From: Escherichia phage B2 | Sequence record: NC_073069.1 | Strand: one strand, 5' to 3' | DNA length: 44,283 bases | Shown here: positions 1 through 44,283 of the stretch, piece after piece | Position numbering within the stretch: position 1 is the first letter of the stretch | Layout of the letters: each line of letters opens with the position of its first letter | Notes under the pieces: generated by a model | What the model was told of the DNA's origin: nothing | Seen by the model: only the letters and a program-made list of their open reading frames with translations | Database searches by the model: none | Program-made: the position numbers and the translations under genes

Positions 1-2292
1 ATGAAAGACTTTGAACGCCTGTTTCTCGATACCGAGACATTTAGCGGGGTGGATCTGAAGAAAGTGGGCGCATACGCCTACGCGGAACACCCAACTACTG
101 AGATTATGATTTGCACATACGCCATCGACGAGGGCCGCGTGCAAACGTGGGATTGCACCGAGTCCCCCACAATGCCGCGTGAACTGCGCAAGGCGCTCCG
201 CCGGGTATCCCGCAAGAAAGCAAAAATCGTGATGGCTAACGGCCTCCTGTTTGACCGCCTGGTTATTCGCGAGAAGTGGGGCATTGACCTGCCAGTGTGC
301 CAGATCGAAGATACCATGATTATGGCCTTTCGCCACGCGCTGCCCGGTAGCCTCGATATGCAATGTCAGGTGCTGGGTGTTGACGCAGAACACGCGAAGG
401 ATAAGGCGGGCAAGGCGCTGATCAAACGATTCTGTAAGCCAACCCCTAAGACCTACAAAATCCGCCGCTACACGCGCGAGACGCACCCCGAGGAGTGGGC
501 TAAATTCCTGCGCTATGCCGCGCTGGATATCATCGCGATGAGGGAAGTCTATTGGCGCATACCGGACTGGGGTAATACGCCGAAGGAAGACGAAATCCTG
601 CTTATTGACCAGTTGATTAACGACCGCGGCTTCTATGTGGACGTTGACCTGGCGCGCGCTGCGATCAAGGCGGTACAGGCGCATAAAGAAGAGTTGAAGG
701 AAGAGGCCTGGGAGCGCTTCGGCGGTAAGCTGACCGGCAATGACTTCCTGCCAGCGCTGCGCGACCTCGCGCCTGCGTTCACAATCCACAACGCGCAGAA
801 ATCCACGCTTAACGACCTGCTGGAAGATCCAGACTTCCCCGACGAGGGCAAAGTGCTTATCGAAATGCGCCTCGGTGCGTCATCAACGGCATCGACTAAG
901 TACAATCCGCTTGTGAATGGCCTATCCGCCGATGGTCGCCGCCGTGGGTGTCTCCAGTATGGTGGCGCAAAGCGCACACTGCGTTGGGCCGGTAAAGGCT
1001 TTCAGCCTCAAAACCTGGCACGCGGCGAGTATAGTGATGACCACGAAGGGAAGATTAAACGCCGTGAAGGCGAGAGCGACGTAGCGTTTTGGGTGCGGTC
1101 GCACATGCTCACCAACGGCATCAACGCCCTGTTACGTGGGACAGCGCACTGGGCGTATGACATATCGAAGCTAACGGCCTCGACTGTTCGCGGGTGCATT
1201 ATTCCGGCGAAGGGTAAGAAGTTTGTCGTCGCGGACTACTCCAACGTGGAAGGGCGCGGCCTCGCCTGGATCGCTGGCGAGAAAACCGCGCTAATGGTAT
1301 TTAGGGCCGGTCGCGATATTTATTGTGAGACTGCCGGTAAAATGTTCGGCCTCGACCCGGAATACATTAAAGCCAACCGCAAAGACTTACGCCAGATCGG
1401 TAAGGCGTGCGAATTGGGCCTGGGCTATGGTGGTGGCGTGGCTGCGTTCTTGCAGTTCGCTAAAAACCTGGGCCTCGACCTTTATGCGATGGCTGACGTG
1501 ATGAAGGGCACATTCCCCGATCACATTTGGGCGGCGGCGAAACGTGGATATGAGTACGCCCGCATTAACGAAGCGAAGCGACCGCCGAAGCCGGGCAAGA
1601 AGGACGAGCGCCCGACTTACATACTGCCGAAAAACGTATGGCTGACGTGTGATGCGATTAAACGCATGTGGCGCGAGGCGCACCCGAAGACGGTAGCCTT
1701 TTGGGCCGAACTGGAAGATGCGGTGTTGTGTGCAATCCGCAATCCGGGCAAAGCGTACTGGGCGGGCGCGAACGTTCGCCCGGATGGAAAGAAAGCGCTC
1801 AAGATAGTCCGCACGAAGGCGAAGCATGACCCAACCTTCGACGAGGAACGCGACGACCCGAACGCCGCGGGGTGGTGGTTGAAAATTGAGTTGCCGTCGG
1901 GGCGTATTATGAGTTATCCGGGCATTGCGCTGTCAGTGACGACCGAGATCGACGAAGATACCGGCAAGAAACGCACCAGCACCCGTATTAAATATCAGGG
2001 TGAGAATCAGACGACGCGCCAGTGGGGATCCCAGTACACCTACGGCGGAAAACTCACGGAAAACATCGTGCAGGCGCTGTGTCGCGATATCCTCGCATGG
2101 TCCATGCCGGGCGTTGAAGCTGCGGGATATGAGATCGTACTGTCCGTACACGATGAACTGATAACCGAAGTGCCGGATACTGACGACTACACAACCGAGG
2201 AGTTGTGCGCGCTGATGTGCGACCTGCCGGTTTGGGCGAAAGGCTTCCCGCTTGCCGCGGAAGGCGACATTATGTACAGGTACAGAAAATAA
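1..2292 (+). CDS. DNA polymerase I (family A) with N-terminal 3'-5' exonuclease domain
   Basis: 763 aa ORF starting at window position 1; exonuclease motif LFLDTETF near N-terminus, motif B-like RQIGKACELGLGYGGG, motif C-like VHDEL. Confidence 0.9.
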   Translation: MKDFERLFLDTETFSGVDLKKVGAYAYAEHPTTEIMICTYAIDEGRVQTWDCTESPTMPRELRKALRRVSRKKAKIVMANGLLFDRLVIREKWGIDLPVCQIEDTMIMAFRHALPGSLDMQCQVLGVDAEHAKDKAGKALIKRFCKPTPKTYKIRRYTRETHPEEWAKFLRYAALDIIAMREVYWRIPDWGNTPKEDEILLIDQLINDRGFYVDVDLARAAIKAVQAHKEELKEEAWERFGGKLTGNDFLPALRDLAPAFTIHNAQKSTLNDLLEDPDFPDEGKVLIEMRLGASSTASTKYNPLVNGLSADGRRRGCLQYGGAKRTLRWAGKGFQPQNLARGEYSDDHEGKIKRREGESDVAFWVRSHMLTNGINALLRGTAHWAYDISKLTASTVRGCIIPAKGKKFVVADYSNVEGRGLAWIAGEKTALMVFRAGRDIYCETAGKMFGLDPEYIKANRKDLRQIGKACELGLGYGGGVAAFLQFAKNLGLDLYAMADVMKGTFPDHIWAAAKRGYEYARINEAKRPPKPGKKDERPTYILPKNVWLTCDAIKRMWREAHPKTVAFWAELEDAVLCAIRNPGKAYWAGANVRPDGKKALKIVRTKAKHDPTFDEERDDPNAAGWWLKIELPSGRIMSYPGIALSVTTEIDEDTGKKRTSTRIKYQGENQTTRQWGSQYTYGGKLTENIVQALCRDILAWSMPGVEAAGYEIVLSVHDELITEVPDTDDYTTEELCALMCDLPVWAKGFPLAAEGDIMYRYRK

Positions 2293-2570
2293 TGACACCA
2301 GAAGGCAAGATTCAAAGTCACCTTATGAAGCTGGTGAAAGCTGTCGGCGGATTCTGCCGTAAAGTGGCATGGGAGGGGCGCGCGGGTGCGCCCGATCTGA
2401 TTATCATCATCAACGGCAGAATAGTTTTCGTCGAAGTGAAGCGCCCCGGTGGTAAACCGAAGCCGCACCAGGTACGAGAACATGAGCGAATGGCCCGCCG
2501 CGGTGCGGACGTTCGCGTCATCGACAACATAGCCGACTGTGATTTATTGGTTGCTGAATTGGTCGCGTAG
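2292..2570 (+). CDS. VRR-NUC domain nuclease
   Basis: Start ATG 2292 overlaps the polymerase stop (TAATG); GAPDLIIIINGRIVFVEVKRPGGKPKPHQ matches the VRR-NUC signature; the track ORF from 2205 is an in-frame upstream extension inside the polymerase gene. Confidence 0.75.
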   Translation: MTPEGKIQSHLMKLVKAVGGFCRKVAWEGRAGAPDLIIIINGRIVFVEVKRPGGKPKPHQVREHERMARRGADVRVIDNIADCDLLVAELVA

Positions 2571-2577
2571 CGGTATA
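2546..2577 (+). promoter_or_regulatory. ATTGGTTGCT motif followed by TATAGT, upstream of the 2611 gene
   Basis: attggttgct at 2546-2555 with tatagt about 17 nt downstream; member of the recurrent TTGGTTGC motif family. Confidence 0.3.
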
Positions 2578-2610
2578 GTGGGCCGGTTAGCACTATCGAG
2601 GATTTTAGAA

Positions 2611-2784
2611 ATGATTGAAGAAAAACGCTGCAGTAATTGCGGCTGCGTTAAACCGATATCCCAGTTCCATAAATACACCGGGAAGACTGCGCGAAGCCCG
2701 GATGGGTATCGGGCAGAGTGCAAATCGTGCCGCAATAAAAAAGAGCGCGAACGGCAGCGCCGCTACCGCGCAGAGCAAAAATAA
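2611..2784 (+). CDS. small zinc-ribbon protein
   Basis: 57 aa from ATG 2611 with SD-like gagga upstream; two CxxC pairs (CSNCGC and CKSC) and a basic C-terminus. Confidence 0.4.
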   Translation: MIEEKRCSNCGCVKPISQFHKYTGKTARSPDGYRAECKSCRNKKERERQRRYRAEQK

Positions 2785-2791
2785 TTAATAC

Positions 2792-2815
2792 GGCGGGCTT
2801 GTCCCGCCATTTTTG
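2792..2815 (+). terminator. intrinsic terminator-like hairpin with T-run
   Basis: ggcggg-cttgt-cccgcc stem-loop followed by atttttgg directly after the stop at 2784. Confidence 0.5.
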
Positions 2816-2827
2816 GGAGACATGACG

Positions 2828-3046
2828 ATGAAAGAACACTACCGACTTACCACACTGGGCGAATGCAAACCAGGCGATCGCGTATGGTTTATCGCCGGTA
2901 TGAATTACCCGCTGCCGTTGACGGTGTGCTGGCAAAAATTTAAGAGCTTCCGGGCGACGGGTGTGCACATCGGTCACCGCACCAACTATGACGCCACAAA
3001 AAGGAACTGGAACAGTGAGACAGAAGTCTGGAAAAAGGCGGAATAA
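2828..3046 (+). CDS. hypothetical protein
   Basis: 72 aa from ATG 2828 with gggaga upstream; the track ORF from 2813 uses a TTG start. Confidence 0.35.
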   Translation: MKEHYRLTTLGECKPGDRVWFIAGMNYPLPLTVCWQKFKSFRATGVHIGHRTNYDATKRNWNSETEVWKKAE

Positions 3047-3050
3047 AGAT

Positions 3051-4475
3051 ATGGCAAGATTCCGACGTCGCGAATATCAGAAGTTGATAACCGCGTTCAT
3101 CCTCAAGCATAAGCGATGCAATATCTGGGCGACAATGGGGTCGGGTAAAACTGGCGCGACCATGTGGGCACTGAATAAAATGTTCCAGACTGGTATCCTG
3201 TCCAACCGGGAGGACCGCGTACTGGTGCTGGCCCCGCTGCGCGTTGCGTCCGGTACATGGCCCCCGGAGCAGGAGAAATGGCGCTTCCCCGCCCTGCTGG
3301 TAGTAGACGGCACAGGGCCAGAGAAGGACCGCATTGCTGCGCTTGAGAGCGACGCTAACGTGGTTTGTGTTAACTATGATGTGGTTGAGTGGCTGGTTGA
3401 CTATTACGGCGCTGCGTGGCCCTTTACGGTCGTTGTTGCCGACGAATCCACTAAGCTGAAAGGCTATAGAAGCAAGCAGGGGAGTAAGCGCGCCCGCGCA
3501 CTGGCGGCGATTGCCCATAAGCACGTCAAGCGCTGGATTAACCTTACCGGCACACCCGCGCCAAACGGACTGAAAGACCTGTGGGGTCAGACGTGGTTTG
3601 TCGATGGTGGCGAACGCCTCGGCAGTAGCTATAAGGCATTTACGGATCGCTGGTTTATTAGCAAGCCTGTTAAGCCTGGCAGCTTCACTATGCAGCACGC
3701 CCCGCTTAAGAACTCCGAGAAAGAAATACAACAACGCCTGTCTGACGTATCGCTCACCGTTGATGCGGCTGAATACTTCGGATGTGACAAGCCAATCTAT
3801 ACGCCGGTTGTTGTGGACCTGCCGAAGAAAGCCCGCAAGATTTATGACCAGTTCGAAGCGGAGCTATTTGCCGAACTGGAAAGCGGAACGGTGGAGGCGG
3901 CGAACGCTGCTTCGAAGACCATTAAGTGCCTTCAGCTTGCTTCCGGGGCCGTGTATAAGGTCGACGAAGACGGCGAACGGACCGACGAATGGGTGAAAAT
4001 TCACGACGCTAAACTGGACGCGCTGGAAAGTATCGTGGAGGAGTTGAACGGCGCACCGTTGCTCGTCGCATACCAGTACAAGCATGACCTGGCGCGTCTC
4101 AGGAAGAAATTCCCGCACGGCGTAGCGATGGGTAAGGGTAAGCAAGGCAATAAGGATATGGAAGCGTGGAACAGGGGCGAGATCCCCATCATGTTTGCGC
4201 ACCCCGCATCGGCGGGTCACGGCCTTAACTTGCAGGATGGCGGACACCACCTTGCTATCTTCTCAGACACCTGGAACTATGAGCACTTTGCGCAGATCGT
4301 GGAGCGTATCGGGCCAGTTCGCCAGATGCAAGCCGGACACCCTCGTCCCGTATTCGTCTACATTATCCAGGCGCGCGGCACACTGGATGAACTGGTCGCA
4401 GAGCGTCGAGACAGTAAGCGAGATATCCAGGACGACCTGATGGAATACATGAAAGCTAAAAAGGCGCGCAAGTGA
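3051..4475 (+). CDS. SNF2/DEAD-like superfamily 2 helicase
   Basis: Walker A GSGKTGATM, motif II VVADESTKLK, C-terminal HPASAGHGLNLQ; start trimmed to the first ATG after the upstream stop. Confidence 0.85.
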   Translation: MARFRRREYQKLITAFILKHKRCNIWATMGSGKTGATMWALNKMFQTGILSNREDRVLVLAPLRVASGTWPPEQEKWRFPALLVVDGTGPEKDRIAALESDANVVCVNYDVVEWLVDYYGAAWPFTVVVADESTKLKGYRSKQGSKRARALAAIAHKHVKRWINLTGTPAPNGLKDLWGQTWFVDGGERLGSSYKAFTDRWFISKPVKPGSFTMQHAPLKNSEKEIQQRLSDVSLTVDAAEYFGCDKPIYTPVVVDLPKKARKIYDQFEAELFAELESGTVEAANAASKTIKCLQLASGAVYKVDEDGERTDEWVKIHDAKLDALESIVEELNGAPLLVAYQYKHDLARLRKKFPHGVAMGKGKQGNKDMEAWNRGEIPIMFAHPASAGHGLNLQDGGHHLAIFSDTWNYEHFAQIVERIGPVRQMQAGHPRPVFVYIIQARGTLDELVAERRDSKRDIQDDLMEYMKAKKARK

Positions 4476-5167
4476 TTATATGGTCATTATTTGACGGCAG
4501 CGGCTTGATGATTGAGCGTGCTGCCGAGATGGGGCATAAGTGTTATTGCTTCAACTACTCCGAAGCCGATCACGGGTCTTACCTTGATTACCGGATCTAT
4601 GGGCGCGGTATCCGATATCGTAATGAGTTTATCGATCTGGACTTCGTGGACCGCGCGATGAATGGTGATTTCGGCACGCCGGATATCATTTACGCATTCC
4701 CGCCGTGTACGGATCTGGCGGTTAGCGGTGCGCCAGCTTTCCCGCGCAAACGCGCCCGCGACCCTGCCTTCCAGCTTAAGGCAGTGCGCACCGCGAAGAT
4801 AGCCGCTTACCTGGGTGATTTCTTCGAAGTGCCGTATATGATTGAGAATCCGCGCAGCGTGCTCTCCACTCAATGGCGTAAGCCGGACCACTCGTTTGAC
4901 CCGTGGGAGTATGGCGGCTATTTGCCAGAGGATGACGTACACCCGTTATTCCCTGAATACATCAACGCCCGCGATTCATATCCGAAGCTGACCTGCTTAT
5001 GGACCGGCAACGGCTTCCGTATGCCAGAGAAGAAACCTGTTTTCGTTGAAAAAGGGTACTCGAAACAGTATAGTCGCCTCGGTGGTAAATCCGCTCGTAC
5101 AAAATTAATCCGCTCACTCACCCCGCGCGGCTTCGCGATAGCGGTTAACGAGGAAAATTTAAAATGA
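4472..5167 (+). CDS. DNA (cytosine-5)-methyltransferase-like protein, unusually short
   Basis: GTG start overlapping the helicase stop; motif I-like LFDGSGL, PC motif FPPCTDLAVSG, ENV-like MIENP; only 231 aa so no obvious target recognition domain. Confidence 0.5.
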   Translation: MIIWSLFDGSGLMIERAAEMGHKCYCFNYSEADHGSYLDYRIYGRGIRYRNEFIDLDFVDRAMNGDFGTPDIIYAFPPCTDLAVSGAPAFPRKRARDPAFQLKAVRTAKIAAYLGDFFEVPYMIENPRSVLSTQWRKPDHSFDPWEYGGYLPEDDVHPLFPEYINARDSYPKLTCLWTGNGFRMPEKKPVFVEKGYSKQYSRLGGKSARTKLIRSLTPRGFAIAVNEENLK

Positions 5168-5487
5168 ATACTACATTCGACGCCATCGACTTTTCAGTGG
5201 CAATGACCAATCAGCTTTTTTCCTACGACAGCAAGACCGGCGTCATTCGCCTGAAGTCCACAGGCTGCAAGATTGGCAACCTTAACACTGCCGATGGCGG
5301 AACACGTATCGAATACAACGGTAAGACGCTGTCTGGCGCACGCGTGGCGTGGATTATTGAGACAGGCAATACAATCCCCCCAGGCTTCGCCGTTGTGTGC
5401 CGCCAGCGCACGCCAGGGCACTACGGCAACCGGATCAGCAATCTGTATCTGGTAGACGTAGCGCGCGACCCAAACTTTTATGCGTAA
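5164..5487 (+). CDS. HNH_3-like domain protein with substituted catalytic histidines
   Basis: ATGA start/stop overlap; ARVAWIIETGNTIPPGFAVVCRQRTPGHYGNRISNLYLV follows the HNH_3 pattern but has AR and CR where the conserved His residues are expected. Confidence 0.4.
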   Translation: MNTTFDAIDFSVAMTNQLFSYDSKTGVIRLKSTGCKIGNLNTADGGTRIEYNGKTLSGARVAWIIETGNTIPPGFAVVCRQRTPGHYGNRISNLYLVDVARDPNFYA

Positions 5488-5520
5488 ATTGGTTGCATAA
5501 TCATATTGGTTGCATTATAT
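5488..5520 (+). promoter_or_regulatory. tandem ATTGGTTGCA motifs followed by TATATT
   Basis: attggttgca at 5488-5497 and 5505-5514, upstream of the 5569 gene. Confidence 0.4.
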
Positions 5521-5568
5521 TGAGGGTGTCCGGTTTGGACGCCCTTTTTAATACCTGGAGACAACACG

Positions 5569-6033
5569 ATGAAAATTTTACAAGAAGAGAAAAATTACTG
5601 GGCCGCGCAATGCCTCGAAGCCCGCGAGCAAACGGCCAACGCGAAACAATCGGCCGAAATCTTCCGGTCAGGTTATGAAACGGAAGAAAAGCGTCGCATG
5701 GAGTTAGAGGAGCGCTTCGAACTGCTATTCGAACTGATGGGGATTATGCAGCGCACCGGATACACCACCAGCGTTGCACTAAACCGCATCACTGCCGACG
5801 GGCTGCGTGAGCATTGCAAACGGGCCGAGGAGTACGTGCGTCCGAAGGGCCGCCAGTCTTCGATCGCCCGGAAAGACCTTGTGCTCATGGCGTGGCGCAA
5901 CCCTACAAACGGCAGCATCTACCCAGACGCGCGCCCGCTTAGTGCCGAGGAATCAAAGCGCGTGCAACGCATTCTCAAAACCGGCAATAAAATCGCCCTG
6001 TATGCGATAGACACCGACCATGCAGAAGAGTGA
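5569..6033 (+). CDS. hypothetical protein
   Basis: 154 aa ORF with ggaga SD upstream; no recognised motif. Confidence 0.45.
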   Translation: MKILQEEKNYWAAQCLEAREQTANAKQSAEIFRSGYETEEKRRMELEERFELLFELMGIMQRTGYTTSVALNRITADGLREHCKRAEEYVRPKGRQSSIARKDLVLMAWRNPTNGSIYPDARPLSAEESKRVQRILKTGNKIALYAIDTDHAEE

Positions 6034-6505
6034 GCAAAAAGATAGCTGGCGCACGCCGCCAGCTTTATTTAAACCGCTGCGCCGGAAGTACCGATTCCGT
6101 TATGACATGGCGGCAAGCGACGCCAACCATCTGCTACCGCGTTACTTCACGGCAGAGCACAGCGCGCTTGAGGTGGACTGGTCAGAGTTGAAAGGGTGGA
6201 AGTGGTGCAACCCGCCGTATTCCGATCCGCTGCCGTGGGTTAAGTGCGCAGCGCACGGACGCCGGACCGTCATGCTACTGAATCAGGACACGTCGACAAA
6301 GTGGGCGCGGTTGGCCCGGAAGACTGCAAACCTGATAATTCTTCTGGACTGGCGGATCCGATTTATACATGCCGTCACCGGTGAAGTCGGGCCGAGCAAT
6401 AACAAGTGCCAGCAATTGATAATCTTTGGCGAAGCGCCACCCATCGGCAGCGCACAAATTGAAATAATGAGCGAAGGAGAACTCCTTGAATATCTTAATC
6501 GTTGA
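6020..6505 (+). CDS. phage Dam-type DNA N6-adenine methyltransferase
   Basis: WRTPPALF near N-terminus, DMAASDANH, and catalytic NPPY (WCNPPYSD); characteristic small phage Dam family. Confidence 0.8.
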   Translation: MQKSEQKDSWRTPPALFKPLRRKYRFRYDMAASDANHLLPRYFTAEHSALEVDWSELKGWKWCNPPYSDPLPWVKCAAHGRRTVMLLNQDTSTKWARLARKTANLIILLDWRIRFIHAVTGEVGPSNNKCQQLIIFGEAPPIGSAQIEIMSEGELLEYLNR

Positions 6506-6710
6506 CCGCGACCCCGCGGTCGTAGACCAAATGCAAAGAGACTACTGTATTGATCCGCGACGCAATCGGGTAGTGCGCGCGTCTCGCCCCGAATACATCC
6601 TGGGCCTTGACCTCACCGGTTGGCTTGTCATGACTCAGCGTTGCCATTTCGTGTGCAACTCCTTTACTGCGCGAAGCGCCCGTTACACCCTTATTGAGAG
6701 TTTAAAATGA
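6486..6710 (+). CDS. hypothetical protein
   Basis: 74 aa ORF from a TTG start with strong aaggaga SD 6 nt upstream; overlaps the preceding gene end. Confidence 0.3.
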   Translation: MNILIVDRDPAVVDQMQRDYCIDPRRNRVVRASRPEYILGLDLTGWLVMTQRCHFVCNSFTARSARYTLIESLK

Positions 6711-7177
6711 AATTACTGATTTGCGATTTGGATGGCGTTATTAACGGTTCAAGCGATGCGCGTGCCGACTTGGTGCCTGGCATAAAAACTAAATCCACCT
6801 TTTGGGCGAAGTGGCACAAAGCGCACGTCCGCGAAGACCTGAACATGGATATGCTGCCGCTACTGCGCATGTATAAAGAGCAAGGCTTCGAGATCGCGTA
6901 TCTGACCAACCGGCAGCGAGAATGTTGGGACACCACCGCCGAGCAATTGGAGGTCTTCCCGGTAGGCCGGTTGTTTATGCGCCACATGTTGGACGACACC
7001 CCGCCGCCTGAGTTTAAAGCGTGCGCCGTGTTCAAAATGGTATGTTACGCGGACGTGTCTGAACTGGTCATCATTGAAGATTGCGAGAAGAACATCGCGG
7101 CAATTCGTCGGGCGTGTGGTGATTTGGTCCCGAAAATTTACGCAATAAACGTTGCAAAATTCACTTGCAACCAATAG
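6707..7177 (+). CDS. HAD-superfamily hydrolase-like protein (putative phosphatase/nucleotidase)
   Basis: ATGA overlap start; HAD motif I LLICDLDGVI, YLTNR and a later acidic motif IIEDCEKN. Confidence 0.5.
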   Translation: MKLLICDLDGVINGSSDARADLVPGIKTKSTFWAKWHKAHVREDLNMDMLPLLRMYKEQGFEIAYLTNRQRECWDTTAEQLEVFPVGRLFMRHMLDDTPPPEFKACAVFKMVCYADVSELVIIEDCEKNIAAIRRACGDLVPKIYAINVAKFTCNQ

Positions 7178-7196
7178 GTTGGTTGCACTATAGTAA
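7166..7196 (+). promoter_or_regulatory. perfect inverted repeat TGCAACCAA-tagg-TTGGTTGCA followed by TATAGT
   Basis: 9-bp arms at 7166-7174 and 7179-7187 spanning the stop of the HAD-like gene, upstream of the 7242 gene. Confidence 0.4.
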
Positions 7197-7241
7197 ACGT
7201 GTCGGGGCAATACCGCCCCTCGCTAAAAAAAGGGTAATACT

Positions 7242-7796
7242 GTGAAAGCATACGAATACTGCAAAAACGCCGCCACCACTATGGAACAGCGCGGGAAAGA
7301 AAACGGCTATGACAACGCGAAAGAAGAACGCAGCGCTAAACAAATCGCTGCCGTGTTTAACGCGCTTACCGGGCGCGACCTTACCGAGCAAGAAGCCTGG
7401 ACCTTCCTGATCTGCCTGAAGCTGGTGCGCCAGCACCGTAAGCACCAGGAAGATAACATCGTGGACCTGGTGGCGTATGCCGCCCTGCTGGGCGAGTCTT
7501 ACATGACCGTGCATGACGAGATTCAGATCGATACAACGGCCGCACAATTCGACAGCCTCAAAGGCCTGTCCGTGCGCCTGGACGGCGAGATTAATGCGTA
7601 TAACAGCGCAATTCGCGTTGCAGAGGACACGGTAGCCTCGTTCGGCAAGACGGTTAAGGCCCGCGATTTTGGAGTTGTAGCCCAGGACGTCCAGCCTATG
7701 GTCGTGCTCACCGGCGAAGACGGATCGAAAATCTGCATGACGCAGGAAGACTTCCGTAACATGGAAAAAACACTGGTGACGGGCGCACTTAAATAA
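7242..7796 (+). CDS. conserved phage protein of unknown function
   Basis: 184 aa, GTG start; N-terminal YDN...IAAVFNALTG...LTEQEAWTFLICLKLVRQ block looks like a conserved phage domain but I cannot name it with confidence. Confidence 0.45.
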   Translation: MKAYEYCKNAATTMEQRGKENGYDNAKEERSAKQIAAVFNALTGRDLTEQEAWTFLICLKLVRQHRKHQEDNIVDLVAYAALLGESYMTVHDEIQIDTTAAQFDSLKGLSVRLDGEINAYNSAIRVAEDTVASFGKTVKARDFGVVAQDVQPMVVLTGEDGSKICMTQEDFRNMEKTLVTGALK

Positions 7797-7838
7797 TTCT
7801 AATCGCGGGCTTCGGCCCGCATCAATGAGGGATTCACA

Positions 7839-8414
7839 ATGTACGGCGAATATGAAATAACCGGTAAACAATTCCACCTGGCGGCAATGATTGCAAGCAT
7901 CGAGTTTGAACAGTGGCGATACAAGTCTGACGCGTGCAAGCAAAGCAGACTCGTCGGTGTGCTGGGCGAAATGTTTGCAGGCATGTACCTCGAAGGGCAG
8001 GCGGGCGGGCGTAGCTGTATCCCGCAAGGTTTGCTAATGCGTACCGGCCTGTTTAGCGCTAACACTATCGACCGCGGCGATATTATCATGGTTGGCAAGC
8101 GCAAGGTAAAATCCGGTCCCGACTTCCGCGAACATATGATTGATGCCGTCTGGACCTACGAGGTTAAGGCTACCAGCGGCATCCGTCGTGGGCTGGTTGA
8201 GGCACGTTGCGCTCGCGAGTATCTCACTCGTCGAGTTGCCGGTGTTATTCTGGTGGGGGTGTCGTTCGGGCAGCATAGCGCCAGCGGCGTGATTGAGGAT
8301 ATTGCGGAGCCATACGTGATAGTTAACGATTGGCCCCTGGTGGAAGTGGACGGTAAGGAATATTACGAAAGCCCGCTTGTGCGGCGCAAAATGGACTGGG
8401 AAAACTCAAACTAA
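7839..8414 (+). CDS. hypothetical protein, possible PD-(D/E)xK-like fold
   Basis: 191 aa with gaggga SD; GDIIMVG followed by TYEVK suggests a nuclease-like D...ExK arrangement, weakly supported. Confidence 0.4.
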   Translation: MYGEYEITGKQFHLAAMIASIEFEQWRYKSDACKQSRLVGVLGEMFAGMYLEGQAGGRSCIPQGLLMRTGLFSANTIDRGDIIMVGKRKVKSGPDFREHMIDAVWTYEVKATSGIRRGLVEARCAREYLTRRVAGVILVGVSFGQHSASGVIEDIAEPYVIVNDWPLVEVDGKEYYESPLVRRKMDWENSN

Positions 8415-8445
8415 AAATAGGGGCCATATGGCCCCTTATCCTTAT
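8412..8445. terminator. bidirectional intrinsic terminator between convergent genes
   Basis: aggggcc-atat-ggcccct hairpin flanked by A-run on one side and T-rich run on the other. Confidence 0.6.
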
Positions 8446-10265
8446 TTCTCCGCTAACTTACTTTCTAACGCCTCAACCTTCGCCGCCAAATGCTGAACAG
8501 TAGCGATGAGGTCAAGTAGCAGGACGTTTTCGTCTAATGCCAGAAACTCTTTACCCGTTGCGCTGGTGTACTTACGAACATACTGCGGGTCGATCTCTTC
8601 CAACTGCTGCGCGATAAAACCACGTCTGACCGTTTCCTTTTTGTCGTAGTTATAAACAAAGGAAGAGTATTCCATTGCCATAACGTTATCGAACGCAACT
8701 TGAGTGCCGATCCTGGCGATATCATGCTTCAGCGCCCTGTCGGACACAGGGGACTTTGAGAAAAGATAGTTAACAGTCCCGGAGTTGTTGCCAAAGGTAA
8801 TTTCGTAGCCTTCTGGGTTAAAGGTAGTATTTCGAATGATATCGCCGTTAGGCTGTACTCCTGACGCCATATCATAGTCAAAGACCTGCGAAATCATAGC
8901 GTGAGGGTGGGACGACGCCGATACGGGGTGAATCAACGCCCCGAACGAAATAAAGTTACGCCACCCGCCACCTGTCGTACCAGTGCCGCCGCCGACAAAA
9001 CCTACGTGACCCGCGTATTGACCGCTATTCCATGTATTCGCGAGGGTGACGTAGGTATTACCCGGCGACGCCGCGGTGGACGATGGATTCAGTCCTTTGT
9101 TGAAAATGATCTTGCCATCATATTTAAAGTCCCACGACGGCGAGGTCACCGGGTTGAGGGCGTTAACGGTCGCCAAACGGGTCCAGGCGTCTACGTTATT
9201 ACGGCCTTGAATCTGTAGCGACGTTCTGTATTTTTCGGCCCCAGCAACGATCACAGATGAGTCAAATCTACCGCCGTATACTTCTGTGCCATTCGCCGGA
9301 TCTGAAGCGTAATTATTGCGTAATCCCCAAAGTCCCACGTCATCAAGGCCGCGCCACACCCACCCTTTAGTCGCAGAGTCGAGAGGGTCGACTGGATCCG
9401 CTCCTACGCGAAGCGGTCCTGACGGCATAAGGTTAGCCCACGACGCACTTTTGTCCGCAAGCCCGGCGAGGTTGCCGGATTTAGTAAGCAGATTGTCGGG
9501 GTTTACGCTTTGCGCCCATTCTTCGGCCTGATCGCGAAATCCCTGCGCGGCAGTGCTGGCGGCTTGCGCTTCAGCCTTCGCGGCGTTGGCCTCGTCGCGA
9601 ATAGCGCCGGTGTCAGTCTTGATCTGGTTAGTCTGGTCTTTGATCGCCTGCGTATCTGCCTTAATCTGGTCAGTCTGCGTCTTGATGGTATTAGTGGCGT
9701 CGCGAATGCCTGCCGTCTCTGCCTTAATCTGATTGGTGGCGTCGCGAATACCAGCCGTCTCAGTCTTGAAGCCTTCGGCCTCATTGCGAAATCCGTGCGC
9801 TGCTGCTTCAGATGCCGCGGCTTGTTGTTGCAGGTTGCGCATTTCAACGGGGTCAACTTGCTTCATTAATTGCGACAGATAGCCCCAGGACATACCCTGC
9901 ATAACTTGCCCGTTCGGCAGCGTTACCGTGATTTCTTCTTCGTCTCCGAAGATTGCGCGCCAGTTGTTTTCGTCCGCGAGCATCAAGCGCAACGCTTTCT
10001 GCGCCTGGACTGTTACGCCCATCGTTGCCAGCGACATGGTATCGCGCTTAACGCCATCCCACGCGAGGCCAGTTGCCGTTGGGCCGTCGAACGGCAGCAC
10101 CAGCGTAAGCGCGGTGTCACTTTCGACTGACGCGATAGCAACAGTGTATGGGACTTGCCCCACTACCAGCGATAAGAAGTCGCCTGCTGTAAACAAGGTA
10201 AACGTCGTGCCTACCCCGACAACCGCCTTGCTGTTATTCGTTACGGATAGTGTACCCGCTGCCAT
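8442..10265 (-). CDS. tail fibre with C-terminal intramolecular chaperone (peptidase S74-like) domain
   Basis: Start at second ATG (10265) with gagga SD; central heptad-like repeats TAGIRDATNQIK; C-terminal SPVSDRALKHDIARIG matches the autoproteolytic chaperone signature. Confidence 0.8.
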   Translation of the reverse strand: MAAGTLSVTNNSKAVVGVGTTFTLFTAGDFLSLVVGQVPYTVAIASVESDTALTLVLPFDGPTATGLAWDGVKRDTMSLATMGVTVQAQKALRLMLADENNWRAIFGDEEEITVTLPNGQVMQGMSWGYLSQLMKQVDPVEMRNLQQQAAASEAAAHGFRNEAEGFKTETAGIRDATNQIKAETAGIRDATNTIKTQTDQIKADTQAIKDQTNQIKTDTGAIRDEANAAKAEAQAASTAAQGFRDQAEEWAQSVNPDNLLTKSGNLAGLADKSASWANLMPSGPLRVGADPVDPLDSATKGWVWRGLDDVGLWGLRNNYASDPANGTEVYGGRFDSSVIVAGAEKYRTSLQIQGRNNVDAWTRLATVNALNPVTSPSWDFKYDGKIIFNKGLNPSSTAASPGNTYVTLANTWNSGQYAGHVGFVGGGTGTTGGGWRNFISFGALIHPVSASSHPHAMISQVFDYDMASGVQPNGDIIRNTTFNPEGYEITFGNNSGTVNYLFSKSPVSDRALKHDIARIGTQVAFDNVMAMEYSSFVYNYDKKETVRRGFIAQQLEEIDPQYVRKYTSATGKEFLALDENVLLLDLIATVQHLAAKVEALESKLAEK

Positions 10266-10281
10266 AGCTGAATCCTCATAA

Positions 10282-10305
10282 ATTGGTTGCATTAATGGTT
10301 AAGCA
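10282..10305 (+). promoter_or_regulatory. ATTGGTTGCA motif upstream of the lipoprotein gene
   Basis: attggttgca at 10282-10291, about 55 nt upstream of ATG 10346. Confidence 0.4.
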
Positions 10306-10345
10306 GTGCAATACTAAAACTAAACCAAATATAGGAGATGATACC

Positions 10346-10630
10346 ATGAAAACTTTAATTATGATTTGTGCGGTTCTTTTGTCCGGTTGTGCCGACATGC
10401 CGTCTAAAATCTGCGACGCAACATACATGAATAGTGGTATGGAGTATTCCGTCCCGGTGTTTGGGGTCGCCGACTTTAGCGGACATAAAATGTTACGGGC
10501 GGGATACCCATTCAACTTCCAGTATGTGTCGGTCGACCACTTCAAAAGCACCACCTGCGAATACGCCCCGAAAGGGGCTTTTTATATCCCGTCCACGTTA
10601 ATTGCGGTCAGCGCAACTCCGGTGTTTTGA
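10346..10630 (+). CDS. lipoprotein (candidate receptor-blocking superinfection exclusion protein)
   Basis: aggaga SD then ATG 10346; signal peptide MKTLIMICAVLLSGC with lipobox LSGC; opposite strand to flanking tail genes. Confidence 0.55.
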   Translation: MKTLIMICAVLLSGCADMPSKICDATYMNSGMEYSVPVFGVADFSGHKMLRAGYPFNFQYVSVDHFKSTTCEYAPKGAFYIPSTLIAVSATPVF

Positions 10631-11253
10631 TACCCAGCGATGCTACCGGACCCAGCCTGCGTAGCGACTGCGTTAATGCGAGTGCCGCTTCCGTTGTCGT
10701 AAGCCCCTGCCCCCGCCGAGATCTGGATAATCTGCGGCTGACCTTGTACAAAGATCTGGATCAGAGTGGCGCCCATTAACATAGGTGATACCGCGTACTT
10801 ACCCGGCAGCGTCTGGTCTATGTTGATACCGCCGTTATTTCCGAAGCTGCCGACAGTGACTAGATCGGTGAGCACCTTGCTCTCGTTGGTGAGTATGCAC
10901 GTCCCACTGGCGTCCCAAATAGCAAACCCCCATCTCGGCAGCGGTTGCGGGAATCGCGCGAATATGTACGCCGTGACGGTAAAATGTGGGTTATTCTGAC
11001 CCTGAATGCTTCCGCTAAATATAATCCGGTTACCTGATCGTGACGCCGCCAGGACGCAACGGTTATTGGACCGCATGAACACCATCGCCGGATAGTTCGC
11101 TGGGATATCCACTGCGCCACTAGCCGTCTTATAATCCGCGCCTGCGTCAACTGAATTTGCGGACACCTTAGCATAGAGCACGAATGGCGTTGAGTTTGGC
11201 GTGACGAATGGGTTGCCGTTGTTGTTATCGATTAACGCGCCGAAGTTTGCCAT
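10582..11253 (-). CDS. hypothetical tail-associated protein
   Basis: 223 aa ORF in the tail gene block, G/N/S-rich; 3' end converges on and overlaps the lipoprotein gene. Confidence 0.45.
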   Translation of the reverse strand: MANFGALIDNNNGNPFVTPNSTPFVLYAKVSANSVDAGADYKTASGAVDIPANYPAMVFMRSNNRCVLAASRSGNRIIFSGSIQGQNNPHFTVTAYIFARFPQPLPRWGFAIWDASGTCILTNESKVLTDLVTVGSFGNNGGINIDQTLPGKYAVSPMLMGATLIQIFVQGQPQIIQISAGAGAYDNGSGTRINAVATQAGSGSIAGYQNTGVALTAINVDGI

Positions 11254-11255
11254 TT

Positions 11256-11558
11256 TTACGCTTTCTCCACAAAAACTACTACCTCACATTCTGATGCTGG
11301 GTAGTTTCCAATACCGACGCTGTTTGCGGCAGATACTGTTATCGTGTTCCCGCTGGCACGGATCGCCCGACCGACCGTAGTGCCGCCTACGTCCAGCGTA
11401 ACCGCAAAACCTACTTTCATACCTGACGGAATATCGAACGACCACGCCCCCGATGTTTGACCTTGTACCAGTTTAATAATTCCGACAACCGAAACGGGCT
11501 TGATCCCGTAGTTGTTTGGTCGCCCTTGCGCGTCCCATGTTGCGACACCGAAAGCCAT
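11256..11558 (-). CDS. hypothetical small tail-region protein
   Basis: First ATG with gggagg SD at 11558; the track ORF extends to a GTG at 11621 across a terminator hairpin. Confidence 0.4.
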   Translation of the reverse strand: MAFGVATWDAQGRPNNYGIKPVSVVGIIKLVQGQTSGAWSFDIPSGMKVGFAVTLDVGGTTVGRAIRASGNTITVSAANSVGIGNYPASECEVVVFVEKA

Positions 11559-11570
11559 GCTATACCTCCC

Positions 11571-11591
11571 TAAGAAAGGGGCCGAAGCCCC
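11571..11591 (-). terminator. hairpin with T-run downstream of the J-like gene
   Basis: ggggc-ttcg-gcccc on the minus strand followed by tttctt. Confidence 0.45.
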
Positions 11592-11595
11592 TGTG

Positions 11596-14500
11596 TTACC
11601 AATAACCTGTGATTTCACCAATTTGCACGCGGAGCACGCCGTTTCCGTCCCTAACGCTGATTTGCGTGTTTGTCTGTTTCATCCCGCCACCGTTACCGGT
11701 TCCCAGGTTGATAAACGTTCCGTCTTTCCCTAAGCGCCAACCACGCGAGTAACCGTCATAGTTATTCGATTGCAGCGTGTCCGTGATCTGCGCGAAGTTG
11801 ATAGTCGCGTCTTTGATGCGTGCCGTGTCAATATACACCGCGCCGCCGTCTACGATAAACGCGGACGAAAGCGACCCGTTAGATGGGTGCATGATGTAGA
11901 ACTGGTCCGCCTTGAACGCGATGCGGGATTTAACCGCGCCACCTTCCGCAACAACTGAAAGCAGCATACCGGCATCGTAGTAAGTCCCGTTATACGTCAC
12001 GCCAGCCTTAAGGCTATATGTGGCGCTGCCACCGGAGTGGTTAAACGAAGACGTCATCTTCTGCTCGATAGCTGCGGACTGCTGACCGAACTGTGCCGCC
12101 ACCTGGGTCTTGTACTCCGCAAGTGCGCCCGCCACGTCCGCCGTTGCCATTTGCACCTGCTGGATGGCGGCCTCCTGATCGGCGAACTTAGCGGCAACAG
12201 TTTGCTGGTACTGGGCGAACGCTTGTTCCTGCGTACTCTGCGCCGTCTGCAACGTGTGGATTGCCGCTTCCGCATCGTCAAGGCGCGTGCCGATCAACGT
12301 TTCCAGTTGAGCTACCGCCTTGTGGGCGTCCGCCGCCACGTTATACGCGACCGAGATTTCTGCATAAATACCCTTGTACTCGGCGCGGGCGTTGAACAAT
12401 TGCTGCGCGTCGGTGAGCATCGCCTCGTAAATACCCTGCGGGACCGTGTCGATTGCTTCCTGGAAGCGTTTACCATCCTCGGAAGTCAAGAACTCGTCAT
12501 CAAGCCCCTTCATGTACTCGTCAACTTTGTCACTCACCTGCCCTTCAAACGGGGCCGACCAGTCCGACAGGTTGCCGATTTTATCCGCTACACGGGCGCG
12601 CAACTGCTGGTAAATTCCGAACTCAAGCGACGTTTGCGCATAATCGGACCCAGGGTATGGGACGTTGGTCAGGAATTTCCATTCCGTTTCTCCCGTCTTG
12701 CGCACTTCTAGCTCGGTGTATGAAATATCCGTCGCGGCGTTGTTGTGGTTCCACTTCCACAAGATCTGGTGAAGGCCTGAAATCGCGTTGGTGATGATAG
12801 GTGCGTTAAGCCCGCCGAGACGACCTTCCACCGGCGTGATTTCGGAAGACACCCACGGGGATGAAATCTCACCCATACCGATTGCGCGGACGCGTGCCTG
12901 GTAGTTGCCGGAGAACACGTTAGGGATGTGCGCCCCATTCGACGCCGTGCGTGGGATATTCACCCAGTCGTTACCCCACTGGATTTCCATATTCTGAAGG
13001 CTTGTACGCCGCCACTGGATTTCATACACCACGGCATCCTTCACCGGCGGGAAAACAATATCCACGTTGGTGATTAGCTGGCCTTGCGATGAGATCTGCG
13101 ACGGGGTGATGGTAACAGATTCCGGCCCCTTCATTACGCCGTCTGGCACTTGCGTGAAGATACCCGGATCTAGACGCGCGCCATTATCAACGGCGTCATA
13201 TTTGCTGTCGTTGTATTCAATCCCGCGCACCGAAAAAGTGCAGGTAGAGTCGTCATACTCCAGGTCGGTGATGCGGAATTTCTGCAACTGGATATCGTCG
13301 CCATCAACGCAAAACGGTTGGTCTGGAATCGGGTCGGCATCCAGTGCGGTTTTTAGAGTGACCTTGTTGCCGTTGACGCTGGCGATCTCGCGAGTCTCCA
13401 CATTACCGCTATCGGTGCGCACCAGGAACTTATCGCCGGGTCGGAACGTGATTTCGCTGTCCGTGTTCAGCACGGTACGCGTCCCAGGGTCCGACAACAG
13501 CCGACCGCCGCGAGTCTCGAATCCGCCAGAAATGTTTGTATCCGCGATCGCGACTACGCTACCCGGAATAAAGAATAGCCCCTCCATGCCAACCTTAAAA
13601 CTAACTTGCTGGTCAAGCTGGTTGGATATTAGCGCCCAATGCCCGCGGCGTTGCGCTTCGGATTCGCGCGTACAGCCGATCGCCGTAATATCAAGACGGT
13701 TAATCTTATGGCGGCGCACCAGTTCGACGCGCTGGCCTGTCGCGATGGCGTCATCGTAGTGGTTTTTCGGGTTGCCGTATGCTACCGCGAATGTGGAATA
13801 GCGCGTTTTCTGGCTGCCAGATGCGTAGTCGAATCGCCCATCAATAACAGATGCGTTGGTAATAGTGTGTGACACCGCGGCTACCGGTTGGTCACTGACG
13901 ATATTCAACATCTGGTTTCCCCACCAGGTCATCCCGGCGAAGATGGCAGCTAAATCCTTAAGCACGGTCCATGCGTCTGTCTGCGACTGGATGTACATAT
14001 CATTCTTAAAGCGGATTTCTCGACCACCGTTGCCGTCGCTGACCAACTGATCGCAGCGCTGCGCGATCTGGTAGAGCGCGTACCGGTTCAGCATTTGCGG
14101 TTTGATCCGGCGACCGAGGCCGAAGCGTTCAGTAATACAAATATCGTACCAGTGCCACGCAGGGTTATCCGTCCATGCGCGTTTGAACGTACCATCCCAG
14201 TCGCCCGAATAGGTATGATTAATCGGGTCGTAGTTGTTCGGGATCAACACCTTGCGACCTTTGCACTTAATGGACACGCGCGGGATGTTCTGGAACGCTT
14301 TAGCGTCGAACTCCACGAACAACAGCGCGGTTAGCGGGTAACGCAGGCGGGCGTCGATAATCTCAGTTATGGATTGCACCTGGATACCATTAACCACTTT
14401 CGCCGATGTGGAGTCTGCCGTTATGCGGTGCACCTCCACGCGCCAGCCGGTGTTAACGTTCGGCGGTAGCTCGATGCGGTGGTCGCGCTCATATAGCGAC

Positions 14501-15015
14501 ATTGTTTTACCAACGGCGGCGAATCTGAACTCACGCGGGTCGGCGTTATCCGTATACACAACGATTTTATAGTCGATGCGCCCACCCACCAGGTCGCCGT
14601 TGTCTTCGTTTGTGTACAGGGCCGGAATGCCGATTCTAATGCGCACGGCGTCAAGACTGGTGTCGTTAATCTGGCGCACCCACGGCGTGCCGTATTCCAG
14701 TTTTACGCCTACGGTTTGCTCACTTTCCACCGCGGAAAATCCGTGAATCACGTCCTGGTGCTGTGTGCCGGGGCGGAACTCCACGCGCGCGCCGGGGAAG
14801 TTTTCGGATCGGTCGGCGTTCTGGATCGGTGTGCCGTCCAGATAAACGCGCTGCCGTAATTCGTTGGGGTCGGGAATGCCTTCGAACTCACCTTCACCCA
14901 GTGCGAGCAAGATGCGGATTTTAGCCAGCGAATGCAGGCTATCGGGCGTCTCCTGTGGGGTGTGCTGTTTGCCACCGCCGCCTTTATGGCCCGCGACGTC
15001 GTATACAATCGTCAT
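11596..15015 (-). CDS. tail tip host-specificity protein (lambda gpJ-like)
   Basis: 1139 aa; N-terminus HKGGGGKQHTPQETPDSLHS resembles the lambda J N-terminus; follows the gpI/K/L/M-like genes. Confidence 0.85.
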   Translation of the reverse strand: MTIVYDVAGHKGGGGKQHTPQETPDSLHSLAKIRILLALGEGEFEGIPDPNELRQRVYLDGTPIQNADRSENFPGARVEFRPGTQHQDVIHGFSAVESEQTVGVKLEYGTPWVRQINDTSLDAVRIRIGIPALYTNEDNGDLVGGRIDYKIVVYTDNADPREFRFAAVGKTMSLYERDHRIELPPNVNTGWRVEVHRITADSTSAKVVNGIQVQSITEIIDARLRYPLTALLFVEFDAKAFQNIPRVSIKCKGRKVLIPNNYDPINHTYSGDWDGTFKRAWTDNPAWHWYDICITERFGLGRRIKPQMLNRYALYQIAQRCDQLVSDGNGGREIRFKNDMYIQSQTDAWTVLKDLAAIFAGMTWWGNQMLNIVSDQPVAAVSHTITNASVIDGRFDYASGSQKTRYSTFAVAYGNPKNHYDDAIATGQRVELVRRHKINRLDITAIGCTRESEAQRRGHWALISNQLDQQVSFKVGMEGLFFIPGSVVAIADTNISGGFETRGGRLLSDPGTRTVLNTDSEITFRPGDKFLVRTDSGNVETREIASVNGNKVTLKTALDADPIPDQPFCVDGDDIQLQKFRITDLEYDDSTCTFSVRGIEYNDSKYDAVDNGARLDPGIFTQVPDGVMKGPESVTITPSQISSQGQLITNVDIVFPPVKDAVVYEIQWRRTSLQNMEIQWGNDWVNIPRTASNGAHIPNVFSGNYQARVRAIGMGEISSPWVSSEITPVEGRLGGLNAPIITNAISGLHQILWKWNHNNAATDISYTELEVRKTGETEWKFLTNVPYPGSDYAQTSLEFGIYQQLRARVADKIGNLSDWSAPFEGQVSDKVDEYMKGLDDEFLTSEDGKRFQEAIDTVPQGIYEAMLTDAQQLFNARAEYKGIYAEISVAYNVAADAHKAVAQLETLIGTRLDDAEAAIHTLQTAQSTQEQAFAQYQQTVAAKFADQEAAIQQVQMATADVAGALAEYKTQVAAQFGQQSAAIEQKMTSSFNHSGGSATYSLKAGVTYNGTYYDAGMLLSVVAEGGAVKSRIAFKADQFYIMHPSNGSLSSAFIVDGGAVYIDTARIKDATINFAQITDTLQSNNYDGYSRGWRLGKDGTFINLGTGNGGGMKQTNTQISVRDGNGVLRVQIGEITGYW

Positions 15016-15629
15016 TCGTTCAAATCCTCGGTTACGATTCCTGCTGAAATAATAGCGCCGCCGATCTCACGCTCGCCCCATAATACACCAAGCGCCGTAC
15101 CTTGCGCGGTCGTGTTTACAGGCCCACCGAACGCATACGACGCTTTGTTGTCAACGTCCTGCCGTGTCTGCAATCCTTTCGGCTGCGGCGACAGCAATTG
15201 CATAGCCCCGCCCAGCGCCATCGACACCCCGAACGAAAACGTCGCTGTACCGATAGCGGCAGCGGTCGCAGCCGAAGCCCCGAAAGCGGCAGTAGCAAGT
15301 CCGCCCGTATAGAACGACGCCACTACGATCGCGACACCCGCCAGCAATTGCCCCAACCCTCTTTTTGCGCCAGTCATAACCGGCGCGATGGTAACGACGC
15401 GGTTTCCGTGGAACTCGCCCAGCTCATCATAACCTGTCATCGTGTGGTTGCCTTTGCGCACCTTGAACATCATATTGTCCAGGTGGGCTGACATTAAAAA
15501 GTCCTGTAATCCTGGCAACTTCACACACAAGCCGGTGATTCCTTCGCCCGGTGTGAAGCAGTCCAGCTTATGCACTTTACCAAAACGACGCCCTAAGACG
15601 CCGTACAATTTAAACGTGGTCATTGCCAT
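15012..15629 (-). CDS. tail assembly protein (lambda gpI-like)
   Basis: 205 aa, glycine/alanine-rich hydrophobic C-terminal half, position between K-like and J-like genes. Confidence 0.7.
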   Translation of the reverse strand: MAMTTFKLYGVLGRRFGKVHKLDCFTPGEGITGLCVKLPGLQDFLMSAHLDNMMFKVRKGNHTMTGYDELGEFHGNRVVTIAPVMTGAKRGLGQLLAGVAIVVASFYTGGLATAAFGASAATAAAIGTATFSFGVSMALGGAMQLLSPQPKGLQTRQDVDNKASYAFGGPVNTTAQGTALGVLWGEREIGGAIISAGIVTEDLNE

Positions 15630-16360
15630 TCTGTGATATTCCCCGGTAGGTCTTTATGACGCACCCATTTAACCACATTGTCACGGAAAAATCCTGCCCG
15701 GAAGGGGATGACGCTCGACAGGCTGCCGTAGATATGGTGCAGTAATTGGTTGCCCGGGAGGAATATCCCAGCATGGTTAGGTACTGGAGCGCTGATTTGC
15801 ATGATGACCATTGCCCCCGGAGTATCCTCCTCGCACTCCCGGAAGCCCGCGCCGTACCAATTATCCATATACAGATTTTCGCCTGTCTCCCACCAGTTAT
15901 ACGGCACGCGGAAGTCTGGCAGGTTTACACCCTGCTTTTTGTGCCAGTCCATTACGAGGCCGTAACAATCCGTAATTCCGAGAACAAATCGGCGGCCTAC
16001 CAGCGGCGGGTCTTCAGGGTCGATCTCGATAAAGTCGCCATATTCGTTAGTGATGGTCCAGACTACGCCGCTGCCGTTGCATCCGTTAACGTCGCCCAGT
16101 GAGGGGGTAAGCTCTCGCTGTCCTGGATGCGAGTGGACTACGCGCACGACGTCGCCCATATCCTCGGCATCCATCCAGGCCATATCGCTGATTGTAAACG
16201 CGTCCTTTCGCGAGCGCACGCCGGTAGGGTCTTCGAATACGTTCATGCACGGGACAAATACTTGTTTGCGGCCTACCATGACGACCAACCCGCAGGCTTC
16301 TTCCGGCAGACAGGCCGCAACGTGCGCGGCGATATCGCTTTTAACCTTCTTCGTTAACAT
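15620..16360 (-). CDS. tail assembly protein (lambda gpK-like, JAB/MPN plus NlpC/P60 domains)
   Basis: JAMM-like VVRVVHSHPG motif and C-terminal Cys/His peptidase-like region. Confidence 0.75.
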   Translation of the reverse strand: MLTKKVKSDIAAHVAACLPEEACGLVVMVGRKQVFVPCMNVFEDPTGVRSRKDAFTISDMAWMDAEDMGDVVRVVHSHPGQRELTPSLGDVNGCNGSGVVWTITNEYGDFIEIDPEDPPLVGRRFVLGITDCYGLVMDWHKKQGVNLPDFRVPYNWWETGENLYMDNWYGAGFRECEEDTPGAMVIMQISAPVPNHAGIFLPGNQLLHHIYGSLSSVIPFRAGFFRDNVVKWVRHKDLPGNITEWQ

Positions 16361-16362
16361 GG

Positions 16363-17151
16363 CTACCCCTTAATCAATTTGGACCCAGGAAAACCACCGA
16401 AGTCCAACACCGCAGCTTTAGGATCGGCAAGCCCCTGACCAAAACGAAGATAACAATCAGACAGGCAGCCGCCGCATCGGTCCATATCCATTGCTATGAC
16501 TTCGTTCCCTCGTTCGTCGTAATACTTGATCCCCGGCTTCGCAAGGTTCCACGTACACCCGTCCCCGCTGGCATACTTCCCATTGAGCGCCCATTCGCAC
16601 ATATTCATGATTTGGCGACGGGGAACGACCTGCCCTTCCATATCCGCAGGTGAGGATAGTGCGAAGGTGATTTGCTTGCCCGGATTGCGCCCGACCTGCG
16701 AGTCGATGTAATACTCCTGAACTCGTTTCTGCGTCGGGTCTGGATCGGTCCCGTTGTCCAGGAACTTCGCGAACGTATCAATGATCTCAACCTTCGCGCC
16801 CAGTAGCTGGTCGTGATTCAGCGACAGCCGGGTGATTATGCCGCCAATATCGACAATGGTTAGCTGCGGTTCCGCTGCCGTTGACGTGGAGAAGTTGAGG
16901 CCGGACAAATCGAAGGGCCAAAATTCGAACTCCTGCCCGCCGAAGAAGATGGATTTGGGCTTCAGCTTATCCTCGTCACCCCCAGCGGCAGCAATATCCT
17001 CGGCAGTGTGCGGAATAAAGCAGTAGTGGAAATAGTGATGGCCCGCGCCGATCGCACCGTCTCCTGGTTCCACGTCCTGCGCGTCAATGTGAATCAGGCG
17101 AACGCGACCGGATGGGTCAAATCGCGTCGCTTCACGATATAATTTATTCAT
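16363..17151 (-). CDS. minor tail protein (lambda gpL-like)
   Basis: 262 aa with C-terminal cysteine cluster CGGCLSDCY as in gpL-like tail tip proteins. Confidence 0.7.
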   Translation of the reverse strand: MNKLYREATRFDPSGRVRLIHIDAQDVEPGDGAIGAGHHYFHYCFIPHTAEDIAAAGGDEDKLKPKSIFFGGQEFEFWPFDLSGLNFSTSTAAEPQLTIVDIGGIITRLSLNHDQLLGAKVEIIDTFAKFLDNGTDPDPTQKRVQEYYIDSQVGRNPGKQITFALSSPADMEGQVVPRRQIMNMCEWALNGKYASGDGCTWNLAKPGIKYYDERGNEVIAMDMDRCGGCLSDCYLRFGQGLADPKAAVLDFGGFPGSKLIKG

Positions 17152-17747
17152 CTTACAAACCCGATAGCAGTCTTAAGGGTGGCGGATACCGTTGCCGTGT
17201 AGTGTCCGTTGTCAGTGTACGACAAGCTCGAGCGCTCGACCACGAATAAACCTGTCTCGCCATCCGGCGCGGTGACGATGAACGGTTTTACAAAGTGCCC
17301 GCGAAGGAAGTTGTATACCAGCTTAGGGTCGCACCATTTGTCAGTAGTCAGCCCGACGAATTGCACGGGGAACTGTTTCGTTTCGGCGTTCGGGCCGTCC
17401 GCGATGTTCTGTCCGTAGCCATTGCCGAATTGCAATTCCTCCGACCGGAAAGCTAACTGCACGTCGCCGCCGCCCTGCAATTGCATGTGCCAGTAATAGG
17501 GCCATTCGTTTGATCGCGGGTCGTGTGCTTCGATTAGCTCATATGCCGCACCGGATTTCGATGGACCGGCCCAGTTATCTTTCAGTGTAATGACCGTGTT
17601 CGAGTTGAATGCTGCAATTTTGCCGGTGTAGTCGTTGCCGTCGATGCGGGCGAATACGAGTACCTTCCCGATCTCGCTAAGGAACGCCGTCCCCGCGCCT
17701 GTAACGGTCTTACTTCCTTTCGTTAATGTGATTGTACCTTGTGACAT
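17148..17747 (-). CDS. minor tail protein (lambda gpM-like)
   Basis: 199 aa, position immediately downstream of the tape measure gene, overlapping stop/start with the L-like gene. Confidence 0.65.
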   Translation of the reverse strand: MSQGTITLTKGSKTVTGAGTAFLSEIGKVLVFARIDGNDYTGKIAAFNSNTVITLKDNWAGPSKSGAAYELIEAHDPRSNEWPYYWHMQLQGGGDVQLAFRSEELQFGNGYGQNIADGPNAETKQFPVQFVGLTTDKWCDPKLVYNFLRGHFVKPFIVTAPDGETGLFVVERSSLSYTDNGHYTATVSATLKTAIGFVR

Positions 17748-17783
17748 AAAAAAGCCCCCACGATGGATGTGAGGGCCATTTTA

Positions 17784-20426
17784 TCATCGTTTGTACAGTA
17801 CACCACCCGGTTTCGTCGCTTTCACGATCTCGGCCTTCACCGCCTCGGTGATTTGCTTGCCGAACGCCTGCGCGGTACGGGGGTCCGGCCCGCTGACACT
17901 GGTATCCGTTTTACCGGTCCCAGTGTAAACGTTAGTCGTCACGACCATACCACCGCCTGCGCCAGACGCGGCAACGCCCAGTTTACCGTCCGGCCCGCGC
18001 TTCAGTGGCATGATGGCCTCGGGTCCAGCCTCACCCATCAACCCTGCGCCCTTAGCGAACGCCTGGACGCCATAACTGAAAAAGGTAGGCTGGCTTACCA
18101 CTTTCCCCGAATAGGCCGCTAGATTGCCTCCTGCGTACGCTCCGCCGTCCGCATTCTTAGTCAGGCCAGAGAAGATAGCGCCGAACAATCCGTTTTTGCC
18201 GCCGTCACCACCGAATGCGCTAACGATGGACTTGAATGCCTGCGATGTAGCCAGCTTGATTAATTCGCTCAGGATGGATTTGACCATATCCTTCGCGTTA
18301 ATCTTGCCCGTCTCGAAAAACTCGTTCATCGTGTCTTGCATAGCGCTGAACGTGAATTTAGTGAGCGACGCCATCTGCGTATATCCGTTACCCATTTCAT
18401 CCACGCTATCCTTAAGCCCGCGACTGAATCCATCCCATAGCGAGGCGTTAGCGCCGGTCTGCGCCTCCTGCACTTCCCGCAGCTTAGACACCGCCTTGTC
18501 TATATCAGTATCGTTAGCGCCAACCCTCTTCAGACGGTCGATTAGCTGCAATTCTTCGCGCAGGTTTGCCGCTTCGCGAGTGGAAAGCGCATAGCCCGCG
18601 GCGGTAGCTTTTAGTTCGGCGTTCTGGTTCTTAACGAAGGCATCGATCTGCGCGTGCGCCTTAACCTGCTTTTCTTTCGCGTCCAGCAATTTGGCTTCTT
18701 CGACGATCTGCTCGCGCACTTCCTTCACGCGTCCGAATTCTGCCATCTGCTGCTTTTCGGCCGCCGTTAGCGCTCTTTCTTTGCTCGCGGCGATTAACTG
18801 CTCATTGTCGGCGATCAGCTTGTTTAAGGCCGCTTGAGCGCGTTGCGTGCGGGTCTGCGTAGACGCGTTGGCTTCGATCTGCCTGCCGGATTCTCGAAGC
18901 TGGGCCAGTTCGCTCCGTGCGACTTCCAGCATTTTCATACCGGCATCCACGCGAACAGCCGCGGCCTTCTTCGGGGCCGGGTCTTTGTAACGCTCGTTTA
19001 CCTGCTTAACCGCCTCAGCAAGCTCTTTCTCGTCAATAACGCCGCGCTTATTCAGCAAATTGAGGCGGGCGATCTCGTCTGCGCGCTTCTTCGCGTTGGT
19101 TGCGTACTCCTTCTCGAACGCGGCGCGGTCACGGGCAGTGCGGTTGGCCTCCTCGTTCGCCTTTGCGGATTCGTCTGCGGCGCGGGCGTTGTCTCGCTCC
19201 GCACGGTTACGCAGGGTTAGCGACGCCACCACTTTTTCCTGGGCGACCAGTTCGCTGTAAAGCATGTTAATACGTGCTTTCTGCGCTTCAGTCATTACCC
19301 CACCGGCAGCGTTTACCGCTTTCATCTCGGCATAATAAGCCGTGGTCATGCGCTGCAATGACTCACGCGCTTTCATCTCTGACTCATTCGAGGACTGCGC
19401 GCGGCCCACATCCAGGATGGCATCCCACATTGATTTGGCTGCCGATGTGACGACGTTCATCGACCGCTCAAGCGTACCCATGTTGGACTTGATTTCATGG
19501 GTCATGCTGGTGAACGACGCAGCGGCTGTTTTGTTAGCCAACGCAACTGCGTCTGTCTCGCGACCCGCATCAACGAGCGACTGTACCTGCTGGATCTGCG
19601 CTTCGTTTACGACGTGATACTTATCCGCCAGCGCACGCAGTCCGCCAACGGGGTCGGTTGACAGCTTCGCCACCGCCGCTACCACATCCTCGATCGGCTG
19701 GCTGGACACCTTCGCGAAATCATTAACTACCTTAGCCAATGCGCCGAAGTCACCGCCCGCTTTCACACCCGCCGCCGCCAGCGCCTGGATTGTGTCACGC
19801 GTCTTGCGAAATGACCCGCCCATGCGCTCGGCGTTCTCGGACAGCACCAGGATCTGGTTAGCGGTGAGGCCGGAGATATTACCAGACAGCGCCAGCGTCT
19901 TATTAAGCGCCGCTACCTGGTTCTCGGCCCGTGACGTAATTGCCACGCCCACGCCTAACGTCGCCGTCACTGCCGCAAGTCCGATCCCTACTGGGCCGAG
20001 GAAGCCCGCAACATAACGCAGCGTGTTACCCAGTCCGCCAAACGCCCCAGTAAGCTGCGGTAGCTGCTGAAGCATAACGCGGTGCACCGGCATACCCATC
20101 TCAAGCGTTACCGCAATATCCTGCAACTGGAATGCGGCGTTCCGCGATGCGAATCCCAGGTTTTTGGTCGACATGCCTAATCGGCTGGCGAGTCGCTCCT
20201 GTTTCGTCATGCCATCTGCGGCACGCTGCGATTCAGTCGCTAACTTTTCCATTCCGCCCGCGGCGTCGCCAGTAACCTTTTTCGACTTGCCGAGTGTGTC
20301 GTTTAATTTCTTTACTTTCTGTTCTGTGTTCTCGGATTTCTGCGCAAATGTGTCCAGCACAGTATTAGCCGTTTTAATTTGCGCGACGTCCGCCTTGAGC
20401 GTGATGCCCGCTGCCTGATCTGCCAT
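17784..20426 (-). CDS. tail tape measure protein
   Basis: 880 aa, long alpha-helical and alanine-rich repeats, G-rich C-terminus; aggggga SD before ATG 20426. Confidence 0.85.
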   Translation of the reverse strand: MADQAAGITLKADVAQIKTANTVLDTFAQKSENTEQKVKKLNDTLGKSKKVTGDAAGGMEKLATESQRAADGMTKQERLASRLGMSTKNLGFASRNAAFQLQDIAVTLEMGMPVHRVMLQQLPQLTGAFGGLGNTLRYVAGFLGPVGIGLAAVTATLGVGVAITSRAENQVAALNKTLALSGNISGLTANQILVLSENAERMGGSFRKTRDTIQALAAAGVKAGGDFGALAKVVNDFAKVSSQPIEDVVAAVAKLSTDPVGGLRALADKYHVVNEAQIQQVQSLVDAGRETDAVALANKTAAASFTSMTHEIKSNMGTLERSMNVVTSAAKSMWDAILDVGRAQSSNESEMKARESLQRMTTAYYAEMKAVNAAGGVMTEAQKARINMLYSELVAQEKVVASLTLRNRAERDNARAADESAKANEEANRTARDRAAFEKEYATNAKKRADEIARLNLLNKRGVIDEKELAEAVKQVNERYKDPAPKKAAAVRVDAGMKMLEVARSELAQLRESGRQIEANASTQTRTQRAQAALNKLIADNEQLIAASKERALTAAEKQQMAEFGRVKEVREQIVEEAKLLDAKEKQVKAHAQIDAFVKNQNAELKATAAGYALSTREAANLREELQLIDRLKRVGANDTDIDKAVSKLREVQEAQTGANASLWDGFSRGLKDSVDEMGNGYTQMASLTKFTFSAMQDTMNEFFETGKINAKDMVKSILSELIKLATSQAFKSIVSAFGGDGGKNGLFGAIFSGLTKNADGGAYAGGNLAAYSGKVVSQPTFFSYGVQAFAKGAGLMGEAGPEAIMPLKRGPDGKLGVAASGAGGGMVVTTNVYTGTGKTDTSVSGPDPRTAQAFGKQITEAVKAEIVKATKPGGVLYKR

Positions 20427-20494
20427 TATGCAGTCCCCCTTTTTATGCAGTTGCCGTCGGTCATTGTATCAGCGAATTTAAAACAAACCTTATT

Positions 20495-20816
20495 CAGTCT
20501 CAGACGAGGGGGGCCAATAACCCCCGTCTAGTCTGAAAGACTGGGCTTTGTCCCGCCTGTCCCGATCGGCTAAAACCCGCGGCAGCACTGGCGGGGACAG
20601 GGGTGCTGTCCCGCTTTGTCCCGCCTCATTCTGTCCCGCTTTCTGTCCCGTTTGTTTTATGCAGAAAAACTGAATAGGCATTCACATTTTGGGGCGGGAC
20701 AGATCGGGACAGCACCCCTGTCCCGCTTTTAATTTATGCAATGTAGGTGGGTAAATATGCAGTTTTTAGAGGTGCGGGACGGAACGGGACAAAACGGGAC
20801 GTCCCGCCTGTCCCGT
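20495..20816. repeat. hairpin plus GTCCCGC iteron array, copy A
   Basis: First 70 nt (20495-20564) are 68/70 identical to 37292-37361; about 14 GTCCCG(C) units in both orientations up to 20816. Confidence 0.75.
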
Positions 20817-20820
20817 TCCG

Positions 20821-21146
20821 TTATGCGGGGTTCTGCCGCGCCATCTCATCCAGCGCAACGCGTTCCATTAGCTTGATATCTTTAAACGCACGTTGCGCGT
20901 TTTCGATACCGTGCATCTTAAACAGCCATTCTAAAACACCGTAGTCGATGCCGTATGCACCACCGAATCCGGTGCGCCATTGCGTGGAGCAATCTGTGAA
21001 GACTGCGACTACCTTCGCGTTGTCGGGCCATAGCGCAACGGGAGGACACACGTCTTCAGGTGTCGCACCCCATAAACTCGCGGCTAAATCTTCGGAGGGT
21101 GGCGGCGGGCCATAAAAGCGCCGCGCCGCCTCAATTAGTTTTTTTC
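20821..21146 (-). CDS. tail assembly chaperone -1 frame extension (gpT-like part of a G/GT-type fusion)
   Basis: Frame downstream of the G-like gene stays open in -1 from the slippery site through to 20821. Confidence 0.55.
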
Positions 21147-21497
21147 ACGCAACCCCATCAGTTCGAGGTAGTACGACGTATGGAACACGCCGAACGCGCG
21201 CGGGTAGTTGACCACCAGGCGGCGGACGTTCTCCGCGTTAAATTCGTCTGGAAGATTCCAGCCTTCAGCTACGTGCATGATGGCCTCGACCATAACGTTA
21301 AAGCCGTCCGGGTCATTGTCGTCATATTCCGACAACTTGCGCTCAGTATCCTGCATGGTCTGTGAGAATTCGTCGATGGGGCGGTGGCGCACGGTAAACG
21401 TCATTTTGCCTGGTTCGTTTTCGCCGGGGCGCGGGATTTCAATCGGCAGCTTAAAAGTCGGCTTAGGGTCAAGTGTAAAGAGTGGTGCTTTAGCCAT
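21135..21497 (-). CDS. tail assembly chaperone (gpG-like)
   Basis: 120 aa from ATG 21497 with ggaga SD; ends ...GLREKN at a GAAAAAAAC slippery run. Confidence 0.6.
   Translation of the reverse strand: MAKAPLFTLDPKPTFKLPIEIPRPGENEPGKMTFTVRHRPIDEFSQTMQDTERKLSEYDDNDPDGFNVMVEAIMHVAEGWNLPDEFNAENVRRLVVNYPRAFGVFHTSYYLELMGLREKN
21138..21144 (-). other. putative -1 programmed ribosomal frameshift heptamer A AAA AAC
   Basis: Slippery X XXY YYZ heptamer in the zero frame just before the G-like stop; the -1 frame continues into the 20821..21051 ORF. Confidence 0.55.
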
Positions 21498-21512
21498 TGT
21501 AGTATTCTCCAA

Positions 21513-21536
21513 TAAAAAAGGGGCCGTACTGGCCCC
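21513..21536 (-). terminator. intrinsic terminator between major tail gene and chaperone gene
   Basis: ggggcc-agtac-ggcccc on the minus strand followed by ttttttatt. Confidence 0.6.
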
Positions 21537-21566
21537 ATATTAACACCCGCTATTTAAGCGACCAAA

Positions 21567-22292
21567 TTACGACAGCGCCTCAACCAGGTCCTTACGGTAA
21601 ATAACCATATCGGACTGCATGGTCAGAGTGGACTCCACCGTCTCCACGTTGTTTACTTCAGCAGATGGAATCTTCCGGAAAGACACCTTAGCCGGGTAAA
21701 TGCGGATCTCACCTTTGCCGCTTGCCGCTGCCGGGTTAGTGAACTTAATCACAGTGGTTTTCTGTGTGTCGTCCAGGTCTTCCAGAATCGGGCGGATCGG
21801 GTCTTCTTCGTCGTGGGTGAATGTGTAGGTCTGGACCAACGGGTTTTTCGTGGTGTTCAGACTGATCGCGGTATTCACCTGCAACGGCTGGAATGTGGTG
21901 GTCTGCTGGTCGCCACCCGACACGGCAACGTTAGTGATATACGGGAAGTCGACAAAGCTAGATACCTTCACCACCTCACCCGGTGTGCCTGTGCTGAAAG
22001 CGCCGGTAGGGTATTTGGTGACGTCTTTAGTATCGAAGCGCGCCAGTGTAACGTCGTTAGTCGCCACTTTGCCCACAATGAACGCGCGGTTCAGCGCACG
22101 GACCCACGGGGTTTTAGTGAACATAACCACGTCACCAACTTTCAGGCCATGAGAAGCCGCGCAGGTGATAACGCAACCTTTCGTAAGATCAGAGATCGAC
22201 GCGGCGGCGTTGGTGGCTGCCGTAACAGCGATGCCGGTGCCCAGTACGGACCCAATCTGGACGCTGGACCCGTTAGGAAGTTGATAACCCAT
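21567..22292 (-). CDS. major tail protein
   Basis: 241 aa, position upstream of chaperone/tape measure genes, aggagcg SD, terminator immediately downstream. Confidence 0.6.
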   Translation of the reverse strand: MGYQLPNGSSVQIGSVLGTGIAVTAATNAAASISDLTKGCVITCAASHGLKVGDVVMFTKTPWVRALNRAFIVGKVATNDVTLARFDTKDVTKYPTGAFSTGTPGEVVKVSSFVDFPYITNVAVSGGDQQTTTFQPLQVNTAISLNTTKNPLVQTYTFTHDEEDPIRPILEDLDDTQKTTVIKFTNPAAASGKGEIRIYPAKVSFRKIPSAEVNNVETVESTLTMQSDMVIYRKDLVEALS

Positions 22293-22353
22293 AATGAACG
22301 CTCCTGTTTAGATATACGGTTCAATGATACAGCACGCGCAGAATAGCGCCAAA

Positions 22354-22776
22354 TCAGACGCAACAGGTGTAGGGGACTGTAACCACGATGCGGGCGCGAT
22401 CAACATCCTCCACCACTGAACTGGTATAGGGCGCGTCCTGAAGTTGGAAGGCCGCACCGGAAATCTTGACCCCCTGCCACTTATCCGACGTCGCGATGGT
22501 GTCCGCCAGTTCGCTCGCATACTGTGTACCAGTACCCGCGGGGAACACTACGGCAACCTGATAAACGCCTGCATAGATCCGTCCCTTCTGCTGGAAGCCC
22601 ACAAACTGGGTCGGGGCCGGTAGCAGGTACGGCTCCAGGTAGACACCGCTGCCGTTTGCGTGGTCGCCGCTAACGTTCTCCCAGTTAACCTGGATCGGGC
22701 GCTGGCTAGTGCTCAGGTTTACCGATAACTCTTCTACCACGCTGTTAAGCGCTTTGCGGATTGCGGTATTGCTCAT
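22354..22776 (-). CDS. tail terminator-like protein (positional call)
   Basis: 140 aa ORF between the neck-like and major tail genes. Confidence 0.4.
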   Translation of the reverse strand: MSNTAIRKALNSVVEELSVNLSTSQRPIQVNWENVSGDHANGSGVYLEPYLLPAPTQFVGFQQKGRIYAGVYQVAVVFPAGTGTQYASELADTIATSDKWQGVKISGAAFQLQDAPYTSSVVEDVDRARIVVTVPYTCCV

Positions 22777-23369
22777 TATTTCACCTTCGAATTAATTTCT
22801 GCCGCTACGACGCGAACAATCCCCGCGGGCGCTTGTTTACTCCAGCCATATTCAAGTCGCTTCGCGTATGGCACGTTGTTAGTAAACCAGATCGACCCGT
22901 ATTCACCGGAATCGTAATGCGCCAGCACTTCACGCCCCGCGGCTAAGGTTGCCGTTCCCGCCTTGTCAACGCGGTCAATAGCGCCGACAGCCGGGCGATC
23001 AAACGTCACCTGCCAGTTTCCCCGGAAGCGCCCCCCGGTGTAATTCTTCGCGGCCCAGCCGCGCTGGCGGAATGTTACATTGCCGTTTTTAGTCTTGAAT
23101 GATACCAGCACACTGGCGTGCTTCTTCTGTCCACGCTTCAGTTTGCCACCATTCTTGCGACGCTGTGCGGCGTTCACCTTGTTCGCGTGCTGGCGGGCGA
23201 GCGCGTAAGCCCTGTTAATTTTCCACCGGCGGGGGTCGCCCACCGGGGAGATCTCAATAAGGCGTCCAAGTATTTGCATCCCGTACGCCCGCACCGCCTT
23301 ATCGTTGTTCTCCTTCGTCTTATCCACCCACGTAGCAATAGTGGCGGCGAATGAGTAGACCTCAGCCAC
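22776..23369 (-). CDS. head-tail joining/neck protein (HK97 gp10-like, positional call)
   Basis: 197 aa ORF with a basic middle segment; stop/start overlap with neighbours. Confidence 0.45.
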   Translation of the reverse strand: MAEVYSFAATIATWVDKTKENNDKAVRAYGMQILGRLIEISPVGDPRRWKINRAYALARQHANKVNAAQRRKNGGKLKRGQKKHASVLVSFKTKNGNVTFRQRGWAAKNYTGGRFRGNWQVTFDRPAVGAIDRVDKAGTATLAAGREVLAHYDSGEYGSIWFTNNVPYAKRLEYGWSKQAPAGIVRVVAAEINSKVK

Positions 23370-23370
23370 A

Positions 23371-23724
23371 TTAGCCCCTTAGCTGTAATTGAAACAGCAT
23401 GGTTGTGCCGGCCGGTTGCAGGGGGTTGGTATTGATAACCCGGTAGTCTGTATTGTTCAGGCTAACCAAATCCCCGACCTTTACCTGCTTGGCGGCCTGA
23501 CACAAAAACTTCACATCCCCGGCAACGATACGCGTCCCGTCGATCTCGCTTGGCTTGTACTCCTCGCGAAGTCCGATGACGTCAAACGAGGTCGGAGGGA
23601 TGACCACTTCGTCGCCTTCTACGCGGTCGACTGTACCGGGCCGCGTCACCGTAGCCGTCATTCCGAACTTTTTAATCAGCGGATTGACTTTCCGCTTCAA
23701 GCCAGCGTAATTAAAGCCCGCCAT
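23371..23724 (-). CDS. head closure/head-tail joining protein (positional call)
   Basis: Start at ATG 23724 with aggagg SD; 117 aa. Confidence 0.45.
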   Translation of the reverse strand: MAGFNYAGLKRKVNPLIKKFGMTATVTRPGTVDRVEGDEVVIPPTSFDVIGLREEYKPSEIDGTRIVAGDVKFLCQAAKQVKVGDLVSLNNTDYRVINTNPLQPAGTTMLFQLQLRG

Positions 23725-23827
23725 TATCATCCTCCTGTACCGGTGGTTCCGGTTCTGGCGCTGGTTCCGGTTCTGGTTGGCGTTTAGTATTTGCGGCGAT
23801 AATAGCCGCCAGTAATGCAGGATTCAT
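23711..23827 (-). CDS. small proline/glutamate-rich protein
   Basis: 38 aa ORF (MNPALLAAIIAANTKRQPEPEPAPEPEPPVQEDDNGGL) with ggggg SD, exactly filling the gap between neighbouring genes; below the track size cutoff. Confidence 0.3.
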   Translation of the reverse strand: MNPALLAAIIAANTKRQPEPEPAPEPEPPVQEDDNGGL

Positions 23828-23828
23828 A

Positions 23829-24329
23829 TCACCCCCGGAATACGTCAAAATTGCCTGCTGCGTTGCCGTCTGAGTCAATCCAGTGGCCCAGCAAGCCATC
23901 CCACCACGGGAACGAGACACCGCAGCCAATCGTCGCAGGGTCATATTCCATCGTGATCGGGCCAACAGTTTCGCGGATAGTCTCCTTACCACTGCCAACA
24001 GGAGAAATATCGACCTCGTCAGCCACTAACAGCGCCAACCTGTAAACGGCTTGCTCAACGGCAACGGGGATTGATGCGAAGTCTACTATTTGCCCTGCAG
24101 GCACTACTGCCACAACTTCAGTGAGCGTGTCGCGCACCGGCTTACCGTCCGATGGGTAATTGATGCGGGGCCATGCGTCGATGCCAGTCTGGTCTGCGGG
24201 TTCGCCGATCCAGTTTATGCCGTTAAGGAAGTCATTAACGACGGTAAGGTGTCGCGTTGCATCGCCAAGCGTGACTTCAACGCCTCGCGCAGCGGCATAA
24301 TCGACAAAGGTTTGCGGGTCGCCATACAT
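23829..24329 (-). CDS. head-tail adaptor/connector-like protein (positional call)
   Basis: Start at ATG 24329 with aggagtg SD directly after the terminator downstream of the capsid gene. Confidence 0.4.
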   Translation of the reverse strand: MYGDPQTFVDYAAARGVEVTLGDATRHLTVVNDFLNGINWIGEPADQTGIDAWPRINYPSDGKPVRDTLTEVVAVVPAGQIVDFASIPVAVEQAVYRLALLVADEVDISPVGSGKETIRETVGPITMEYDPATIGCGVSFPWWDGLLGHWIDSDGNAAGNFDVFRG

Positions 24330-24343
24330 TTCATTCACTCCTA

Positions 24344-24369
24344 TAAAAAAGGCGGGCATAAGCCCGCCC
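24344..24369 (-). terminator. strong intrinsic terminator after the major capsid gene
   Basis: ggcgggc-ttat-gcccgcc on the minus strand followed by ttttttatagg. Confidence 0.7.
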
Positions 24370-24387
24370 CTTTGGGATGTGCGCCCG

Positions 24388-25488
24388 TTAAGACGCGGTA
24401 GTCTCAGTCAGCGTAACCAGTACGCCCGCCGTTTCCTTGATGTGACGGGTCGGCACTTCCTGTGCGGCCTGGGTCTTACGACGGCCTTTAGTATCGCCGT
24501 CACCAACAGCGCCAACATCCTGAACGGTTGCCGGTGCGTTGTCTACCTGGCCTTGATCCAGTTCCCAGTTAGCGGAAGTGGTGATATCGGACAGCTTGAA
24601 CGAGCGAACGCCTTCGACCGGAGTACGAGCGGACGCCTTCAGACGATAGCCTTTAACCGCCACGTTGAAGTCGAACTCGCCCTGCCACCAGCGCTCAATG
24701 TTCTCGTTACCGCCTTTTTCCTGTGCCAGCATATCAAGGCCGTTGGTGGTGACTGCAACAGCGCCAGGGACCAGACCCAGCATTTTACCCGCGCCCATAG
24801 CATCGGCAGCGGCATCCGAGATAATGAAACGACGGCCCAGGCCATCACCCATTACCTGCAGATCGCCGATCGCGAATACCTGCTCGGCAGACGGAAGCGC
24901 CTGATAAGCGATGAAGTTTGCCCATGTAACGCCGTCCATAAACCAGGACTTAATCAAAGACGCCTGATCGCCGAACTTAGAAGCCGCCAGCGGGAAGTCT
25001 GCCAGGGTCGGGAAGGTACGACCGCCAACGCCGTCTACGCGCGCCGGTTGGGTGTATTTTGCCGCTGCGTTGCTTTCGATCGCCGCTTTACTTGCGCCAA
25101 TACCGGCTTTCAGGTAATGCAGCATAATCGCTTGAGTAGCCTGTGCCGCAATCTCAGCCGCAACGCTGTTAACGTTGGTTTCGATCTTAGCCATCATGGC
25201 CTTAGTGATTGCTACCGGACCCACTTTCGCGGAAAGGTTAACCGAGTTGGTCAGCATACGCGCCAGCACTTTTGCGGTCGCCGGAGTACCGACGGGGGCA
25301 TAGGCGTTACGGTCGGTAACGAGGTTGGCGATCAAGCCTACGGACATTTTTTCTACAACGTCCTTCAGCACTTCACCCGTGCCGAGAACAACAGCGCCGT
25401 TAGCGGCAGCGTTGAACACGTTCAGGTTATCGGGGATCATTTGCGTAACCGCGGTGACGAGTTTACGCTGGAACACTGTTAAAGACAT
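24388..25488 (-). CDS. major capsid protein
   Basis: 366 aa, downstream of scaffold gene and followed by a strong terminator; composition and position typical of a major head subunit. Confidence 0.75.
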   Translation of the reverse strand: MSLTVFQRKLVTAVTQMIPDNLNVFNAAANGAVVLGTGEVLKDVVEKMSVGLIANLVTDRNAYAPVGTPATAKVLARMLTNSVNLSAKVGPVAITKAMMAKIETNVNSVAAEIAAQATQAIMLHYLKAGIGASKAAIESNAAAKYTQPARVDGVGGRTFPTLADFPLAASKFGDQASLIKSWFMDGVTWANFIAYQALPSAEQVFAIGDLQVMGDGLGRRFIISDAAADAMGAGKMLGLVPGAVAVTTNGLDMLAQEKGGNENIERWWQGEFDFNVAVKGYRLKASARTPVEGVRSFKLSDITTSANWELDQGQVDNAPATVQDVGAVGDGDTKGRRKTQAAQEVPTRHIKETAGVLVTLTETTAS

Positions 25489-25585
25489 ATCGAAATCCTT
25501 TGAGTTGTGAGCATTCGCCCAGTACCGTTAATGTTACCTTAGATTTACGCGCTCGCAAAATTGCCCGCTTTCGCGGGCAATGTGC

Positions 25586-26287
25586 TTACTCGTCGCCCAT
25601 CTTAGCGATGATTTCACCGGCCTGTTTCGTTAAGTCAGTGATACCGAAGCTGTGGCCCATAGTGATTTTAGACTTCACATCCTCGACGACCTGCGTCGGT
25701 TTGCTCGGCGCACCACCGGCTGGCGTGCCTGCCAGGACGGATGCAAAATCGGCGTTATTACGGAACTCTTTTTCAAGCTCTTCCATAGTCAGCGCGGACG
25801 GTTTGCCATCCTGCAAGACACGCACCTTCAGGCTGCCGTCTTCGCCGTCTTCCAGCGTGAGGCGGTCCATAACGTGGCGTTGCATGATTCCGGCATTCTT
25901 ACCAAATAGCTTCGATGCCAGGTCTTTGGCAGCGCTGCCGATGGTTAGGTCGTGGATCTGCTTGCGATAGGCTTCGATTTTTCCCGATGTGTCTGCTTCG
26001 TGTTTCGCAAACTTATCTTTCCAGGACTTGTCGATCGCTTCGAGGTCGCCATTTTTGCGCGCGGCGGCTTCCTCTTTCTCTTTCGCAAGGCGCTCGGCTT
26101 CGGCGCGACGTTCGGCTTCTGCTTTCTTCTCGCTAACCAGCTTCGCGTTGTTGTCTTTCAGACCCTTGATCTCCGCCTGTACTTCTTCGGCGGTCATGAA
26201 CGTTGATTTGTACCCGTCACCATCGGCAACAAATAAAGCCTTCATGCCTTCCGGCAACGCGTCATATTCTGCTTTAGTAAGTTTCAT
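25586..26287 (-). CDS. scaffolding protein
   Basis: Start at ATG 26287 with aggggg SD; highly charged alpha-helical KAEAERRAEAERLAKEKEE segment; immediately upstream of the capsid gene. Confidence 0.55.
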   Translation of the reverse strand: MKLTKAEYDALPEGMKALFVADGDGYKSTFMTAEEVQAEIKGLKDNNAKLVSEKKAEAERRAEAERLAKEKEEAAARKNGDLEAIDKSWKDKFAKHEADTSGKIEAYRKQIHDLTIGSAAKDLASKLFGKNAGIMQRHVMDRLTLEDGEDGSLKVRVLQDGKPSALTMEELEKEFRNNADFASVLAGTPAGGAPSKPTQVVEDVKSKITMGHSFGITDLTKQAGEIIAKMGDE

Positions 26288-26390
26288 GCTATCCCCCTGG
26301 GATTGTGGCAAAGCGGGCCACCCGCTTGACTTCACGCCTTAATATTATCAGCGATAAAAATAATCGCAAAATTCGCTTGCATTGCGGATG

Positions 26391-26418
26391 TTGGTTGCAG
26401 TATATTGGTTGCACACCA
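26391..26418 (+). promoter_or_regulatory. tandem TTGGTTGCA motifs upstream of the + strand moron cassette
   Basis: ttggttgcagtatattggttgcacaccaaca; the 18-nt ATTGGTTGCACACCAACA also occurs upstream of the 37075 gene. Confidence 0.45.
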
Positions 26419-26441
26419 ACAGAGATATGAAGGAAGACAAA

Positions 26442-26756
26442 ATGGCTAACATGACCGTAGCAACTCCAGTAGACGCCGCAATGGCCCGTTTCAATAAAGC
26501 TACCGTAGCGAATACCTTTACCTTTCACGCAATGCGTAACGCGGAAGCGCTGAATCTGTGCCAGAGCATGAATGCATCTGAAGCGGCAAAAGCGGCGATC
26601 AACTCCGCGACATTCGATAATCCGGCTTGCGGCCTGGTCCCGGCATCTTTCATAAACGCGCTGGTCGAAGCCTTTAACGATTTCATGTGCGTCGATGCCG
26701 TTGAAGCGGTATGTGCTCGCTTAACTTCCACCGGCGGTAACATCAAATTCAACTAA
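26442..26756 (+). CDS. hypothetical protein (moron gene 1)
   Basis: gaaggaag SD then ATG 26442; about 105 aa, alanine-rich, no recognised motif. Confidence 0.45.
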   Translation: MANMTVATPVDAAMARFNKATVANTFTFHAMRNAEALNLCQSMNASEAAKAAINSATFDNPACGLVPASFINALVEAFNDFMCVDAVEAVCARLTSTGGNIKFN

Positions 26757-26795
26757 ACCAATCGGGGCGAAAGCCCCTAAAATTAGGACACAAAA

Positions 26796-27560
26796 ATGAG
26801 ACTGACGAAAGATATTAAAAATCAGATTCTGGCTAACATTCTGCGCGATCACGAAATCGCATCCGAAGCCAAACAAATCATGATGGACTCTCGCGACCTG
26901 GCGTACGCAATCACGCTGGACTGTATGCCGGACGGCATTCGCACATTCGCCGCGCTACGCGAGCATATCCTGCTAATCCGCGATGACCAGTCGCAGATGT
27001 ACGGCGTCAGCGTATACACCAACAAGGCGACGTATAGTTATAACTCCGACCGCCCGAAGGGTATCGGCAGCGTCTATAACGCCACCTTTGAAATCAACGC
27101 AGGCGGCAATGTTCGCACCTTGTCATTGAGCGGCGACGGTCGCCAACACCGCATACATCGCGGGTACTGGGAAGAGAAATATATGAATAAGCTCTCGCCT
27201 GATCTCGGCGATATCGTTCCGGGGTTCGAGACAGTTATGCTGGCTTCAGTGTGTGAAGTGGACGAGGACGGGAAAGCGCTGCCGATATATCTCCCTCGCG
27301 GTCGCGTAGACTACCCGGCAGATCATGATTTCTGCAAGCGCCTGGACCGCAACGACAAGGCACGTCGCGAGTTGCGCGCGAAGTATGACGCGTTCAAACT
27401 CACCGTTACCGGCTTGCTGGATATGCACAATACGGACAAGAAGCTGATTAAGGTATGGCCTAAAGTTGAGCAATTCATCCCGTACCCGGACAAGCCAAAA
27501 TCCACGGCGGTGGCGCTGGATGTGAAAACACTCAACGAGATTTGCGGCATTCCGCGCTAA
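26796..27560 (+). CDS. hypothetical protein (moron gene 2)
   Basis: 254 aa ORF, no recognised motif; followed by a bidirectional terminator. Confidence 0.5.
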   Translation: MRLTKDIKNQILANILRDHEIASEAKQIMMDSRDLAYAITLDCMPDGIRTFAALREHILLIRDDQSQMYGVSVYTNKATYSYNSDRPKGIGSVYNATFEINAGGNVRTLSLSGDGRQHRIHRGYWEEKYMNKLSPDLGDIVPGFETVMLASVCEVDEDGKALPIYLPRGRVDYPADHDFCKRLDRNDKARRELRAKYDAFKLTVTGLLDMHNTDKKLIKVWPKVEQFIPYPDKPKSTAVALDVKTLNEICGIPR

Positions 27561-27563
27561 CGA

Positions 27564-27585
27564 AAAGGGGCCATTACGGCCCCTT
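27564..27585. terminator. bidirectional intrinsic terminator
   Basis: aaggggcc-atta-cggcccctt hairpin with T-rich runs on both strands; overlaps the o-spanin stop codon. Confidence 0.6.
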
Positions 27586-27813
27586 AATTATTTGCTGCAA
27601 CTCCAGCACCTGCGCCCTTAGCTTCGCGCCGCATTCCATATTTTTCACGTCAATCATCAAATCTTCGTCGGGGTCTGCGGACGGGCTATCGAACTTGCAC
27701 GGCGGTCGCAGTGCCGACTCCGTTAGCGGCATCAACGGCACGTTGCTTGATCCGCACGCGCTCAGCATCAAAACTACAATCAGGGCGGTTAGGGCGCGTA
27801 ACATATTTAACAA
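27574..27813 (-). CDS. o-spanin (Rz1-like outer membrane lipoprotein)
   Basis: Signal peptide with lipobox LSAC, proline-rich short mature region; starts inside the i-spanin gene in another frame. Confidence 0.6.
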   Translation of the reverse strand: MLNMLRALTALIVVLMLSACGSSNVPLMPLTESALRPPCKFDSPSADPDEDLMIDVKNMECGAKLRAQVLELQQIIKGP

Positions 27814-28015
27814 CCTCTTTCGTGATAGTCCGGTATTCTACGTCGCGGGCCTGTTCGGCCTGCACGGAGCGCTCAACAACTTTAGTTTGCTGCCGTTGGG
27901 CTTGGGCTTGCGCTTCTTGCGCCGCCTCCGCCACTACGCCAGCGCGATAGGAGTCACCTAGCCAGAATCCTACCGCCAGACCGATAACCAGTCCAATCGC
28001 TGCATATTTAATCAC
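27686..28015 (-). CDS. i-spanin (Rz-like)
   Basis: N-terminal transmembrane helix IGLVIGLAVGFWLG followed by Q/A-rich coiled-coil-like segment. Confidence 0.55.
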   Translation of the reverse strand: MIKYAAIGLVIGLAVGFWLGDSYRAGVVAEAAQEAQAQAQRQQTKVVERSVQAEQARDVEYRTITKEVVKYVTRPNRPDCSFDAERVRIKQRAVDAANGVGTATAVQVR

Positions 28016-29111
28016 GCCATAACCCCCGGTTTTTAAGCTGTGCGATAGTCATTAGTTCGCCGGAATCGGTGAACATCTTCGGCACTTTCACGCCGCGCAT
28101 AATCTGGTCGGCGCGTTGCACTCCGTATAACTCTTCCAGGATATGGCGCGGCTGGCGCTGCACCCATGAGAAGAAATCAGTCTGCGCGTCAACCTGCTCA
28201 CTCAGCAATCTGCCCGCGTCAGCCTTCAGTGCCGGACGCTTACCACTGGGCCAATCTTCCATGCCTTTAACCACCCACGTCTCCGTCGACCGGCAACAAT
28301 AATGCAACTTGCCCGGACCAGCGCCGTATTGTGACCCCGCCACCATTTTCCCGCCGCGCTTTCCTTTGGTGTCGGGAGTAACATCAACCGGATAAAACAG
28401 GCGATCGCGTAGCTGGCACATGGGAGAAGTATGCGTGTCCAATGTAGATAACCATTGGCGACCTTCGAGAATATCGTCATTTGCTTTTACCATTAGTTCG
28501 CGGGCTGTCGCCGCATAGTGGTTGACTGCGGACTTAACAACGCTTGAGATGGCTTGCGCACTACGACCGCCGAGCGCGCGCCTCACGTCCGCTATAATTT
28601 CCATAGTTGGCTTGCCCTGGATGAATCCAGCGCGCACCTGATTACCGATCTGCGTCCTGGTCCACTCAGAAAGGGAGTCAGGCCATTGCGTCATCGTATT
28701 GCCCTGGAACGGGTTTTTCATCGCAGTCGCTGCGATCTGCGCACCTGTCACCACGCCCACCACCTCGATCGCAGGTACGGCGGCCACCGGCTGGATCGCT
28801 GCCGTTAATGTGTCGGTGAGATAATCAGCCTCCGTGTCGGCGAACTCCTGAAGGCTTTCAGCCAACGCCTTAAACTCGGTGCGCAATTCTGATTTAACGG
28901 TCTTGTCGATTTGCGTTAGCAGGGTGGAAAGTGCCCGGTTATTCATTGACGATTTGCCATCAAGCAACTCGGTAAGCTTCCCCAGTAATGTAGGCCGGAA
29001 CTTCTCCCACATGGACAGCACCCTTCGCGCCTGGTCATTGCTCAGGCGCTGGGTGAAGATGTGACGGCGAATCATTCGATCCGCCAAATGTTGATTAATT
29101 GTCTTCGCCAT
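28008..29111 (-). CDS. head morphogenesis/minor capsid protein (Mu gpF / SPP1 gp7-like)
   Basis: 367 aa directly downstream of the portal gene with overlapping start/stop; typical order. Confidence 0.65.
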   Translation of the reverse strand: MAKTINQHLADRMIRRHIFTQRLSNDQARRVLSMWEKFRPTLLGKLTELLDGKSSMNNRALSTLLTQIDKTVKSELRTEFKALAESLQEFADTEADYLTDTLTAAIQPVAAVPAIEVVGVVTGAQIAATAMKNPFQGNTMTQWPDSLSEWTRTQIGNQVRAGFIQGKPTMEIIADVRRALGGRSAQAISSVVKSAVNHYAATARELMVKANDDILEGRQWLSTLDTHTSPMCQLRDRLFYPVDVTPDTKGKRGGKMVAGSQYGAGPGKLHYCCRSTETWVVKGMEDWPSGKRPALKADAGRLLSEQVDAQTDFFSWVQRQPRHILEELYGVQRADQIMRGVKVPKMFTDSGELMTIAQLKNRGLWRD

Positions 29112-30615
29112 TGTCCGCTACCTTGTCCGGGTCTTCTTCGGTATATTCTACCGCATCCGGGGACATTTGGGGCAATGGATTCTGATTTCGCAGTTCGTCT
29201 TCCACCTGCTCGACGGTTTGCGAGTCGTCAATAACGCCCTGGGCCATCATCCACTTGATGAAGTCGGCCAGACGGACAGTACCGGTCTGCACACCTGCCA
29301 TCATCGCGGTCATAAGCTGTGCGTCCACCGTGATCTCGGTGTAAAACTTATTCAACGTGACTTGCTGGGTTGCGGTGTCGCCAGTGAACAGCTTAACGAT
29401 TTGCAGCGCACGGTTGAAAGCCTTCTCAACGTTACCGGCAATCAGTGACAGGATACTGTTATCTGTCTGCGCATCGTAGGCCGCTTCCGTTGCCGTCTTA
29501 GGTGCGGTCCCCTTCTCGACCAGGGCCGCGCCCAGTTTAGCCATTTGTAACTCGCGTCGCTCACACAGCGCAACTGACAGGTTTCTCTCCTCAGCCTGAA
29601 GCAGTTTAGCGTCCATGTTCTGGCCCAGGATAACGCCCTTAGTTGCTCCGAGCGCGATGCCGCCCTTCAGGTTTTTATCCGCCCATGATTGGGTTAGCCC
29701 CGTCGCGATAAGAGTAGGCTGTCCCACGATGTGCGCAATCTCGGCGACGTCAGCTTCGGCGTTGTAGTGCTTAATGTTGATGGACGCGATATCTGCCAGC
29801 GGTGCGGCATCCGGCGACGCATTGTTATCCACCGCGCCACACCAACAGAAAGGCAGTTGCGTAAGCGCGTTACCGGCGGCATCCACCAGCGGCACAAGGT
29901 CGGTGCGGGTGAATCCACGCGGCAAGTCCATTTGCACCTCGGACGTGTCCGCGTTGTAAAACCAGCGGCGGGCGTGTGCCGCACCGTTAATCATGCGAAG
30001 CTCAGTCCAGATCGTTACTTCGTGGTTTGCGAAGTCGTCCGGGTCTTCAGTGCTGATTTCGTCCGTCTCCTTCAGCACGATTAGCGTGTCAATACCGTGG
30101 GTCTGCCGCCAGTTAATGATCTGTTCAGCCGTATACAGGCGGATAAGCGGGCGGTGTGCAGCCATTTCAGCGGCTGTCTGCGGCACTACGTTACCCAGTT
30201 CGTCAAAATGCGCCTGGCGGTCGTAGTCCACCATAAAACCGGCACGGCCTGATTGCAGCACTTCCGACATAGCGCCGCGCAGGAGTTGCGCCAGGGGCAT
30301 CCCGCTGCCGTCTACGTCATCAATCAGGTCAGCCATTGTCCCGGAAAGGTCCATACTCACCGGCTTGGCGAAGGCCACGCCTAACAGTGCATTCAGTGTG
30401 CGGGCGGTGGCGTTCAGGAAGACGGCGCGCTGCTTATACGCCTTATAACGCGCACGCGATTTAGGGTCGGTGGTGTCGCCGCTTGCGGGGTGTGGCAGGT
30501 ATAATGGGCCGCACGCCTTCACGGCGCGCTCCCCGGCTACGCAGTCACGGATCATTTTCCACTCTGGCGCGATGCGCGCATATAGTGGGTGCTGGTTGTC
30601 AACGTTAACGGTCAT
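29095..30615 (-). CDS. portal protein
   Basis: 506 aa directly downstream of the large terminase gene, acidic C-terminus. Confidence 0.75.
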   Translation of the reverse strand: MTVNVDNQHPLYARIAPEWKMIRDCVAGERAVKACGPLYLPHPASGDTTDPKSRARYKAYKQRAVFLNATARTLNALLGVAFAKPVSMDLSGTMADLIDDVDGSGMPLAQLLRGAMSEVLQSGRAGFMVDYDRQAHFDELGNVVPQTAAEMAAHRPLIRLYTAEQIINWRQTHGIDTLIVLKETDEISTEDPDDFANHEVTIWTELRMINGAAHARRWFYNADTSEVQMDLPRGFTRTDLVPLVDAAGNALTQLPFCWCGAVDNNASPDAAPLADIASINIKHYNAEADVAEIAHIVGQPTLIATGLTQSWADKNLKGGIALGATKGVILGQNMDAKLLQAEERNLSVALCERRELQMAKLGAALVEKGTAPKTATEAAYDAQTDNSILSLIAGNVEKAFNRALQIVKLFTGDTATQQVTLNKFYTEITVDAQLMTAMMAGVQTGTVRLADFIKWMMAQGVIDDSQTVEQVEDELRNQNPLPQMSPDAVEYTEEDPDKVADNGEDN

Positions 30616-30626
30616 GGTCGGTTTCC

Positions 30627-32012
30627 TTAGTAGAAGTCTACAGTAGGAACAACGGCGATTGGGCGAATCACAGGGAACAGGTGCGCAACAGGATAGCCCG
30701 CTGCATCATTCATGTGGTCCACACCGGCAGTTTTATCCGGCTCGCCTTTCTTCAGGTCGTAAACCTGCTGTTCCAGACATTTCGCTAGTGTAGGGCATTT
30801 ATCCAGGTTGACAAAATACTGGCGCACGCCCTTCGAGTTGCACATCATCGTATTCATCGCGATCAATCGGTCTTTCACAGGGGGGTTAACGCTGTCGTAT
30901 TCCACCTCGAAGCCCGCATCTTCCAGTTGCGCGATATCGGACGACGACGCGTTGACCGTTTTGCGGGATTTTCCGCTGCTATCCGGGTACACGACGACCT
31001 TACCGGCAGCACAATGATCGGGGTAGCGCTCCTCGATCGCCTCAATCATAGCCGGGGTGTCAAACAGGTCCACAAATTCATCCACCGCGTGAATCTCGTC
31101 GCGGAACTCCTTGTTCTCGGTGACTCGCTGCCGTCTGACATACACAACCGCCGCCATCTTAGTGACGTTAAAGTCCATACCGATAATCAGCGTGTCGTCC
31201 GGCTGCACTTCTTCGGTGCTGGCGTTCTCCTCGCGGTTGAACATCTTGTACACCGCGCCCGACGTAAGGTTAACAAACAGGCCGTTCAGGTACGCATCAA
31301 TCAGGTTAGCCGGGTACTGACTGCGCAGCGTGTCGATAAAGTCTGCCGGTAGGTGGTGGTTGTCCGTGGTCTTCGCCCGGATCAGGCGCTTCTGGCTACC
31401 CTTCTCCACCTCGAAAATTTGATACATCGCCCGGTAGCCTTCCGGCGTGGACACGATGACAAACTGGCGGACGAAGCCCGCACGCAGACGACCGAGCAAT
31501 TTGTGGTATGCCGCCATTGCGACGTCTTGTTTCGTGGTGTCGAACTCGTCGGCAACAATCCACGCGGCGTTGACCCCGATCAGGCGGGTATAGTTCTCCA
31601 TTGATTCACAGATAACGCGGGTCCATTTGCCTTTCACCAGCACGTTATAGATCTTGTCCTGCTTATTGAACTTCCACCGGAATCCGGCCTCATCGAATGC
31701 CTTCTCCAGTTCCGGATACATGATTTTAACCAGGAGTGGAATAGTCGGTTCGGTCACGATGCCGTCATAACCGGGGTTAAGTGTCAGGAGCTGGATGACC
31801 TTACGCGCAGCTACCCACGACTTGCCGCCACCGAAGCCAGAACACAGGCCGAGGATTTTAGTCTTCGTGTCGCGCAGTAGTTCAACCTGGTGCGGCAAGC
31901 AATCAGGCTGGTAAAGGCGGACGGCCTGCGCAACGCGTGTCGGGCGTGGCGGTCGGTTACGCTTTGCGATCGCGCGTTCCAGTGCGCGGTGTTCTGCCGC
32001 ATAGTTACGCAT
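30627..32012 (-). CDS. terminase large subunit
   Basis: 461 aa; Walker A-like GLCSGFGGGKSW; ATPase then nuclease-like half; flanked by small terminase and portal. Confidence 0.85.
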   Translation of the reverse strand: MRNYAAEHRALERAIAKRNRPPRPTRVAQAVRLYQPDCLPHQVELLRDTKTKILGLCSGFGGGKSWVAARKVIQLLTLNPGYDGIVTEPTIPLLVKIMYPELEKAFDEAGFRWKFNKQDKIYNVLVKGKWTRVICESMENYTRLIGVNAAWIVADEFDTTKQDVAMAAYHKLLGRLRAGFVRQFVIVSTPEGYRAMYQIFEVEKGSQKRLIRAKTTDNHHLPADFIDTLRSQYPANLIDAYLNGLFVNLTSGAVYKMFNREENASTEEVQPDDTLIIGMDFNVTKMAAVVYVRRQRVTENKEFRDEIHAVDEFVDLFDTPAMIEAIEERYPDHCAAGKVVVYPDSSGKSRKTVNASSSDIAQLEDAGFEVEYDSVNPPVKDRLIAMNTMMCNSKGVRQYFVNLDKCPTLAKCLEQQVYDLKKGEPDKTAGVDHMNDAAGYPVAHLFPVIRPIAVVPTVDFY

Positions 32013-32563
32013 TAATCACCCTGACCTTTGCCGGTAGGTTCCACAACGACGTCGCCGTTATCATCTTCGTCGTCATCCAGAGGCACATCGTCGCGGACGC
32101 CGTGGTTGGCTTTAAGCAGGAATGTAGCGAAGCCCGCCGCGATGGTCACGCCGCCAGCTTCCATCAGGAAAGTTTTCTGCAACTCCATAGCATCCGCCAT
32201 CGCCTCGGCGAACTCCTCATGTGCGCGCGCCCAGCGATACAGGCAAGCGACGCCAACGCCTATTTCCGCGGCAAATCGACCGAAGGTTGGCATTTTGTTG
32301 CGAGGGATTACTTGCGCAGCGCCTTTATCGGAGTAGTTGACCTGCCAGGCGTCGGCGTCGGCAAAATAGCGGCGAAGCTGGTCGCAGTAAACGGATCGGT
32401 AGTCAGTAGGGCGTCCACATTTGCCGCCTTTACGGCGCTTTCCGTACTCGATTTCCGGTCCAAGATTGGTGTGCTCGGTTTGCTCGCCTGGTTTACGGCG
32501 CGGGGTTACTGCTACTCGTCCGTCCAGTTTGGCGCGTCGGCCCTTAACTTTGATTTCTGCCAT
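32012..32563 (-). CDS. terminase small subunit
   Basis: Start at ATG 32563 with aaaggg SD; HTH-like FGRFAAEIGVGVACLYRWA; acidic C-terminus; overlaps large terminase start. Confidence 0.55.
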   Translation of the reverse strand: MAEIKVKGRRAKLDGRVAVTPRRKPGEQTEHTNLGPEIEYGKRRKGGKCGRPTDYRSVYCDQLRRYFADADAWQVNYSDKGAAQVIPRNKMPTFGRFAAEIGVGVACLYRWARAHEEFAEAMADAMELQKTFLMEAGGVTIAAGFATFLLKANHGVRDDVPLDDDEDDNGDVVVEPTGKGQGD

Positions 32564-32627
32564 GATATAAGCCCTTTTGTTCATATGCGCCGACCATCGG
32601 CAACATAGGAGACGGCCCTGCCATCTA

Positions 32628-32668
32628 ATGGGGATTATAACAGGCACAAAAAAGCCCACCAAATCGGC
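32628..32668 (-). promoter_or_regulatory. sigma70-like extended -10 promoter upstream of the terminase genes
   Basis: tgttataat on the minus strand (TGn-TATAAT) about 65 nt upstream of the small terminase start. Confidence 0.4.
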
Positions 32669-32693
32669 AGGCTGGGAGTATTACTGGTTGTCG

Positions 32694-33836
32694 TTACTTC
32701 AACATTTCTGGGCTAATGGTTAAGCGCGCTACTTCGCCGTAGTTGGCGCTGTAGGTAATGACGTTGGCGCTGCGACCGGACATCCAACCGCCACGACTGG
32801 CGTAGGCGTCTTTCGCTGCTAGCGTCCGGTGCTGTTCAACAATCATGTTGCGAGACTCGACAATCTTCTGGTGGTGCAAATGACCTACGTGCGCGTAGCT
32901 GTATTCGCTCGACCCGAACGCCTGTCTGAATTTAGCGATCATAACCTGCTCGATAGCATCGAATCGCGCTTTGTGCCCGTGGTGGAAAAACAGCGTGGTC
33001 TTACCGTGCTGCACCATTTTGTAGACGTCCGGGGACGTGTCCACATCGATGCGCGGCTCGTTCTCGTACAGGGTATTGAACATCTCGGCAAGCCAAATCA
33101 TACCCGATTCGTCATGATTACCCTGGACGATTAGCAGTTTTACTTTGTGGTGTTTTTGCAGCGCCAGGTCTACCACGTTGCGCACCATGCGAATCATGTA
33201 GCGGACCAACTTCTGGTATCGGGTGTCGGCGTCAAGTACGTGACCGCTTGCCGGTGTGACGGCATCGAGGCTATCAAAGTGCGCCATATCGCCGAGGATA
33301 TTGATCACGGCAGTGCCTGCGTCTGGTGCGCGTGCGAAGGCTTCGACAAACCAGCGGTAGAACAGGTCTTCGGCGATCGCCATATCCCAGTCTTCGCCAG
33401 TCTCCTCACCCCATGCCAACATGCCCAGGTGGAAGTCTGACACGGTGTACAGGTTGAGCAAGTCGAGCGCCTGGATCGGGACTGGCGGGGCTTTTACTGG
33501 CGCTGCCGGTGTGATTTCGCTGTTCATACCCTCGACAACAGCGCGCATGGCTTCGAGTTGGCGCTCTTTGTCCTGCTCGGTGATGACCCACGACATGACC
33601 TCTTCACCATTGCCGCGCACCAGGGCCGATACGCGCTTAACCCCGAAGCCATCTGCAACTCGCTTACGGATCACGGCATCATTACCGTGACCAATCCCCT
33701 TTTTTGACAGGCGGGCTTTGCGCATGTAGACATTTCGAAGTGCAATGCCGTACTTCTTCGCAATCTCTTTAACCGTAGTTCCGGCCTGAATTTCTGCGAT
33801 CAATTGCTCATCGGTAATTTTAGTTTGCGGGTGCAT
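32694..33836 (-). CDS. calcineurin-like metallophosphoesterase with N-terminal HTH
   Basis: Metallophosphatase motifs SDFHLG, ILGDMAHFD, IVQGNHDES; N-terminal HTH-like region EQLIAEIQAGTTVKEIAKKYGI. Confidence 0.65.
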   Translation of the reverse strand: MHPQTKITDEQLIAEIQAGTTVKEIAKKYGIALRNVYMRKARLSKKGIGHGNDAVIRKRVADGFGVKRVSALVRGNGEEVMSWVITEQDKERQLEAMRAVVEGMNSEITPAAPVKAPPVPIQALDLLNLYTVSDFHLGMLAWGEETGEDWDMAIAEDLFYRWFVEAFARAPDAGTAVINILGDMAHFDSLDAVTPASGHVLDADTRYQKLVRYMIRMVRNVVDLALQKHHKVKLLIVQGNHDESGMIWLAEMFNTLYENEPRIDVDTSPDVYKMVQHGKTTLFFHHGHKARFDAIEQVMIAKFRQAFGSSEYSYAHVGHLHHQKIVESRNMIVEQHRTLAAKDAYASRGGWMSGRSANVITYSANYGEVARLTISPEMLK

Positions 33837-33857
33837 ATTTAATTAATTCCTGATTAG

Positions 33858-33885
33858 TGGACCGTGGACAATATACCACGGTCCA
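33858..33885. promoter_or_regulatory. perfect inverted repeat upstream of the phosphoesterase gene
   Basis: tggaccgtgg-acaatata-ccacggtcca, 10-bp arms, about 20 nt upstream of the ATG at 33836. Confidence 0.4.
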
Positions 33886-33998
33886 TATGGCGGCGGGCTA
33901 TATCAATTCGCAAATAACCATGCCGATAAAAGCCGCGGTGGTCCAGATCGCTAATACCCAAATATCTTTACGTGCCATCTTGATTACTCCTCTCGTCG

Positions 33999-34031
33999 AT
34001 TGGTTGCAGTATGACCCCTGTGTTGGTTGCG
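33999..34031 (+). promoter_or_regulatory. ATTGGTTGCA motif and a second TTGGTTGCG copy
   Basis: attggttgcagtatga at 33999 and ttggttgcg at 34023, both + orientation, inside the leftward late region just before the 34042-34067 hairpin. Confidence 0.35.
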
Positions 34032-34041
34032 AGTCAAGCAA

Positions 34042-34067
34042 TAAAAAGCCCGGTTAATTCCGGGCTT
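34042..34067 (-). terminator. intrinsic terminator downstream of the lysis cassette
   Basis: aagcccgg-aattaa-ccgggctt on the minus strand followed by tttttatt. Confidence 0.6.
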
Positions 34068-34073
34068 AATTGT

Positions 34074-34241
34074 TTACGCTGCGGGGCCAGATTCCTCCTG
34101 CGGTGGTGGGCTTGGCAGCTTCGCATCGAAGACCCCGGCGTGGTTGATAGAGTCCGCGATGATAGCGCGTGCGCCTGGGTCTTCGGTTTTAGCCAGTGCG
34201 GCAAGCGCGTCCGCATTATGATCAAGAATACTTTTTAACAT
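34074..34241 (-). CDS. small hypothetical protein downstream of the endolysin gene
   Basis: 55 aa ORF (MLKSILDHNADALAALAKTEDPGARAIIADS...) with gaggt SD; below the track size cutoff. Confidence 0.35.
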   Translation of the reverse strand: MLKSILDHNADALAALAKTEDPGARAIIADSINHAGVFDAKLPSPPPQEESGPAA

Positions 34242-34257
34242 ACTGTGTTACCTCGTA

Positions 34258-34749
34258 TTATGCTGCGTTACGTCCGATTTTCTCGGCAACGTCCCACTGC
34301 TTGCCATCGAATAGTGCTTGCCTGCCGATTGCGCGACGGACCAGACCTAAGAGCACCGATCCACCTTGCTTGCGGAACTGCGGCAGAATAGCACGGACCT
34401 TCGCCCAATCGCCCAGTCGCACCGCATCATCGAAATCGTTCGCGACGTCATCCGGCACGATCGGACCCGGACCGGCGTTGATTACCAGATCCACCAGCGC
34501 GTCGAATTGCGCCTGGTTAATGCTCGGATGTGCGTATTTGTTCACCCAGTCCTCGGCATACGCCACATCTCGCCTGAGCAGTTCCAGCGCTTCCGCACGG
34601 GTAATGCTTCGTGGCGGATTAGTGCCGGTGTGACCATAGCCCCAGGTGTACAGGCCGCGGGCCTGCTCTTTCTTGGTCGCGAAATACGGCACTGGGCTGA
34701 AAGTCTCCCATGCTGCCGTAAATCGTAGACCGTTGTCACTGAATCGCAT
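34258..34749 (-). CDS. endolysin (phage lysozyme-like, GH24-type)
   Basis: N-terminal catalytic region TAAWETFSPVPYF...GLYTWGYGHTG resembles phage lysozymes; adjacent to holin genes. Confidence 0.7.
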   Translation of the reverse strand: MRFSDNGLRFTAAWETFSPVPYFATKKEQARGLYTWGYGHTGTNPPRSITRAEALELLRRDVAYAEDWVNKYAHPSINQAQFDALVDLVINAGPGPIVPDDVANDFDDAVRLGDWAKVRAILPQFRKQGGSVLLGLVRRAIGRQALFDGKQWDVAEKIGRNAA

Positions 34750-34981
34750 GTTTTACCCCATTCAAAACAGCATTACGCAGGGTGCGCAATGCAAACAGCC
34801 AGATTAACGCGGTCCAGGTGGTATCAGATACGTCTCCTGTTTGCAGCAATCCGATAAAACAGACCATTGCCGTTAACAGATACAGCACCCGACCGAAAAT
34901 GCCATCCTGGACGGACGGCGCATACACGTTAAACAGGGACGAAGCCCCTATGATAACAAACAACAGGACGGAGATAATCAT
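34736..34981 (-). CDS. holin-like small membrane protein
   Basis: 81 aa with two hydrophobic helices; ATGA overlap with the upstream holin gene; overlaps the endolysin start. Confidence 0.5.
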   Translation of the reverse strand: MIISVLLFVIIGASSLFNVYAPSVQDGIFGRVLYLLTAMVCFIGLLQTGDVSDTTWTALIWLFALRTLRNAVLNGVKHAIQ

Positions 34982-35268
34982 TTTGCACCCCCCGGAAGTC
35001 GGAACGACGCAATAGTCTCCCTGATCCGGTCGGCGATTGGCATCCAGAAGATTGCGGTTACGAAGCCTAAACCGGCGACAGTGCGCTCACCCGACAAACC
35101 AGCCCACTCGGCAATAGCCGGTGCGCCAAATATGGCACACAGGAAGCCAACTACAACATACAAAACGAAGTTTAGCGGCCCCTTCGTAGCCTCACCATGA
35201 ATGCGTGCGCCTACGAAGCCACCCGCCAGACATGCCAGGGCGAATAGCCACTCGTTTAGCTTATCCAT
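34978..35268 (-). CDS. holin
   Basis: 96 aa with three predicted transmembrane segments and a charged C-terminus. Confidence 0.55.
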   Translation of the reverse strand: MDKLNEWLFALACLAGGFVGARIHGEATKGPLNFVLYVVVGFLCAIFGAPAIAEWAGLSGERTVAGLGFVTAIFWMPIADRIRETIASFRLPGGAK

Positions 35269-35322
35269 AAAAAAAAGTCCCAGTAAGTTTTAGCTCACTG
35301 GGACTATATCACGCTTGCATAA

Positions 35323-35622
35323 TTAATCGAAAACGGACCACTTGCCGACGCCTTTCCACTCCCACCCGGATGAGCGGACGGCTTCGAATGTTCGCCCGCC
35401 TATCATATCCCGATACCACAGCCACCACATGCGCAACCTGGTTGGGTGCTCCGTGATTCCACGGCGCTTGTATATTTCGAACGTCATGCGGGTAATGCTG
35501 GCTGCTTCCACGGCGGGCCATACTACGAACATCAGGACGACCAACAGTACCACAGTAAGCAGGCACAGTCCCCAGATCAAACCAAACCAATAAATCACAT
35601 CATGAATCATAATCTGCCCCAT
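35323..35622 (-). CDS. membrane protein
   Basis: N-terminal hydrophobic helix FGLIWGLCLLTVVLLVVLMFVVW; start uncertain (35622 or 35610); W/R-rich C-terminus lowers confidence. Confidence 0.3.
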   Translation of the reverse strand: MGQIMIHDVIYWFGLIWGLCLLTVVLLVVLMFVVWPAVEAASITRMTFEIYKRRGITEHPTRLRMWWLWYRDMIGGRTFEAVRSSGWEWKGVGKWSVFD

Positions 35623-35829
35623 AGGTATTTAACCAGACTAATAACCGACGCCAACAGCACCAGGGCCGCCAGACTACCGCCACATACTACCGCGAAGACG
35701 TATAGCATCGAATTGCCCCTTCCGGTTTGCCAATATGGCGCGCCCATGCACGCGCCACGAAGTAATTGCGAAATACCCGACCGCCTATCTCGAAGCGGTT
35801 ATGCTGAAGCATATCACGGATCGTCGCAC

Positions 35830-36363
35830 TCATTTCAGAATCACCGAGCGCGGGTCAATGGCTTTCATGCTGCCGTCTTGTTCCACCTGGATGAATCCAA
35901 AACCATACTCCTGCGCATGGCGCTGTGCATTCGTCACGGCATCAAAGCGATTGACGATTTCGTGTACGGCGCGGCCCATCTTCGCCTGCACCTGGTGGGA
36001 GTCGTAGCGGGTGTTCGCTCGCTCATGCGGCTGGCGTTCGCGAAGGTGGTATTTGCGGCCCACTCGTTCATAGTTGACAAGGCCGAAGTAAGTCATACCG
36101 GCGACGCCATCCTTGCGGTTCTGCATACGCAGGCCATGAAGACCGACATATTCAACGATCCACATACTACCGTCGCGGATATCACGCAGCACATCGCCGC
36201 GCTCAATATCGTGCGTGAGTACGTCGAAGAACTGCGGCAGCGTGTGTTTCGGCGCCCGCCACACCCGATTGCCTGCCGCGTTTTGTAAGCGGACGTAGGA
36301 ATCCAGGGTCTGGATCGGCTTCAGGATGCGACCATCGTGCTTACGACGGAATAGTAATTTCAT
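35830..36363 (-). CDS. hypothetical protein
   Basis: 177 aa ORF with balanced composition; the antisense 280 aa + strand ORF over the same region is H/R-rich and judged spurious. Confidence 0.5.
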   Translation of the reverse strand: MKLLFRRKHDGRILKPIQTLDSYVRLQNAAGNRVWRAPKHTLPQFFDVLTHDIERGDVLRDIRDGSMWIVEYVGLHGLRMQNRKDGVAGMTYFGLVNYERVGRKYHLRERQPHERANTRYDSHQVQAKMGRAVHEIVNRFDAVTNAQRHAQEYGFGFIQVEQDGSMKAIDPRSVILK

Positions 36364-36484
36364 TGCTCTGTCTCCTCAATCTCATCGATAGTTTTCGTGT
36401 CGCCATCGCATACGGTGGCGATGCCGTTTTGTTCGTAGTCCCACACGCACATGTGCAGGTCGATTTGTTCCTGCGGGAAGTCGC

Positions 36485-36760
36485 CTAAGAACATTTGCGC
36501 AGTCTCCAGTGTTTGCCTACCCGCTCAACCGCGGGCTTACGGCGTAATGTAATACGGATCCCCATTGGTTGCAAGGAGGTCCGCACATAGAAATCATGTT
36601 GTGCTGCGAACTGGTGCAGATAGCGGGTCTGCGTTAATGGCTTCACATCGTCGCGATAACCCCAGAACACAGAATCGCCCTCATTCGCATTCTTAGCCCA
36701 TATTCGTATGCAATGCAGTGGAATACTCCATGAAAGGCGTTTTGCGTGTCTGCGGTCCAT
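36485..36760 (-). CDS. questionable hypothetical ORF
   Basis: 91 aa, R/W/H-rich, no SD; contains a + strand ATTGGTTGCA motif and hairpins; a 44 aa ORF in another frame (36360..36494) couples to the next gene. Confidence 0.2.
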   Translation of the reverse strand: MDRRHAKRLSWSIPLHCIRIWAKNANEGDSVFWGYRDDVKPLTQTRYLHQFAAQHDFYVRTSLQPMGIRITLRRKPAVERVGKHWRLRKCS

Positions 36761-36769
36761 TTTGGCCCA

Positions 36770-37075
36770 TTATTTCGCAAGCTGGGAGAATAGTTCGCGC
36801 TGGGCTTTAATCCGGGCGACGTTTGTCACTGCCTTATCGCCAATGCCGAAGCGATACGCCAGGCGCTCGCGGGAGAATGCCTGCGCGTATGCGTGGATGG
36901 CATTACGCAACGGACTCAGTTCGTCCATGCTGGCGCCCATACCGTAAAGCGCGCTGCGAAGTGATTGATGCGCCAGTATCGCGACCTGAAGCGCCGAGTC
37001 TACGTTGCCGTTTAGTGCCTTCGCTTCGTCCAGCTTTGCCACGGCCAGGGTGTAATTCCAGATAATCGCTTTCAT
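36770..37075 (-). CDS. hypothetical protein
   Basis: 101 aa with gagga SD; preceded by the 18-nt ATTGGTTGCACACCAACA motif. Confidence 0.45.
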   Translation of the reverse strand: MKAIIWNYTLAVAKLDEAKALNGNVDSALQVAILAHQSLRSALYGMGASMDELSPLRNAIHAYAQAFSRERLAYRFGIGDKAVTNVARIKAQRELFSQLAK

Positions 37076-37096
37076 TGTTCAGTCCTCGTGTTGGTG

Positions 37097-37137
37097 TGCA
37101 ACCAATATAGCAGGGTGCGGGGGTGGGCGCAACCAAT
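37097..37137 (-). promoter_or_regulatory. two ATTGGTTGC motifs upstream of the 37075 gene
   Basis: On the minus strand ATTGGTTGCGC...ATTGGTTGCACACCAACA then SD and ATG. Confidence 0.45.
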
Positions 37138-37291
37138 ATTAATCACGCGCATGAAAAAGTCGATCGCTATCTGCTGCAACTGCAAACTGCATTTCTCACT
37201 CACCATTCTGCAACTCGCATTGGTTGCCTAGTTCAGCGACGACCGCAATTTCCAATATGCTGCCGTGTATTATGCAATCCCGGATTTTATG

Positions 37292-37448
37292 CAGTCTCAG
37301 ACGAGGGGGGCCATTGACCCCCGTCTAGTCTGAAAGACTGGGCTTTGTCCCGCCTGTCCCGCTCCCCGCCAGGCCGCGTCATCCGTGGCGGGACGGGGGT
37401 GCTGTCCCGCTTTGTCCCGCCCCTGGTCTGTCCCGCTTTTTGTCCCGC
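37292..37448. repeat. hairpin plus GTCCCGC iteron array, copy B
   Basis: 37292-37361 is 68/70 identical to 20495-20564; followed by about 7 GTCCCGC units; lies downstream of the primase gene. Confidence 0.75.
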
Positions 37449-37498
37449 TTACTTTATGCAGTTTTATTGCATAACTATGCATTATATTCACACTACAC

Positions 37499-37614
37499 GG
37501 CAACCAATACGACCGACTAAAAGCACGCAAAATGGCAACCAATGCGCGCAGAATTTAATCATTTACCGATATGGGGATCCCCATAACGGCAACCAATGCA
37601 CGCAAAATTTAATC
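37499..37614. repeat. GGCAACCAAT direct repeats flanking a 16-bp perfect palindrome
   Basis: 30-bp repeats at 37531-37560 and 37585-37614 (27/30 identical), a third core copy at 37499-37508, palindrome tatggggatccccata at 37570-37585; overlaps the primase stop. Confidence 0.6.
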
Positions 37615-39861
37615 TTTTAAGTCTTCATCGGTCGCTGAAAGCGTGATAGGGATATCCGATTTGATGACCAAATTAGACGACCCATAGATGGCCCCGGTGT
37701 GCGGATCGGTGTAAAAACCTATCACTCCGCGCTCCACCATATCGTCGATTGCCTTCGTCGAAGTGCCACCTTTCGCGAGTCCCGCCTGGCGGACAATTGC
37801 CGATTTACTGAATCCAGTATGGTCTGGGTTATCTTCCATCAGTTTTTCCAGGGCCGCATAAAGCACTTTCTCTTTTTCGTTGCGCGGTCCGGCGGTGTTC
37901 TCTTCCTTAACTGCGGCCTTTGCCTGTTCAATAGCGAACGGTGCCAGGGCAACCGGTACGAGGTAGAGAGTCTCGTCGCGTGGCGTGGAGGCAATCGGCT
38001 TGACGTCCCATCCGGCAACCACGTCGCCGAAGTCTGGACCGGTGCTGGTGGACTGGTGCGCCTCGAACGCTTCTGACTTGCGGAGATCCACCTTCACCTT
38101 GCACTTGAGCAGGACGAAGCCGCGCGGCGCTTGCTTGATGCCGTTACGTGACTTCTCATGATACAGGTTCAATTGTCCGGGCTGGTTGTCGTCCGGCTGT
38201 TCCAGGAAGAACGCAGAATCGACAGCACCATGCAGCGCGCCGGACCCGCGTGGGGTTCTGCTGCCGTTTGCACCTTTAGCCGGGTGGTGGATGACGCCCG
38301 CACTGCCACCTGTATTTTCCGCGATGGCCTTCAGCGCTTTGACCACTTCACCCATATCGCTGGCATTGTTCTCGTCGAACGGTTTAGCCTCGGCGGACCG
38401 CAACGCAACAGTCTGGTTGAGTGAGTCGAACGCCACCAGGCCAACCGGTTCGCCGTTAGCGGTGCGGTTGATAAAGCTGATAACTTCACGCAAACCGGAC
38501 TTGCTGGTGATATCCCAGCCGCGGGATTGCAGATCGATAATGTGCAGCTTGTCCAGGTCGTGCTCATATTTAATCTGCAATGCTTCTTTACGCTGGTTGG
38601 AGGCCTCACCACCTTCCGCATCGAAATAGAAGCAATGAGACTGGACGACCTTCGCACCGCCAAACGGGATCCCCGCGGCAACCGCGCCCATCTGCCCCAG
38701 CACGTAGAAGGACTTACCGATATTCGACTCACCCGCCATATACCAGGTCGATTTAAAGTTAATCAACCCCTCGATGATCGGGTCGTGCTTACTGAACAGC
38801 GCAACCGGCTCGTTATCTAGGTCCGCATCGGTGCACACGCCGTATTCTTCGCCGTCGCCAACCGCATCAACAATATGTTCATATAAGGACTCGACTTCCT
38901 CGTCGTCCAGACCAGGCAGGATGGCGGCGATTTGTTTACGTGACATGTTGTGCGGCTCGACGTTCAGGTAGTCTGGTATCCCGAGAAGACGTAGCGCCAG
39001 GTGCTGGTGTCTATTTAGCTCCGAGCAACACTCGTTGCCGGTGTGCATACACTTGAAACGGATCTCGCCATCCTTGACCATGATAGCCGTCGACCCTTCG
39101 CCGCTGTGCAGATGTTCGTTCGGGCACGGAACTTCATAACCGCGACCGGACGATAACGGCTCGAATCCGGCCTGAAAGCACCAATCAAGAATGCCGTCAG
39201 CCACTGCGGCGTCGCCCTGGGTAAGCTCGCGGCGTACTTCCTCTTTCTCCACCCCCAGCTTGTCCGCCAGGCGGAGCAGACGCCGCACATTGGCGCGTTT
39301 GCCGTAGTGGCACTTAATAACCGATTGCTGGTGCGGCAGGTACATCAGGCGGTTTGTGTCTTTCGTGCAATCGTCGAAGTCCACATCTGACAGACCAAGT
39401 TGGTGTAATAGCGCATACTGGACACGGCCCAGGTCTTCCGCCGGGACAGGCTTGTCCGTCAACACCAGGAAACGGGCGCAACGCGTGCCGCCTTTCAGTG
39501 GGTGACGGTCGCCGGTTGTGGTGTGGAATACGTGTTCCAGACCCGCGTCGATGAAAGCCTTACGGCAGCGGCGCAAGGTGCGAGTGTCGGTGCGGTCAAT
39601 ATCAAAGAACAGGATCGAGCGGTCCACCGCGCTGGTCTTACGGCGTAGGCCGTCACTGGTATATGCCACGATGCCATCGGCCTTGCGCTTGCGGCGCGCA
39701 TACTCGGCTTTATCCTCGGTCTTGTTGATGTGCACCGATGAGATTTCTTTCGCGTCATTGATAAATTCGAAAAATTCATCAGTTGTCATCTGGAAGTTTT
39801 CCGCCCTGGCTTTTTCGCCTTTTTTAGCGGGTCTTGTTACAGCGAATTTAATTAAGCTCAT
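37609..39861 (-). CDS. primase-polymerase/helicase-like replication protein
   Basis: 750 aa; N-terminal AEP-like ILFFDIDRTD and HTTTGDRH motifs; central Walker A GESNIGKS with RecA/DnaB-like ATPase region; C-terminal region reads as a possible wHTH. Confidence 0.7.
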   Translation of the reverse strand: MSLIKFAVTRPAKKGEKARAENFQMTTDEFFEFINDAKEISSVHINKTEDKAEYARRKRKADGIVAYTSDGLRRKTSAVDRSILFFDIDRTDTRTLRRCRKAFIDAGLEHVFHTTTGDRHPLKGGTRCARFLVLTDKPVPAEDLGRVQYALLHQLGLSDVDFDDCTKDTNRLMYLPHQQSVIKCHYGKRANVRRLLRLADKLGVEKEEVRRELTQGDAAVADGILDWCFQAGFEPLSSGRGYEVPCPNEHLHSGEGSTAIMVKDGEIRFKCMHTGNECCSELNRHQHLALRLLGIPDYLNVEPHNMSRKQIAAILPGLDDEEVESLYEHIVDAVGDGEEYGVCTDADLDNEPVALFSKHDPIIEGLINFKSTWYMAGESNIGKSFYVLGQMGAVAAGIPFGGAKVVQSHCFYFDAEGGEASNQRKEALQIKYEHDLDKLHIIDLQSRGWDITSKSGLREVISFINRTANGEPVGLVAFDSLNQTVALRSAEAKPFDENNASDMGEVVKALKAIAENTGGSAGVIHHPAKGANGSRTPRGSGALHGAVDSAFFLEQPDDNQPGQLNLYHEKSRNGIKQAPRGFVLLKCKVKVDLRKSEAFEAHQSTSTGPDFGDVVAGWDVKPIASTPRDETLYLVPVALAPFAIEQAKAAVKEENTAGPRNEKEKVLYAALEKLMEDNPDHTGFSKSAIVRQAGLAKGGTSTKAIDDMVERGVIGFYTDPHTGAIYGSSNLVIKSDIPITLSATDEDLKD

Positions 39862-39871
39862 TGCCGTTGCC

Positions 39872-40201
39872 TTATTTGGAAGTTTTATTATTGCGTACCC
39901 AGGATCGCACTGTGCTCTGGTTGATTCCGGTTAGCTCGGCGATCATAGCCCATGATTTACCCTCATCACGTAAACGGATAACCTGTTTTTTGTATTCTTC
40001 CATTTCTTCATTGTGCTTTTGCAGCTTGCTTGCTGCCGTACCGTTGAGTAATTCCAGCTTCGCGCGCAATTCTTTTTCGGTAAGTCGCAGACGTTCGATT
40101 TCAAATAGCACCGCACCCACGGCATCGGTATATGCCCAGGACCGGCTTGTCTCACTGCAAACAGTCTTAGTTAACATTTCGATTGCGTCGTCGATATTCA
40201 T
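39872..40201 (-). CDS. small HTH-domain protein (putative regulator)
   Basis: 109 aa with ggaga SD; C-terminal HTH-like SWAMIAELTGINQSTVRSWV; first gene of the leftward block. Confidence 0.45.
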   Translation of the reverse strand: MNIDDAIEMLTKTVCSETSRSWAYTDAVGAVLFEIERLRLTEKELRAKLELLNGTAASKLQKHNEEMEEYKKQVIRLRDEGKSWAMIAELTGINQSTVRSWVRNNKTSK

Positions 40202-40332
40202 TGTTCTGTCTCCGGTTGGTTAATGACCAACGAAACTACACCTAAAACCGCGGGGTGTCAACTCCTTTGGAATATTGAAACGGGCGCGCACGCGTGTAAT
40301 AATACTCCCGTCTCATTGTCTCTTATTGGTTA

Positions 40333-40366
40333 GCGCCGTCGCATTTTGCTTCGGCGCTTTTTTTTT
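40333..40366 (+). terminator. hairpin followed by a 9-T run in the divergent control region
   Basis: gcgccg...cggcgc stem followed by ttttttttt, directly upstream of the -35 of the rightward promoter. Confidence 0.5.
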
Positions 40367-40377
40367 GAAATTAGTTG

Positions 40378-40407
40378 TTGACACCTATCCTGCAACCAAT
40401 CTATTAT
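40378..40407 (+). promoter_or_regulatory. sigma70-like promoter for the rightward early operon
   Basis: TTGACA (40378-40383), 18-nt spacer, TATTAT (40402-40407); the spacer contains tgcaaccaat (40391-40400). Confidence 0.5.
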
Positions 40408-40603
40408 TCACCCCGTCGACAGGATGCAGGACGCAAACTGGAGAGGGGCAACGCAGGGGCCGGATCGAAGTGTCAGGATTCCCAACCGTGATTATATAAC
40501 CAGGTCCACTACCCGAAAGGGAGAACGCGTAACCTGGCAATATGTTAAGGCCACCGACGAAGTTTACTGCCGACACCTAAACTTAACCAATCGGAGATAC
40601 ACC

Positions 40604-41032
40604 ATGTTTGAACAAATCGTAAACCTGATCACTCGCGGCGTAGTAGCACTGGAAATCATCGCTAAACATTATGAAACCGTTGGCGCTGCCGTTGGTAAGC
40701 AGGAAGACAAGAAGCCGTCTAAGGCCAAAAAAGAAGTCGTAGAAGATGACGACGATGAAACCGAAGACGAAAAACCGGCGAAGGGTAAAAAAGCACCTGC
40801 GAAAGGCAAAGGTAAGAAAGATGCCGACCCGCTGGCAGAGATGCGCGACGAGATCAAACAATACGCCGCGATTATCGCAGGTGGTGACGACGACGACGCG
40901 AACGACGAATTTGACGACCTGCTGGAGGCGTTCGAGATCAAATCAATCGCCAAGCTGGAAGATGACGACGTGGAAGATTTCCACAAAGATCTGAAAGAAA
41001 TCGTCGAAACTTATTTCGAATTGGAAGATTAA
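40604..41032 (+). CDS. highly acidic low-complexity protein (first rightward gene)
   Basis: ggaga SD then ATG 40604; 143 aa with D/E runs (EDDDDETEDE, GGDDDDANDEFDD) and a lysine-rich segment; the track ORF from 40424 is an R-rich upstream extension. Confidence 0.5.
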   Translation: MFEQIVNLITRGVVALEIIAKHYETVGAAVGKQEDKKPSKAKKEVVEDDDDETEDEKPAKGKKAPAKGKGKKDADPLAEMRDEIKQYAAIIAGGDDDDANDEFDDLLEAFEIKSIAKLEDDDVEDFHKDLKEIVETYFELED

Positions 41033-41040
41033 TACTATCC

Positions 41041-41068
41041 GGCCCGCTAATCTGCGGGCCTCTTTTTA
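41041..41068 (+). terminator. intrinsic terminator
   Basis: ggcccgc-taatct-gcgggcc followed by tcttttta. Confidence 0.6.
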
Positions 41069-41080
41069 GAGGACGAGACA

Positions 41081-41332
41081 ATGGCACGCTTCACGCTAAT
41101 CGAGGCGGTGGATTCCCGCGACCAGCGCCCATATTATTGGCTATTCGAACGCATCGGCAGCTTTCAGTCACGCGTTGCCGTAATAGATAAACGCCGTAAC
41201 ACCCCCGCGCAAATTAAGCGCACCACCTTTACTAATCCCGACTTTTATATTTGGGCGGATTCCAATCTGGAATATGTTCGTTTCGCCGTCGCATCCGAAG
41301 CAAAAACAATTGACCGCTGGGAGACAAAATAA
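41081..41332 (+). CDS. hypothetical protein
   Basis: 83 aa with gagga SD. Confidence 0.4.
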   Translation: MARFTLIEAVDSRDQRPYYWLFERIGSFQSRVAVIDKRRNTPAQIKRTTFTNPDFYIWADSNLEYVRFAVASEAKTIDRWETK

Positions 41333-41521
41333 ATGGCTATATTTTTCGTTTTATTTCGCTGCCGTATTACCGGCGATGAGCAACCGGAAATCGTTATGAA
41401 TCAGAACTGGAATGGCTGCTGGACTCAAGCCAGAGGTTTGGCGGCTACCATGAACGAAGCCGCGAAGCGGGCCGGTGTTAAACATGAATATTACATTGCT
41501 CAGTTTTCAAGGGTGGAATAA
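41333..41521 (+). CDS. hypothetical protein
   Basis: 62 aa ORF starting right after the upstream stop with ggaga SD. Confidence 0.3.
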   Translation: MAIFFVLFRCRITGDEQPEIVMNQNWNGCWTQARGLAATMNEAAKRAGVKHEYYIAQFSRVE

Positions 41522-42951
41522 TGGCGATTAAACCAAAACGTAAAACGCAATCCGGCAGCAATACGGAACACTCATTACTCGGGCCATCCGGTGCTAAAAA
41601 ATGGATGGGTTGCCCTGCGGCCCTGGTGGTCGAAAAAGATATCCCGAACGAATCTGGACAGGCCGCGATTAATGGTACGAGTATGCACACCGTATCTGAA
41701 GTGGTGCTAAACCGCATTATCGCCGGTGAAAAGCTAATAACAGCAAAGACGTATAAAGGATGTTACGTCGAGAATGAAGGCAAGGGGCCAGTAAAGGCGC
41801 ACCCGAAAGCACCGAAAGGCGGCGTACTGGTCAACGACGACATGGTGAAACAGTGCGACGCGTACATCGACCACTGGCGACCACTCCTCGAGGTGGCGGA
41901 GTTTGTCCAGCTTGAGATGCGCGCCGATCTGACCCGCGTCCTTCATTCAGGCGTCGAGATAGACGGTAACAAGGTTAAGACGTTCGGCACTGCCGATATG
42001 GTCATGGTCATGAAGAAGACCGATGGCACGTACATGCTGATTGTTGGCGACTTGAAGACCGGGCGACATAAGGTCGAGGCGAAAGAAAACAAACAGCTTA
42101 TGTTGTACGCGCTCGGCCTGCTGCGCAAACTGCAAACCATGTATGACATTACGACCGTGCGCCTGGTCATCTTCCAGCCGTATTGCGGCGGGGCGTCAGA
42201 GTGGGATATCTCAGTGGAAGCGCTGGAGATATTCGCGAAGTTTGCGTCCAAGCGTGCTATCGCCGCGCTCGATGCATACGCCCGCGGCAAGAAGGGACTA
42301 ACCCGCGCCGACTTCCGGCCCAGCGTCGATGCGTGCCAGTGGTGCAGATTTGCGGACCAGTGCAGCGTCCGGGCGAAGGCCGCAATCGACACGATGACGC
42401 CACCAACGGCAACCGACGAAGACCTGGGCGACGACGTGAGCGTGGCAACCGAGGAAGAGTGCGCCAACCACGACCGCAATATGGCCCGCGAAGCCCGGAA
42501 GGCTGCCCGACGTGCTAAACGGGGCAAGAAGGAATCCACCCCAGGCGCTATGAGCGCGGCGGAACTGCGCAAGGCTTATGAAGGACTTGACGCAATGCGC
42601 CAGCACATCAAAGCTATCGAATCCGCGGTATTCAAGGCGGTCATGGCGGGCGATGGCGAATCGTTGGGCCTTAAGATGGTTGCCGGTAAGGAAGGGATCC
42701 GTAAGTGGGCGGACGAGAGCGAAGTGATTGAAATATTCACGAAGGCCCGGATCAAGCGCGATGTGATGTACAAAGAAACATTGCTCAGCCCTACGGATGC
42801 CGAGAAGGTGTTGAAGGACGAAAAACCGAAAGTGTGGGCGAAGCTGTGTGCTAAAATCACGCGCGCACCCGCTAAACCGGTGTTAGCACCCATCGACGAC
42901 CCTCGCCCTGCGTGGTCGGAAGCTACTGACGAGGACTTAAGCAATGAATAA
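41521..42951 (+). CDS. PD-(D/E)XK nuclease with Cas4-like cysteine cluster (DUF2800-like)
   Basis: N-terminal Cys (MGCPAA), core TADMVMV...IVGDLKTG, C-terminal CQWCRFADQC cluster; charged C-terminal extension. Confidence 0.6.
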   Translation: MAIKPKRKTQSGSNTEHSLLGPSGAKKWMGCPAALVVEKDIPNESGQAAINGTSMHTVSEVVLNRIIAGEKLITAKTYKGCYVENEGKGPVKAHPKAPKGGVLVNDDMVKQCDAYIDHWRPLLEVAEFVQLEMRADLTRVLHSGVEIDGNKVKTFGTADMVMVMKKTDGTYMLIVGDLKTGRHKVEAKENKQLMLYALGLLRKLQTMYDITTVRLVIFQPYCGGASEWDISVEALEIFAKFASKRAIAALDAYARGKKGLTRADFRPSVDACQWCRFADQCSVRAKAAIDTMTPPTATDEDLGDDVSVATEEECANHDRNMAREARKAARRAKRGKKESTPGAMSAAELRKAYEGLDAMRQHIKAIESAVFKAVMAGDGESLGLKMVAGKEGIRKWADESEVIEIFTKARIKRDVMYKETLLSPTDAEKVLKDEKPKVWAKLCAKITRAPAKPVLAPIDDPRPAWSEATDEDLSNE

Positions 42952-43186
42952 AGTATTCGCATTCTTATTGATGATTATGCTCGGTGCGCTGGGCTTTATC
43001 CTGCATTGCGTGCAATGCGTGTTAATGGTGGCCTGGATGATTCGCCATCCGACCCGCTGGCTGGACGATGGATATAGTGCCGCCGTCGTCGACTGGGTGG
43101 AGAAGAACATCGACCGACCGCCGTTAAGCTGGATCGAGAACGTCATCAACTACGTGACCAGAAATCTTTTTAATGAAAATGCTTGA
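42944..43186 (+). CDS. small membrane protein
   Basis: ATGAATAA start/stop overlap; N-terminal hydrophobic helix FAFLLMIMLGALGFIL. Confidence 0.35.
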   Translation: MNKVFAFLLMIMLGALGFILHCVQCVLMVAWMIRHPTRWLDDGYSAAVVDWVEKNIDRPPLSWIENVINYVTRNLFNENA

Positions 43187-43276
43187 CCACCCAGGCGCAA
43201 CCAAGTAGATTAGCAACCAAGCCGAACGGGGTGGCTCACAATAACCCCGATACATGTGAAACTGAGGAATTGGAAA

Positions 43277-44059
43277 ATGGCTAAAGTCAACCTGAAAAAT
43301 GTGCGCGTATGTTTCCTTAAAATTTGGGAGCGCGATACCCCTAAACAGGATGGACAAAAACCGGCATACCGTGCAGTGATTCTTCTTGATAAAGAAGATC
43401 CGCAGGTGGACAAAGTGGAAGCGGCAGCGCGCGCAGTGCTCACCGACAAGCTGAAATCCGAGAAGAATGCTGATAAGTGGATGGACCGCCATTACGCCCA
43501 GGATTCTAAGGAATGCGCAGTTCGCGACGGTGACGAGCGCGACGAAGTGACCGAAGAATTCGAAGGCATGTTGTACATCAACGCCAAATCGTTCAAGCAG
43601 CCAAACATTCAAACGTCACTCGGCGAGAAGCAGACTGAACAAGGTCTGACTGTAGAAGGCGACGAGATCGAAGGCCAGGAGATCTACTCCGGTTGTTATT
43701 GCAATGTGTCCCTGGATATTTGGGCGTGGAACAATACCAACGGCAAGGGACTCGGTGCTGGTCTTTTAGGTCTGCGCTTCCGTGATGACGGCGAAGCCTT
43801 CGGCGGTGGCGGTTCTTCTTGCTCCGACGAAGACCTGGACAACGATGACGAAGATGAAAGCCCGCGCAAGTCCAAAAAGTCAAAACGTCGTGATGACGAC
43901 GACGATGACGACAAGCCGCGCAAGTCCAAAAAGTCCAAGCGCCGCGATGACGACGACGATGAGGAAGATGAAAAACCTCGCAAACGTCGTAAGCCACGCG
44001 ATGACGAAGATGAGGACGACGACGAAGACGAAGCGCCACGTAAACGTCGCCGCCGTTAA
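43277..44059 (+). CDS. DUF2815-like protein (putative ssDNA-binding) with acidic/basic tandem-repeat tail
   Basis: Start MAKVNLKNVRVCF typical of the family, with gagga SD; C-terminal about 3 copies of an 18-aa PRKSKKSKRRDDDDD unit. Confidence 0.6.
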   Translation: MAKVNLKNVRVCFLKIWERDTPKQDGQKPAYRAVILLDKEDPQVDKVEAAARAVLTDKLKSEKNADKWMDRHYAQDSKECAVRDGDERDEVTEEFEGMLYINAKSFKQPNIQTSLGEKQTEQGLTVEGDEIEGQEIYSGCYCNVSLDIWAWNNTNGKGLGAGLLGLRFRDDGEAFGGGGSSCSDEDLDNDDEDESPRKSKKSKRRDDDDDDDKPRKSKKSKRRDDDDDEEDEKPRKRRKPRDDEDEDDDEDEAPRKRRRR

Positions 44060-44077
44060 GGGCAAAGCCCACTATTC

Positions 44078-44102
44078 AAGCCCGCTTAATGCGGGCTTTT
44101 TA
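44078..44102 (+). terminator. intrinsic terminator
   Basis: aagcccgc-ttaat-gcgggctt followed by ttttaat. Confidence 0.65.
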
Positions 44103-44116
44103 ATAGGACAATGAAA

Positions 44117-44283
44117 ATGCGTATTAAAGCCAGCGAAGTAAAAGTCGGAATGCAAGTATGGTCCAAAATGCTGGGCGAATATTTCACAGTTGCCGAGATT
44201 CGCAACAACGGCGAGGAGATTACCCTTTCCGACGGTATCTTCTCCATGATCGGCAGTGCTGACGCCGTGGTGAGGATTAAGCA
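44117..44283 (+). CDS. hypothetical protein, truncated by the window end (or closing onto position 1 if circular)
   Basis: ORF MRIKASEVKVGMQVW... runs to the last base; joined to position 1 it would end with a TGA overlapping the polymerase ATG. Confidence 0.3.
   Translation, partial: MRIKASEVKVGMQVWSKMLGEYFTVAEIRNNGEEITLSDGIFSMIGSADAVVRIK

Follow-up and report, generated by a model that had tools for sequence, protein, structure and literature searches.

Escherichia phage B2 carries two DNA methyltransferase genes in its early region, and this locus raises the question of what each enzyme modifies, what the genes lying between them encode and how the phage profits from them. The window considered here is the whole 44,283-nucleotide stretch of sequence record NC_073069.1.

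Genomic setting of the methyltransferase genes

The genome is that of a Dhillonvirus, a siphophage of E. coli; it could be aligned position by position with Escherichia phage CEC_Kaz_2018, and comparison with the record annotation gave the same gene coordinates as in MK728541.1. The region of interest, which was matched in 156 phage records (149 of these cover 80% of it or more), is the tail end of the Dhillonvirus replication/early gene block, where the replication genes (DNA polymerase, VRR-NUC, SNF2 helicase) run on into a methyltransferase module with the following features:

2961..4475, + strand: SNF2-family helicase, context gene (PF00176, E 1e-10; phrog_62, E 4.9e-157)
4472..5167, + strand: minimal Dcm-like DNA C5-cytosine methyltransferase, 231 aa (phrog_757, motifs)
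5164..5487, + strand: I-HmuI/HNH_3-like protein without the catalytic Asp-His, 107 aa (PHROG 99, apparent fold resemblance)
5489-5497 and 5506-5514, + strand: pair of TTGGTTGCA boxes, a repeated intergenic 9-mer, followed by TATATT at 5516-5521
5569..6033, + strand: ORF154, 154 aa (phrog_10530, labelled 'DNA ligase', E 1.9e-88)
6020..6505, + strand: phage Dam-family N6-adenine DNA methyltransferase, 161 aa (PF05869, phrog_111, NPPY)
6209-6220, + strand: NPPY of the Dam protein, residues 64-67

Both methyltransferase genes and the HNH-like gene are thus on the + strand. The GTG start of the C5 gene shares 4 nt with the stop of the upstream helicase (the start of which is given as 3051 in relatives, according to the MK728541.1 annotation), the C5 stop and the HNH-like start again overlap by 4 nt, and ORF154 runs 14 nt into the Dam gene. 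The C5/HNH pair and the ORF154/Dam pair are set apart by an 81-bp intergenic region (5488-5568) that contains the repeated box. The first-pass annotation of this DNA had placed a single HNH-like gene between the two methylases; there are in fact two open reading frames there, the second being ORF154. Pairwise comparison with natural relatives gave dN/dS values of 0.03-0.07 (C5-like gene), 0.03-0.06 (HNH-like gene) and 0.06-0.15 (Dam), and this purifying selection indicates that all three are real genes rather than chance open reading frames; the values for ORF154 were 0.17-0.25.

The methylase genes are already known: some 150 sequenced relatives carry them in their annotation, and the C5 enzyme has a 54%-identical homologue that was studied by experiment. 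GenBank and the curated BASEL annotation label the three genes 'Dcm-like C5 cytosine methyltransferase', 'putative homing endonuclease' and 'Dam-like N6-adenine methyltransferase', so that for annotation little changes. As a joint explanation we consider it probable that the module encodes two SAM-dependent enzymes from phage families with many members, an active minimal Dcm-like C5 enzyme and a phage Dam, both serving mainly in anti-restriction, together with a non-cleaving protein derived from I-HmuI.

The minimal C5-cytosine methyltransferase and its possible target

The C5 motifs FDGSG, PPC and ENP that had been recognised at first pass in the 231-aa protein are indeed present, and the following elements could be placed on the sequence:

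4490-4504, + strand: C5 motif I, FDGSG, residues 7-11
4700-4708, + strand: C5 motif IV, PPC, residues 77-79
4844-4852, + strand: C5 motif VI, ENP, residues 125-127
5024..5089, + strand: hypervariable loop P-EKKPVFVEKGYSKQYSRL-GGK, residues 185-206, just before motif IX, a candidate mini target-recognition element
5111-5137, + strand: C5 motif IX-like RSLTPRGFA

FDGSG lines up with motif I of M.HaeIII, and F7/G9/G11, P77-P78-C79 and E125-N126-P127 are invariant in 43 homologues. Among 116 distant representatives of the family the catalytic motifs stay 93-98% conserved (97, 93 and 98% for E125, N126 and P127; 94% for C79). The phrog_757 profile matches residues 1-229 (E 2e-82), and the protein has all the conserved residues specific to this group (K93, P144, D168, Y170, K172, T174, W177, P185, R214, P218 and G220). 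A Pfam search with the protein itself gave no PF00145 match at E <= 0.1; 28 of the 43 close homologues match PF00145 at E <= 1 (best 1.3e-6), and structure comparison assigns the 231-aa protein to the C5-MTase fold. By sequence and fold, therefore, the protein belongs to this family, has retained its motifs and is under selection. At motif II it has Asn28, where 90% of the distant family members have Asp; the same Asn is found in the K42/KarlJaspers enzyme, which is active.

The small size of the protein is typical of its family, as the 2,880 homologues that we found measure about 225-250 aa, and at 50% identity the family falls into 1,995 clusters, almost all of 200-260 aa. With 1,510 phage records it is among the most widespread families of phage methyltransferases; it is under-characterised, and the hypervariable loop is the obvious place to look for its specificity. 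The C5 gene is dispensable at least in the Shigella phage 1b record, since most of it is deleted there.

The closest experimentally tested relative is the Dcm of phages K42 and KarlJaspers (Bas06), the latter having a single Dcm-like gene of 711 bp. The KarlJaspers enzyme, which also belongs to phrog_757, is 54% identical to the 231-aa protein over its full length (E 2e-86) and similar in size (236 aa), and the motifs FxGxG, FPPCTDL, IENP and IRSLTPRGFA are identical in both. K42 residues C82, E128, K175 and K176 correspond here to C79, E125, K172 and L173, the first three being conserved and the fourth replaced by leucine. The two differ in the loop before motif IX, which reads GYSKQYSRL here and DNPGWAKT in K42/KarlJaspers, and in gene context, since the Dhillonvirus gene follows the SNF2 helicase whereas that of KarlJaspers sits in a different module. 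In vivo, K42 Dcm raised the 5-methylcytosine content of Ec86 msDNA, as measured by LC-MS, and the mutant C82A/E128A/K175A/K176A did not (bioRxiv 10.1101/2023.08.16.553469). The same enzyme is the trigger of retron Ec86/Eco1, phages that escape this defence having lost the K42 Dcm gene (bioRxiv 10.1101/2023.08.16.553469; peer-reviewed restatement in PMC12916289).

By analogy with K42 Dcm, the 231-aa protein is probably catalytically active in this phage. FDGSG would take SAM, Cys79 of PPC would act as the nucleophile and Glu125 of ENP would protonate N3. It had been proposed at first pass that so short a protein could be a novel specificity arrangement or a non-methylating relative, which does not agree with its family-typical size, the retention of every catalytic motif and its identity to the tested enzyme. 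A protein that makes no 5-methylcytosine, either because it is inactive or because it transfers a different group, such as carboxymethyl from Cx-SAM, on the way to hypermodification, appears extremely unlikely to us: in addition to the intact motifs and the strong purifying selection, the product of the K42 enzyme matched the 5-methylcytosine standard by LC-MS, and neither a Cx-SAM synthase nor any other gene for hypermodification is annotated in this genome or in related ones.

The same early description held the protein too short to include a normal target recognition domain, and this is right insofar as there is no large domain of this kind between motifs VIII and IX. The target-recognition region is small rather than absent: some 68 residues separate motif VIII from motif IX (R136 to L203), comparable to the small target-recognition domain of DNMT3, and they comprise a conserved insert (residues 136-185, strongly conserved among the 116 distant representatives) and then the hypervariable loop, which measures 12-62 aa in the same representatives and has no conserved sequence. 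Compared with classical PF00145 C5-MTases (M.HhaI, M.HaeIII, E. coli Dcm), the protein is about 100 aa shorter, falls below the Pfam threshold and has a reduced target-recognition domain. Its best structural match is DNMT3: the catalytic domains of DNMT3A and DNMT3B (6u8p, 6f57) are alike in architecture and also have a small target-recognition domain, whereas the phage protein lacks the regulatory domains and gives no sign of a DNMT3-type oligomer. As identity is 13-16% and TM about 0.5, this likeness is one of architecture, not of membership. The conserved insert of about 50 aa and the short loop before motif IX would then replace the usual large target-recognition domain in a DNMT3-like manner.

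Following K42 Dcm, the 231-aa protein may have CCWGG as its target, an extrapolation since the loop types differ ('GYS..Q' here, 'DNPGW' in K42/KarlJaspers). For K42 Dcm itself CCWGG was assumed from host Dcm and not mapped, and Ec86 no longer defended against K42 once CCTGG in the msDNA had been mutated (bioRxiv 10.1101/2023.08.16.553469). A different target, determined by the enzyme's own loop variant, is a possibility that we hold doubtful but worth serious consideration; it could be a motif that is shorter or relaxed, or DNA in single-stranded or hairpin form. The variation of loop length and type across the family would suit it, as would the dinucleotide specificity of DNMT3. It would also agree with the low 5-methylcytosine still seen in msDNA of dcm+ MG1655 with an empty vector (bioRxiv 10.1101/2023.08.16.553469), where the phage enzyme evidently did something that host Dcm did not, although this control could also reflect a host Dcm activity that is low for the number of msDNA copies. 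The CCTGG mutation argues against such a target, and so does the frequency of CCWGG in the genome, which is not depleted (140 observed, 154 expected), as expected if these sites are protected. GATC is not depleted either (172 observed, 205 expected), and many 6-bp palindromes are depleted in the same genome. A wider reading would take the Dcm-like family as a DNMT3-like core with a swappable specificity loop of about 20 aa, the Dhillonvirus target as other than CCWGG and the dead I-HmuI-like protein as a DNA-binding partner of the methylase or of the TTGGTTGCA boxes; we judge this combination unlikely. If the loop were indeed swappable, the cytosine targets would differ between phages and might be very short or relaxed.

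The HNH-like gene and the intergenic boxes

The 107-aa protein matches PHROG 99, 'HNH endonuclease' (E 2.3e-16), and its predicted model, of moderate confidence (pLDDT 76), appears to resemble the fold of I-HmuI. That its catalytic histidines are substituted, as the first-pass annotation had stated, is confirmed: strand 1 ends in V78-C79 (T-L in relatives) in place of Asp-His, and H86 is the only histidine. This placement is anchored on the alignment with HNH_3 that had been suggested as a check, in which residues 60-77 were mapped on profile positions 5-21 by a Pfam match combined with alignment by eye, and this match is below threshold (E 0.075; 13.1 bits, cut-off 24.8). Unlike I-HmuI (PDB 1u3e), the protein stops at residue 107 and lacks the C-terminal NUMOD/helix-turn-helix DNA-binding domains; among its homologues only that of Edwardsiella has a weak NUMOD-like match, which is N-terminal.

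The current labels would correspond to a working nuclease or homing endonuclease acting through the invariant H86, R60, R90 and N93, as a free-standing homing gene for the methylase/helicase locus. Conservation of the GHY, N89 and N93 positions among homologues and the resemblance to I-HmuI speak for such an activity; given the replacement of Asp-His and the missing DNA-binding domains, we consider it quite improbable. I-HmuI-type genes are moreover mobile, whereas the HNH-like gene sits at the same syntenic place in practically every Dhillonvirus (about 156 records) and also in a second genus, Eiauvirus, and this fixed synteny, with the low dN/dS, fits a domesticated core gene and not a patchy mobile homing gene. 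The protein would descend from an I-HmuI-type HNH homing endonuclease by loss of the catalytic Asp-His and of the DNA-binding domains at the C-terminus, and selection most likely keeps it for a DNA-binding or accessory function that involves no cleavage. The label 'HNH endonuclease' is thus probably wrong functionally for this conserved core gene, which has no catalytic histidine.

Downstream of it, the TTGGTTGCA 9-mer is part of a wider set, with 11 exact copies in the whole genome (0.31 expected) that are mostly paired and intergenic. The intergenic region has two mismatches to MK728541.1, compared with 9.1% genome-wide, and the box pair with TATATT is a candidate promoter or operator of the ORF154-Dam unit. 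Sequence searches of Pfam, NCBIfam and the PDB gave no match for ORF154.

The phage Dam and the probable role of the two orphan enzymes

The Dam-type methyltransferase with NPPY reported at first pass is well supported by PF05869 (E 2.9e-35; 121.9 bits, cut-off 28.1) and phrog_111 (E 4.7e-55). It shares NPPY with the PF05869/TIGR01712 Dam family and, like the members of that family, is small and an orphan; sequence identity is 36% with the dam of Stx-converting phages and about 30% with that of T1-like phages. Phage Dam enzymes of this family (HP1, T1, Stx-phage VT-2 Dam) methylate GATC, which is probably also the target here; the analogy is limited by these modest identities and by a TIGR01712 score (85.4 bits) under the equivalog cut-off of 97.05.

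Both methyltransferases are orphans, as had been stated at first pass: no candidate restriction endonuclease partner was found in the whole genome or in curated relatives. Their neighbours are the helicase, the HNH-like protein, ORF154 and a HAD phosphatase, and the only other nucleases genome-wide are VRR-NUC and a DUF2800/PD-(D/E)XK Cas4-like protein adjoining an Enc34-type SSB. An anti-restriction role is the most likely one for both enzymes and a plausible one: they would methylate replicating phage DNA in advance, and the progeny would then be protected from restriction at unmethylated sites no matter how the host methylates its DNA.

Alternatively, the two enzymes could serve mainly in regulation or in replication and packaging, through promoter timing, strand discrimination, avoidance of host mismatch repair or Vsr, or marking of phage DNA, which seems unlikely to us. 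In its favour, K-12 hosts already methylate GATC and CCWGG, so that the extra protection given by the phage enzymes would be small there. The position of the genes inside the replication block, with the C5 start overlapping the helicase stop, would also suit it. The BASEL study, which describes Dhillonvirus phages as comparatively restriction-sensitive, saw no clear relation between the methyltransferases that a phage encodes and its resistance to restriction, and this weighs against the anti-restriction role. Against the alternative, the conserved TTGGTTGCA box contains neither GATC nor CCWGG, and the C5 family spans very different phage types and hosts, which fits generic defence evasion; the two roles are not mutually exclusive in any case.

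Anti-restriction by a Dcm-like enzyme would come at a known cost, as such activity can trip retron Ec86/Eco1 defence. If the 231-aa protein shares the specificity of K42 Dcm, this retron should sense Dhillonviruses, a prediction made because the homologue triggers it. A comparable arrangement occurs in the early region of a Burkholderia prophage, where a phrog_757 gene is also paired with a second small MTase.

Layout and conservation of the methylase module

The methylase module of Escherichia phage B2 lies downstream of replication-type genes, and the features of this region are as follows:

1-2292, plus strand, DNA polymerase
2292-2570, plus strand, VRR-NUC domain protein
between VRR-NUC and the SNF2 helicase, plus strand, two small ORFs
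ending at 4475, plus strand, SNF2 helicase
4472-5167, plus strand, C5-like methyltransferase gene (231 aa)
5164-5487, plus strand, HNH-like gene (107 aa), followed by an 81-bp gap
5569-6033, plus strand, ORF154 (154 aa)
6020-6505, plus strand, Dam gene (161 aa)
6486-6710, plus strand, ORF74
6707-7177, plus strand, HAD-type phosphatase

The first-pass annotation had described one ORF between the two methylase genes; the HNH-like gene is indeed present, but the number was wrong, as ORF154 is a second. The C5-like, HNH-like, Dam and ORF154 genes are real genes, with dN/dS values against four natural relatives of 0.03-0.07, 0.03-0.06, 0.06-0.15 and 0.17-0.25, respectively, ORF154 (about 0.2) thus evolving faster than its neighbours. 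All the parts of the module come from known phage families and are already annotated, and the observation itself is confirmed.

A total of 156 phage records match the 3.2 kb around the module, nearly all of them Escherichia or Shigella Dhillonvirus with 80-97% identity. Escherichia phage CEC_Kaz_2018 (MK728541.1) has gene coordinates identical to those of the window: both genomes are 44,283 bp and align position by position with zero indels and 9.1% mismatch, the mismatches being mainly at third codon positions. The nearest natural relatives (~97% identity) align only with indels. A match that is free of indels yet 9.1% divergent is odd for independent isolates and hints that the sequence was recoded or that its assembly was guided by a reference.

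The minimal C5-like methyltransferase and its tested homologue

The C5 motifs previously noticed in the 231-aa protein are all found, namely FDGSG (residues 7-11), PPC (77-79) and ENP (125-127). The protein alone gives no Pfam or NCBIfam match; PHROG 757, "DNA methyltransferase", covers its full length (E 2e-82), and 28 of 43 homologues touch PF00145. The AlphaFold model is confident (pLDDT 90.8, pTM 0.89). Searches of PDB sequences with the protein and its profile found nothing beyond M.HaeIII, at a weak E of 0.81, and a kinase, the latter spurious, and hhalign of the profile against the single 330-aa C5 methyltransferase of Edwardsiella phage eiAU-183 aligned the motif IX region alone and was uninformative.

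A large protein database holds 2,880 homologues, essentially all of 225-250 aa and from many phage types, and a profile search run exhaustively over 1.8 billion cluster representatives recovered 1,995 clusters at E <= 1e-3; since these are mostly of 200-260 aa, small size is the norm of the family. By tblastn the family occurs in 1,510 phage records (Escherichia, Klebsiella, Salmonella, Vibrio and others) and is rare in bacteria, with 28 loci when one genome per bacterial species is considered; the single locus looked at, in Burkholderia cenocepacia, is a prophage early region where the gene adjoins RecT, an exonuclease and another small methyltransferase.

The activity of the family has been addressed with the 711-bp dcm gene of phage K42, whose genome is 95.4% identical to that of KarlJaspers (Bas06). 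This gene was identified as the trigger of retron Ec86 defence: phages escaping Ec86 had lost dcm, its expression raised 5mC in msDNA as measured by LC-MS, a C82A/E128A/K175A/K176A mutant gave no such rise, and the enzyme was functional when expressed by itself (bioRxiv 10.1101/2023.08.16.553469). KarlJaspers has exactly one Dcm-like gene, bas06_0055, also of 711 bp. Aligned end to end, its product and the window protein share 54% identity (E 2e-86), with C82, E128 and K175 of K42 corresponding to C79, E125 and K172 here. The BASEL curators likewise label the Dhillonvirus orthologue a "Dcm-like C5 cytosine methyltransferase". Given the K42 result, this identity and this label, the earlier proposal of a non-methylating relative or a novel arrangement is unsupported, and the puzzle of a minimal C5 enzyme is largely answered by its characterised homologue. 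Of continuing interest is the prediction that retron Ec86 senses Dhillonviruses.

Conservation among 116 distant representatives is strong in the catalytic motifs and in residues 136-185. The stretch from P185 to the LGGK preceding motif IX is between 12 and 62 residues long and shows no conservation of sequence. As this hypervariable loop sits where a target-recognition domain belongs, it suggests itself as a candidate specificity element, and both the loop and the as yet unmapped specificity of Dcm-like enzymes remain of interest. Literature searches found neither a methylome for any Dhillonvirus nor a mapped specificity for the family. The CCWGG target given for K42 Dcm was carried over from host Dcm, its sole support being a mutation of the msDNA site, and msDNA 5mC was low in dcm+ MG1655 with empty vector (bioRxiv 10.1101/2023.08.16.553469). 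Because of this borrowing and this low background, and because the loop types differ ("GYSKQYSRL" in the window against "DNPGWAKT" in K42/KarlJaspers), CCWGG is a possible but unproven target of the Dhillonvirus enzyme. Neither CCWGG (140 observed, 154 expected) nor GATC (172 observed, 205 expected) is avoided in the window, unlike many 6-bp palindromes; these counts are consistent with protection, site-frequency statistics being weakly informative.

Two further observations concern this gene. Asn28 (4553-4555) occupies the motif II position ending strand 2. Dhillonvirus shares this Asn with close relatives, among them the experimentally active K42/KarlJaspers type, and 90% of distant family representatives have Asp there. 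In Shigella phage 1b (OR420686.2) the gene is cut to a 186-bp remnant (3989-4174, residues 175-231) beside intact helicase and HNH-like genes. Whether the deletion is natural or an artefact of assembling this "partial genome", the remnant suggests that the gene is dispensable.

The HNH-like protein

The 107-aa protein matches PHROG 99 (E 2.3e-16) and, below threshold at E 0.075, Pfam HNH_3, its residues 60-77 aligning with profile positions 5-21. Substitution of the catalytic histidines, as first proposed, is borne out by this alignment: anchored on the E 0.075 match, the conserved His of the HNH_3 "HR" is Ala59, and the Asp-His ending strand 1 is V78-C79 (T-L in relatives). Both Asn positions are retained (N89 and N93), and H86, the sole histidine, is invariant. 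A PDB sequence search with the profile gave no match, and gp20 of eiAU was rejected as a bona fide HNH_3 reference, as it belongs to another HNH family, PF01844.

The family comprises ten clusters, from Dhillonvirus and Edwardsiella phages of the eiAU group. Since its dN/dS is low (0.03-0.06) and it is present in essentially every Dhillonvirus, the gene behaves as a domesticated core gene and not as a mobile homing gene, and our best guess is a non-cleaving, DNA-binding role. The idea that the C5 enzyme needs this protein as an obligatory subunit for specificity was largely rejected, because K42 Dcm works alone and the family sizes differ, with thousands of C5 members against ten HNH-like clusters. 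In eiAU-183 (3860-5882), a phage of another genus, the order of helicase, dead HNH-like protein, C5 methyltransferase and Dam is as in Dhillonvirus, so the link between HNH-like protein and methylase pair predates the genus; the C5 enzyme there is a 330-aa PF00145 protein in contrast to the minimal one of Dhillonvirus, and the HNH-like homologue has a weak N-terminal NUMOD-like match. A relative predicted to be dead and yet conserved remains of interest.

Dam, orphan status and neighbouring sequences

The NPPY motif attributed to Dam is present at residues 64-67. Dam scores 121.9 bits against PF05869 (cut-off 28.1) and falls under the equivalog cut-off of TIGR01712; it shares 36% identity with the dam product of Stx-converting phages and ~30% with Dam of T1-like phages, and a PDB sequence search gave no match. 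Known members of the phage Dam family methylate GATC.

The absence of a cognate restriction endonuclease also held. The only other nuclease-like genes in the window encode the VRR-NUC domain protein and a DUF2800/PD-(D/E)XK Cas4-like protein, and curated relatives list no restriction enzyme. Both were considered as hidden restriction enzymes and rejected, the former being a small structure-specific nuclease domain and the latter a Cas4-like protein adjoining an Enc34-type SSB.

Several GenBank records label ORF154 "DNA ligase", via phrog_10530. Because searches of Pfam, NCBIfam and PDB sequences gave no match, this looks like a propagated annotation error, and a ligase was rejected as a PHROG label without backing from any curated model. 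Downstream of the module lies a DUF6378 protein (7242-7796; 5579-6049 in phage Ioannina), annotated in phage Ioannina as "DNA N-6-adenine-methyltransferase"; its matches are to DUF6378 and to PHROGs labelled "phosphofructokinase" only, and the methyltransferase label is likewise doubtful.

Finally, the 9-mer TTGGTTGCA has 11 exact copies in the window against 0.31 expected, plus near-copies (5489-5514, 7166-7187, 10283, 26391-26413, 34000-34031, 36565, 37097-37136, 40391 and 43196-43220). The copies are mostly paired and intergenic, and in many cases a TATATT/TATAGT -10-like hexamer follows them right upstream of gene starts. The 9-mer thus resembles a promoter or operator box specific to the phage. 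One such pair sits between the HNH-like gene and ORF154.

Follow-up and report, generated by a model that had tools for sequence, protein, structure and literature searches.

The window analysed here, the whole 44,283-nucleotide stretch of Escherichia phage B2, is the complete genome of a Dhillonvirus, an HK578-like coliphage. Behind a SNF2-family helicase gene and a 231-aa gene annotated as a methyltransferase it carries a short open reading frame (Table 1), which is gp07 of Dhillonvirus. The same coding sequence is annotated in phages HK1, YD-2008.s and CEC_Kaz_2018 and is labelled in these and many other records, about 150 public genomes in all, as a "(putative) HNH endonuclease" or a "homing endonuclease". 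The surrounding region (4400-6100) shares 97.7% identity with Escherichia phage HK1, and it matched 156 phage records. A GAGGA sequence at 5150-5154 lies 9 nt 5′ of the gp07 start, and the start codon overlaps the stop codon of the 231-aa gene in the sequence ATGA (5164-5167), which suggests translational coupling such that translation of gp07 is probably linked to that of the gene upstream. Counted from its sequence, the encoded protein has 11 K/R to 8 D/E and so is mildly basic.

In every lineage carrying a gp07-type gene, this gene comes right after the SNF2 helicase or is parted from it by the methyltransferase-annotated gene. The 231-aa gene occupies this intervening position in most Dhillonviruses but not in Shigella phage EP23 (L038), in which the gp07-type ORF lies about 8 nt past the helicase. 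In EP23 and in the metagenomic lineages P0006 and P0008 the gp07-type gene is right behind the helicase or is separated from it by a small ORF alone, with the same succession seen in Edwardsiella phage eiAU, in L022 and, after a 60-aa ORF, in L024, while in eiAU the methyltransferase gene comes after the HNH-like gene. On this gene order the methyltransferase-annotated gene was rejected as a functional partner of gp07. No Pfam or NCBIfam match was found for the 231-aa protein and no Pfam match for the gene downstream of gp07. Folding of the RNA 3′ of gp07 identified a GC-rich hairpin followed by a T-run, at a place equivalent to that of an annotated terminator in phage PTXU06, although a simple consensus terminator scan did not list it. 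With this hairpin behind it gp07 appears to close the early helicase operon as its final cistron, and the structure is the likely terminator of a transcription unit made up of the helicase, methyltransferase-annotated and HNH-like genes. Pairs of TTGGTTGCA repeats were also observed to be strongly over-represented, one pair, at 5489/5506, lying immediately past the gp07 stop codon.

Table 1. Coordinates of the genes, signals and protein segments discussed in the text (positions in the window).
Feature	Position	Strand	Basis or remark
SNF2-family helicase gene	3051..4475	+	Precedes the gp07-type gene in every lineage carrying one
231-aa gene annotated as C5 cytosine methyltransferase	4472..5167	+	Annotations
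Ribosome-binding site GAGGA and ATGA start/stop overlap of gp07	5150..5167	+	Sequence, ORF coordinates
gp07 of Dhillonvirus, CDS of a 107-aa HNH_3-like protein	5164..5487	+	ORF list; ATG start, stop TAA at 5485-5487
N-terminal beta-sheet domain, residues 19-57 (YDSKTG hairpin, GGTRIEYNGK)	5218..5334	+	AF2, alignment
A59-R60-V-A-W63, counterpart of I-HmuI H56-R57 in the HRxaW family motif, Ala in place of His	5338..5352	+	Alignments
V78-C79, end of strand beta1 (I-HmuI D74-H75)	5395..5400	+	HMMER, MAFFT
P84-G85-H86-Y87, 2-residue beta-hairpin insertion (P84-G85) followed by a conserved His	5413..5424	+	Alignments
N89-R-I-S-N93-L94, retained NRxxNL core (I-HmuI N83...N87-L88)	5428..5445	+	Alignments
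Residues 99-107 (VARDPNFYA), short non-helical tail	5458..5484	+	AF2, end of profile match
10-bp GC-rich hairpin and T-run, likely intrinsic terminator	5522..5549	+	RNA fold

The HNH_3 spacing pattern reported in the original prediction is present in gp07 exactly as given there. The match to the Pfam HNH_3 model (PF13392) is weak, scoring 13.1 bits against a gathering cut-off of 24.8 and aligning only profile positions 5-21 of 46, such that gp07 fails the threshold over the full 46-position model. PHROG 99 (HNH endonuclease) matches gp07 with E=2.3e-16. An exhaustive HMMER search of 1.84 billion representatives, using a profile built from Dhillonvirus sequences alone, reached intact HNH_3(+AP2) proteins at E=5e-5 to 7e-4. 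Conversely, a profile of eight intact HNH_3 domains, I-HmuI included and degenerate sequences excluded, matched gp07 alone in a six-frame translation of the whole genome (E=3e-13), and hhalign aligned the Dhillonvirus and intact profiles with 98.4% probability (E=1e-14). Among its structural neighbours in BFVD the orthologues of gp07 are followed by phage HNH, homing-endonuclease and AP2 proteins. The I-HmuI structure 1U3E was reached by the family profile but not by gp07 as a single sequence, which had no match among PDB sequences, in NCBIfam or in the plasmid collection. Word-indexed searches returned nothing beyond close relatives or known members of the degenerate clade described below, with the exhaustive HMMER search needed to reach intact HNH_3 proteins. 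Taken with the PHROG, HMMER, hhalign and BFVD results, gp07 shares ancestry and fold with the Pfam HNH_3 / I-HmuI family, as had been supposed.

Mapping of gp07 onto I-HmuI, numbered from the 1U3E alignment, was agreed by HMMER and MAFFT. The first segment of gp07 in Table 1 aligns to I-HmuI residues 16-55, the N-terminal globular domain of that enzyme, with AF2 strands at residues 19-21, 28-30, 46-51 and 54-57 and with Y21, T25 and G26 invariant across all homologues. The catalytic residues of I-HmuI are D74, H75 and N96 (PMC12724721). In gp07 the metal ligand D74 is replaced by V78 (R, T or V in orthologues) and the general base H75 by C79, while hhalign, in a slightly shifted register, placed a gap opposite the His, and none of the HMMER, MAFFT or hhalign registers supplied a His at the catalytic position. 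Of the two catalytic histidines said to have been substituted, the loss read as CR is therefore genuine (C79 for H75), whereas that read as AR concerns A59, the counterpart of I-HmuI H56, a family position that is not catalytic and is Ser in one otherwise intact domain (the second domain of P0014); the adjacent R60, equivalent to R57, is retained. Also retained, as N93, is the central structural Asn of the H-N-H motif (I-HmuI N87), with N93-L94 invariant in all homologues and R90, N93 and L94 invariant in the degenerate clade. Thirteen residues follow N93-L94 before the chain ends. The AF2 model has strands at 75-79 and 94-98 and then no helix, and alignment with the intact profile extends no further than position 91/115, short of the N..N helix, from which it follows that the alpha-helix bearing the metal ligand N96 is missing. 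Nothing lies beyond residue 107 in the way of a C-terminal AP2, NUMOD or HTH module, and no AP2 or HNH_3 remnant was found elsewhere in any frame of the genome.

The same degeneration is seen in a small clade consisting of Dhillonvirus, the Edwardsiella phages eiAU and eiDWF (gp31) and four metagenomic lineages, P0006, P0008, P0015 and L041. The proteins of eiAU/eiDWF, P0006, P0008 and P0015 are only 37-41% identical to gp07 and each has lost the catalytic dyad, with VRC, VTC, IRP and VVC respectively in place of xDH, while the closer orthologue L041, in which the helicase is 80% identical, reads ITL...PGHY. The hairpin insertion with its conserved His is shared by gp07, eiAU gp31, P0006 and P0008 and is not present in P0015; the motif is PGHY in Dhillonvirus, L041 and P0006, IGHY in eiAU and STHA in P0008, such that His86 is kept in every lineage that has the insertion. 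Beyond the finger the lineages differ, with an HTH-like tail kept in P0008 and an AP2-like one in P0015 where gp07 has neither, the C-terminal DNA-binding module being lost in Dhillonvirus, eiAU and P0006 alike. In addition, eiAU gp31 carries an N-terminal NUMOD-like fragment or extension (E=0.0019), a stray piece that indicates endonuclease debris at the locus downstream of the helicase.

This pattern bears on whether gp07 could still be a nuclease in which the active site has been rebuilt, with His86, possibly Cys79, N89/N93 and D102/N104 standing in for the Asp-His...Asn arrangement. The persistence of His86 (GHY/THA) in all five helicase-linked lineages at 37-40% identity speaks for such a site, as do the retention of N89, R90, N93 and L94 and the position of D102 and N104, which fall roughly where N96 would be. 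Yet both residues of the Asp-His dyad are lost together with the helix that bears the second metal ligand, neither D102 nor N104 is kept in eiAU or P0006, and position 79 is occupied by Leu in L041 and by Pro in P0008, on which account Cys79 was rejected as a replacement catalytic or metal residue. We know of no beta-beta-alpha-metal nuclease in which the general base has moved into the hairpin loop. With the metal ligands gone, Cys79 variable and only His86 conserved, a rebuilt site is very unlikely, and the divergent active site entertained in the original prediction finds little room. Conservation of His86 within a lineage-specific hairpin insertion is an observation that a dead-remnant model leaves unexplained.

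Comparison of seventeen Dhillonvirus alleles indicates that the gene is under strong constraint. The gp07 frame is intact at 106-107 codons and of the same length in 16/17, with EP23 starting three codons later, while VVCRQRTPGHYGNR and V78-C79...G85-H86-Y87-G-N-R are each invariant in 17/17. The median dN/dS of gp07 (Nei-Gojobori, 118 pairs with dS>0.05) was 0.043 compared with 0.023 for the neighbouring 231-aa gene. By tblastn gp07 was found at ≥80% identity in 156 phage records and the helicase at ≥90% identity in 156, and these matching totals are consistent with gp07 being a single-copy core gene of Dhillonvirus. Its position is always the same, lacking the patchy presence and variable insertion sites of a mobile homing endonuclease gene, and gp07 appears to be a fixed component of the genus, having divergent counterparts in Eiauvirus and a few uncultured relatives. 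The sole disrupted copy seen was a frameshift in SSL-2009a. In phage PTXU06 a second place considered as a possible intact HNH gene was rejected, since it comprises a tandem duplication of the methyltransferase-annotated gene and a truncated 67-aa copy of gp07.

The loss of the catalytic residues and C-terminal domains, the frameshift in SSL-2009a and the truncated extra copy in PTXU06 could be taken to mean that gp07 is a functionless remnant heading for deletion. A dN/dS close to that of the neighbouring gene, a frame shared by the alleles, the equal totals for gp07 and helicase and the single disrupted copy all led to rejection of a pseudogene, and the conservation of the gene across genera, its good Shine-Dalgarno sequence and its coupled start make such a fate barely credible. 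Rather, with catalytic residues lost under purifying selection and the gene conserved across genera, gp07 is most probably a domesticated pseudo-nuclease.

The slot behind the helicase is differently occupied in related phages. The helicase is about 70% identical between the genera that have a gp07-type gene. At 60-80% identity it was also found in about 500 other phage records, most of them from Salmonella and Escherichia phages and one named Kagunavirus, among which only four Edwardsiella phages have a gp07-type gene and about 496 do not. Given so many phages with an orthologous helicase and no gp07-type gene, this replication module does not in general depend on the gene. Similarly, twelve IMG/VR loci with a 45-68%-identical helicase had no HNH-like ORF within 2.5 kb. 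No intact HNH paralogue was found in any frame of the source genome, whereas the intact gene sought at the same locus in relatives was recovered in the IMG/VR locus L046, where a 163-aa ORF (L046:1807-2295) lies directly past the stop codon of the orthologous SNF2 helicase. Its pattern is complete (HR...DH...DNR...NLR...N..N), with 42.3 bits to Pfam HNH_3 over positions 1-46 and a sub-threshold AP2 match of 18.7 bits. In L047 a similar intact HNH_3 gene is located upstream of the helicase, scoring 58.6 bits over positions 1-46. The L046 protein reaches only 13 bits against the Dhillonvirus profile compared with 36-43 bits for other intact HNH_3 proteins; it is not especially close to gp07, was not supported as its direct ancestor and points instead to a slot in which such elements have landed repeatedly.

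The close attachment of gp07-type genes to the helicase, always directly or one gene behind it, raises the question of a protein-protein adaptor, in which the dead HNH fold docks onto the SNF2 helicase, onto a different protein involved in replication or recombination, or onto a host factor. Loss of the C-terminal DNA-binding module in Dhillonvirus, eiAU and P0006 is in keeping with a function of this kind. However, the helicases of the roughly 496 phages noted above (including the loci viewed as L043-L058) manage without such a partner, and the disparity between a helicase that is about 70% identical between genera and a gp07-type protein that is just 37-40% identical gives no sign of tight co-evolution, which leaves the adaptor an unlikely explanation.

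The intact HNH_3+AP2 genes near the helicase in relatives, after it in L046 and before it in L047, also suggest a role in anti-homing or competition, whereby the dead domain would recognise the target of intact HNH_3 invaders and so block cleavage or super-infection by competitors. Such a role would account for strong constraint at the protein level without catalytic residues. The proposal is purely inferential, the intact L046 gene is only distantly related, and an occupied slot already destroys the insertion-site target such that no protein is necessary, and it is accordingly rated as quite improbable. The broader notion that gp07 now serves in specific DNA recognition, acting either as a regulator on the TTGGTTGCA repeat pairs or as an anti-homing shield, is improbable also, though if true it would be a clear case in which a phage has made a DNA-binding regulator or defence factor out of a selfish nuclease.

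The explanation that we consider probable overall is a dead, domesticated HNH_3 remnant serving as a nucleic-acid- or partner-binding accessory protein. That gp07 is such a remnant can be held with considerable confidence, in agreement with the inactivated and retained homing endonuclease first proposed, since His and Asp are replaced, the helix is missing, the gene is under purifying selection and an intact HNH_3 gene fills the same slot in L046. Its most likely ancestor is a free-standing HNH_3 homing endonuclease, whose gene would have inserted between genes just behind the SNF2 helicase and then lost its activity and been domesticated. The product retains its beta-sheet domain at the N-terminus and both strands of the beta-beta-alpha-metal finger and, with dyad and helix lost, would no longer cut DNA, acting instead as a small basic nucleic-acid- or partner-binding accessory protein in early phage DNA metabolism.

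How this accessory protein would act is a more tentative matter. The C-terminal AP2/HTH-type module normally provides homing endonucleases with most of their DNA affinity, and as it is missing from the Dhillonvirus form, DNA binding by gp07 may be weak or absent. That gp07 works by binding DNA, the role for which the original prediction supposed it to be retained, is plausible, though less likely than not. The preferred mechanism is one in which gp07 would bind through its retained I-HmuI-like N-terminal domain, by analogy with AlphaFold3 models of active I-HmuI-like enzymes in which this domain lies in the major groove (PMC12724721). Literature searches found no biochemical or genetic data on gp07, and in the literature on Dhillonvirus escape mutants (Retron-Eco7, Retron-Eco2 and OLD) it was implicated in none.

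In GenBank and RefSeq, gp07 is named an "HNH (homing) endonuclease" in over 100 Dhillonvirus records. As the residues needed for cutting are lost this label is functionally misleading, which affects for example safety or "mobile element" assessments of therapeutic coliphages. In related phages the slot downstream of the helicase is vacant, filled by an intact HNH_3+AP2 gene or filled by a truncated dead copy that is strongly conserved, and these different states offer a natural example of the late life cycle of a homing endonuclease. In addition, a 107-aa pseudo-nuclease that is apparently a core gene of a well-studied and genetically tractable coliphage genus (HK578 and the Dhillonviruses of the BASEL collection) is an easy target for learning what roles such remnants take on.

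Set against known systems, gp07 departs from I-HmuI, the HNH nicking homing endonuclease encoded in an intron of Bacillus phage SPO1 (PDB 1U3E), in being free-standing and fixed, neither intron-borne nor patchy. It has V78-C79 for D74-H75, two extra hairpin residues and no N96 helix, with the C-terminal DNA-binding half of I-HmuI (residues ~100-174) wholly absent. The best-scoring intact homologues found are free-standing phage HNH_3+AP2 homing endonucleases (for example L046:1807-2295, P0011 and P0016), enzymes of a type that keeps HR, DH, DNR, NLR and N..N together with AP2 and passes the Pfam threshold at 42-59 bits, where gp07 has neither the catalytic residues nor AP2 and fails. On these sequence comparisons gp07 belongs by descent to HNH_3/I-HmuI and is without the features that define a functional member, namely the Pfam score, D74, H75, the N96 helix, the DNA-binding tail and mobility. 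Homing-endonuclease derivatives that have lost catalysis are already known, an example being WhiA, a transcription factor of bacteria that uses a LAGLIDADG homing-endonuclease scaffold from which the catalytic residues are absent. WhiA differs from gp07 in having the LAGLIDADG and not the HNH fold, in keeping an HTH DNA-binding domain and in having a demonstrated function; the likeness, by analogy, is that of a homing-endonuclease fold which has lost catalysis and is conserved for another role.

Intact HNH_3 genes, which keep the catalytic residues including the Asp-His dyad and encode a C-terminal AP2 DNA-binding module, were found beside the SNF2 helicase gene in two relatives with helicases 66-68% identical, lying directly downstream of the helicase gene in one (L046) and upstream of it in the other (L047). 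The occurrence of such genes on either side of the helicase gene in these relatives suggests that free-standing HNH homing endonucleases land repeatedly in its flanks.

The orthologue of the HNH-like gene in Edwardsiella phage eiAU, gp31, is extended at its N-terminus, and the extension weakly matches the I-HmuI NUMOD-like element (PF22083, E=0.0019, residues 8-27). In homing endonucleases this element is as a rule C-terminal, so that the extension may be the debris of a second endonuclease joined by in-frame fusion. Other HNH_3 architectures were encountered among the metagenomic proteins recovered with the Dhillonvirus profile of the HNH-like protein, with P0014, P0018, P0013 and P0012 each having two HNH_3 domains in tandem. 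The Asp-His dyad is lost from the first domain of P0014 and P0018, whose second domain is intact, so that, judging from these sequences, degenerate HNH_3 domains also exist as partners of active ones. The central part of the domain (profile positions ~36-81) is matched in 13 separate stretches of P0010 (1644 aa) and five of P0017 (1195 aa), two very large proteins that look like arrays of repeated modules resembling the HNH_3 N-terminal part.

Coordinates of features at and around the HNH-like gene and its relatives
Feature	Sequence	Coordinates
Intact HNH_3+AP2 gene	L046	1807-2295
Intact HNH_3+AP2 gene	L047	893-1375
eiAU gp31	L003 (Edwardsiella phage eiAU)	3860-4315
231-aa gene (annotation: 'DNA cytosine C5 methyltransferase')	window	4472-5167
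Next gene after the HNH-like gene	window	5569-6033
Compared interval for the 243-nt ORF insertion	window vs L002 (YD-2008.s)	5488-5568 vs 3726-4049
TTGGTTGCA pair after the HNH-like gene	window	5489-5497, 5506-5514
Other TTGGTTGCA sites	window	7166-7187, 10283, 26391-26413, 34000-34031, 36565, 37097-37136, 40391
Related 1-mismatch copies of TTGGTTGCA	window	37499-37596, 43196-43220

The 231-aa methyltransferase-annotated gene, for which Pfam and NCBIfam searches gave no match, starts with GTG in the window and with ATG in relatives. In Shigella phage EP23 the helicase and HNH-like genes are not separated by it, and phage PTXU06 has a tandem duplication of it that includes a truncated copy of the HNH-like gene. 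On the 3′ side of the HNH-like gene, YD-2008.s, SSL-2009a, BF9 and others carry an extra 243-nt ORF (EpYD_08, hypothetical) before the next gene, which some records label 'DNA ligase', a label given no support by Pfam and NCBIfam.

The stop codon of the HNH-like gene is immediately followed by a pair of copies of the 9-mer TTGGTTGCA, which occurs 11 times exactly in the window against ~0.3 expected for an exact 9-mer, and 23 times with at most one mismatch against 11.9 ± 3.0 in shuffles. The copies are mostly paired, direct or inverted and closely spaced, lying within or beside intergenic regions, with a -10-like hexamer 3′ of several of them; TTGGTTGCA is a candidate for a promoter or operator motif of the phage.

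Close matches to the Dhillonvirus locus were found in records labelled Campylobacter phage A144 (MG065648.1), Acinetobacter phage NJ01 (OQ221563.1) and Salmonella phage Kenya-K19 (OQ291023.1), with identities of 95-96% for the HNH-like protein (A144, Kenya-K19) and ~91-92% for the DNA of the locus (NJ01, Kenya-K19). These records may carry wrong host labels or derive from contaminated isolates.

Phage HK1 is closer to the window locally (97.7%) than CEC_Kaz_2018 is. Escherichia phage CEC_Kaz_2018 (NC_073070.1) and the window have identical length (44283 nt) and identical gene coordinates, with 4030 mismatched positions (9.1%) in a gap-free position-by-position comparison across the whole window, most of them apparently at third codon positions. 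For two sequences 9% divergent, colinearity without gaps is unusual; it may reflect a reference-guided consensus assembly.

Follow-up and report, generated by a model that had tools for sequence, protein, structure and literature searches.

The gene at 10346..10630 on the + strand of the Escherichia phage B2 genome very probably codes for Cor, the superinfection-exclusion outer-membrane lipoprotein of FhuA-dependent siphophages, in the allelic form that is carried by the FhuA-using members of the Dhillonviruses. The window, by which we mean the whole stretch of DNA that was analysed (44,283 nucleotides, record NC_073069.1), is a Dhillonvirus genome.

The cor gene and its protein family

The + strand open reading frame that had been noticed in a first-pass annotation of the window was found again. 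It opens with an ATG at 10346, closes with a TGA at 10628-10630 and has a product of 94 aa. The start of the gene had been placed at 10282 in that annotation, and this has to be corrected to the ATG at 10346: all homologues open at the methionine of this codon (MKTLIMI...), the Shine-Dalgarno sequence AGGAGA, as read from the DNA, lies at 10334-10339 on the + strand, 6 nt 5' of the ATG, and the putative promoter is located upstream. The Shine-Dalgarno sequence is kept as AGGAGA or AGGGGA among relatives. A TTG at 10283 is the mechanical start of the frame; it was rejected because the Shine-Dalgarno sequence precedes the ATG and the ~60 nt upstream form a conserved non-coding block to which we assign the promoter. 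An antisense frame at 10276-10554 (92 aa) and other short overlapping frames were likewise put down as mechanical, being without family support and lying opposite a conserved gene.

The N-terminus of the predicted protein reads MKTLIMICAVLLSG followed by CADMPSK, and comprises Lys2, the hydrophobic core LIMICAVL and then a lipobox. The LSGC lipobox described earlier is indeed present (L-S-G-C, 10379-10390, + strand), and its cysteine, Cys15 (codon 10388-10390), is invariant in the 121 members of the family alignment. Residues 1-14 would constitute the signal peptide and Cys15 the site of lipidation; the conserved mature Cor would comprise residues 15-72, which include Cys23 and Cys71. The Lol-avoidance rule is an established guide to lipoprotein sorting from the +2 residue, and the alanine at +2 of Cor predicts sorting to the outer membrane.

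A receptor-blocking lipoprotein similar to Cor or Llp had been proposed from position and architecture, with no claim of sequence homology. We found that homology to Cor can be demonstrated directly. The NCBIfam equivalog model NF047972 ('phage exclusion lipoprotein Cor') matched residues 2-72 with 59.7 bits against a cutoff of 31 (E 2e-16), and PHROG 1119 ('Cor superinfection exclusion protein') matched residues 1-72 with an E-value of 5.1e-28; no Pfam model matched the protein. B2 Cor is 52% identical to T1 Cor (50.7% by tblastn over residues 1-71, E 4e-14), 44% identical to N15 Cor (gene 24) and 42% identical to HK225 Cor. When 50,697 phage records were searched by tblastn, 248 contained a match, including T1, N15 gene 24 and the HK-type lambdoid Cor genes. 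A profile search of 5.8 billion proteins returned 312 relatives, and most of the named ones go under 'cor protein' or 'phage exclusion lipoprotein Cor'; close relatives have orthologues with the annotation Cor or super-infection exclusion protein. Some tblastn alignments in relatives extended over residues 1-94 or 1-80. These cross a stop codon and were discounted, since direct translation gave frames of 72 aa; the alignments run past the stop of the relatives because a gene on the opposite strand conserves the DNA there.

In the 121-member alignment, C15, C23, G53 and C71 are invariant and G14, G31, V36, A52, P55, F56, V61 and F66 nearly so. All twelve residues are present in B2 Cor, as is the AGYPF core motif of the mature part. 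The Cor proteins of T1, phi80, N15, HK022 and mEp167 resemble that of B2 in identity (42-52%), the lipobox, the two conserved cysteines, the sequence AGYPF(N/S)(F/W) and the length of the conserved part. Lambdoid Cor is carried by temperate phages, whereas B2 is a virulent Dhillonvirus, a genus for which carriage of cor is already documented. Within the genus, the cor products of bob, Kente, Kenya-K19, SSL-2009a, YD-2008.s, Envy, McMelon and JLBYU60 show 85-99% identity over residues 1-72, and the FhuA-type relatives have essentially the same promoter blocks, ribosome-binding site, signal peptide and downstream hairpin as B2. The exception is length. Cor proteins are typically 72-78 aa long, those of the T1/N15 type among them, and end 1-4 residues after the last cysteine, whereas B2 Cor has 94 aa, 23 of them after Cys71, and a unique added tail; this atypical length is due to the change of a TAA codon to TAC. 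Thus, by every sequence-based criterion tested except typical length, the B2 gene is cor.

Loss of the stop codon and the read-through tail

A comparison with 14 other alleles, together with an alignment to McMelon, placed the ancestral TAA stop at 10562..10564 on the + strand, where B2 has TAC (Tyr73). All 14 of these Dhillonvirus cor alleles, when translated, gave products of 72 aa that end in ...TTC(E/K)-TAA one base before a GCCCC-N4-GGGGC hairpin. B2 is the only one of the 15 distinct alleles with TAC, and Kente differs from it by the single TAA/TAC base within 72 bases around the stop. In B2 the hairpin (GCCCC-GAAA-GGGGC followed by TTTTT, 10565..10583, + strand) was identified by a terminator call and by the minimum-energy fold as an intrinsic terminator between the convergent genes; its stem is invariant among relatives and its loop varies (GAAA, TTTC, TTCC, GGAA). 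The convergent 223-aa gene of the relatives stops three bases beyond the far side of the hairpin and does not overlap cor. In B2, a further 22 codons (YAPKGAFYIPSTLIAVSATPVF) are read, which take the frame across the hairpin and over the last 49 nt of the convergent gene (10582-10630). The overlap with that gene, estimated earlier at about 49 nt, is therefore exactly 49 nt, and exists because a single A-to-C change turned TAA into TAC. The earlier view that the gene has the same architecture as Llp and Cor genes holds for its position and its lipoprotein nature; the overlap is a by-product of the stop loss and not a trait of the family.

The read-through tail proper (residues 74-94, APKGAFYIPSTLIAVSATPVF; 10565..10627, + strand) is specified by the hairpin DNA and by the strand opposite the 3' end of the 223-aa gene. 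No PHROGs or NCBIfam profile matched it, and no homologue aligned to it, including those from the profile search of 5.8 billion proteins; in that collection the close homologues are all 72-73 aa long. The tail was modelled as disordered, with a pLDDT below 50. The exact 94-aa protein occurs in two records only, B2 and CEC_Kaz_2018 (MK728541.1). Both genomes have 44283 nt and are separated by 4030 substitutions and no indels. CEC_Kaz_2018 is identical to B2 in three blocks (8442-9520, 10336-11763 and 26401-27554), contains at least one N and departs from B2 at positions, among them some in the proposed cor promoter, where 14 other relatives do not vary. Its sequence has the look of a consensus assembled with a reference as guide and not of an independent genome. 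Given the same length, the lack of indels and the identity over 10336-11763, the two records are probably not independent witnesses of the 94-aa form. We conclude that the tail is most likely a recent, unselected accident.

Products of non-stop mRNA are tagged and degraded by the tmRNA pathway. In the B2 allele, a transcript terminated at the hairpin would have no stop codon, so that Cor production could be lowered or abolished, while transcripts that read through would give the tailed protein, which might itself be impaired by the stop loss. It is conceivable, although we think it unlikely, that the B2 allele is crippled in this way by a recent loss-of-function change of TAA to TAC, or that TAC is a base-call error in the deposited genome; either would be compatible with the gene being cor. 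In the crippled version, ribosomes would stall on the hairpin-ended transcripts and tmRNA would tag their products, and the full-length product would bear a hydrophobic 22-residue tail. The occurrence of TAC in one allele of 15, a single base away from Kente, is what would be expected from such an event, as are the 72-73 aa of the close homologues, the tail without homologues or confident structure, the position of the terminator upstream of the new stop and the confinement of the long form to two probably non-independent records. Yet a tail is not necessarily harmful: in one Cor clade, of at least 83 sequences, the last cysteine is naturally followed by 16 further residues, and a singleton Cor homologue designated P0107 has a tail of 25 residues. 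Moreover, T5 Llp with a C-terminal His6 tag still formed a complex with FhuA (PMC9586334). The hairpin is also short (5 bp) and may be suppressed by translating ribosomes, and the remainder of the cor gene, its promoter and its ribosome-binding site are intact.

Two further readings give the extension a role. It is very improbable that Cor output in B2 is set by termination (non-stop mRNA, tmRNA tagging, degradation) against read-through (the 94-aa lipoprotein), or that the tail alters the engagement of FhuA; if this were true, it would be a natural single-base retuning of a receptor-blocking protein. We regard it as very improbable that the 22-residue extension has a selected function, such as partner specificity or a coupling to the convergent receptor-binding gene through the overlap. 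The extended frame is open and ends cleanly at a TGA, and some Cor lineages do have C-terminal tails, but the B2 extension is a single-base event in a single lineage, with a sequence dictated by the opposite-strand gene and the terminator, no conservation at the protein level and no predicted structure. Nor is a stretch of 22 codons without a stop improbable by chance ((61/64)^22, or about 0.35).

The homologue P0107 (100 aa, from a JGI metagenome) has itself a tail that resembles the outcome of a stop loss, ...TTCK followed by YPTSFEYNFAPAGFFVAWRKYAL, which suggests that read-through tails recur sporadically in the Cor family. On the - strand, the same base change converts the UUAUUCG that follows the hairpin in Kente to GUAUUCG in B2; this would slightly weaken any termination ahead of the tail fibre gene.

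The receptor-binding locus and the proposed upstream promoter

Over positions 8400-11700, the records nearest to B2 are CEC_Kaz_2018, Kente and Kenya-K19 (93.6-96% identity), followed by McMelon (89%). The location of the lipoprotein gene between the lateral tail fibre gene and the next gene of the tail locus, as first described, was borne out. The lateral tail fibre gene (8442..10265, - strand) codes for a C-terminal endosialidase-chaperone (Peptidase_S74) domain (Pfam PF13884, E 3.2e-11; PHROG 1980, E 8.8e-121). On the other side are two genes for receptor-binding-locus proteins, one of 223 aa that is convergent with cor (10582..11253, - strand; PHROG 425, E 7.7e-67) and one of 100 aa (11256..11558, - strand; PHROG 557, E 1.5e-31). 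Beyond these, the list of open reading frames contains a J-like central tail fibre or tail tip protein of 1139 aa (11596..15015, - strand), whose gene is annotated in relatives as host specificity protein J or tail protein. Read along the - strand, the order is J-like gene, 100-aa gene (phrog_557), 223-aa gene (phrog_425), hairpin, cor in antisense, and lateral tail fibre gene. The succession J, ~100 aa, ~225 aa and cor is common to T1, aaroes, N15, HK225 and the Erwinia phage Midgardsormr38. The convergent orientation of cor in B2 is also that of T1 and aaroes, and T1 in addition has an annotated rho-independent terminator between the convergent genes.

The genes after J have been described as a receptor-binding locus plus its cognate exclusion gene (BASEL, PMC8594841); against this receptor-binding view, a 2026 paper proposes that locus proteins of the 223-aa and 100-aa types may act in exclusion. 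The extended cor cassette coincides with the use of FhuA in the BASEL Drexlerviridae and Dhillonvirus phages (PMC13164509), and FhuA dependence is reported for the Dhillonviruses bob, Envy, JLBYU37, JLBYU60 and Teewinot (PMC10373560). The cassette of B2 is close to that of bob, with 99% identity for Cor and 98% for both the 223-aa and the 100-aa protein. By comparison, the 223-aa protein is 50% identical to T1 orf31 and 56% to N15 gp23, and the 100-aa protein 50% to T1 orf32 and 74% to N15 gp22. From the 98-99% identity to the bob cassette, the FhuA dependence of bob and the coincidence of the cassette with FhuA use, the terminal receptor of B2 is very probably FhuA. It is extremely unlikely that this small lipoprotein serves some other purpose, for instance as the outer-membrane subunit of a spanin or as a host-fitness factor of the Bor kind: only the generic features of small size and a lipobox fit, whereas the protein belongs specifically to the Cor family, the gene lies within the receptor-binding locus with the lysis genes at ~34.2-35.3 kb, and the searches of Pfam, PHROGs and NCBIfam gave no match to a spanin or Bor family.

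Other alleles occupy the receptor locus in some relatives. In a comparison with 10240-10390 of B2, the SO1/slur05 type (a 73-aa lipoprotein) and PTXU06 (an 89-aa protein) were found to keep the promoter blocks and the ribosome-binding site. The 73-aa lipoproteins of the SO1/slur05 type share their first 16 residues (MKTLIMICAVLLSGCA) with B2 Cor, and their mature part is unrelated or distantly related, which points to a recombination boundary right after the lipobox. In the SO1/slur05-type and PTXU06 alleles, the subsequent genes of the receptor locus are on the same strand as the lipoprotein gene.

The gene had also been credited with a sequence motif of its own upstream, and ATTGGTTGCA is present as an exact match at 10282..10291 (+ strand). 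Its recurrence in the B2 genome is not due to chance: there are 9 exact copies and 9 with one mismatch where 3.07 would be expected, and 0 of 100 shuffled genomes reached 18. The core TTGGTTGC occurs 22 times (about 1.4 expected), with 9 of the 22 copies in the 5% of the genome that is not annotated as coding, and upstream of four + strand genes (those starting at 2611, 5569 and 7242, and cor) its end is 56-57 nt from the ATG. Upstream of cor, the blocks AATTGGTTGCA and GTG(C/T)AATACTAAAACT are invariant in 14 Dhillonviruses, and the spacer of ~15 bases between them varies at ~8 positions. The last bases of ATTGGTTGCA help to form a -35-like hexamer, TTGCAT (10287-10292, + strand), which matches 3 of the 6 consensus positions; 17 nt further on lies a putative extended -10, TGcAATACT (10307..10315, + strand). 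A consensus promoter scanner that needs 4 of 6 matches per hexamer left this site below threshold, the -35 having only 3 of 6. Since the blocks are conserved across genomes and the motif recurs, we infer that TTGCAT, the 17-nt spacer and TGcAATACT constitute the cor promoter, with transcription starting near 10322.

Copies of ATTGGTTGCA were located on the + strand at 2546, 5488, 5505, 7178, 10282, 26390, 26404, 33999, 36564 and 37219, and on the - strand at 7166, 37097, 37128, 37499, 37534, 37588, 40391, 43197 and 43213. The motif mostly heads non-structural transcription units and is often found 18 nt before a -10-like hexamer (TATAGT, TATATT, AATACT) and 56-57 nt before an ATG. Tandem copies occur at 5488/5505, 26390/26404 and 37499-37588, and the copies at 7166/7178 form the inverted repeat TGCAACCAAT-ag-GTTGGTTGCA. 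From this distribution, the motif may define a class of promoters specific to the phage, or may serve as operator for one of its regulators; no relevant publication turned up when the full text of the literature was searched for the motif sequence. If the assignment of the promoter is right, cor would be driven by the same class of promoter as the non-structural genes and would oppose the late tail operon. Such a class fits an exclusion function that is needed early, as is that of T5 llp.

Between cor and the start of the divergent lateral tail fibre gene there are 80 nt. The tail fibre gene would thus owe its transcription either to late transcripts that read through cor in antisense or to a promoter within cor, where a weak promoter-like site, CGGACA-16-CATAAT, is present on the - strand (10385-10358). 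Late in infection, cor could be silenced by such head-on transcription.

Predicted fold, proposed mode of action and meaning

An AlphaFold2 model built from the 121-sequence alignment has a five-strand beta core at residues 23-71, with a pLDDT of ~80-85. When this model was compared by Foldseek with 350,542 PDB chains, the best match was 8a60_B, T5 Llp from the FhuA-Llp crystal structure, with a target-normalised TM-score of 0.65, an rmsd of 2.8 A over 58 columns, 28% identity and a Foldseek probability of 1.00, but an E-value of 0.044. The likeness is structural: phmmer against the PDB sequences gave no significant match to the same Llp chain (E 0.28, residues 3-47 only), and the homology search against both families that had been called for earlier was thus positive for Cor and negative for Llp. 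The PDB sequence search found no solved structure for any Cor. Its best match, the designed Kelch-repeat protein 7q58_A, reached 1.4e-4 by summing over six repeats, each with an E-value above 300, was partly driven by the read-through tail and was rejected as spurious.

As is predicted for B2 Cor, T5 Llp is a small outer-membrane lipoprotein encoded beside a receptor-binding gene, with a disulphide near the termini comparable to the probable one of B2 Cor, and the two proteins share the short motif C-[DE]-A-x-Y-M after the lipobox; they differ in that T5 belongs to another phage family and uses another receptor-binding protein (pb5). Llp binds to the periplasmic face and the plug of FhuA, which causes extracellular loops 7 and 8 to close inward on the site where the phage binds, and its Cys11-Cys58 disulphide constrains the termini (PMC9586334). 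The equivalent cysteines of mature B2 Cor are residues 9 and 57. Two recent papers give the Llp fold to other Cor proteins, and one of them predicts docking on the periplasmic side of FhuA (PMC13164509; 2026 preprint). Published opinion gives Cor and Llp a common fold and a probably common mechanism (PMC13164509, PMC9586334, 2026 preprint), although the molecular mechanism of Cor has not yet been elucidated according to the 2026 preprint, and Cor is reported to need additional outer-membrane proteins (Arguijo-Hernandez 2018, as cited in PMC13164509). By modelled fold and context, B2 Cor would work like T5 Llp; by sequence it is not an Llp.

By analogy, the following sequence of events may be proposed. 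The cor gene would be transcribed from its own sigma-70-type promoter with the recurring ATTGGTTGCA, against the surrounding late tail genes. After export of the precursor, Cys15 would be lipidated and signal peptidase II would remove the signal peptide, leaving a beta-rich core of 57-58 residues that is probably clamped by a Cys23-Cys71 disulphide. Homology and fold suggest that this core would bind FhuA in the manner of T5 Llp, at the plug and the periplasmic face, and would allosterically make the extracellular face unusable for the receptor-binding proteins of B2 and for other FhuA-dependent phages. The infected cell would thus be protected from superinfection, and progeny would not be wasted on cell debris.

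Databases and literature already record that FhuA-type Dhillonviruses carry cor, where the gene lies and how it probably works, so that the finding is correct but ordinary; the residual interest lies in the stop-loss allele and the recurring promoter motif. The GenBank records of B2 and CEC_Kaz_2018 file the protein as 'hypothetical', and it should be named Cor. The stop loss calls for caution in any reuse of the B2 allele, since the conserved functional unit is the first 72 codons. Cor and the two adjacent genes predict the use of FhuA, which helps in choosing phages for cocktails and in anticipating cross-resistance. For the genus as a whole, the conserved promoter, ribosome-binding site and signal peptide, joined to interchangeable mature domains, provide a landmark for Dhillonvirus exclusion genes.

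Follow-up and report, generated by a model that had tools for sequence, protein, structure and literature searches.

A duplicated GTCCCG iteron module in the tail operon of a Dhillonvirus: a candidate origin-type site for the phage helicase-primase

The gap between the tail chaperone and tape measure genes

The window studied here is the whole 44,283-nucleotide sequence of Escherichia phage B2 (NC_073069.1). Its tape measure gene (17784..20426, minus strand) is separated from the gene for the T part of the tail chaperone (20821..21051, minus strand) by 394 bp of non-coding DNA (20427-20820), hereafter called region A. The G part of the chaperone lies beyond (21135..21512, minus strand), and every gene around the gap is on the minus strand. 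An earlier reading of the letters alone (the sequence-only reading) had put the gap at about 390 bp and had remarked that chaperone and tape measure genes are normally adjacent. Indeed, the gaps of distant relatives are usually small, about –20 to 70 bp at 15 of the 20 loci for which a crude ORF call was made. The tape measure relatives from outside the genus belong to other phage groups, are at most 31% identical and were used for gap size only.

A BLAST comparison of the gap with GenBank phages gave 157 matching records, essentially all from the genus Dhillonvirus (HK578, SO-1, EP23, JL1, SSL-2009a and others). At least 80% of the gap was covered in 150 of these 157 records, at 80-95% identity. 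As judged from its sequence, the window phage is a Dhillonvirus of the HK578/SO-1 kind. Escherichia phage CEC_Kaz_2018 (MK728541.1) has its ORFs at the same coordinates and differs from the window by about 10% substitutions, mostly at third codon positions, without any indel. The element is present in all 157 Dhillonvirus records; it is neither absent from close relatives nor decaying randomly in them.

The view that the element is non-coding was borne out. The 63-aa ORF said to run across the array does exist (20490..20681, minus strand), but the 81-aa ORF attributed to the second copy was not recovered, a 91-aa ORF with a TTG start (37345..37620, plus strand) being found instead. Relatives differ here by 1-nt indels, so that no ORF spanning the array is credible as a gene. 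Several GenBank records annotate small hypothetical proteins in the gap, and from the sequences these calls appear to be spurious.

In the RefSeq record of Sodalis phage SO-1 (NC_013600), the interval from gp16 to the tape measure gene holds a repeat_region, 'region A', described there as repeats of direct, inverted and palindromic type that are similar in sequence to a 'region B'; the latter is annotated directly after the replicative helicase-primase. Both SO-1 regions, from the same genus, are orthologous to the window element and are known as record annotation only. A terminator label stands inside the region in the HK578 and WF5505 records. Our literature search (HK578, Dhillonvirus, SO-1, GTCCCG, iteron) found no paper on the element. 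The element has thus been seen before, in SO-1, as annotated repeats.

Region A begins next to the tape measure gene with a leader (20427..20462, minus strand) that carries two TGCATAA boxes and the Shine-Dalgarno sequence AAGGGGGA. The two boxes (20426-20432 and 20443-20449, plus strand) are a pair belonging to the module duplicated in copy B, where the pair is at 37270-37293. A candidate extended –10 promoter, TGATACAAT, is found at 20463..20471 (minus strand), inside a 47-nt insert specific to region A. The hairpin block follows (20495..20546), with the composition AGTCT..AGACT / AGAC-GGGGG(G)-loop-CCCCC-GTCT / GTCTcAGAC. It had been described as the start of the gap. Its position is correct but the direction is not: because transcription runs from right to left here, the block comes last in the gap, at its downstream end and shortly ahead of the tape measure gene.

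The iterons occupy the rest of the region. Iterons 1-2 (GTCCCGC ct GTCCCG, 20550..20564, plus strand) are followed by a variable spacer (20565..20607) with a small inverted repeat and, at 20593-20600, a degenerate inverted iteron, GCGGGGAC, which forms the palindrome GGGACAG-N5-CTGTCCC with the next site. In some relatives this spacer is replaced by GGGACGTCCC. Iterons 3-6 (three GTCCCGC and one GTCCCG, 20608..20650, plus strand) make the left arm of a first origin-like unit. Its AT-rich core 1, TTTGTTTTATGCAGAAAAACTGAATAGGCATTCACATTTTGGGG (20651..20694), contains TTATGCAGAAAAAnnGAATAG, which is common to the post-helicase modules of Cornellvirus FSL SP-031 and of contig L357. The right arm of the unit (20695..20725) consists of two inverted sites (CGGGAC) and one GTCCCG, which together form a palindrome, and is one arm of a 35-nt inverted repeat (20594-20628 / 20690-20724, 91% complementary) that brackets an AT-rich stretch. 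An AT-rich core 2 (20726..20774), with TTTATGCAA and ATATGCAG, is next, and then a stretch with three CGGGAC, one GTCCCGC and one GTCCCG (20775..20821). A perfect inverted repeat of 13 bp (20779-20791 / 20809-20821) ends this stretch against the stop codon of chaperone T, and the central palindrome of the stretch is the one labelled as a rho-independent terminator in the HK578 record. Counted by strand, unit 1 has four plus-strand sites (20608-20650), a 44-bp core and two minus-strand sites (20695-20710), and unit 2 has one plus-strand site, a 48-bp core and three minus-strand sites.

Overall, 37 GTCCCG sites are present in the window on both strands. Fourteen exact ones are found within 20550-20815 (nine on the plus strand, five on the minus strand), in agreement with the roughly 14 direct and inverted copies of GTCCCG(C) first noticed; 0.22 would be expected in these 266 bp (Poisson P about 1e-25 for 14). 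Seven further sites are located in 37347-37447, and the remaining 16 are scattered over the window, no more than expected by chance. The start-to-start spacing is mostly 9-10 bp. TTATGCA is also clustered, with four copies in region A, four in copy B and 14 in the window. We considered whether TTATGCA could be a DnaA box (TTATNCACA) and rejected this assignment: positions 8-9 do not fit, and the sole 8/9 match, in copy B, is not conserved.

Hairpin block, copy B and conservation

The sequence-only reading saw two small hairpins in the 70-nt segment beginning at 20495. A stable structure is indeed present, with z-scores of –3.3 and –3.7 for the fold of the block as single-stranded DNA; its most favourable fold is a single long nested hairpin, not a pair of small ones. 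Blocks of the same organization, X-loop-X' [G-run loop C-run] X-loop-X', were found in five lineages, X being AGTCT in the window, CCTC in L357, CTCC in L359 and CATC in L355. Each can be drawn as three hairpins or, at best energy, as one nested hairpin of about 50 nt, with DNA z-scores of –2.7 to –3.7 and RNA energies of –21 to –27 kcal/mol. The fold is kept across genera with wholly different stem sequences and with compensatory stem changes, as read from per-sequence folds in the five lineages.

A second copy of the 70-nt segment (20495-20564) is found at 37292-37361; the two differ at exactly two positions, 20517 and 20519, both in the hairpin loop, as had been reported. The homology is longer than this segment and extends over about 200 bp at 84% identity: positions 20424-20450 and 20498-20665 of region A correspond to 37268-37460, and the 47-nt insert is on the A side. 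Copy B (37268..37460) is made of a TATGCA pair, the hairpin block, two iterons, one inverted iteron and four iterons, and an AT-rich TATGCA region. It has one iteron arm and a core without the opposed arm, that is, half of an A-type unit. It is located 150-340 bp downstream of the stop codon of the helicase-primase gene and is conserved in relatives much as region A is. The core of region A (20657-20677, TTATGCAGAAAAACTGAATAG) is near-identical to the core found in relatives of the helicase-primase, and copy B has diverged there.

In order to compare conservation along the region, 15 distinct Dhillonvirus versions of region A were aligned and identity was calculated relative to the window. Iteron columns showed 92% identity (67% invariant), TATGCA columns 98% (87% invariant) and columns of the 52-nt hairpin block 95% (83% invariant), as compared to 81% (45% invariant) for all other columns. 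Where relatives swap the palindrome GGGACAG-N5-CTGTCCC for GGGACGTCCCGCCTGTCCC, the hexamer is kept. ATTGTATCAG, in the candidate –10 promoter, is invariant in the 15 genomes. These values indicate selection on the hexamers, on the TATGCA boxes and on the hairpin.

GTCCCG arrays and helicase-primase genes

A scan of IMG/VR for GTCCCGCCTGTCCCG gave dense GTCCCG clusters on four contigs that do not resemble the window at the DNA level. On each of these contigs, a primase gene, an AAA_25 helicase gene or both adjoin the cluster. A wider pattern, three GTCCCG at 9-10 bp spacing, gave at least 120 IMG/VR matches on contigs of 35-74% GC. A few of these triple matches are collagen-like Gly-Pro-Ala coding repeats, and one contig, IMGVR_UViG_2974801466_000001, carries two arrays.

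The neighbours of the 44 densest arrays among the matches listed were then analysed with Pfam, taking the longest ORF within 1.5 kb on each side (n = 78). Control ORFs were picked by the same rule around points in these loci that lie at least 3.5 kb off (n = 55). Among the array-flanking ORFs, 20 of 78 carried AAA_25, 12 of 78 Prim-Pol, three PriCT_2 and two DnaB; neither AAA_25 nor Prim-Pol was found in any of the 55 controls (AAA_25, 20/78 vs 0/55, Fisher P = 9e-6). Wherever the AAA_25 gene was located among the matches listed (29 of 29 loci), the array was –195 to +53 bp from its stop codon, and arrays of other phages can extend into the 3′ end of the coding sequence. Proteins encoded next to the arrays have in common a C-terminal domain of about 100 amino acids, with the pattern W-R..F-Y....[DE][AT]KKKAFxRA...L...G.IG....VW.

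The reverse test was performed on 77 loci picked by protein homology alone, using a 7-sequence alignment of helicase-primases. In 31 of the 77, 6-13 GTCCCG sites surround the stop codon, at a density of 7-15 per kb; the rest of the locus has about 1.2 per kb at most. A different repeat takes the same place in many of the other loci (CCGGACA, GGGGACA, CGTAACA, CGCAACA, CGTGACA, CCGCACA, ACCGCA, ATCACA or CCGACA). The 'KKKAFxRA' helix changes with the iteron, KKRVTWKRT going with CGTAACA and KKRATWART with CGCAACA. Such a joint change of iteron and C-terminal domain, here at the level of sequence, is what one classically sees between an initiator and the iterons it recognises.

Among the full-length relatives of the window helicase-primase (37-46% identity) are those of Salmonella Cornellvirus phages, FSL SP-031 being one. 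Several relatives have the AT-rich core TTATGCAGAAAAAnnGAATAGTTATGC, phased iterons, a long hairpin and TTATTCA/TTATGCA directly after the stop codon, with an iteron that differs in each (AGGGATA, GGGGATG, CCGACA or GGGGAGA). FSL SP-031 has a single module, and its chaperone and tape measure genes are adjacent; no array lies between these two genes in the relatives where they adjoin. In the contig of one relative, the iteron dimer AGGGATAAAGGGATA occurs at the helicase-proximal locus only, in a search that would miss single or differently spaced iterons.

The helicase-primase of the window (750 aa, 37609..39861, minus strand) is the proposed iteron reader. Pfam places AAA_25 at residues 357-531 (2.3e-19), database relatives are named RepA-family or RecA-family ATPases, and a resemblance to RSF1010 RepA is seen in the AAA_25 helicase domain only. 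An AlphaFold model of the C-terminal domain, built on an alignment of database homologues, has the order H1-beta-H2-H3-wing with pLDDT 81-88; the predicted winged helix covers residues ~662-733 (window 37663-37878). Foldseek places this domain nearest to the winged helices of MarR, IclR, histone H1 and ORC, with every E-value above 1e-3. When all six-frame ORFs of the window were compared with an HMM of the GTCCCG-class C-terminal domain, no match was significant; against the C-terminal domain of the helicase-primase, which is divergent, this HMM gave E = 0.12 over the first helix only. The C-terminal 180 aa, used by themselves as the query of a protein database, returned no matches. Because the HMM match is not significant, GTCCCG binding by this protein is argued from context and from the predicted fold. 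The C-terminal region of the primase had been listed among candidate binders of the array, and the position of the arrays at helicase-primase 3′ ends, the iteron covariation and the predicted winged helix all point to it. Another candidate, the HTH protein encoded at 39872..40201, more probably belongs to a different motif, GCAACCAAT, to which it has a candidate link; GCAACCAAT is an operator motif at the sigma70-like promoters of the phage, dispersed across the genome. The GCAACCAAT boxes were themselves tried as cognate iterons and set aside owing to this dispersion at promoters genome-wide.

Region A as a candidate origin-type site

The earlier suggestion of a DNA-level binding array, possibly an origin, gains support from the association of arrays with helicase-primase genes and from the iteron covariation. 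We consider it somewhat likely that region A is a DNA-level iteron module of the replication-initiation system, present in two copies of which A is the more complete. Judging from sequence and by analogy, it would be an origin-type loading site for a self-loading helicase-primase, and probably the principal one. Region A has opposed arms twice and copy B has none, which argues that A is the origin-type site. Copy B would then be either a weaker origin or an auxiliary cis-acting site, as crr is for P4.

The proposed sequence of events is as follows. The C-terminal winged helix of the helicase-primase would read the GTCCCG(C) hexamers, which are one helical turn apart, on the opposed arms around the cores (20651-20694 and 20726-20774), and protein bound on both arms would melt the core. 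The RepA-like AAA_25 helicase could then load itself at the core, the primase part would make the first primers and the phage DNA polymerase would take over. The long G/C hairpin could be extruded as a stem-loop at initiation, as in pRN1, or act as a transcription barrier after the chaperone genes, or both. Since the module interrupts the tail operon, the candidate extended –10 would serve as a restart promoter from which the tape measure and distal tail genes are transcribed.

The closest model is the origin of the Staphylococcus aureus pathogenicity islands (SaPI), in which hexanucleotide iterons just downstream of rep flank an AT-rich centre, with at least two opposed iterons on each side, and in which the C-terminal winged helix of Rep recognises the iterons and the helicase loads itself (PMC9371898). 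An origin of this type should have at least six copies of a 5-6 nt iteron; region A has 14 exact copies and copy B seven, conserved above background. An AT-rich centre with at least two opposed iterons per side is present in A and absent from B. As for the place immediately downstream of the initiator-helicase ORF, multiple hexanucleotide iterons lie by the 3′ end of the primase/helicase gene in the SaPI (PMC9371898), and here copy B begins about 150 bp past the stop codon, region A being 16.8 kb away. The predicted model of the helicase-primase has a C-terminal winged helix as in the SaPI initiator-helicase, and iterons differ between relatives in both systems, co-varying here with the apparent specificity of the initiator. 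On the other hand, SaPI Rep is in an AAA+ clade with MCM-type helicases (PMC9371898), whereas a RecA-type AAA_25 is fused to the primase here; Pfam finds AAA_25 only and none of the SF3 or AAA+ helicase cores of P4 alpha and SaPI Rep. Thus, the system would work like SaPI Rep or P4 alpha without being a member of either family. The window also differs from SaPI in having two loci, one of them 16.8 kb off in the tail operon, and in its conserved long hairpin and TTATGCA boxes.

Other systems share part of this arrangement. The experimentally defined origin of pRN1 has a stem-loop downstream of the prim-pol/helicase gene, and its authors mentioned similar arrangements in some bacteriophages (PMC4234260). 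A long stem-loop shortly downstream of a Prim-Pol-helicase-winged-helix replication gene is a common feature of both (PMC4234260). The pRN1 origin, unlike the window module, has no iterons, uses an SF3 helicase and has a stem-loop of ~100 nt, as compared to ~50 nt embedded in iteron arrays here. With P4, the window shares a single primase-helicase (as proposed here) and two separated clusters of one short iteron in direct and inverted orientation; it differs in having no sequence homology with P4, in its AAA_25 instead of an SF3 helicase and in the location of region A inside a structural operon. The P4 iteron is TGTTCACC, its helicase belongs to SF3, and crr lies 4.5 kb from ori, outside the structural operons. 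P4 alpha, the subject of work by Ziegelin and Lanka in 1995 and by Yeo et al. in 2002, is a primase-helicase with a C-terminal winged-helix origin-binding domain. Bacillus phage SPP1 is a virulent siphophage with two repeat sites, one of them among late genes: its initiator-binding repeats occur twice, as oriL and oriR, in the replication region and far away among the late genes. The SPP1 initiator G38P is however a separate protein and not a helicase-primase, and its repeat sequences are unrelated to those of the window.

Several observations weigh against the origin reading. The helicase-primase gene is 16.8 kb away from region A, a distance seen with no other array examined, and FSL SP-031 manages with a single module. 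GC and AT skew of the window reflect nothing but the orientation of the genes and do not inflect at A or B. In addition, an element serving transcription alone could look like this too, with hairpins and a palindrome directly after the chaperone genes and a promoter ahead of the tape measure gene.

In one alternative, region A is a cis-acting accessory site bound by the helicase-primase, either an enhancer or partner of an origin at copy B (like P4 crr), a site for titration or handcuffing that limits initiation, or a loading site through which replication is coordinated with late transcription. The two separated iteron clusters share about 200 bp, copy B has the canonical position after the helicase-primase gene, and P4, in the 1995 work of Ziegelin and Lanka, is said to need both ori and crr. 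Nevertheless, it is A and not B that has opposed arms around AT-rich cores, and it is A that keeps the ancestral core TTATGCAGAAAAAnnGAATAG, placed right after the helicase gene in relatives. We regard an accessory role as unlikely, though by no means negligible.

A role of region A mainly in transcription control appears improbable. The region would then hold a terminator or attenuator after the abundant tube and chaperone genes; the tape measure and distal tail genes, of low copy, would have a promoter of their own there, and the GTCCCG sites would be operators for a phage regulator that sets the ratios or the timing of tail proteins. It does lie between co-oriented late genes, with a terminator annotated in two records (HK578 and WF5505) and the perfect 13-bp inverted repeat against the T stop codon. 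Moreover, TGNTAYAAT occurs only twice in the window, once upstream of terS and once as TGATACAAT (20463-20471, minus strand), which is 37 nt upstream of the tape measure ATG and invariant in relatives. It is a plausible restart promoter, as a candidate extended –10 for sigma70; scans of A and B for two-hexamer sigma70 promoters found no sites. As to termination, the scan gave one site only, on the plus strand (20705-20725), and no minus-strand hairpin with a U tract, the minus-strand hairpins being followed by GAGACTGAATAAGG or CCCGCACC; we therefore say only that transcription may terminate at the array. The absence of a U tract after any minus-strand hairpin argues against a mainly transcriptional role, and so do three further observations: arrays elsewhere track helicase-primase genes and not tail genes, relatives with adjacent chaperone and tape measure genes have no array, and the operator motif at the sigma70-like promoters of this phage is a different one, GCAACCAAT. 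The activator sites and the partition-like site also mentioned in the sequence-only reading found no support.

It is very unlikely that the region encodes a structured non-coding RNA, whether a GGA-repeat sponge for a protein or a leader that regulates the tape measure mRNA in cis. Folded as RNA, the hairpin block is stable (–27 kcal/mol), and it is a conserved structure, its compensatory changes across genera being what such an RNA would show. However, Rfam 15 gave no match at gathering score in the whole window, and in other phages arrays overlap coding 3′ ends. Sites in both orientations, palindromes and helical phasing at about 10 bp are typical of protein recognition of double-stranded DNA, not of RNA; a CsrA-type RNA sponge with GGA cores was rejected in view of the two orientations and the palindromes. 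Finally, a packaging (pac) or partition site bound by the small terminase or a ParB-like protein is scarcely credible: repeat arrays are typical of such sites and the array of contig L059 lies between replication and packaging modules, but both copies are far from terS (32012..32662), ParB_N was found in two of the 78 neighbouring ORFs and terminase domains were not enriched relative to controls among the matches listed, Dhillonviruses are described as lytic in the papers found, and no partition gene is seen in annotated relatives.

To return to the origin-type module, distant tape measure relatives usually have their chaperone and tape measure genes close together and FSL SP-031 has a single module, so that the tail-operon copy looks like a Dhillonvirus innovation, kept in all 157 genomes. 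A bolder and doubtful extension, offered as speculation, is that Dhillonviruses moved a complete origin into the tail operon, where its firing, or the occupancy of the arrays by helicase-primase, would physically control how far transcription of the tube and chaperone genes runs on into the tape measure and distal tail genes, and would so couple the replication state to the stoichiometry and timing of tail proteins. Copy B would be a half-origin acting as regulatory partner, and 'CGxxACA' iterons together with the winged helix of Prim-Pol/AAA_25 proteins would be a readable code predicting the origins of hundreds of uncultured phages.

As far as we found in the literature searched, origins are unmapped for most tailed phages outside a few models, and this includes Dhillonvirus, an E. 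coli phage genus present in the BASEL reference collection. If the origin-type reading is true, it would give Dhillonviruses a concrete, testable origin and would account for the puzzle of non-coding DNA in a tail operon whose genes are otherwise packed tightly. For phage engineering, it would designate a region not to delete and a portable pair of ori and initiator. It would provide a rule by which origins, and what they are specific for, could be annotated in many metagenomic phages, namely phased hexamers at the 3′ end of a Prim-Pol/AAA_25 gene that co-vary with the winged helix. It would also mean that a late operon can harbour an origin and resume transcription past it from a dedicated promoter.

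A dispersed motif and candidate promoters

Besides the GTCCCG iterons, the window contains a second motif, GCAACCAAT, which is dispersed: 29 matches with at most one mismatch were counted, as compared to 12.7 expected. Sites were found at window positions 2546, 5488, 5505, 7167, 10282, 15745, 26404, 33999, 36564, 37098, 37129, 37219, 37500, 37535, 37589 and 40392. The motif is located at sigma70-like promoters, either in the spacer or at +1. Examples of such promoters are TTGACA-N17-TATTAT (~40374-40410, + strand), TTGACT...CATACT (~34040-34000, - strand) and TTGACC...TAGATT (~43180-43215, + strand). Six copies flank region B, the partial copy of the iteron array at 37268-37460. GCAACCAAT resembles an operator of some phage regulator, for which the HTH_23 protein (39872..40201) is a candidate.

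The window's only other extended -10 match, TGTTATAAT, is observed at 32634-32642 on the - strand, where it precedes the likely start of the small terminase gene by ~50 nt. It is a candidate promoter of the packaging and head operon.

Helicase-primase

No Pfam match was obtained in the N-terminal 350 amino acids of the window helicase-primase, and Prim-Pol is present in relatives from the wider helicase-primase family. In the family alignment, a Cys/His cluster, C-P-N..H ... C-Q-H.H-C, is conserved at residues ~280-330 (window 38700-39000, - strand), in the stretch that links the N-terminal region to the AAA_25 domain. The residue pattern suggests a zinc-binding element.

Regions A and B in relatives

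Escherichia phage CEC_Kaz_2018 (MK728541.1) has the same length as the window (44283) and identical ORF coordinates. Over the 6.4 kb compared, non-coding gap included, the two sequences differ by ~10% substitutions and no indels; of the 267 differences within the tape measure gene, 222 fall at third codon positions. This is an unusual pattern for a pair of natural isolates. Within the array, MK728541.1 annotates two "hypothetical protein" CDSs, at positions corresponding to window 20426-20518 and 20490-20681, and comparable CDSs are found in several other records; these array CDSs are very probably spurious. In MK728541.1, the chaperone G gene also bears the note "Terminase small subunit".

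In Escherichia virus TH11 (MT446389.1, UNVERIFIED; 15423-16312), region A reaches 890 bp with 26 GTCCCG sites, reflecting either a true array expansion or an assembly artefact. In SECphi18, regions A and B share a variant, GGGGTGCTGTCCCGCTGTCCCG, before the first iteron, whereas in the other genomes A and B are unlike each other at this place. The shared variant hints at occasional gene conversion between A and B.

GTCCCG arrays in unrelated contigs

A few matches of the IMG/VR pattern scan are false positives, since collagen-like Gly-Pro-Ala coding repeats (GGTCCCGCT) also yield the triple GTCCCG pattern, as at L143:2880-3280. In two high-GC contigs (L059:5100-5160 and L085:4040-4120), the opposed GTCCCG arms enclose a core that is not AT-rich. 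Instead, TTATGCG or ATGCG is followed by 60-80 bp of alternating purines and pyrimidines, made up of GC/GT repeats and prone to form Z-DNA. Such a tract may represent another route to an easily distorted core. Finally, the unrelated 74-kb contig IMGVR_UViG_2974801466_000001 carries two separate GTCCCG arrays (L135 and L136). Therefore, Dhillonviruses may not be alone in having two such loci.

Follow-up and report, generated by a model that had tools for sequence, protein, structure and literature searches.

[quoted passage not shown] The tail tube (major tail) protein gene (21567-22292, minus strand) is recognized by Pfam Phage_tail_3 (E=3e-33), and the tape measure protein gene (17784-20426, minus strand) by both TMP_2 (E=3e-43) and Tape_meas_lam_C (E=2e-13). 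The terminator-like hairpin, GGGGCC-AGTAC-GGCCCC followed by a T-run, is located at 21520-21536 of the minus strand, i.e., between the tail tube gene and the chaperone ORF; a scan of 20300-21700 for sigma-70 promoters gave no site. The 1.4 kb surrounding the frameshift site discussed below matched 157 phage records at 80-96% nucleotide identity, all of which correspond to HK578-like Dhillonvirus coliphages, including PC2, HK578, EP23, SSL-2009a and Sodalis phage SO-1.

The first ORF of the pair (21135-21497, minus strand), referred to as G hereafter, encodes a G-like tail assembly chaperone of 120 aa, followed by a stop, and would give the zero-frame product. It matches Pfam Phage_TAC_4 (PF08748) from end to end (E=1.4e-23; 83.9 bits, for a gathering cutoff of 21.1). 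Its start is most likely the ATG at 21497, which is preceded by a GGAG 9 nt upstream and is the start found in all GenBank relatives inspected; the upper coordinate of 21512 that had been given in the initial annotation is set by a TTG, an unlikely start. When 18 distinct Dhillonvirus sequences are compared, the variable sites of G are distributed as 11/7/81 over the three codon positions.

It had also been proposed that G ends in ...GLREKN on a slippery sequence, and this is what is found: the chaperone frame reads ...CGT GAA AAA AAC TAA, with the heptamer A AAA AAC (X XXY YYZ) at plus-strand coordinates 21138-21144, minus strand, flush against the zero-frame stop TAA (21135-21137, minus strand), itself a possible pause element. 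Read on the minus strand from 21147 to 21135, the site is TGA AAA AAA CTA A, so that a TGA (21145-21147, minus strand) closes the -1 frame immediately 5' of the heptamer. Given this TGA and the zero-frame stop, the two frames can be joined only within 13 nt, TGAAAAAAACTAA, which correspond to the heptamer stretch. Heptamers of the X XXY YYZ form with Y = A or U represent 32 of the 16384 possible ones, and AAAAAAC occurs three times in the whole 44-kb window when both strands are considered. In addition, the heptamer is invariant in all Dhillonvirus loci read, and the 10 nt made of heptamer and stop are invariant in the 18 distinct Dhillonvirus sequences, in which 69% of the third codon positions of the same gene vary. 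The rarity of this heptamer form, the mere three copies of AAAAAAC in 44 kb and the invariance of the site amid varying third positions make a chance origin not credible.

Downstream of the heptamer, the -1 frame is open as far as 20821, in agreement with the initial annotation, and thereby defines a T-like segment (T, 20821-21144, minus strand) of 107 codons closed by a TAA at 20821-20823. T is recognized by DUF1799 (PF08809; E=3e-21; 75.9 bits, for a gathering cutoff of 26); DUF1799 and Phage_TAC_4 are the sole Pfam matches of the pair at E<=1. In the PHROG 17368 profile, which has 213 positions, G aligns on positions 1-107 and T on positions 147-212; since this single family covers both G and T, fused products already exist in phage annotations.

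The pair is widespread. A tblastn search with the conceptual fusion retrieved 1154 phage records, mostly from T1-like Drexlerviridae of Escherichia and Klebsiella, and G and T are two separate pieces in nearly all of the matches listed. T was found in the -1 frame in all of the 30 loci read first, down to 31% identity, as well as in 35 of 39 T1-like loci. The reading of 80 further loci from IMG/VR, mostly 42-49% identical, revealed a TAA or TGA stop directly after the heptamer in every one of them (80/80). The heptamer itself is A AAA AAC in 79/80, in the form GAA AAA AAC (76 loci) or CAA or CGA AAA AAC (three loci), and is replaced by G GGA AAC in the last one (L093), where G ends GAG GGA AAC TGA. 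As G GGA AAC is another canonical heptamer, it is the slipperiness of the site that is kept, and not the amino acids. Unlike the phage studied here, Serratia phage Scapp and the Webervirus N141 have slip sites that are not heptamers, namely GAAAAG (GAAAAGTAT) and CAAAAG (GCAAAAGTT), respectively. Altogether, the -1 position of the downstream part is maintained in about 150 related loci, the most distant at roughly 30% identity, and in nearly all of these A AAA AAC directly abuts the stop.

The remaining four of the 39 T1-like loci are IMG/VR contigs (L120, L127, L145 and L146, at about 495-510) that read GTAAAAACTAA, i.e., one A fewer than their relatives. T is then in the +1 frame instead of the -1 frame, which reflects either a homopolymer sequencing error or a real variant.

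The heptamer is followed, after 7 nt, a spacing within the 5-9 nt expected of an RNA stimulator, by a predicted stimulatory hairpin (21101-21130, minus strand) in which GGCGGCG-C-GGC faces GCC-CGCCGCC across a 9-nt loop. The 50-nt segment that includes this hairpin has a minimum free energy of -22.1 kcal/mol (z=-3.3), a stability reached by none of 200 shuffled sequences, and, of about 650 windows of 30 nt across G-T, that of the hairpin is the most stable. The same window is top-ranked in every Dhillonvirus and in most T1-like Tempevirinae, and in the latter the stem is GGCGGUU/AACCGCC, that is, a different sequence in an identical register. The hairpin also leaves a trace at synonymous sites. 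Among Dhillonviruses, one of its ten third codon positions is variable, versus 150 of 211 elsewhere (Fisher p=1.6e-4), and the three least variable 10-codon windows of the G-T pair all overlap the slip site and the hairpin. For the T1-like set, in which the measure based on variable and invariant sites is saturated, third-position diversity was used in its place, and the windows covering the slip site and the hairpin rank 1-3 of 188 for the lowest diversity.

Pairing of the stem can also be followed across relatives. Its four foot base pairs are formed in 93.9% of the cells of an alignment of 61 distinct sequences, as compared to 80.4% after shuffling and at most 70.5% in slid registers. Double changes are present in 36 cells and three pair types are used at one position, even though these covarying changes are non-synonymous and come from few clades, so that they may be explained in part by protein co-variation and shared ancestry. 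RNAalifold, applied to the 61 ungapped sequences, returned no family-wide consensus structure; as the helix was specified by hand, support for the stem comes from the counts and their controls. Two relatives at about 60% identity retain the stem; in one of them, a C has become a U, which forms a U-G pair. Many intermediate clades (median rank 0.11) and three divergent T1-like loci have a weak hairpin or none, and this structure is thus not a universal requirement. Both the suppression of synonymous variation and the compensatory changes indicate that this hairpin is under evolutionary constraint.

An additional stimulator of the type known for dnaX, i.e., an upstream Shine-Dalgarno-like element, was considered as well. 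The window does have a GGGG 8 nt before the heptamer, within the range of about 6-17 nt expected for such an element. The corresponding Gly codon varies between GGA, GGG and GGC among Dhillonviruses, however; its third base being unconstrained, the comparison lends such an element no clear support.

The position of the pair, the overlap in the -1 frame, the heptamer and the lack of a conserved start for T together support, at the level of the sequence, the G/GT-type frameshift that had been put forward in the initial annotation. A programmed -1 ribosomal frameshift would thus, with high probability, yield two tail assembly chaperones from one start codon. Most ribosomes would terminate at the TAA and release the 120-aa G-like protein. 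In a minority, the Lys and Asn tRNAs would move back by one base on A AAA AAC and pair anew with AAA AAA, after which CUA and 105 more codons would be read in the -1 frame to give a 225-aa GT-like fusion (...GLREKN-LIEAARRF...).

In E. coli, A AAA AAC and G GGA AAC are heptamers of low efficiency (Sharma et al., 2014; PMC4066793), which are nevertheless very likely used by IS elements (PMC4066793); both of them are seen in this chaperone family. Because the heptamer is intrinsically weak, the signal appears to be boosted by the adjacent stop codon and the hairpin. More precisely, the GC-rich hairpin located 7 nt downstream would stall the ribosome over the slip site, and the combination of a weak heptamer, a stop and a hairpin would fit the need for a small and fixed amount of GT, as in lambda. 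If these proteins work like those of lambda, the tape measure protein would be coated by the G part that both products share, and the tail tube protein would be recruited through the T part; tail assembly would depend on GT being made at a low, fixed ratio to G, and the virion would contain neither of the two. The lambda G/GT precedent is that of Levin (1993) and of Xu (2004, 2013), as cited in PMC3025963 and PMC6763657.

A fusion protein could in principle also arise by transcriptional slippage, with RNA polymerase adding one A at the A7 run (21139-21145) in a fraction of the mRNAs, which would then be translated in frame with a junction reading ...REKK-LIEAARR.... The site does contain A7, and E. 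coli genes contain fewer homopolymeric A or U heptamers than expected, whatever the frame, possibly as a result of slippage (PMC4066793). That 4/39 T1-like contigs differ by one A further indicates that the run is error-prone at some level, perhaps only in sequencing. A run of seven A's is among the shortest on which the E. coli RNA polymerase slips efficiently. Relatives without a long A run nonetheless keep the arrangement, with the G GGA AAC of L093 and the Scapp and Webervirus N141 sites mentioned above, and a constrained hairpin at a 7-nt spacing is typical of ribosomal frameshift stimulators and has no role in slippage by RNA polymerase. Transcriptional slippage is thus an improbable explanation for this site. 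The A7 run could still add some of it to the ribosomal frameshift, which remains the preferred reading.

Even less probable is an independent translation of the downstream ORF from an internal start, whether the GTG at 21051 or the ATT of the HK578 record, with the heptamer being incidental. Public records do list two separate genes: in HK578 and SO-1, gp16 starts at an ATT that overlaps the gp15 stop, i.e., it begins on the last base of the G stop, and T1-like records choose various internal ATGs. These annotated starts differ between records, though, and the ORF is split into arbitrary fragments in Bas83 and Bas16. In addition, there is no conserved start codon: across 13 diverse relatives, the first ATG, GTG or TTG is found 19-69 codons into the -1 frame, at no fixed position, and a protein begun at the first candidate of L020, 69 codons in, would lose most of DUF1799. 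When T was used as the query of an exhaustive HMMER search, 1151 relatives were retrieved, the best 150 of which are 38-150 aa long with ragged N-termini. Inspection by eye of the sequence preceding the GTG did not reveal a Shine-Dalgarno sequence.

The coding potential of T also extends upstream of this GTG. The DUF1799 match begins at residue 25, seven codons before the first possible start codon (residue 32), and the variable sites of the stretch between the heptamer and the first GTG are distributed as 5/0/13 by -1-frame codon position in the 18 Dhillonvirus sequences, a pattern indicating that this stretch evolves as coding sequence, though without a preceding start. Moreover, the -1-frame protein is conserved from codon 1 in the same set of 13 diverse relatives (KKL[I/K]xA[A/V]..Y..P.P..[E/D]L), and the heptamer is invariant while neighbouring synonymous sites vary. 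As part of the frameshift reading, T is therefore predicted, with high probability, to be made solely as the C-terminal portion of the 225-aa GT fusion (minus strand, join(21497..21138, 21138..20821)). Lastly, a frame-disrupting mutation or a sequencing error in one real gene is scarcely worth considering: homopolymer runs are error-prone and four T1-like contigs do differ by one A, but the same -1 relation is found in all Dhillonvirus loci read, in the 30 + 80 loci and in 35/39 T1-like loci, a recurrence in independent isolates and metagenomes that excludes sequencing error, and no in-frame G-T fusion exists among the best 150 of the 1151 DUF1799 relatives.

G/GT frameshifting is a textbook feature of long-tailed phages. 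The lambda heptamer is G GGA AAG, and this slip site has been reported to need no flanking stimulator; here, in contrast, A AAA AAC is used, with the stop directly adjoining it and a constrained hairpin after that. The overall organization is otherwise the same, as the lambda G/GT pair likewise lies between the tail tube and tape measure genes (see also Xu, Hendrix and Duda, 2004); its second ORF is in the -1 frame as well, a slippery heptamer comes shortly before the first ORF ends, and the two products share their N-terminus. Lambda gpG and gpT belong to different Pfam families, and similarity to lambda-type chaperone families was not detected here. Similarly, searches of PDB sequences with the fusion, the G profile or the T profile gave no relative. 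AlphaFold2 produced a modest model of G from a 3-sequence alignment (pLDDT 67), consisting of a beta-hairpin and four helices, and Foldseek found no match to this model below E=1 in the PDB. The pair is analogous to lambda G/T in predicted function and in position, with no sequence homology detected.

In contrast, the pairs of T1-like Drexlerviridae, of Scapp and of Edwardsiella phage eiAU are true homologues, with 30-48% identity and the same frame relation. The Tempevirinae have in common with Dhillonvirus the whole layout of A AAA AAC, stop, 7 nt and hairpin. What distinguishes the locus studied here from those of the T1-like phages, Scapp and eiAU is the distance to the tape measure gene, which is within -8 to about +70 nt in these phages, whereas 394 nt of repeats intervene here. 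Other points of comparison come from E. coli itself. IS1 insA-insB' relies on the same low-efficiency A AAA AAC, with little fusion protein made (PMC4066793); its product is a transposase and not a chaperone, and no stimulator has been established for the IS1 site (PMC4066793). E. coli dnaX and IS911/IS3 likewise combine a heptamer with a downstream stem-loop or pseudoknot at short spacing. The dnaX signal differs by its highly efficient A AAA AAG and its upstream Shine-Dalgarno-like element, no constrained version of which was seen here.

Frameshifting has already been evoked for several of these homologues: it was stated in the case of the T1-like Klebsiella phage Skenny (PMC6763657) and predicted for ORF22/23 of Edwardsiella phage eiAU, which are homologues of SO-1 gp15/gp16 (PMC3025963), and the homologue is annotated as a joined frameshift CDS in the Scapp record. 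Of seven Dhillonvirus records examined (two of HK578, the deposited one and the RefSeq copy, and those of SO-1, Lzu_P1, Dru_SM5 and the curated BASEL phages Bas16 and Bas83), none has a joined frameshift CDS, and our search of the literature found no paper describing a frameshift, or experiments on G/GT, in a Dhillonvirus. In these records, the pair is labelled as hypothetical proteins; the Lzu_P1 record is devoid of T, and those of Bas16, Bas83 and Dru_SM5 carry arbitrary fragments of it. G is in addition mislabelled as 'tail length tape measure protein' in the RefSeq HK578 and Bas83 records, and PHROGs 569, 680 and 17368 carry the same tape-measure label, so that this misnomer can spread through automatic annotation. 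In our own set of loci, annotation problems were noted in L001/L002 (HK578), L147 (SO-1), L110 (Bas83) and L111 (Bas16), as well as in L003 and L007.

The mechanism is thus of a known, ordinary kind and opens no new question; what is new is an unannotated instance in Dhillonvirus. Its practical value lies in the correction of annotations, the proper predicted product being the 225-aa GT fusion. The site is also a clean natural case of a weak A AAA AAC that abuts a stop and is followed, after 7 nt, by a constrained hairpin. Because this layout is common to two phage groups that have different stems, it would make a convenient model for the tuning of low frameshift rates in E. coli.

The intergenic region that separates T from the tape measure gene (20427-20820, minus strand) lies outside the frameshift signal and corresponds to 'region A' of SO-1. 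The initial annotation had mentioned an iteron element of 390 bp before the tape measure gene and considered this position to be unusual. The element is real, the gap amounting to 394 nt, and so is its singularity, since, in 70/72 non-Dhillonvirus relatives, the distance between the T stop and the tape measure start is -8 to +9 nt. In Dhillonviruses, it is about 383 nt, a stretch in which 10-12 GGGACA motifs are found, and region A is present in all 157 Dhillonvirus records. Alongside CGGGACAG octamers in either orientation, it contains five YTGCATAW boxes, an inverted repeat of 35 nt and a long terminal hairpin, and it would fold with z=-7.9 if transcribed. Rfam gave only sub-threshold miRNA-hairpin noise over the inverted repeats. 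The possibility of a mobile element shared with the host was rejected, as no match was found in 5,426 complete E. coli genomes.

Region A has a paralogue in the window (~37290-37480), 89% identical over about 165 nt and situated directly after the helicase-primase gene. More broadly, this second repeat region (~37290-37600, minus strand) displays CGGGACAG in direct and inverted orientations, YTGCATAW boxes and the same long terminal hairpin. The two repeat regions contain 9 of the 16 YTGCATAW boxes of the window. The relationship is not new in itself, as the GenBank record of SO-1 (GQ502199) already annotates 'region A' and 'region B' as related repeat regions.

Arrays at the same place are found in two relatives with about 60% protein identity. 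In L151, a contig from Logan (SRR35890635), the array following the T stop (3195-3385) consists of GGTGCCAG/CTGGCACC repeats and retains the TGCATAAAT and ATTGGTTGCC motifs; in L149, it is found right after the T stop (3196-3221) and is built from CCGGCAACG. The position of the array is thus conserved and its octamer is lineage-specific (CGGGACAG versus GGTGCCAG), which suggests that these are sites for a lineage-specific DNA-binding protein. The repeat regions are possibly iterons of the ori/crr type or operator arrays. A tentative proposal, on the unlikely side, is that the two arrays act together within the late tail operon, either as a replication origin in two parts or as a regulatory switch to which a phage protein binds; if true, such an element would resemble the ori/crr of satellite phage P4 and would uncouple the expression of the tape measure gene from that of G/GT.

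Directly after the T stop (20779-20821, minus strand), copies of the iteron form a perfect 13-bp inverted repeat (ACGGAACGGGACA / TGTCCCGTTCCGT), the inner part of which is annotated as a rho-independent terminator in the HK578 record. In HK578 itself, the arms of this repeat are degraded, which means that the hairpin is not a conserved feature. A short terminator-like hairpin (GCGCCTACGGGCGC followed by a T run) is also present between T and the start of the tape measure gene in the T1-like loci L004, L027, L028 and L029, and in most other relatives the T and tape measure genes overlap by 1-4 nt.

Another motif, ATTGGTTGC[A/C], is found at 20 sites in the window when up to one mismatch is allowed, for 3.5 expected, for instance at 5488-5514, 37097-37137 and 37499-37597. 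It may correspond to a phage promoter or to a regulator motif. At 5488-5514, the ATTGGTTGC motif merges with TTGCATAA to give ATTGGTTGCATAA, and three exact copies of it are located just upstream of region B.

Follow-up and report, generated by a model that had tools for sequence, protein, structure and literature searches.

The genome of Escherichia phage B2 (NC_073069.1; "the window" denotes the whole stretch of 44,283 nucleotides that was analysed) contains, within its head-gene cluster, two plus-strand genes that very probably constitute a self-contained accessory transcription unit, located at a recombination hot spot of Dhillonvirus genomes. The locus is of a known kind: its larger gene belongs to the Nmad5 family and is tied in sister phages to escape from the Tmn defence. 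Our preferred explanation of the whole, to which we give a probability of roughly 0.45, is an early accessory unit encoding a dispensable, non-catalytic Nmad5 binding protein. The locus comprises the following elements:

25586..26287, minus strand: scaffold gene, left flank of the cassette
26342..26369, minus strand: candidate divergent promoter of sigma-70 type for the scaffold and major capsid genes (TTGCGA, 16 nt, TAATAT)
26377..26406, plus strand: candidate cassette promoter, with a -35-like TTGCAT (26377-26382), an 18-nt spacer and a -10-like TATATT (26401-26406)
26391..26399, plus strand: TTGGTTGCA, copy 1, in the promoter spacer beside the -10 element
26405..26413, plus strand: TTGGTTGCA, copy 2, which overlaps both the -10 element and the probable start site, within the 21-mer TATATTGGTTGCACACCAACA
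26442..26756, plus strand: gp36, 104 aa (ORF 26382..26756), family phrog_24635
26764..26777, no strand assigned: short G+C hairpin GGGGC-GAAA-GCCCC between gp36 and nmad5
26796..27560, plus strand: nmad5 (gp37), 254 aa, Nmad5 family PF18757, phrog_1965
27565..27585, no strand assigned: bidirectional intrinsic terminator hairpin, serving the cassette (plus strand) and the spanin genes (minus strand)
from 27574, minus strand: o-spanin gene, right flank of the cassette
27686..28015, minus strand: i-spanin gene, beyond the o-spanin gene

The cassette has the scaffold gene on one side and the head-morphogenesis, portal and spanin genes on the other. The first-pass annotation had proposed opposite-strand genes within the late structural region, and both plus-strand ORFs are indeed present between scaffold and spanin genes on the minus strand. 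The cassette is bounded on the left by a conserved region of putative divergent promoters and on the right by the bidirectional terminator. We infer that the block at 26342..26369, whose score falls short of the consensus-scan threshold and which is nearly invariant over four slot architectures, may be the divergent promoter of the scaffold and major capsid genes. The terminator, as already predicted, combines an 8-bp G+C-rich stem with U-rich tails on both strands (-16.8 kcal/mol, z -3.2 on the plus strand; -18.1 kcal/mol, z -2.8 on the minus strand), and the hairpin is kept in the GenBank record although there are substitutions nearby. The smaller hairpin between the two genes (-11.4 kcal/mol, z -3.0 on the plus strand) lies in a segment missing from Bas15, a phage with the no-insert architecture that lacks gp36. 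The gp36 segment has a GC content of ~0.47-0.51, compared with 0.53-0.59 in the flanks, and nmad5 (0.53-0.56) does not differ from the flanks.

Comparison with related phages identified the locus as a hot spot of gene gain and loss among Dhillonviruses. A swap-in slot immediately follows the candidate promoter and either is empty or carries a single gene, for which four or more unrelated alternatives exist; the locus has at least six states, all behind one conserved promoter block and with insert sizes that vary across the genus:

nmad5 only: Bas15
gp36 and nmad5: the window, SM_A8
53-aa gene and nmad5: EK99P-1
172-aa gene and nmad5: SM_W22
beta-clamp-like gene and nmad5: EP23
beta-clamp-like gene without nmad5: SO-1, TheodorHerzl

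Among ~157 Dhillonvirus records (the scaffold gene is present in 157), nmad5 is found in ~148 and gp36 in ~59 (~40%), and the more distant Klebsiella phage KLB16 lacks the opposite-strand unit altogether. Most Dhillonviruses thus carry nmad5 without gp36, and Nmad5 is not encoded next to the gp36 homologues of Pantoea phage AAM37 and Ackermannviridae, so the two genes do not form the two-gene unit initially suggested.

The slot occupant gp36 is the truly variable, moron-like part of the cassette. Its start is the ATG at 26442, as supported by homologues that all begin at the MANM/MENM position; the start given in GenBank (26388) overlaps the candidate promoter. Homologues sharing 57-64% identity are encoded by unrelated phages, which we take as support for its coding status, and they are located in early or replication regions. 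The protein is soluble and probably helical, with three invariant cysteines (C63, C83 and C91). Profile searches against Pfam, NCBIfam, PADLOC and PDB yielded no match for gp36. The structural route was also tried and abandoned, the model being too poor (pLDDT 54) and BFVD returning only the Pantoea phage homologue.

The 254-aa protein, for which no assignable motif had been noticed either, is a full-length match to the Pfam family PF18757 (Nmad5; E 1.2e-57, 195.8 bits for a cut-off of 27, model positions 1-206 of 206) and to phrog_1965 (E 6e-60). Nmad5 was reportedly first described by Iyer et al. in 2013. The family, which comprises ~840 clusters at 50% identity, can be recognised as a stand-alone single domain of ~180-250 aa with the N-terminus M-R-L-T and a C-terminal block T-x3-L-x3-W-P-E ... 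L-N-x3-G-[LI]-P; a Pfam scan of 81 diverse members detected only the Nmad5 domain and no recurrent second family. Of the signature residues (R2, L3, T4 ... T213, L217, W221, P222, E223, P229, L246, N247, G251, P253), the window protein keeps every one except residue 223, which is K; this position is E or D in 131 of 137 family representatives. The residues conserved family-wide are mostly hydrophobic, Gly or Pro.

Coding of nmad5 is supported by dN/dS values of 0.11-0.20 across five phages, and the gene is far more divergent than the adjacent scaffold gene (dN 10-40 times and dS 3-4 times that of scaffold). An AF2 model of Nmad5 is helical (pLDDT 70); its two terminal parts, N and C, are modelled with confidence, and the pLDDT of its middle third is below 50. 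Profile and structure searches assigned a family to one protein and found no enzyme fold or solved homologue for either; NCBIfam gave no match to Nmad5, nor did PADLOC, at E up to 1, match Nmad5 or gp36. A small catalytic fold might still lie in the low-confidence middle third, and the few conserved polar residues, R2, T213, E223 and N247, could in principle contribute an active site.

A promoter belonging to the cassette itself had also been proposed. The strict sigma-70 consensus scan called no promoter in the region, TTGCAT-18-TATATT being a weak match, and we retain the candidate because of its conservation and not its score: the block TTGCAA/T-N8-TTGGTTGCA-N-TATATTGGTTGCACACCAACA is kept 5' of whichever gene comes first in the cassette in the window, Bas15, SO-1, SM_W22, LM40P1, EP23, TheodorHerzl and EK99P-1. 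Two copies of TTGGTTGCA do precede the cassette in tandem, but they are not specific to it. The window contains 11 exact copies of the 9-mer, compared with 0.31 +/- 0.56 in shuffled sequences (0 of 100 shuffles reached 11); the 9-mer is therefore a genuine recurrent motif. Half of the sites of the 8-mer motif are located in intergenic DNA, which makes up 5% of the genome. They are found 5' of gp65 (Enc34 SSB), gp59 (HTH), gp60, gp08, gp12 and gp15, and the 21-mer TATATTGGTTGCACACCAACA is also present 5' of gp55.

In the divergent gp59/gp60 pair, TTGGTTGCA sits in the spacer of the strong gp60 promoter and for this reason looks operator-like; it may be the operator of a phage regulator. The 8-mer is found again in a related metagenomic phage, including 5' of the SSB gene there, and the TTGGTTGC motif is also present in Hungariovirus-like phages whose Nmad5 gene lies in the replication operon. 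The HTH protein gp59 was considered as a possible common regulator that binds the motif; the regulator encoded at the corresponding place in the metagenomic locus L015 is not a homologue of gp59, which stays only a candidate. An RNA hairpin formed at the 5' end of the transcript by the TTGGT...ACCAA palindrome was likewise considered and found to be unsupported (-1.6 kcal/mol, z +0.6).

Because TTGGTTGCA marks replication and early promoters, and because Nmad5 is encoded in the syntenic replication operon of relatives, we interpret the cassette as a unit of early type surrounded by late genes. Judged by motif sharing, which is what the timing rests on, the cassette is probably expressed together with the DNA-replication genes and not with the surrounding late head genes; a copy of TTGGTTGCA near gp44, immediately 5' of the terminase genes, counts against the motif marking early genes only.

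About 13 Nmad5 contexts outside of Dhillonvirus were inspected by hand. The Hungariovirus-like phages (C130_2 and the metagenomic loci L014 and L015) encode Nmad5 proteins that are 25-29% identical to the window protein along their full length and share with the window a replication module composed of an AAA_25 helicase, a divergent HTH protein, a gp60 homologue, DUF2800, an Enc34 SSB and PolA. In the window, this module reads AAA_25 (minus strand), HTH (minus strand), then gp60, two small genes, DUF2800, a small gene, SSB and PolA; in L014 and L015 the gene order is the same, with Nmad5 inserted after the gp60 homologue. The possibility that gp60 itself is a diverged Nmad5 copy was rejected (hhalign probability 0.2%). 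Nmad5 is thus part of an early operon in these sister phages, together with PolA, the Enc34-type SSB and the DUF2800 nuclease, whereas the Dhillonvirus nmad5 is found in the head cluster, at a distance of 13 kb, and has a terminator and a candidate promoter to itself. In Vibrio phage P23, Nmad5 is an opposite-strand insertion in the head module, and in Vibrio phage 1.017.O it is found in the tail module.

In mEp235 and in Stx phages, the lambdoid Nmad5 gene immediately follows N or Nun and precedes cIII-kil-gam. The lambdoid pL operon after N typically harbours dispensable host-interaction genes, such as the accessory genes Ral, P22 gene 17 and SieB. The likeness of Nmad5 to these three is one of position only, with no sequence relationship.

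Pseudomonas phages M6, YuA and SN1 and Bordetella phage MW2 encode proteins of this single-domain family (E 1e-51 to 1e-57) that share its N- and C-terminal signature, and there the gene lies among those for a nucleotide kinase, an aGPT-Pplase and a dUMP hydroxymethylase, associated with thymidine hypermodification. Compared with these proteins, the window protein has ~50 extra residues in its variable middle, and its gene lacks such neighbours; nmad5 nevertheless keeps its family membership, since the modification neighbourhood is a contextual feature and not part of the sequence definition.

These four phages, and the Pfam family name, are the basis for regarding Nmad5 as an enzyme that modifies DNA or nucleotides, or as a cofactor that such an enzyme requires, with Tmn sensing the modified DNA. 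Also in line with this are an N6/N4 methyltransferase gene located two genes away from Nmad5 in L017 and, in the window phage, genes for a Dam-like methyltransferase and for a protein annotated as cytosine methyltransferase (without a Pfam match here). We consider it improbable that Nmad5 acts in this way. Most contexts, i.e. those in lambdoid, Vibrio and Hungariovirus-like phages and in Dhillonviruses (in the window, the neighbours are scaffold and spanin genes), have no modification genes nearby, the searches yielded no enzyme fold, and conserved polar residues are scarce; moreover, the window phage has a K at the near-invariant E223. Dhillonviruses have also been reported to be sensitive to restriction-modification in comparison with Queuovirinae (PMC8594841).

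The first-pass annotation had presented the cassette as an undescribed accessory system. The orthologous locus was in fact already annotated as a possible moron in SO-1 (gp07), and it was studied experimentally in SM_A8 and SM_S22 (PMC11846954; Yamashita et al. 2025, Commun Biol). SM_A8 has the same locus, with a 104-aa gene followed by a 254-aa Nmad5 gene between scaffold and spanin genes; its Nmad5 is 85% identical to that of the window without gaps, and K216 is shared. In SM_A8, the K216E substitution in nmad5 allows escape from Tmn, deletion of the gene is viable and does not confer escape, and its cloning is toxic (PMC11846954). Four substitutions (T23S, V207L, A220V and E223K) are private to the window allele, and three of them (V207L, A220V and E223K) bracket K216. 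The authors treat Nmad5 as a DNA-modification enzyme and favour that reading (PMC11846954), which is hard to reconcile with the unchanged Tmn sensitivity of the deletion mutant if Tmn senses an Nmad5-made modification.

The anti-defence or host-modulating role suggested at first gains ground from the dispensability of nmad5 and its genetic link to Tmn, but not from PADLOC, as mentioned above. In its strong form, Nmad5 would be primarily a direct inhibitor of host immunity, perhaps of other variants of the Tmn KAP NTPase, that K216E retargets or broadens, and gp36, like the alternative genes of the slot, would also serve anti-defence. Escape by point mutation and not by deletion is consistent with an inhibitor that has gained a function, known anti-Tmn proteins have allele-specific spectra (PMC11846954), and the private substitutions of the window phage cluster around K216. 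The fast-evolving middle of this dispensable protein, the age of its alleles relative to the flanks, its place in the lambdoid accessory region and its recurrence at moron-like positions and beside a hot-spot slot all point in the same direction. We nonetheless find this form rather unlikely. Wild-type SM_A8 and the anti-Tmn deletion mutant of SM_S22 both carry nmad5 and are Tmn-sensitive (PMC11846954), a pure inhibitor would not usually be toxic when cloned, the conservation of the family extends to its extreme N- and C-termini across phages of Proteobacteria whose immune repertoires differ, and the Nmad5 genes of relatives are embedded in replication operons.

Two known proteins were discarded as identities for gp36 or Nmad5: the KpAvs2 trigger Ksap1, a 74-aa protein encoded elsewhere, between methyltransferase and phosphatase genes, and anti-Tmn, which is ORF35 of SM_S22, at another locus. 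The main text of an escape-mutant survey with SECphi Dhillonviruses does not mention the locus.

In the explanation that we prefer, Nmad5 would not be a DNA-modifying enzyme in these phages but a dispensable early protein, toxic to the host. The conserved N- and C-terminal parts would form its helical core around a fast-evolving middle, and the conserved C-terminal block T213-P229 would bind a putative host or phage partner, in an interaction touching what the Tmn defence senses. Such a contact would account for escape through a charge change at K216 but not through deletion. This binding mechanism, taken by itself, is a tentative proposal. A bolder version, which we regard as unlikely, holds that Nmad5 is misnamed: it would be a widespread mobile early protein whose T213-P229 helix-turn is an arms-race contact, V207L/A220V/E223K would be a natural escape allele, and the slot would be a landing pad for interchangeable genes aimed at replication or immunity.

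The position of the cassette, between scaffold and head-morphogenesis, portal and spanin genes, is the sole argument for considering both genes as head-assembly or virion components encoded on the opposite strand, a most improbable interpretation. Proteomics of EE09 lysates (24 phage proteins) detected the proteins of the flanking genes and neither product of the genes in between, nmad5 can be deleted in SM_A8 (PMC11846954) and is naturally missing from SO-1 and TheodorHerzl, and many phages lack gp36. Homologues of both proteins are encoded in early or replication regions of other phages, and the candidate cassette promoter bears the motif of non-structural genes.

The cassette resembles the morons of lambdoid phages and the SO-1 gp07 unit as an extra unit of variable content between otherwise adjacent genes, with promoter-like and terminator elements of its own. 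The designation as a moron, made at the outset, stands as regards the opposite-strand arrangement, the terminator and the variable presence, and the conserved block described above is a candidate for the promoter. Classical morons, as defined by Hendrix and colleagues, are expressed from the prophage and benefit the lysogen. Unlike them, the window cassette would be driven by a promoter belonging to a regulon of the phage itself, and almost the whole genus carries nmad5. Dhillonviruses are lytic according to published descriptions and both proteins lack membrane segments, which makes superinfection exclusion, another function put forward for the cassette, unlikely.

Dhillonviruses are often proposed for therapy and for the biocontrol of E. 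coli, and only two Dhillonvirus routes around the Tmn defence are known, one of them being the nmad5 locus. If our reading is true, the label "DNA modification enzyme" would be unsupported, which would give a new direction to studies of how Tmn perceives infection; nmad5 would be wired to the replication regulon, and the position before it, which naturally takes foreign genes, would suggest itself as a site for payload engineering.

The first-pass annotation had described two opposite-strand genes, a tandem motif and a bidirectional terminator between the scaffold and spanin genes of phage B2, and all three were borne out by the ORFs, the motif coordinates and the hairpin. The region is organised as follows:

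25586-26287, - strand: scaffold gene, left flank of the cassette
26369-26342, - strand: candidate promoter facing the scaffold gene (TTGCGA-16-TAATAT), read from the sequence
26377-26382 and 26401-26406, + strand: candidate cassette promoter (TTGCAT-18-TATATT), read from the sequence
26391-26399 and 26405-26413: tandem copies of the 9-mer TTGGTTGCA
26382-26756, + strand: first ORF (gp36), supported start ATG 26442, 104 aa
26796-27560, + strand: second ORF (nmad5, gp37), 254 aa
27565-27585, both strands: bidirectional terminator, 8-bp G+C-rich stem with U-rich tails on either side
27574-28015, - strand: overlapping o- and i-spanin genes, right flank, followed by head-morphogenesis and portal genes

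The terminator has folding energies of -16.8 and -18.1 kcal/mol (z -3.2 and -2.8) and is common to the cassette and the spanin genes; the latter lie within the head-gene cluster, with the holin and endolysin genes (34258-35268, - strand) ~6 kb away. Sequence comparisons indicate that gp36 and nmad5 are both real genes: nmad5 has a dN/dS of 0.11-0.20, and gp36 homologues with 57-64% identity are present in unrelated phages. We place the gp36 start at ATG 26442 because all ten homologue clusters (102-109 aa) begin at the corresponding MANM/MENM position; a GAAGGA ribosome-binding site precedes this codon. The GenBank start at 26388, which falls inside the promoter/motif region and is disfavoured by the homologues, was rejected.

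The window and the Dhillonvirus CEC_Kaz_2018 (NC_073070/MK728541) are of equal length (44,283 bp). They are separated by 4,030 substitutions without a single indel, and the first differences often show third-codon spacing. The segment 26401-27554, which holds both cassette genes, is identical in the two records, and the last nmad5 codon encodes R in the window, as it does in every relative examined, whereas NC_073070 has C. Evolutionary comparisons were based, where it mattered, on GenBank records instead of the window.

Presence or absence in related phages, a check proposed in the first-pass annotation, was determined by tblastn and by classifying junction spans across the genus with a probe taken from an insert-free phage. 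This gave distinct span classes, whose inspected representatives present six architectures:

Gene content behind the cassette promoter in Dhillonvirus representatives
nmad5 alone: Bas15, Gluttony, EE09
gp36 + nmad5: window, SM_A8
53-aa gene + nmad5: EK99P-1
134- or 172-aa gene + nmad5: HK578, Zar3M, SM_W22
170-aa beta-clamp-domain-like gene + nmad5: EP23
beta-clamp-like gene only, nmad5 missing: SO-1 (annotated 'possible moron gene product'), TheodorHerzl

Nmad5 was detected at >=60% identity in ~148 phage records and the scaffold protein at >=90% identity in 157, versus ~59 Dhillonvirus records for gp36. The more distant Klebsiella phage KLB16 has a homologous scaffold gene without the opposite-strand unit. 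These architectures and counts together make the locus a true hot spot for insertions, where gp36 varies and is moron-like and nmad5 is close to fixed. The earlier idea of a two-gene system fails on the same counts, and also because, in Pantoea phage AAM37 and in Ackermannviridae, the genes around the gp36 homologue are early or replication genes and do not include Nmad5. The beta-clamp-like genes (SO-1 gp07, L020 2716-3234; EP23p08, L013 1717-2229; TheodorHerzl gp07, L021 2216-2734) carry the annotation 'RusA-like Holliday junction resolvase'; this label looks wrong, since they resemble, weakly, only the central domain of the DNA polymerase III beta clamp and phage processivity factors.

No assignable motif had been reported for either cassette protein. 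This holds for gp36, a member of phrog_24635 without any match in Pfam, NCBIfam, PADLOC or PDB; its family has three invariant cysteines, no membrane segment is predicted, and its structure model is unusable (pLDDT 54). It does not hold for the 254-aa protein, a full-length match to the Pfam family PF18757 (Nmad5; E 1.2e-57) that also belongs to phrog_1965. An exhaustive profile search collected ~840 Nmad5 clusters at 50% identity, nearly all of them stand-alone proteins of 180-250 aa, and no second domain was found in any of the 81 members tested. Among 137 diverse members, both extreme termini are conserved around a variable middle, the conserved positions being R2, L3, T4, I7, I11, G104, G113, T213, L217, W221, P222, E223, P229, L246, N247, G251 and P253. 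The AlphaFold2 model is helical (pLDDT 70), with confident parts at 1-62 (N-terminal) and 178-227 (C-terminal).

Outside Dhillonvirus, where Nmad5 identity was confirmed by Pfam in every case, the gene occupies several contexts. In metagenomic Hungariovirus-like relatives, an AAA_25 helicase gene and an HTH gene, both on the - strand, are divergent from a gp60 homologue, followed by Nmad5, two small genes, a DUF2800 nuclease, a small gene, an Enc34 SSB, a small gene and PolA; the window phage has this module in the same order, without Nmad5. In the lambdoid phage mEp235 (gp37, L002 3695-4318) and Stx phages, Nmad5 directly follows N or Nun and precedes cIII-kil-gam. Of the 5,426 complete E. 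coli genomes, 211 carry this lambdoid gene in prophages; RefSeq names it 'Nmad5 family putative nucleotide modification protein'. Structural modules of unrelated Vibrio phages hold the gene too: P23 (L026 3063-3692) has a lone opposite-strand Nmad5 in its head module, between a head-completion gene and capsid-adjacent genes, Vibrio phage 1.017.O (L010 4557-5276) has it between tape-measure and baseplate genes, and Bas95 and Vibrio D285 within arrays of small early genes. A setting among thymidine-hypermodification genes is seen in YuA, M6, SN1 and Bordetella MW2, and it gave the family its name. Judged from gene neighbourhoods, what unites these contexts is mobility and an early or accessory setting, not membership of a modification pathway.

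Across the aligned architectures, the block TAATATTATCAGCGATAAAAATAATCGCAAAATTCGCTTGCA(A/T)-N8-TTGGTTGCA-N-TATATTGGTTGCACACCAACA hardly changes ahead of the first gene, whichever gene that is, and it is better conserved than the adjoining coding sequence, with two motif copies at identical spacing in all eight phages examined. A consensus promoter scan of the cassette region made no calls; since both candidate promoters fall below its threshold, we infer them from the sequence. The invariant portion of the divergent region includes a small palindrome, TTATC-AGC-GATAA (26345-26357), in the spacer of the - strand candidate.

The window contains 11 exact copies of TTGGTTGCA versus 0.31 +/- 0.56 expected (5489, 5506, 7166(-), 7179, 10283, 26391, 26405, 34000, 36565, 37097(-) and 40391(-)), as well as one-mismatch copies at 34023, 37128(-), 37220, 37499-37588(-), 43196(-) and 43212(-). 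Copies often form direct-repeat pairs, and half of the 8-mer sites fall within the intergenic 5% of the genome. They are found upstream of gp08, gp12 (DUF6378), gp15, gp44, gp55 and gp65 (Enc34-type SSB) and at the divergent pair gp59/gp60, marking TTGGTTGCA as a genome-wide regulatory motif of non-structural gene promoters. The 8-mer TTGGTTGC recurs in Hungariovirus-like relatives (e.g., L015), including upstream of the SSB gene. The motif resembles the operator of a phage regulator, because one copy lies inside the spacer of the strong gp60 promoter (TTGACA-18-TATTAT) and two copies form a palindrome at gp12 (GCAACCAA-TAGG-TTGGTTGC, 7166-7187). A candidate regulator is gp59 (39872-40201, - strand; 109 aa). 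Models of sigma-70 region 4 and of homeodomain-like HTH domains match its C-terminus (E 2e-6 to 5e-7). Its gene diverges from the replication operon, and a motif copy separates the two; the protein has no homology to the HTH protein at the equivalent L015 position. The cassette would thus be regulated with replication and early genes, unlike the surrounding late head genes.

The locus had been proposed as an undescribed accessory system; the accessory hot spot stands, but nmad5, 'located near the capsid gene', has been studied by Yamashita et al. in the sister Dhillonviruses SM_A8 and SM_S22, and its dispensability, apparent toxicity and genetic interaction with the bacterial KAP-NTPase defence Tmn are known from that work (PMC11846954). 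K216E (numbered K296E in SM_S22, where the annotated protein is longer) allows escape from Tmn and its reversion restores sensitivity; deletion is tolerated without conferring escape, and cloning was unsuccessful, apparently through toxicity (PMC11846954). SM_A8 has the same architecture as the window, with a 104-aa gene ahead of a 254-aa Nmad5, and this Nmad5 is 85% identical without gaps, so K216 is equivalent in both. The anti-Tmn gene ORF35 of the same study is another locus (PMC11846954), as is Ksap1, the Dhillonvirus activator of Klebsiella Avs2 defence (KpAvs2); gp10 (6486-6710, + strand; 74 aa), between the Dam-family methyltransferase gene gp09 and the HAD-type phosphatase-like gene gp11, has the size and position published for Ksap1.

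As its name implies, Nmad5 could be an enzyme making a protective DNA modification, and the poorly predicted middle of the model, together with a few conserved polar residues, leaves some room for this. However, no catalytic fold was found, most Nmad5 contexts lack modification genes, the deletion leaves Tmn sensitivity unaltered, and Dhillonviruses are comparatively sensitive to restriction-modification systems (PMC8594841). We rather suggest a non-catalytic Nmad5, expressed early under a motif-binding regulator, that would bind a host or phage partner via its conserved C-terminal block. This contact may lie near whatever Tmn senses; K216E would then be neomorphic and block sensing, which loss of Nmad5 could not do.

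When the same genome pairs are compared, dN in nmad5 is 10-40 times and dS 3-4 times the value for the adjacent scaffold gene, so its alleles are older than their flanks and have been exchanged among lineages. Most variation affects residues 20-175, and the Dhillonvirus clusters differ little beyond about residue 205. Four substitutions are private to the allele of CEC_Kaz_2018 and the window (T23S, V207L, A220V and E223K), and the last three (codons 207-223, window 27414-27464) bracket K216. At position 223, 131 of the 137 family representatives have E or D, and every other Dhillonvirus cluster examined has E. The value left in this locus lies in its unexplained Tmn genetics, the natural E223K allele, a misleading family name and a recurrent regulatory motif.

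Follow-up and report, generated by a model that had tools for sequence, protein, structure and literature searches.

The 442-nt locus at positions 27574 to 28015 of the window, the 44,283-nt stretch of Escherichia phage B2 DNA (NC_073069.1) that was analysed, very probably encodes on its minus strand the two-component spanin of a Dhillonvirus, belonging to the 'Jersey' family of overlapped spanins. The pair was correctly recognised by the first-pass annotation, but it is already catalogued and is ordinary for Dhillonvirus. The interval claimed for it proved exact, running on the minus strand from the o-spanin stop codon to the i-spanin start codon, and the title of that annotation rightly described the two genes as overlapped. 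Its text called the o-spanin gene 'embedded', a description that we could not uphold: the gene extends 112 nt past the i-spanin stop codon, and the architecture is therefore overlapped, not embedded.

Megablast comparison of positions 27400-28200 matched 156 phage records, 151 of them at full length, with the best matches (96-97.5% identity) found in the Escherichia phages PEC14, PEC9 and YD-2008.s and the Shigella phage EP23. All of the top matches were Dhillonvirus, so the 44.3-kb window represents an essentially complete Dhillonvirus genome; these phages are also described as HK578-like siphoviruses. For comparative analysis we used 11 Dhillonviruses, namely the window genome, YD-2008.s, EP23, EK99P-1, Zar3M, PaulFeyerabend, Oekolampad, Pride, JLBYU37, CHD2B1 and SO-1, among which the 442-nt spanin locus showed no indels and both reading frames were intact (11 of 11).

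The i-spanin gene (27686..28015, minus strand) begins with GTG and encodes 109 aa, matching the PHROG profile phrog_2536, 'Rz-like spanin', at 1.9e-36. Its product starts with the sequence MIKYAAIGLVIGLAVGFWLG and is polar and charged over the remainder of its length. The hydrophobic N-terminus MIKYAAIGLVIGLAVGFWL has a mean Kyte-Doolittle hydropathy of 1.9 over residues 1-19, from which a transmembrane helix was predicted at residues 2-20 (IKYAAIGLVIGLAVGFWLG; 27956..28012, minus strand), and no second hydrophobic segment was seen by hydropathy across all 109 aa. Together with a helix placed there by AF2, these values agree with the N-terminal transmembrane helix that had been proposed for this protein, and the segment is nearly invariant among homologues. 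The AF2 model, a monomer of low confidence (mean pLDDT 57), comprises a helix at residues 3-73, a break at 74-83 (RPNRPDCSFD) and a second helix at 84-97, so that the periplasmic domain appears as two predicted helices with an RPNRPDC linker between them. For the coiled coil that the first-pass annotation proposed here, the model thus offers helices at low confidence, which speak neither for it nor against it. Among the 11 Dhillonviruses the i-spanin is 109 aa long in five and 102 aa long in six. Against gp09 of phage Jersey it shows 39% identity, with Cys80 and a KYVTRP motif aligned.

The o-spanin gene (27574..27804, minus strand), which lies in the +1 frame relative to the i-spanin gene, starts with ATG and encodes 76 aa, a length that is constant in all 11 Dhillonviruses. 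The protein begins MLRALTALIVVLMLSAC, and inspection of this sequence identified a signal peptide and lipobox, MLRALTALIVVLM-LSAC (27754..27804, minus strand), in which the signal MLRALTALIVVLMLSA directly precedes Cys17 and a glycine occupies position +2. Cys17 is the predicted site of lipidation, and with glycine at +2 the protein is predicted to reach the outer membrane. The LSAC lipobox noted in the first reading of this sequence was confirmed, being present as LSAC or MSAC in each of the 11 Dhillonviruses and as LNGC in Jersey. The same reading described the protein as proline-rich; prolines are indeed present, but their content is merely moderate (7 of the 60 residues of the mature form, or 11.7%). 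Two further cysteines, Cys36 and Cys58, lie in the mature protein, and with i-spanin Cys80 these make up the periplasmic cysteines that could be used for intermolecular disulfides, all three of which are kept as far as Jersey. AF2 predicted a signal helix at residues 2-16, an unstructured linker at 17-44 and a helix at 45-74 with pLDDT of about 90. We rejected a unimolecular spanin of the T1 gp11 type, in which one protein combines an N-terminal lipobox with a C-terminal transmembrane helix, as the C-terminus AKLRAQVLELQQIIKGP is amphipathic and charged and forms no membrane helix.

Conservation of the o-spanin extends through its N-terminus. Alignment with Jersey gp10 gave 50% identity, with the signal peptide, Cys17, Cys36 and Cys58 all in register, and tblastn with the complete 76-aa protein found 586 phage records at a query coverage of at least 80%, the signal peptide included; in Jersey-like Salmonella phages the matches, at 40-47% identity, began at residue 1 or 2. 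A Shine-Dalgarno-like AAGAGG (27814..27819, minus strand), located inside the i-spanin frame 9 nt 5′ of the o-spanin ATG, is kept in the 8 relatives aligned. A TTG at 27813, which would give a protein of 79 aa, was considered as an alternative start and rejected, since several relatives have a stop codon directly before N-M-L-R, so only the ATG at 27804 is available to all of them. The in-frame TTG at 27813 is itself present in some relatives only.

The two genes share a dual-coding overlap of 119 nt (27686..27804, minus strand), defined by the reading frames and the alignment, in which the C-terminal part of the i-spanin is read in frame 0 and the N-terminal part of the o-spanin in frame +1; it shortens to 98 nt in those relatives whose i-spanin has 102 aa. 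Variation among the 11 Dhillonviruses followed the reading frame on either side of it. In the part coding for the i-spanin only, 32 of 51 variable columns fell at codon position 3 of the i-spanin frame (p = 1.6e-5), and in the part coding for the o-spanin only, the corresponding count for the o-spanin frame was 22 of 30 (p = 8.8e-6). Variability was lowest in the overlap (0.18 per nt versus 0.24 and 0.28 in the single-coding parts), with no clear preference for codon position. These alignment patterns show purifying selection acting in each of the two frames. The final 24 nt of the long i-spanin tail varied as sequence coding in the o-spanin frame only, which fits the published variability of the extreme i-spanin C-terminus (Kongari et al. 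2018, PMC6139136).

Profile searches placed both proteins in a catalogued family. In addition to the i-spanin match given above, the o-spanin matched phrog_5672 (4e-26), in an alignment limited to residues 32-76, and phrog_1267 (1.5e-11), which covered residues 4-74. Neither protein had a Pfam-A match at E <= 1, the lambda Rz and Rz1 families included; we therefore rejected membership in these sequence families and do not regard the window spanins as sequence relatives of lambda Rz/Rz1. Protein database searches returned 61 and 7 clusters, consisting of close Dhillonvirus relatives only and no distant homologues. The 'Jersey' families of overlapped i-spanins and o-spanins as published include EP23, HK578, JL1, SSL-2009a and SO-1 (Kongari et al. 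2018, PMC6139136); they correspond to phrog_2536 for the i-spanin and to phrog_5672 and phrog_1267 for the o-spanin. Within them, the i-spanins of the subfamily from EP23 to SO-1 are described as shorter, consisting of two helices joined by a short linker, and the o-spanins of the family as sharing a conserved helix at the C-terminus, a constant pair of cysteines and linkers with conserved prolines (PMC6139136). The AF2 secondary structure of both window proteins is consistent with this description, given a pLDDT of 57 for the i-spanin model. Existing records agree with it as well: both reading frames are labelled 'Rz-like spanin' in the RefSeq entries of EP23, YD-2008.s and SO-1, and in the BASEL records, PaulFeyerabend (Bas15) and Oekolampad (Bas18) each have an i-spanin together with an o-spanin of 76 aa annotated in the corresponding position.

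Measured against the named members, the window pair is closest to the short subfamily. Aligned with its EP23 counterpart, the i-spanin scored 521 (534 when aligned with itself), and the two o-spanins were identical. The pairs of EP23, HK578, JL1, SSL-2009a and SO-1 are likewise overlapped, follow the head morphogenesis gene and have a two-helix i-spanin with a short linker, and as in the window their o-spanins carry two conserved periplasmic cysteines and a C-terminal helix. The window has the 109-aa i-spanin tail and the 119-nt overlap, whereas SO-1, Bas15 and Bas18 have 102 aa and 98 nt; with respect to this subfamily as a whole, the window pair differs in nothing substantial. In the Guernseyvirinae (Jersey, K1G, FSL SP-031 and Schulenberg), the spanins are homologous at greater distance, at the 39% (i-spanin) and 50% (o-spanin) identity to Jersey reported above. 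Jersey has a longer i-spanin (128 aa) and a longer overlap (155 nt), while the genes of FSL SP-031 overlap by 8 nt only and count as 'separated', in contrast to the 119 nt shared by the window pair.

Lambda Rz/Rz1 and the window pair have the same predicted topology, a type II inner-membrane protein and an outer-membrane lipoprotein, and in both systems the o-spanin frame is +1 relative to that of the i-spanin gene and periplasmic cysteines are present. Lambda Rz1 is fully embedded in Rz, and the lambda spanin genes directly follow S and R. Proline content also differs, at 12% in the window o-spanin versus about 24% in lambda Rz1. The window o-spanin has a confidently predicted C-terminal helix, whereas according to Kongari et al. 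2018 (PMC6139136) no secondary structure is predicted for lambda Rz1. The spanins of T4, PseT.3/PseT.2, differ in being of the 'separated' architecture and of another sequence family, and in T4 even the holin gene is separated from the endolysin gene.

Regarding the remainder of the lysis genes, PHROG and Pfam matches confirmed the earlier placement of the holins and endolysin at 34258-35268, all on the minus strand: holin 1 (35268..34978; phrog_2359, 8.5e-32), holin 2 (34981..34736; phrog_2508, 7.9e-28) and endolysin (34749..34258; phrog_7, 1e-34; PF00959 Phage_lysozyme, 2.9e-19). From the end of the endolysin gene to the start of the i-spanin gene there are 6,242 nt, in keeping with the distance of about 6 kb first reported, and the spanins lie downstream on the same strand. 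We looked for a second or unimolecular spanin near the endolysin and rejected the one candidate, a 55-aa reading frame at 34241..34074 that matches phrog_11068 (unknown function) and has neither a membrane helix nor a lipobox. A lipobox scan of the whole genome yielded only Cor, a superinfection-exclusion protein (10346..10630; phrog_1119), plus spurious reading frames inside other genes, and the pair at 27574-28015 is therefore the sole spanin candidate in the genome.

The first-pass annotation had drawn attention to this split lysis cassette and suggested checking whether relatives keep it. The split is real and conserved, being found in each of the 11 Dhillonviruses as well as in Jersey, K1G and FSL SP-031, and within the lineage it is standard rather than peculiar to this genome. 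Every Dhillonvirus inspected had the gene order holin, holin, endolysin, exonuclease, terS, terL, portal, head morphogenesis, i-spanin/o-spanin. In the Guernseyvirinae, the spanin genes are flanked by the head morphogenesis gene and the scaffold gene, and a homologous holin-holin-endolysin unit is located about 8-9 kb upstream. This is the position of gp09/gp10 in Jersey, where gp62-64 (holin-holin-endolysin) are about 8.7 kb upstream, counted across the genome end; the spanins of K1G and FSL SP-031 occupy the same position, and in FSL SP-031 a lysozyme gene is found about 8 kb upstream of them. Jerseyvirus SeF1 and the window genome share their holin PHROGs. For phage Schulenberg it has been stated in print that the spanins stand apart from the rest of the lysis genes, and such a separation is also known from T4 (Kongari et al. 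2018, PMC6139136). With both the identification and the split layout already annotated or published, the arrangement is therefore the norm for the lineage; it is old and already described.

Other readings of the locus were weighed against these data. A membrane protein and a lipoprotein lying among head genes, away from the holin and endolysin, could have some other role, such as superinfection exclusion or accessory morphogenesis, with the outer membrane breached in another way, for instance by a disruptin-like peptide. The lack of any Pfam-A match for the pair, in a search that covered the Rz and Rz1 families, lends something to this view, as does the existence of other phage lipoproteins, of which Cor is encoded in the same genome; moreover, a search of the literature found no experimental tests, complementation or other functional data for any Jersey-family spanin, and annotation of the family rests on topology, gene architecture and homology among its members. 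We nevertheless consider such a role quite improbable, because the pair carries every sequence-level hallmark of a two-component spanin (a membrane helix at the i-spanin N-terminus, an o-spanin lipobox that lacks Asp at +2, genes overlapping out of frame and conserved periplasmic cysteines) and the lipobox scan offered no other spanin candidate in the genome. The position is also less telling than it appears: a distant i-spanin homologue in Vibrio phage pYD38-A directly follows an endolysin and a holin, and spanins separated from other lysis genes are known from T4 (Kongari et al. 2018, PMC6139136). Nor does the separation itself look like a recent rearrangement or an assembly artefact of the window genome, for which the unusual look of the split cassette is the only argument; the same order occurs in 156 related records with 80-99% DNA identity around the locus, the same split is found in three Guernseyvirinae genera, and these conservation data exclude an explanation to which we give next to no chance.

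A further question concerns the extent of the second gene, which is deposited in GenBank/RefSeq for EP23, YD-2008.s, EK99P-1 and Pride as a 52-aa reading frame starting at an internal ATG (MPLTES...). On that reading, the protein would be soluble and without a signal peptide and the upstream overlap would go untranslated, and the coverage of the phrog_5672 profile, limited to o-spanin residues 32-76, is in line with it. The signal peptide and lipobox, however, are conserved in the 11 Dhillonviruses and, at 35-50% identity, in Jersey and FSL SP-031, the AAGAGG 9 nt before the ATG at 27804 is conserved as well, and the curated BASEL and SO-1 records give the 76-aa form. Wrong start calls are also frequent for o-spanin genes, since gene-calling programs tend to avoid overlaps (Kongari et al. 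2018, PMC6139136). The short form is thus extremely improbable in our estimation, and we retain the 76-aa lipoprotein as the o-spanin of an overlapped two-component pair.

The o-spanin gene ends in a GC-rich hairpin (27565..27585) with U/T runs on both strands that folds as a bidirectional terminator-like element. It has the form AAGGGGCC-ATTAC-GGCCCCTT, with a core of GGGGCC-ATTAC-GGCCCC at 27567-27583 and 8 pairs over 27565-27585, and its folding energy is -16.6 kcal/mol on the plus strand (z -3.1) and -18.2 kcal/mol on the minus strand (z -2.8), values that 1 of 200 shuffled sequences equalled. The first-pass annotation had placed the o-spanin stop codon inside a hairpin of this kind, and this proved accurate: the TAA (27576..27574) sits in the loop, and the last codons, K-G-P, make up one arm. 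In a terminator scan the plus strand passed, while the minus strand, with UUUUCGUU after the GC stem, fails the 5-of-8 rule if A-U pairs are counted in the stem; terminator and promoter calls throughout are consensus matches only. All 11 Dhillonviruses kept the hairpin with a stop codon, TAA or TGA, in its loop, and JLBYU37 has one stem mismatch.

On the far side of the hairpin is a convergent neighbour, a 254-aa Nmad5 (nucleotide-modification-associated domain 5) gene (26796..27560, plus strand; PF18757, 1.2e-57) whose stop codon at 27558-27560 falls just outside it, and beyond this a second moron gene, a small reading frame of unknown function (26382..26756, plus strand) that matches phrog_24635. 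The spanins had been said to lie between the head morphogenesis gene and a 'moron cassette'; the position is right, and the cassette amounts to the Nmad5 gene and a small variable reading frame. A role in triggering Tmn defence has been described for Nmad5 in Dhillonvirus (PMC11846954). The content of the slot is variable, with a RusA-like gene and a 765-nt gene in EP23, a RusA-like gene alone ('possible moron') in SO-1, and Nmad5 alone or with other small reading frames in further relatives. In Jersey, the scaffold gene directly follows the o-spanin gene, and both the convergent moron and the terminator hairpin over the stop codon are absent. The Dhillonvirus hairpin goes with the convergent insert. 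As the o-spanin stop lies in the loop, where a terminating ribosome would cover the 5′ arm of the hairpin, translation of the o-spanin could lower termination on the minus strand, although we think it unlikely that it does. If it did, antisense read-through over Nmad5 into the scaffold and major capsid genes would be tuned, linking the last lysis gene to head and moron expression.

The 5′ end of the locus is equally compact. The head morphogenesis gene (28008..29111, minus strand; SPP1 gp7-like minor capsid, phrog_241, 4e-117) has its stop codon in the 8 nt that it shares with the i-spanin GTG (ATGGCGTGATTAA), and this junction is kept in relatives and annotated alike in Bas15. Such a conserved junction suggests translational coupling, and the i-spanin is probably coupled in this way to the head morphogenesis gene. 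Between the endolysin and the spanins we found a hairpin at 34067..34046 (minus strand; dG -16.6, z -3.4) after the endolysin and the 55-aa reading frame, a weak one at 32673..32653 (minus strand; z -1.4) followed by U6 after the exonuclease, and an extended -10 element, TGTTATAAT, at 32642..32634 (minus strand) upstream of terS, which was read by eye and is a candidate lead. A scan found no two-hexamer sigma-70 promoter near the spanins. The two terminator-like hairpins and the extended -10 element suggest that the spanins are probably in the terS unit. In this arrangement, the i-spanin and o-spanin would be the last two genes of the terS-terL-portal-head morphogenesis block, in a transcript that probably runs from terS to the o-spanin, stops at 27565-27585 and is apart from that of the holins and endolysin. 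The hairpin that would end this block may also end the convergent Nmad5 gene.

How the pair would act can be proposed by analogy with lambda Rz/Rz1, as summarised in PMC6139136. The N-terminal helix would hold the i-spanin in the inner membrane, from which a mostly helical domain would extend into the periplasm. The o-spanin precursor would be lipidated at Cys17 and cut by signal peptidase II, and the lack of an Asp at +2 would send it to the outer membrane. Both partners would then bind each other across the periplasm through their C-terminal parts, in complexes that are probably disulfide-linked dimers, joined through i-spanin Cys80 and o-spanin Cys36/Cys58. After the holins and endolysin remove the peptidoglycan, these complexes would fuse or disrupt the outer membrane as the final step of lysis.

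The Jersey spanin family spans more than 600 phage records, and many deposited Dhillonvirus records, together with one PHROG profile, carry the 52-aa o-spanin without its lipobox, which should be corrected. For the biology of these phages, the conserved location of the spanins as the closing genes of the packaging and head gene block would fit late structural expression rather than expression with the holins.

Between the endolysin gene and terS, we found two terminator-like hairpins on the minus strand, one at 34046-34067, after the endolysin gene and a 55-aa ORF, and a weaker one, together with an extended -10 element, at 32634-32673, after the exonuclease gene and upstream of terS. The extended -10 element (TGTTATAAT, 32642..32634) immediately follows the weaker hairpin. 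Read from the sequence, these hairpins and the extended -10 element suggest that the holin-endolysin genes may form a transcription unit apart from the one running from terS to the spanins.

The strongest hairpin of the region lies at the other end of the holin-endolysin genes, at 35276-35305 (minus strand), and adjoins the start of the first holin gene at 35268. It has a 12-bp stem and a predicted dG of -22.6 kcal/mol (z -6.5), a value equalled by none of 200 shuffles, and it is followed by a run of eight U residues leading directly into the AUG of that gene (GGGACUUUUUUUUAUG). No free Shine-Dalgarno sequence is present. The hairpin could be a terminator of the upstream unit, a brake on holin translation, or both.

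Inspection of the records of related phages revealed differences in how the spanin genes are annotated. In the GenBank/RefSeq records of YD-2008.s (9174-9332 of locus L001), EP23 (3175-3333 of L002), EK99P-1 (1573-1731 of L009) and Pride (541-699 of L007), the o-spanin is begun at an internal ATG and called as a 52-aa ORF that lacks both signal peptide and lipobox; the phrog_5672 profile, at 47 positions, is truncated in the same way. In Zar3M, scattered N bases fall within the i-spanin gene of the deposited sequence (approximately 1585-1630 of locus L011), and the i-spanin is left unannotated in that record.

The slot between the o-spanin and scaffold genes is an accessory-gene hotspot, with opposite-strand cargo that differs from one Dhillonvirus to another. 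A RusA-like resolvase occupies it in EP23 and SO-1, the SO-1 record itself remarking 'possible moron' on this gene, and other Dhillonviruses carry Nmad5 there, with or without small ORFs. The slot was examined at 26382-26756 (plus strand) here and in loci L002 (EP23), L009 (EK99P-1), L010, L011 (Zar3M) and L013. The convergent Nmad5 gene (26796-27560, plus strand; 254 aa; PF18757, 1.2e-57) encodes Lys at residue 216, and in the Dhillonvirus SMA8 the Nmad5 change K216E lets the phage evade Tmn defence (PMC11846954). Elsewhere in the genome, a gene standing alone on the plus strand (10346-10630), adjoining the tail fibre gene (8442..10292, minus strand), encodes a 94-aa lipoprotein (lipobox LSGC) with a match at 5e-28 to phrog_1119, the Cor family of superinfection-exclusion proteins.

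A distant homologue of the i-spanin was found in Vibrio phage pYD38-A (39% identity across half of the query, E = 2e-5), where endolysin, holin and spanin genes form a contiguous cassette (8203-9234 of locus L006) that is itself downstream of a head morphogenesis gene. Such an arrangement is a hint that, of the places where the lysis genes now lie, the one in the head module may be the older.
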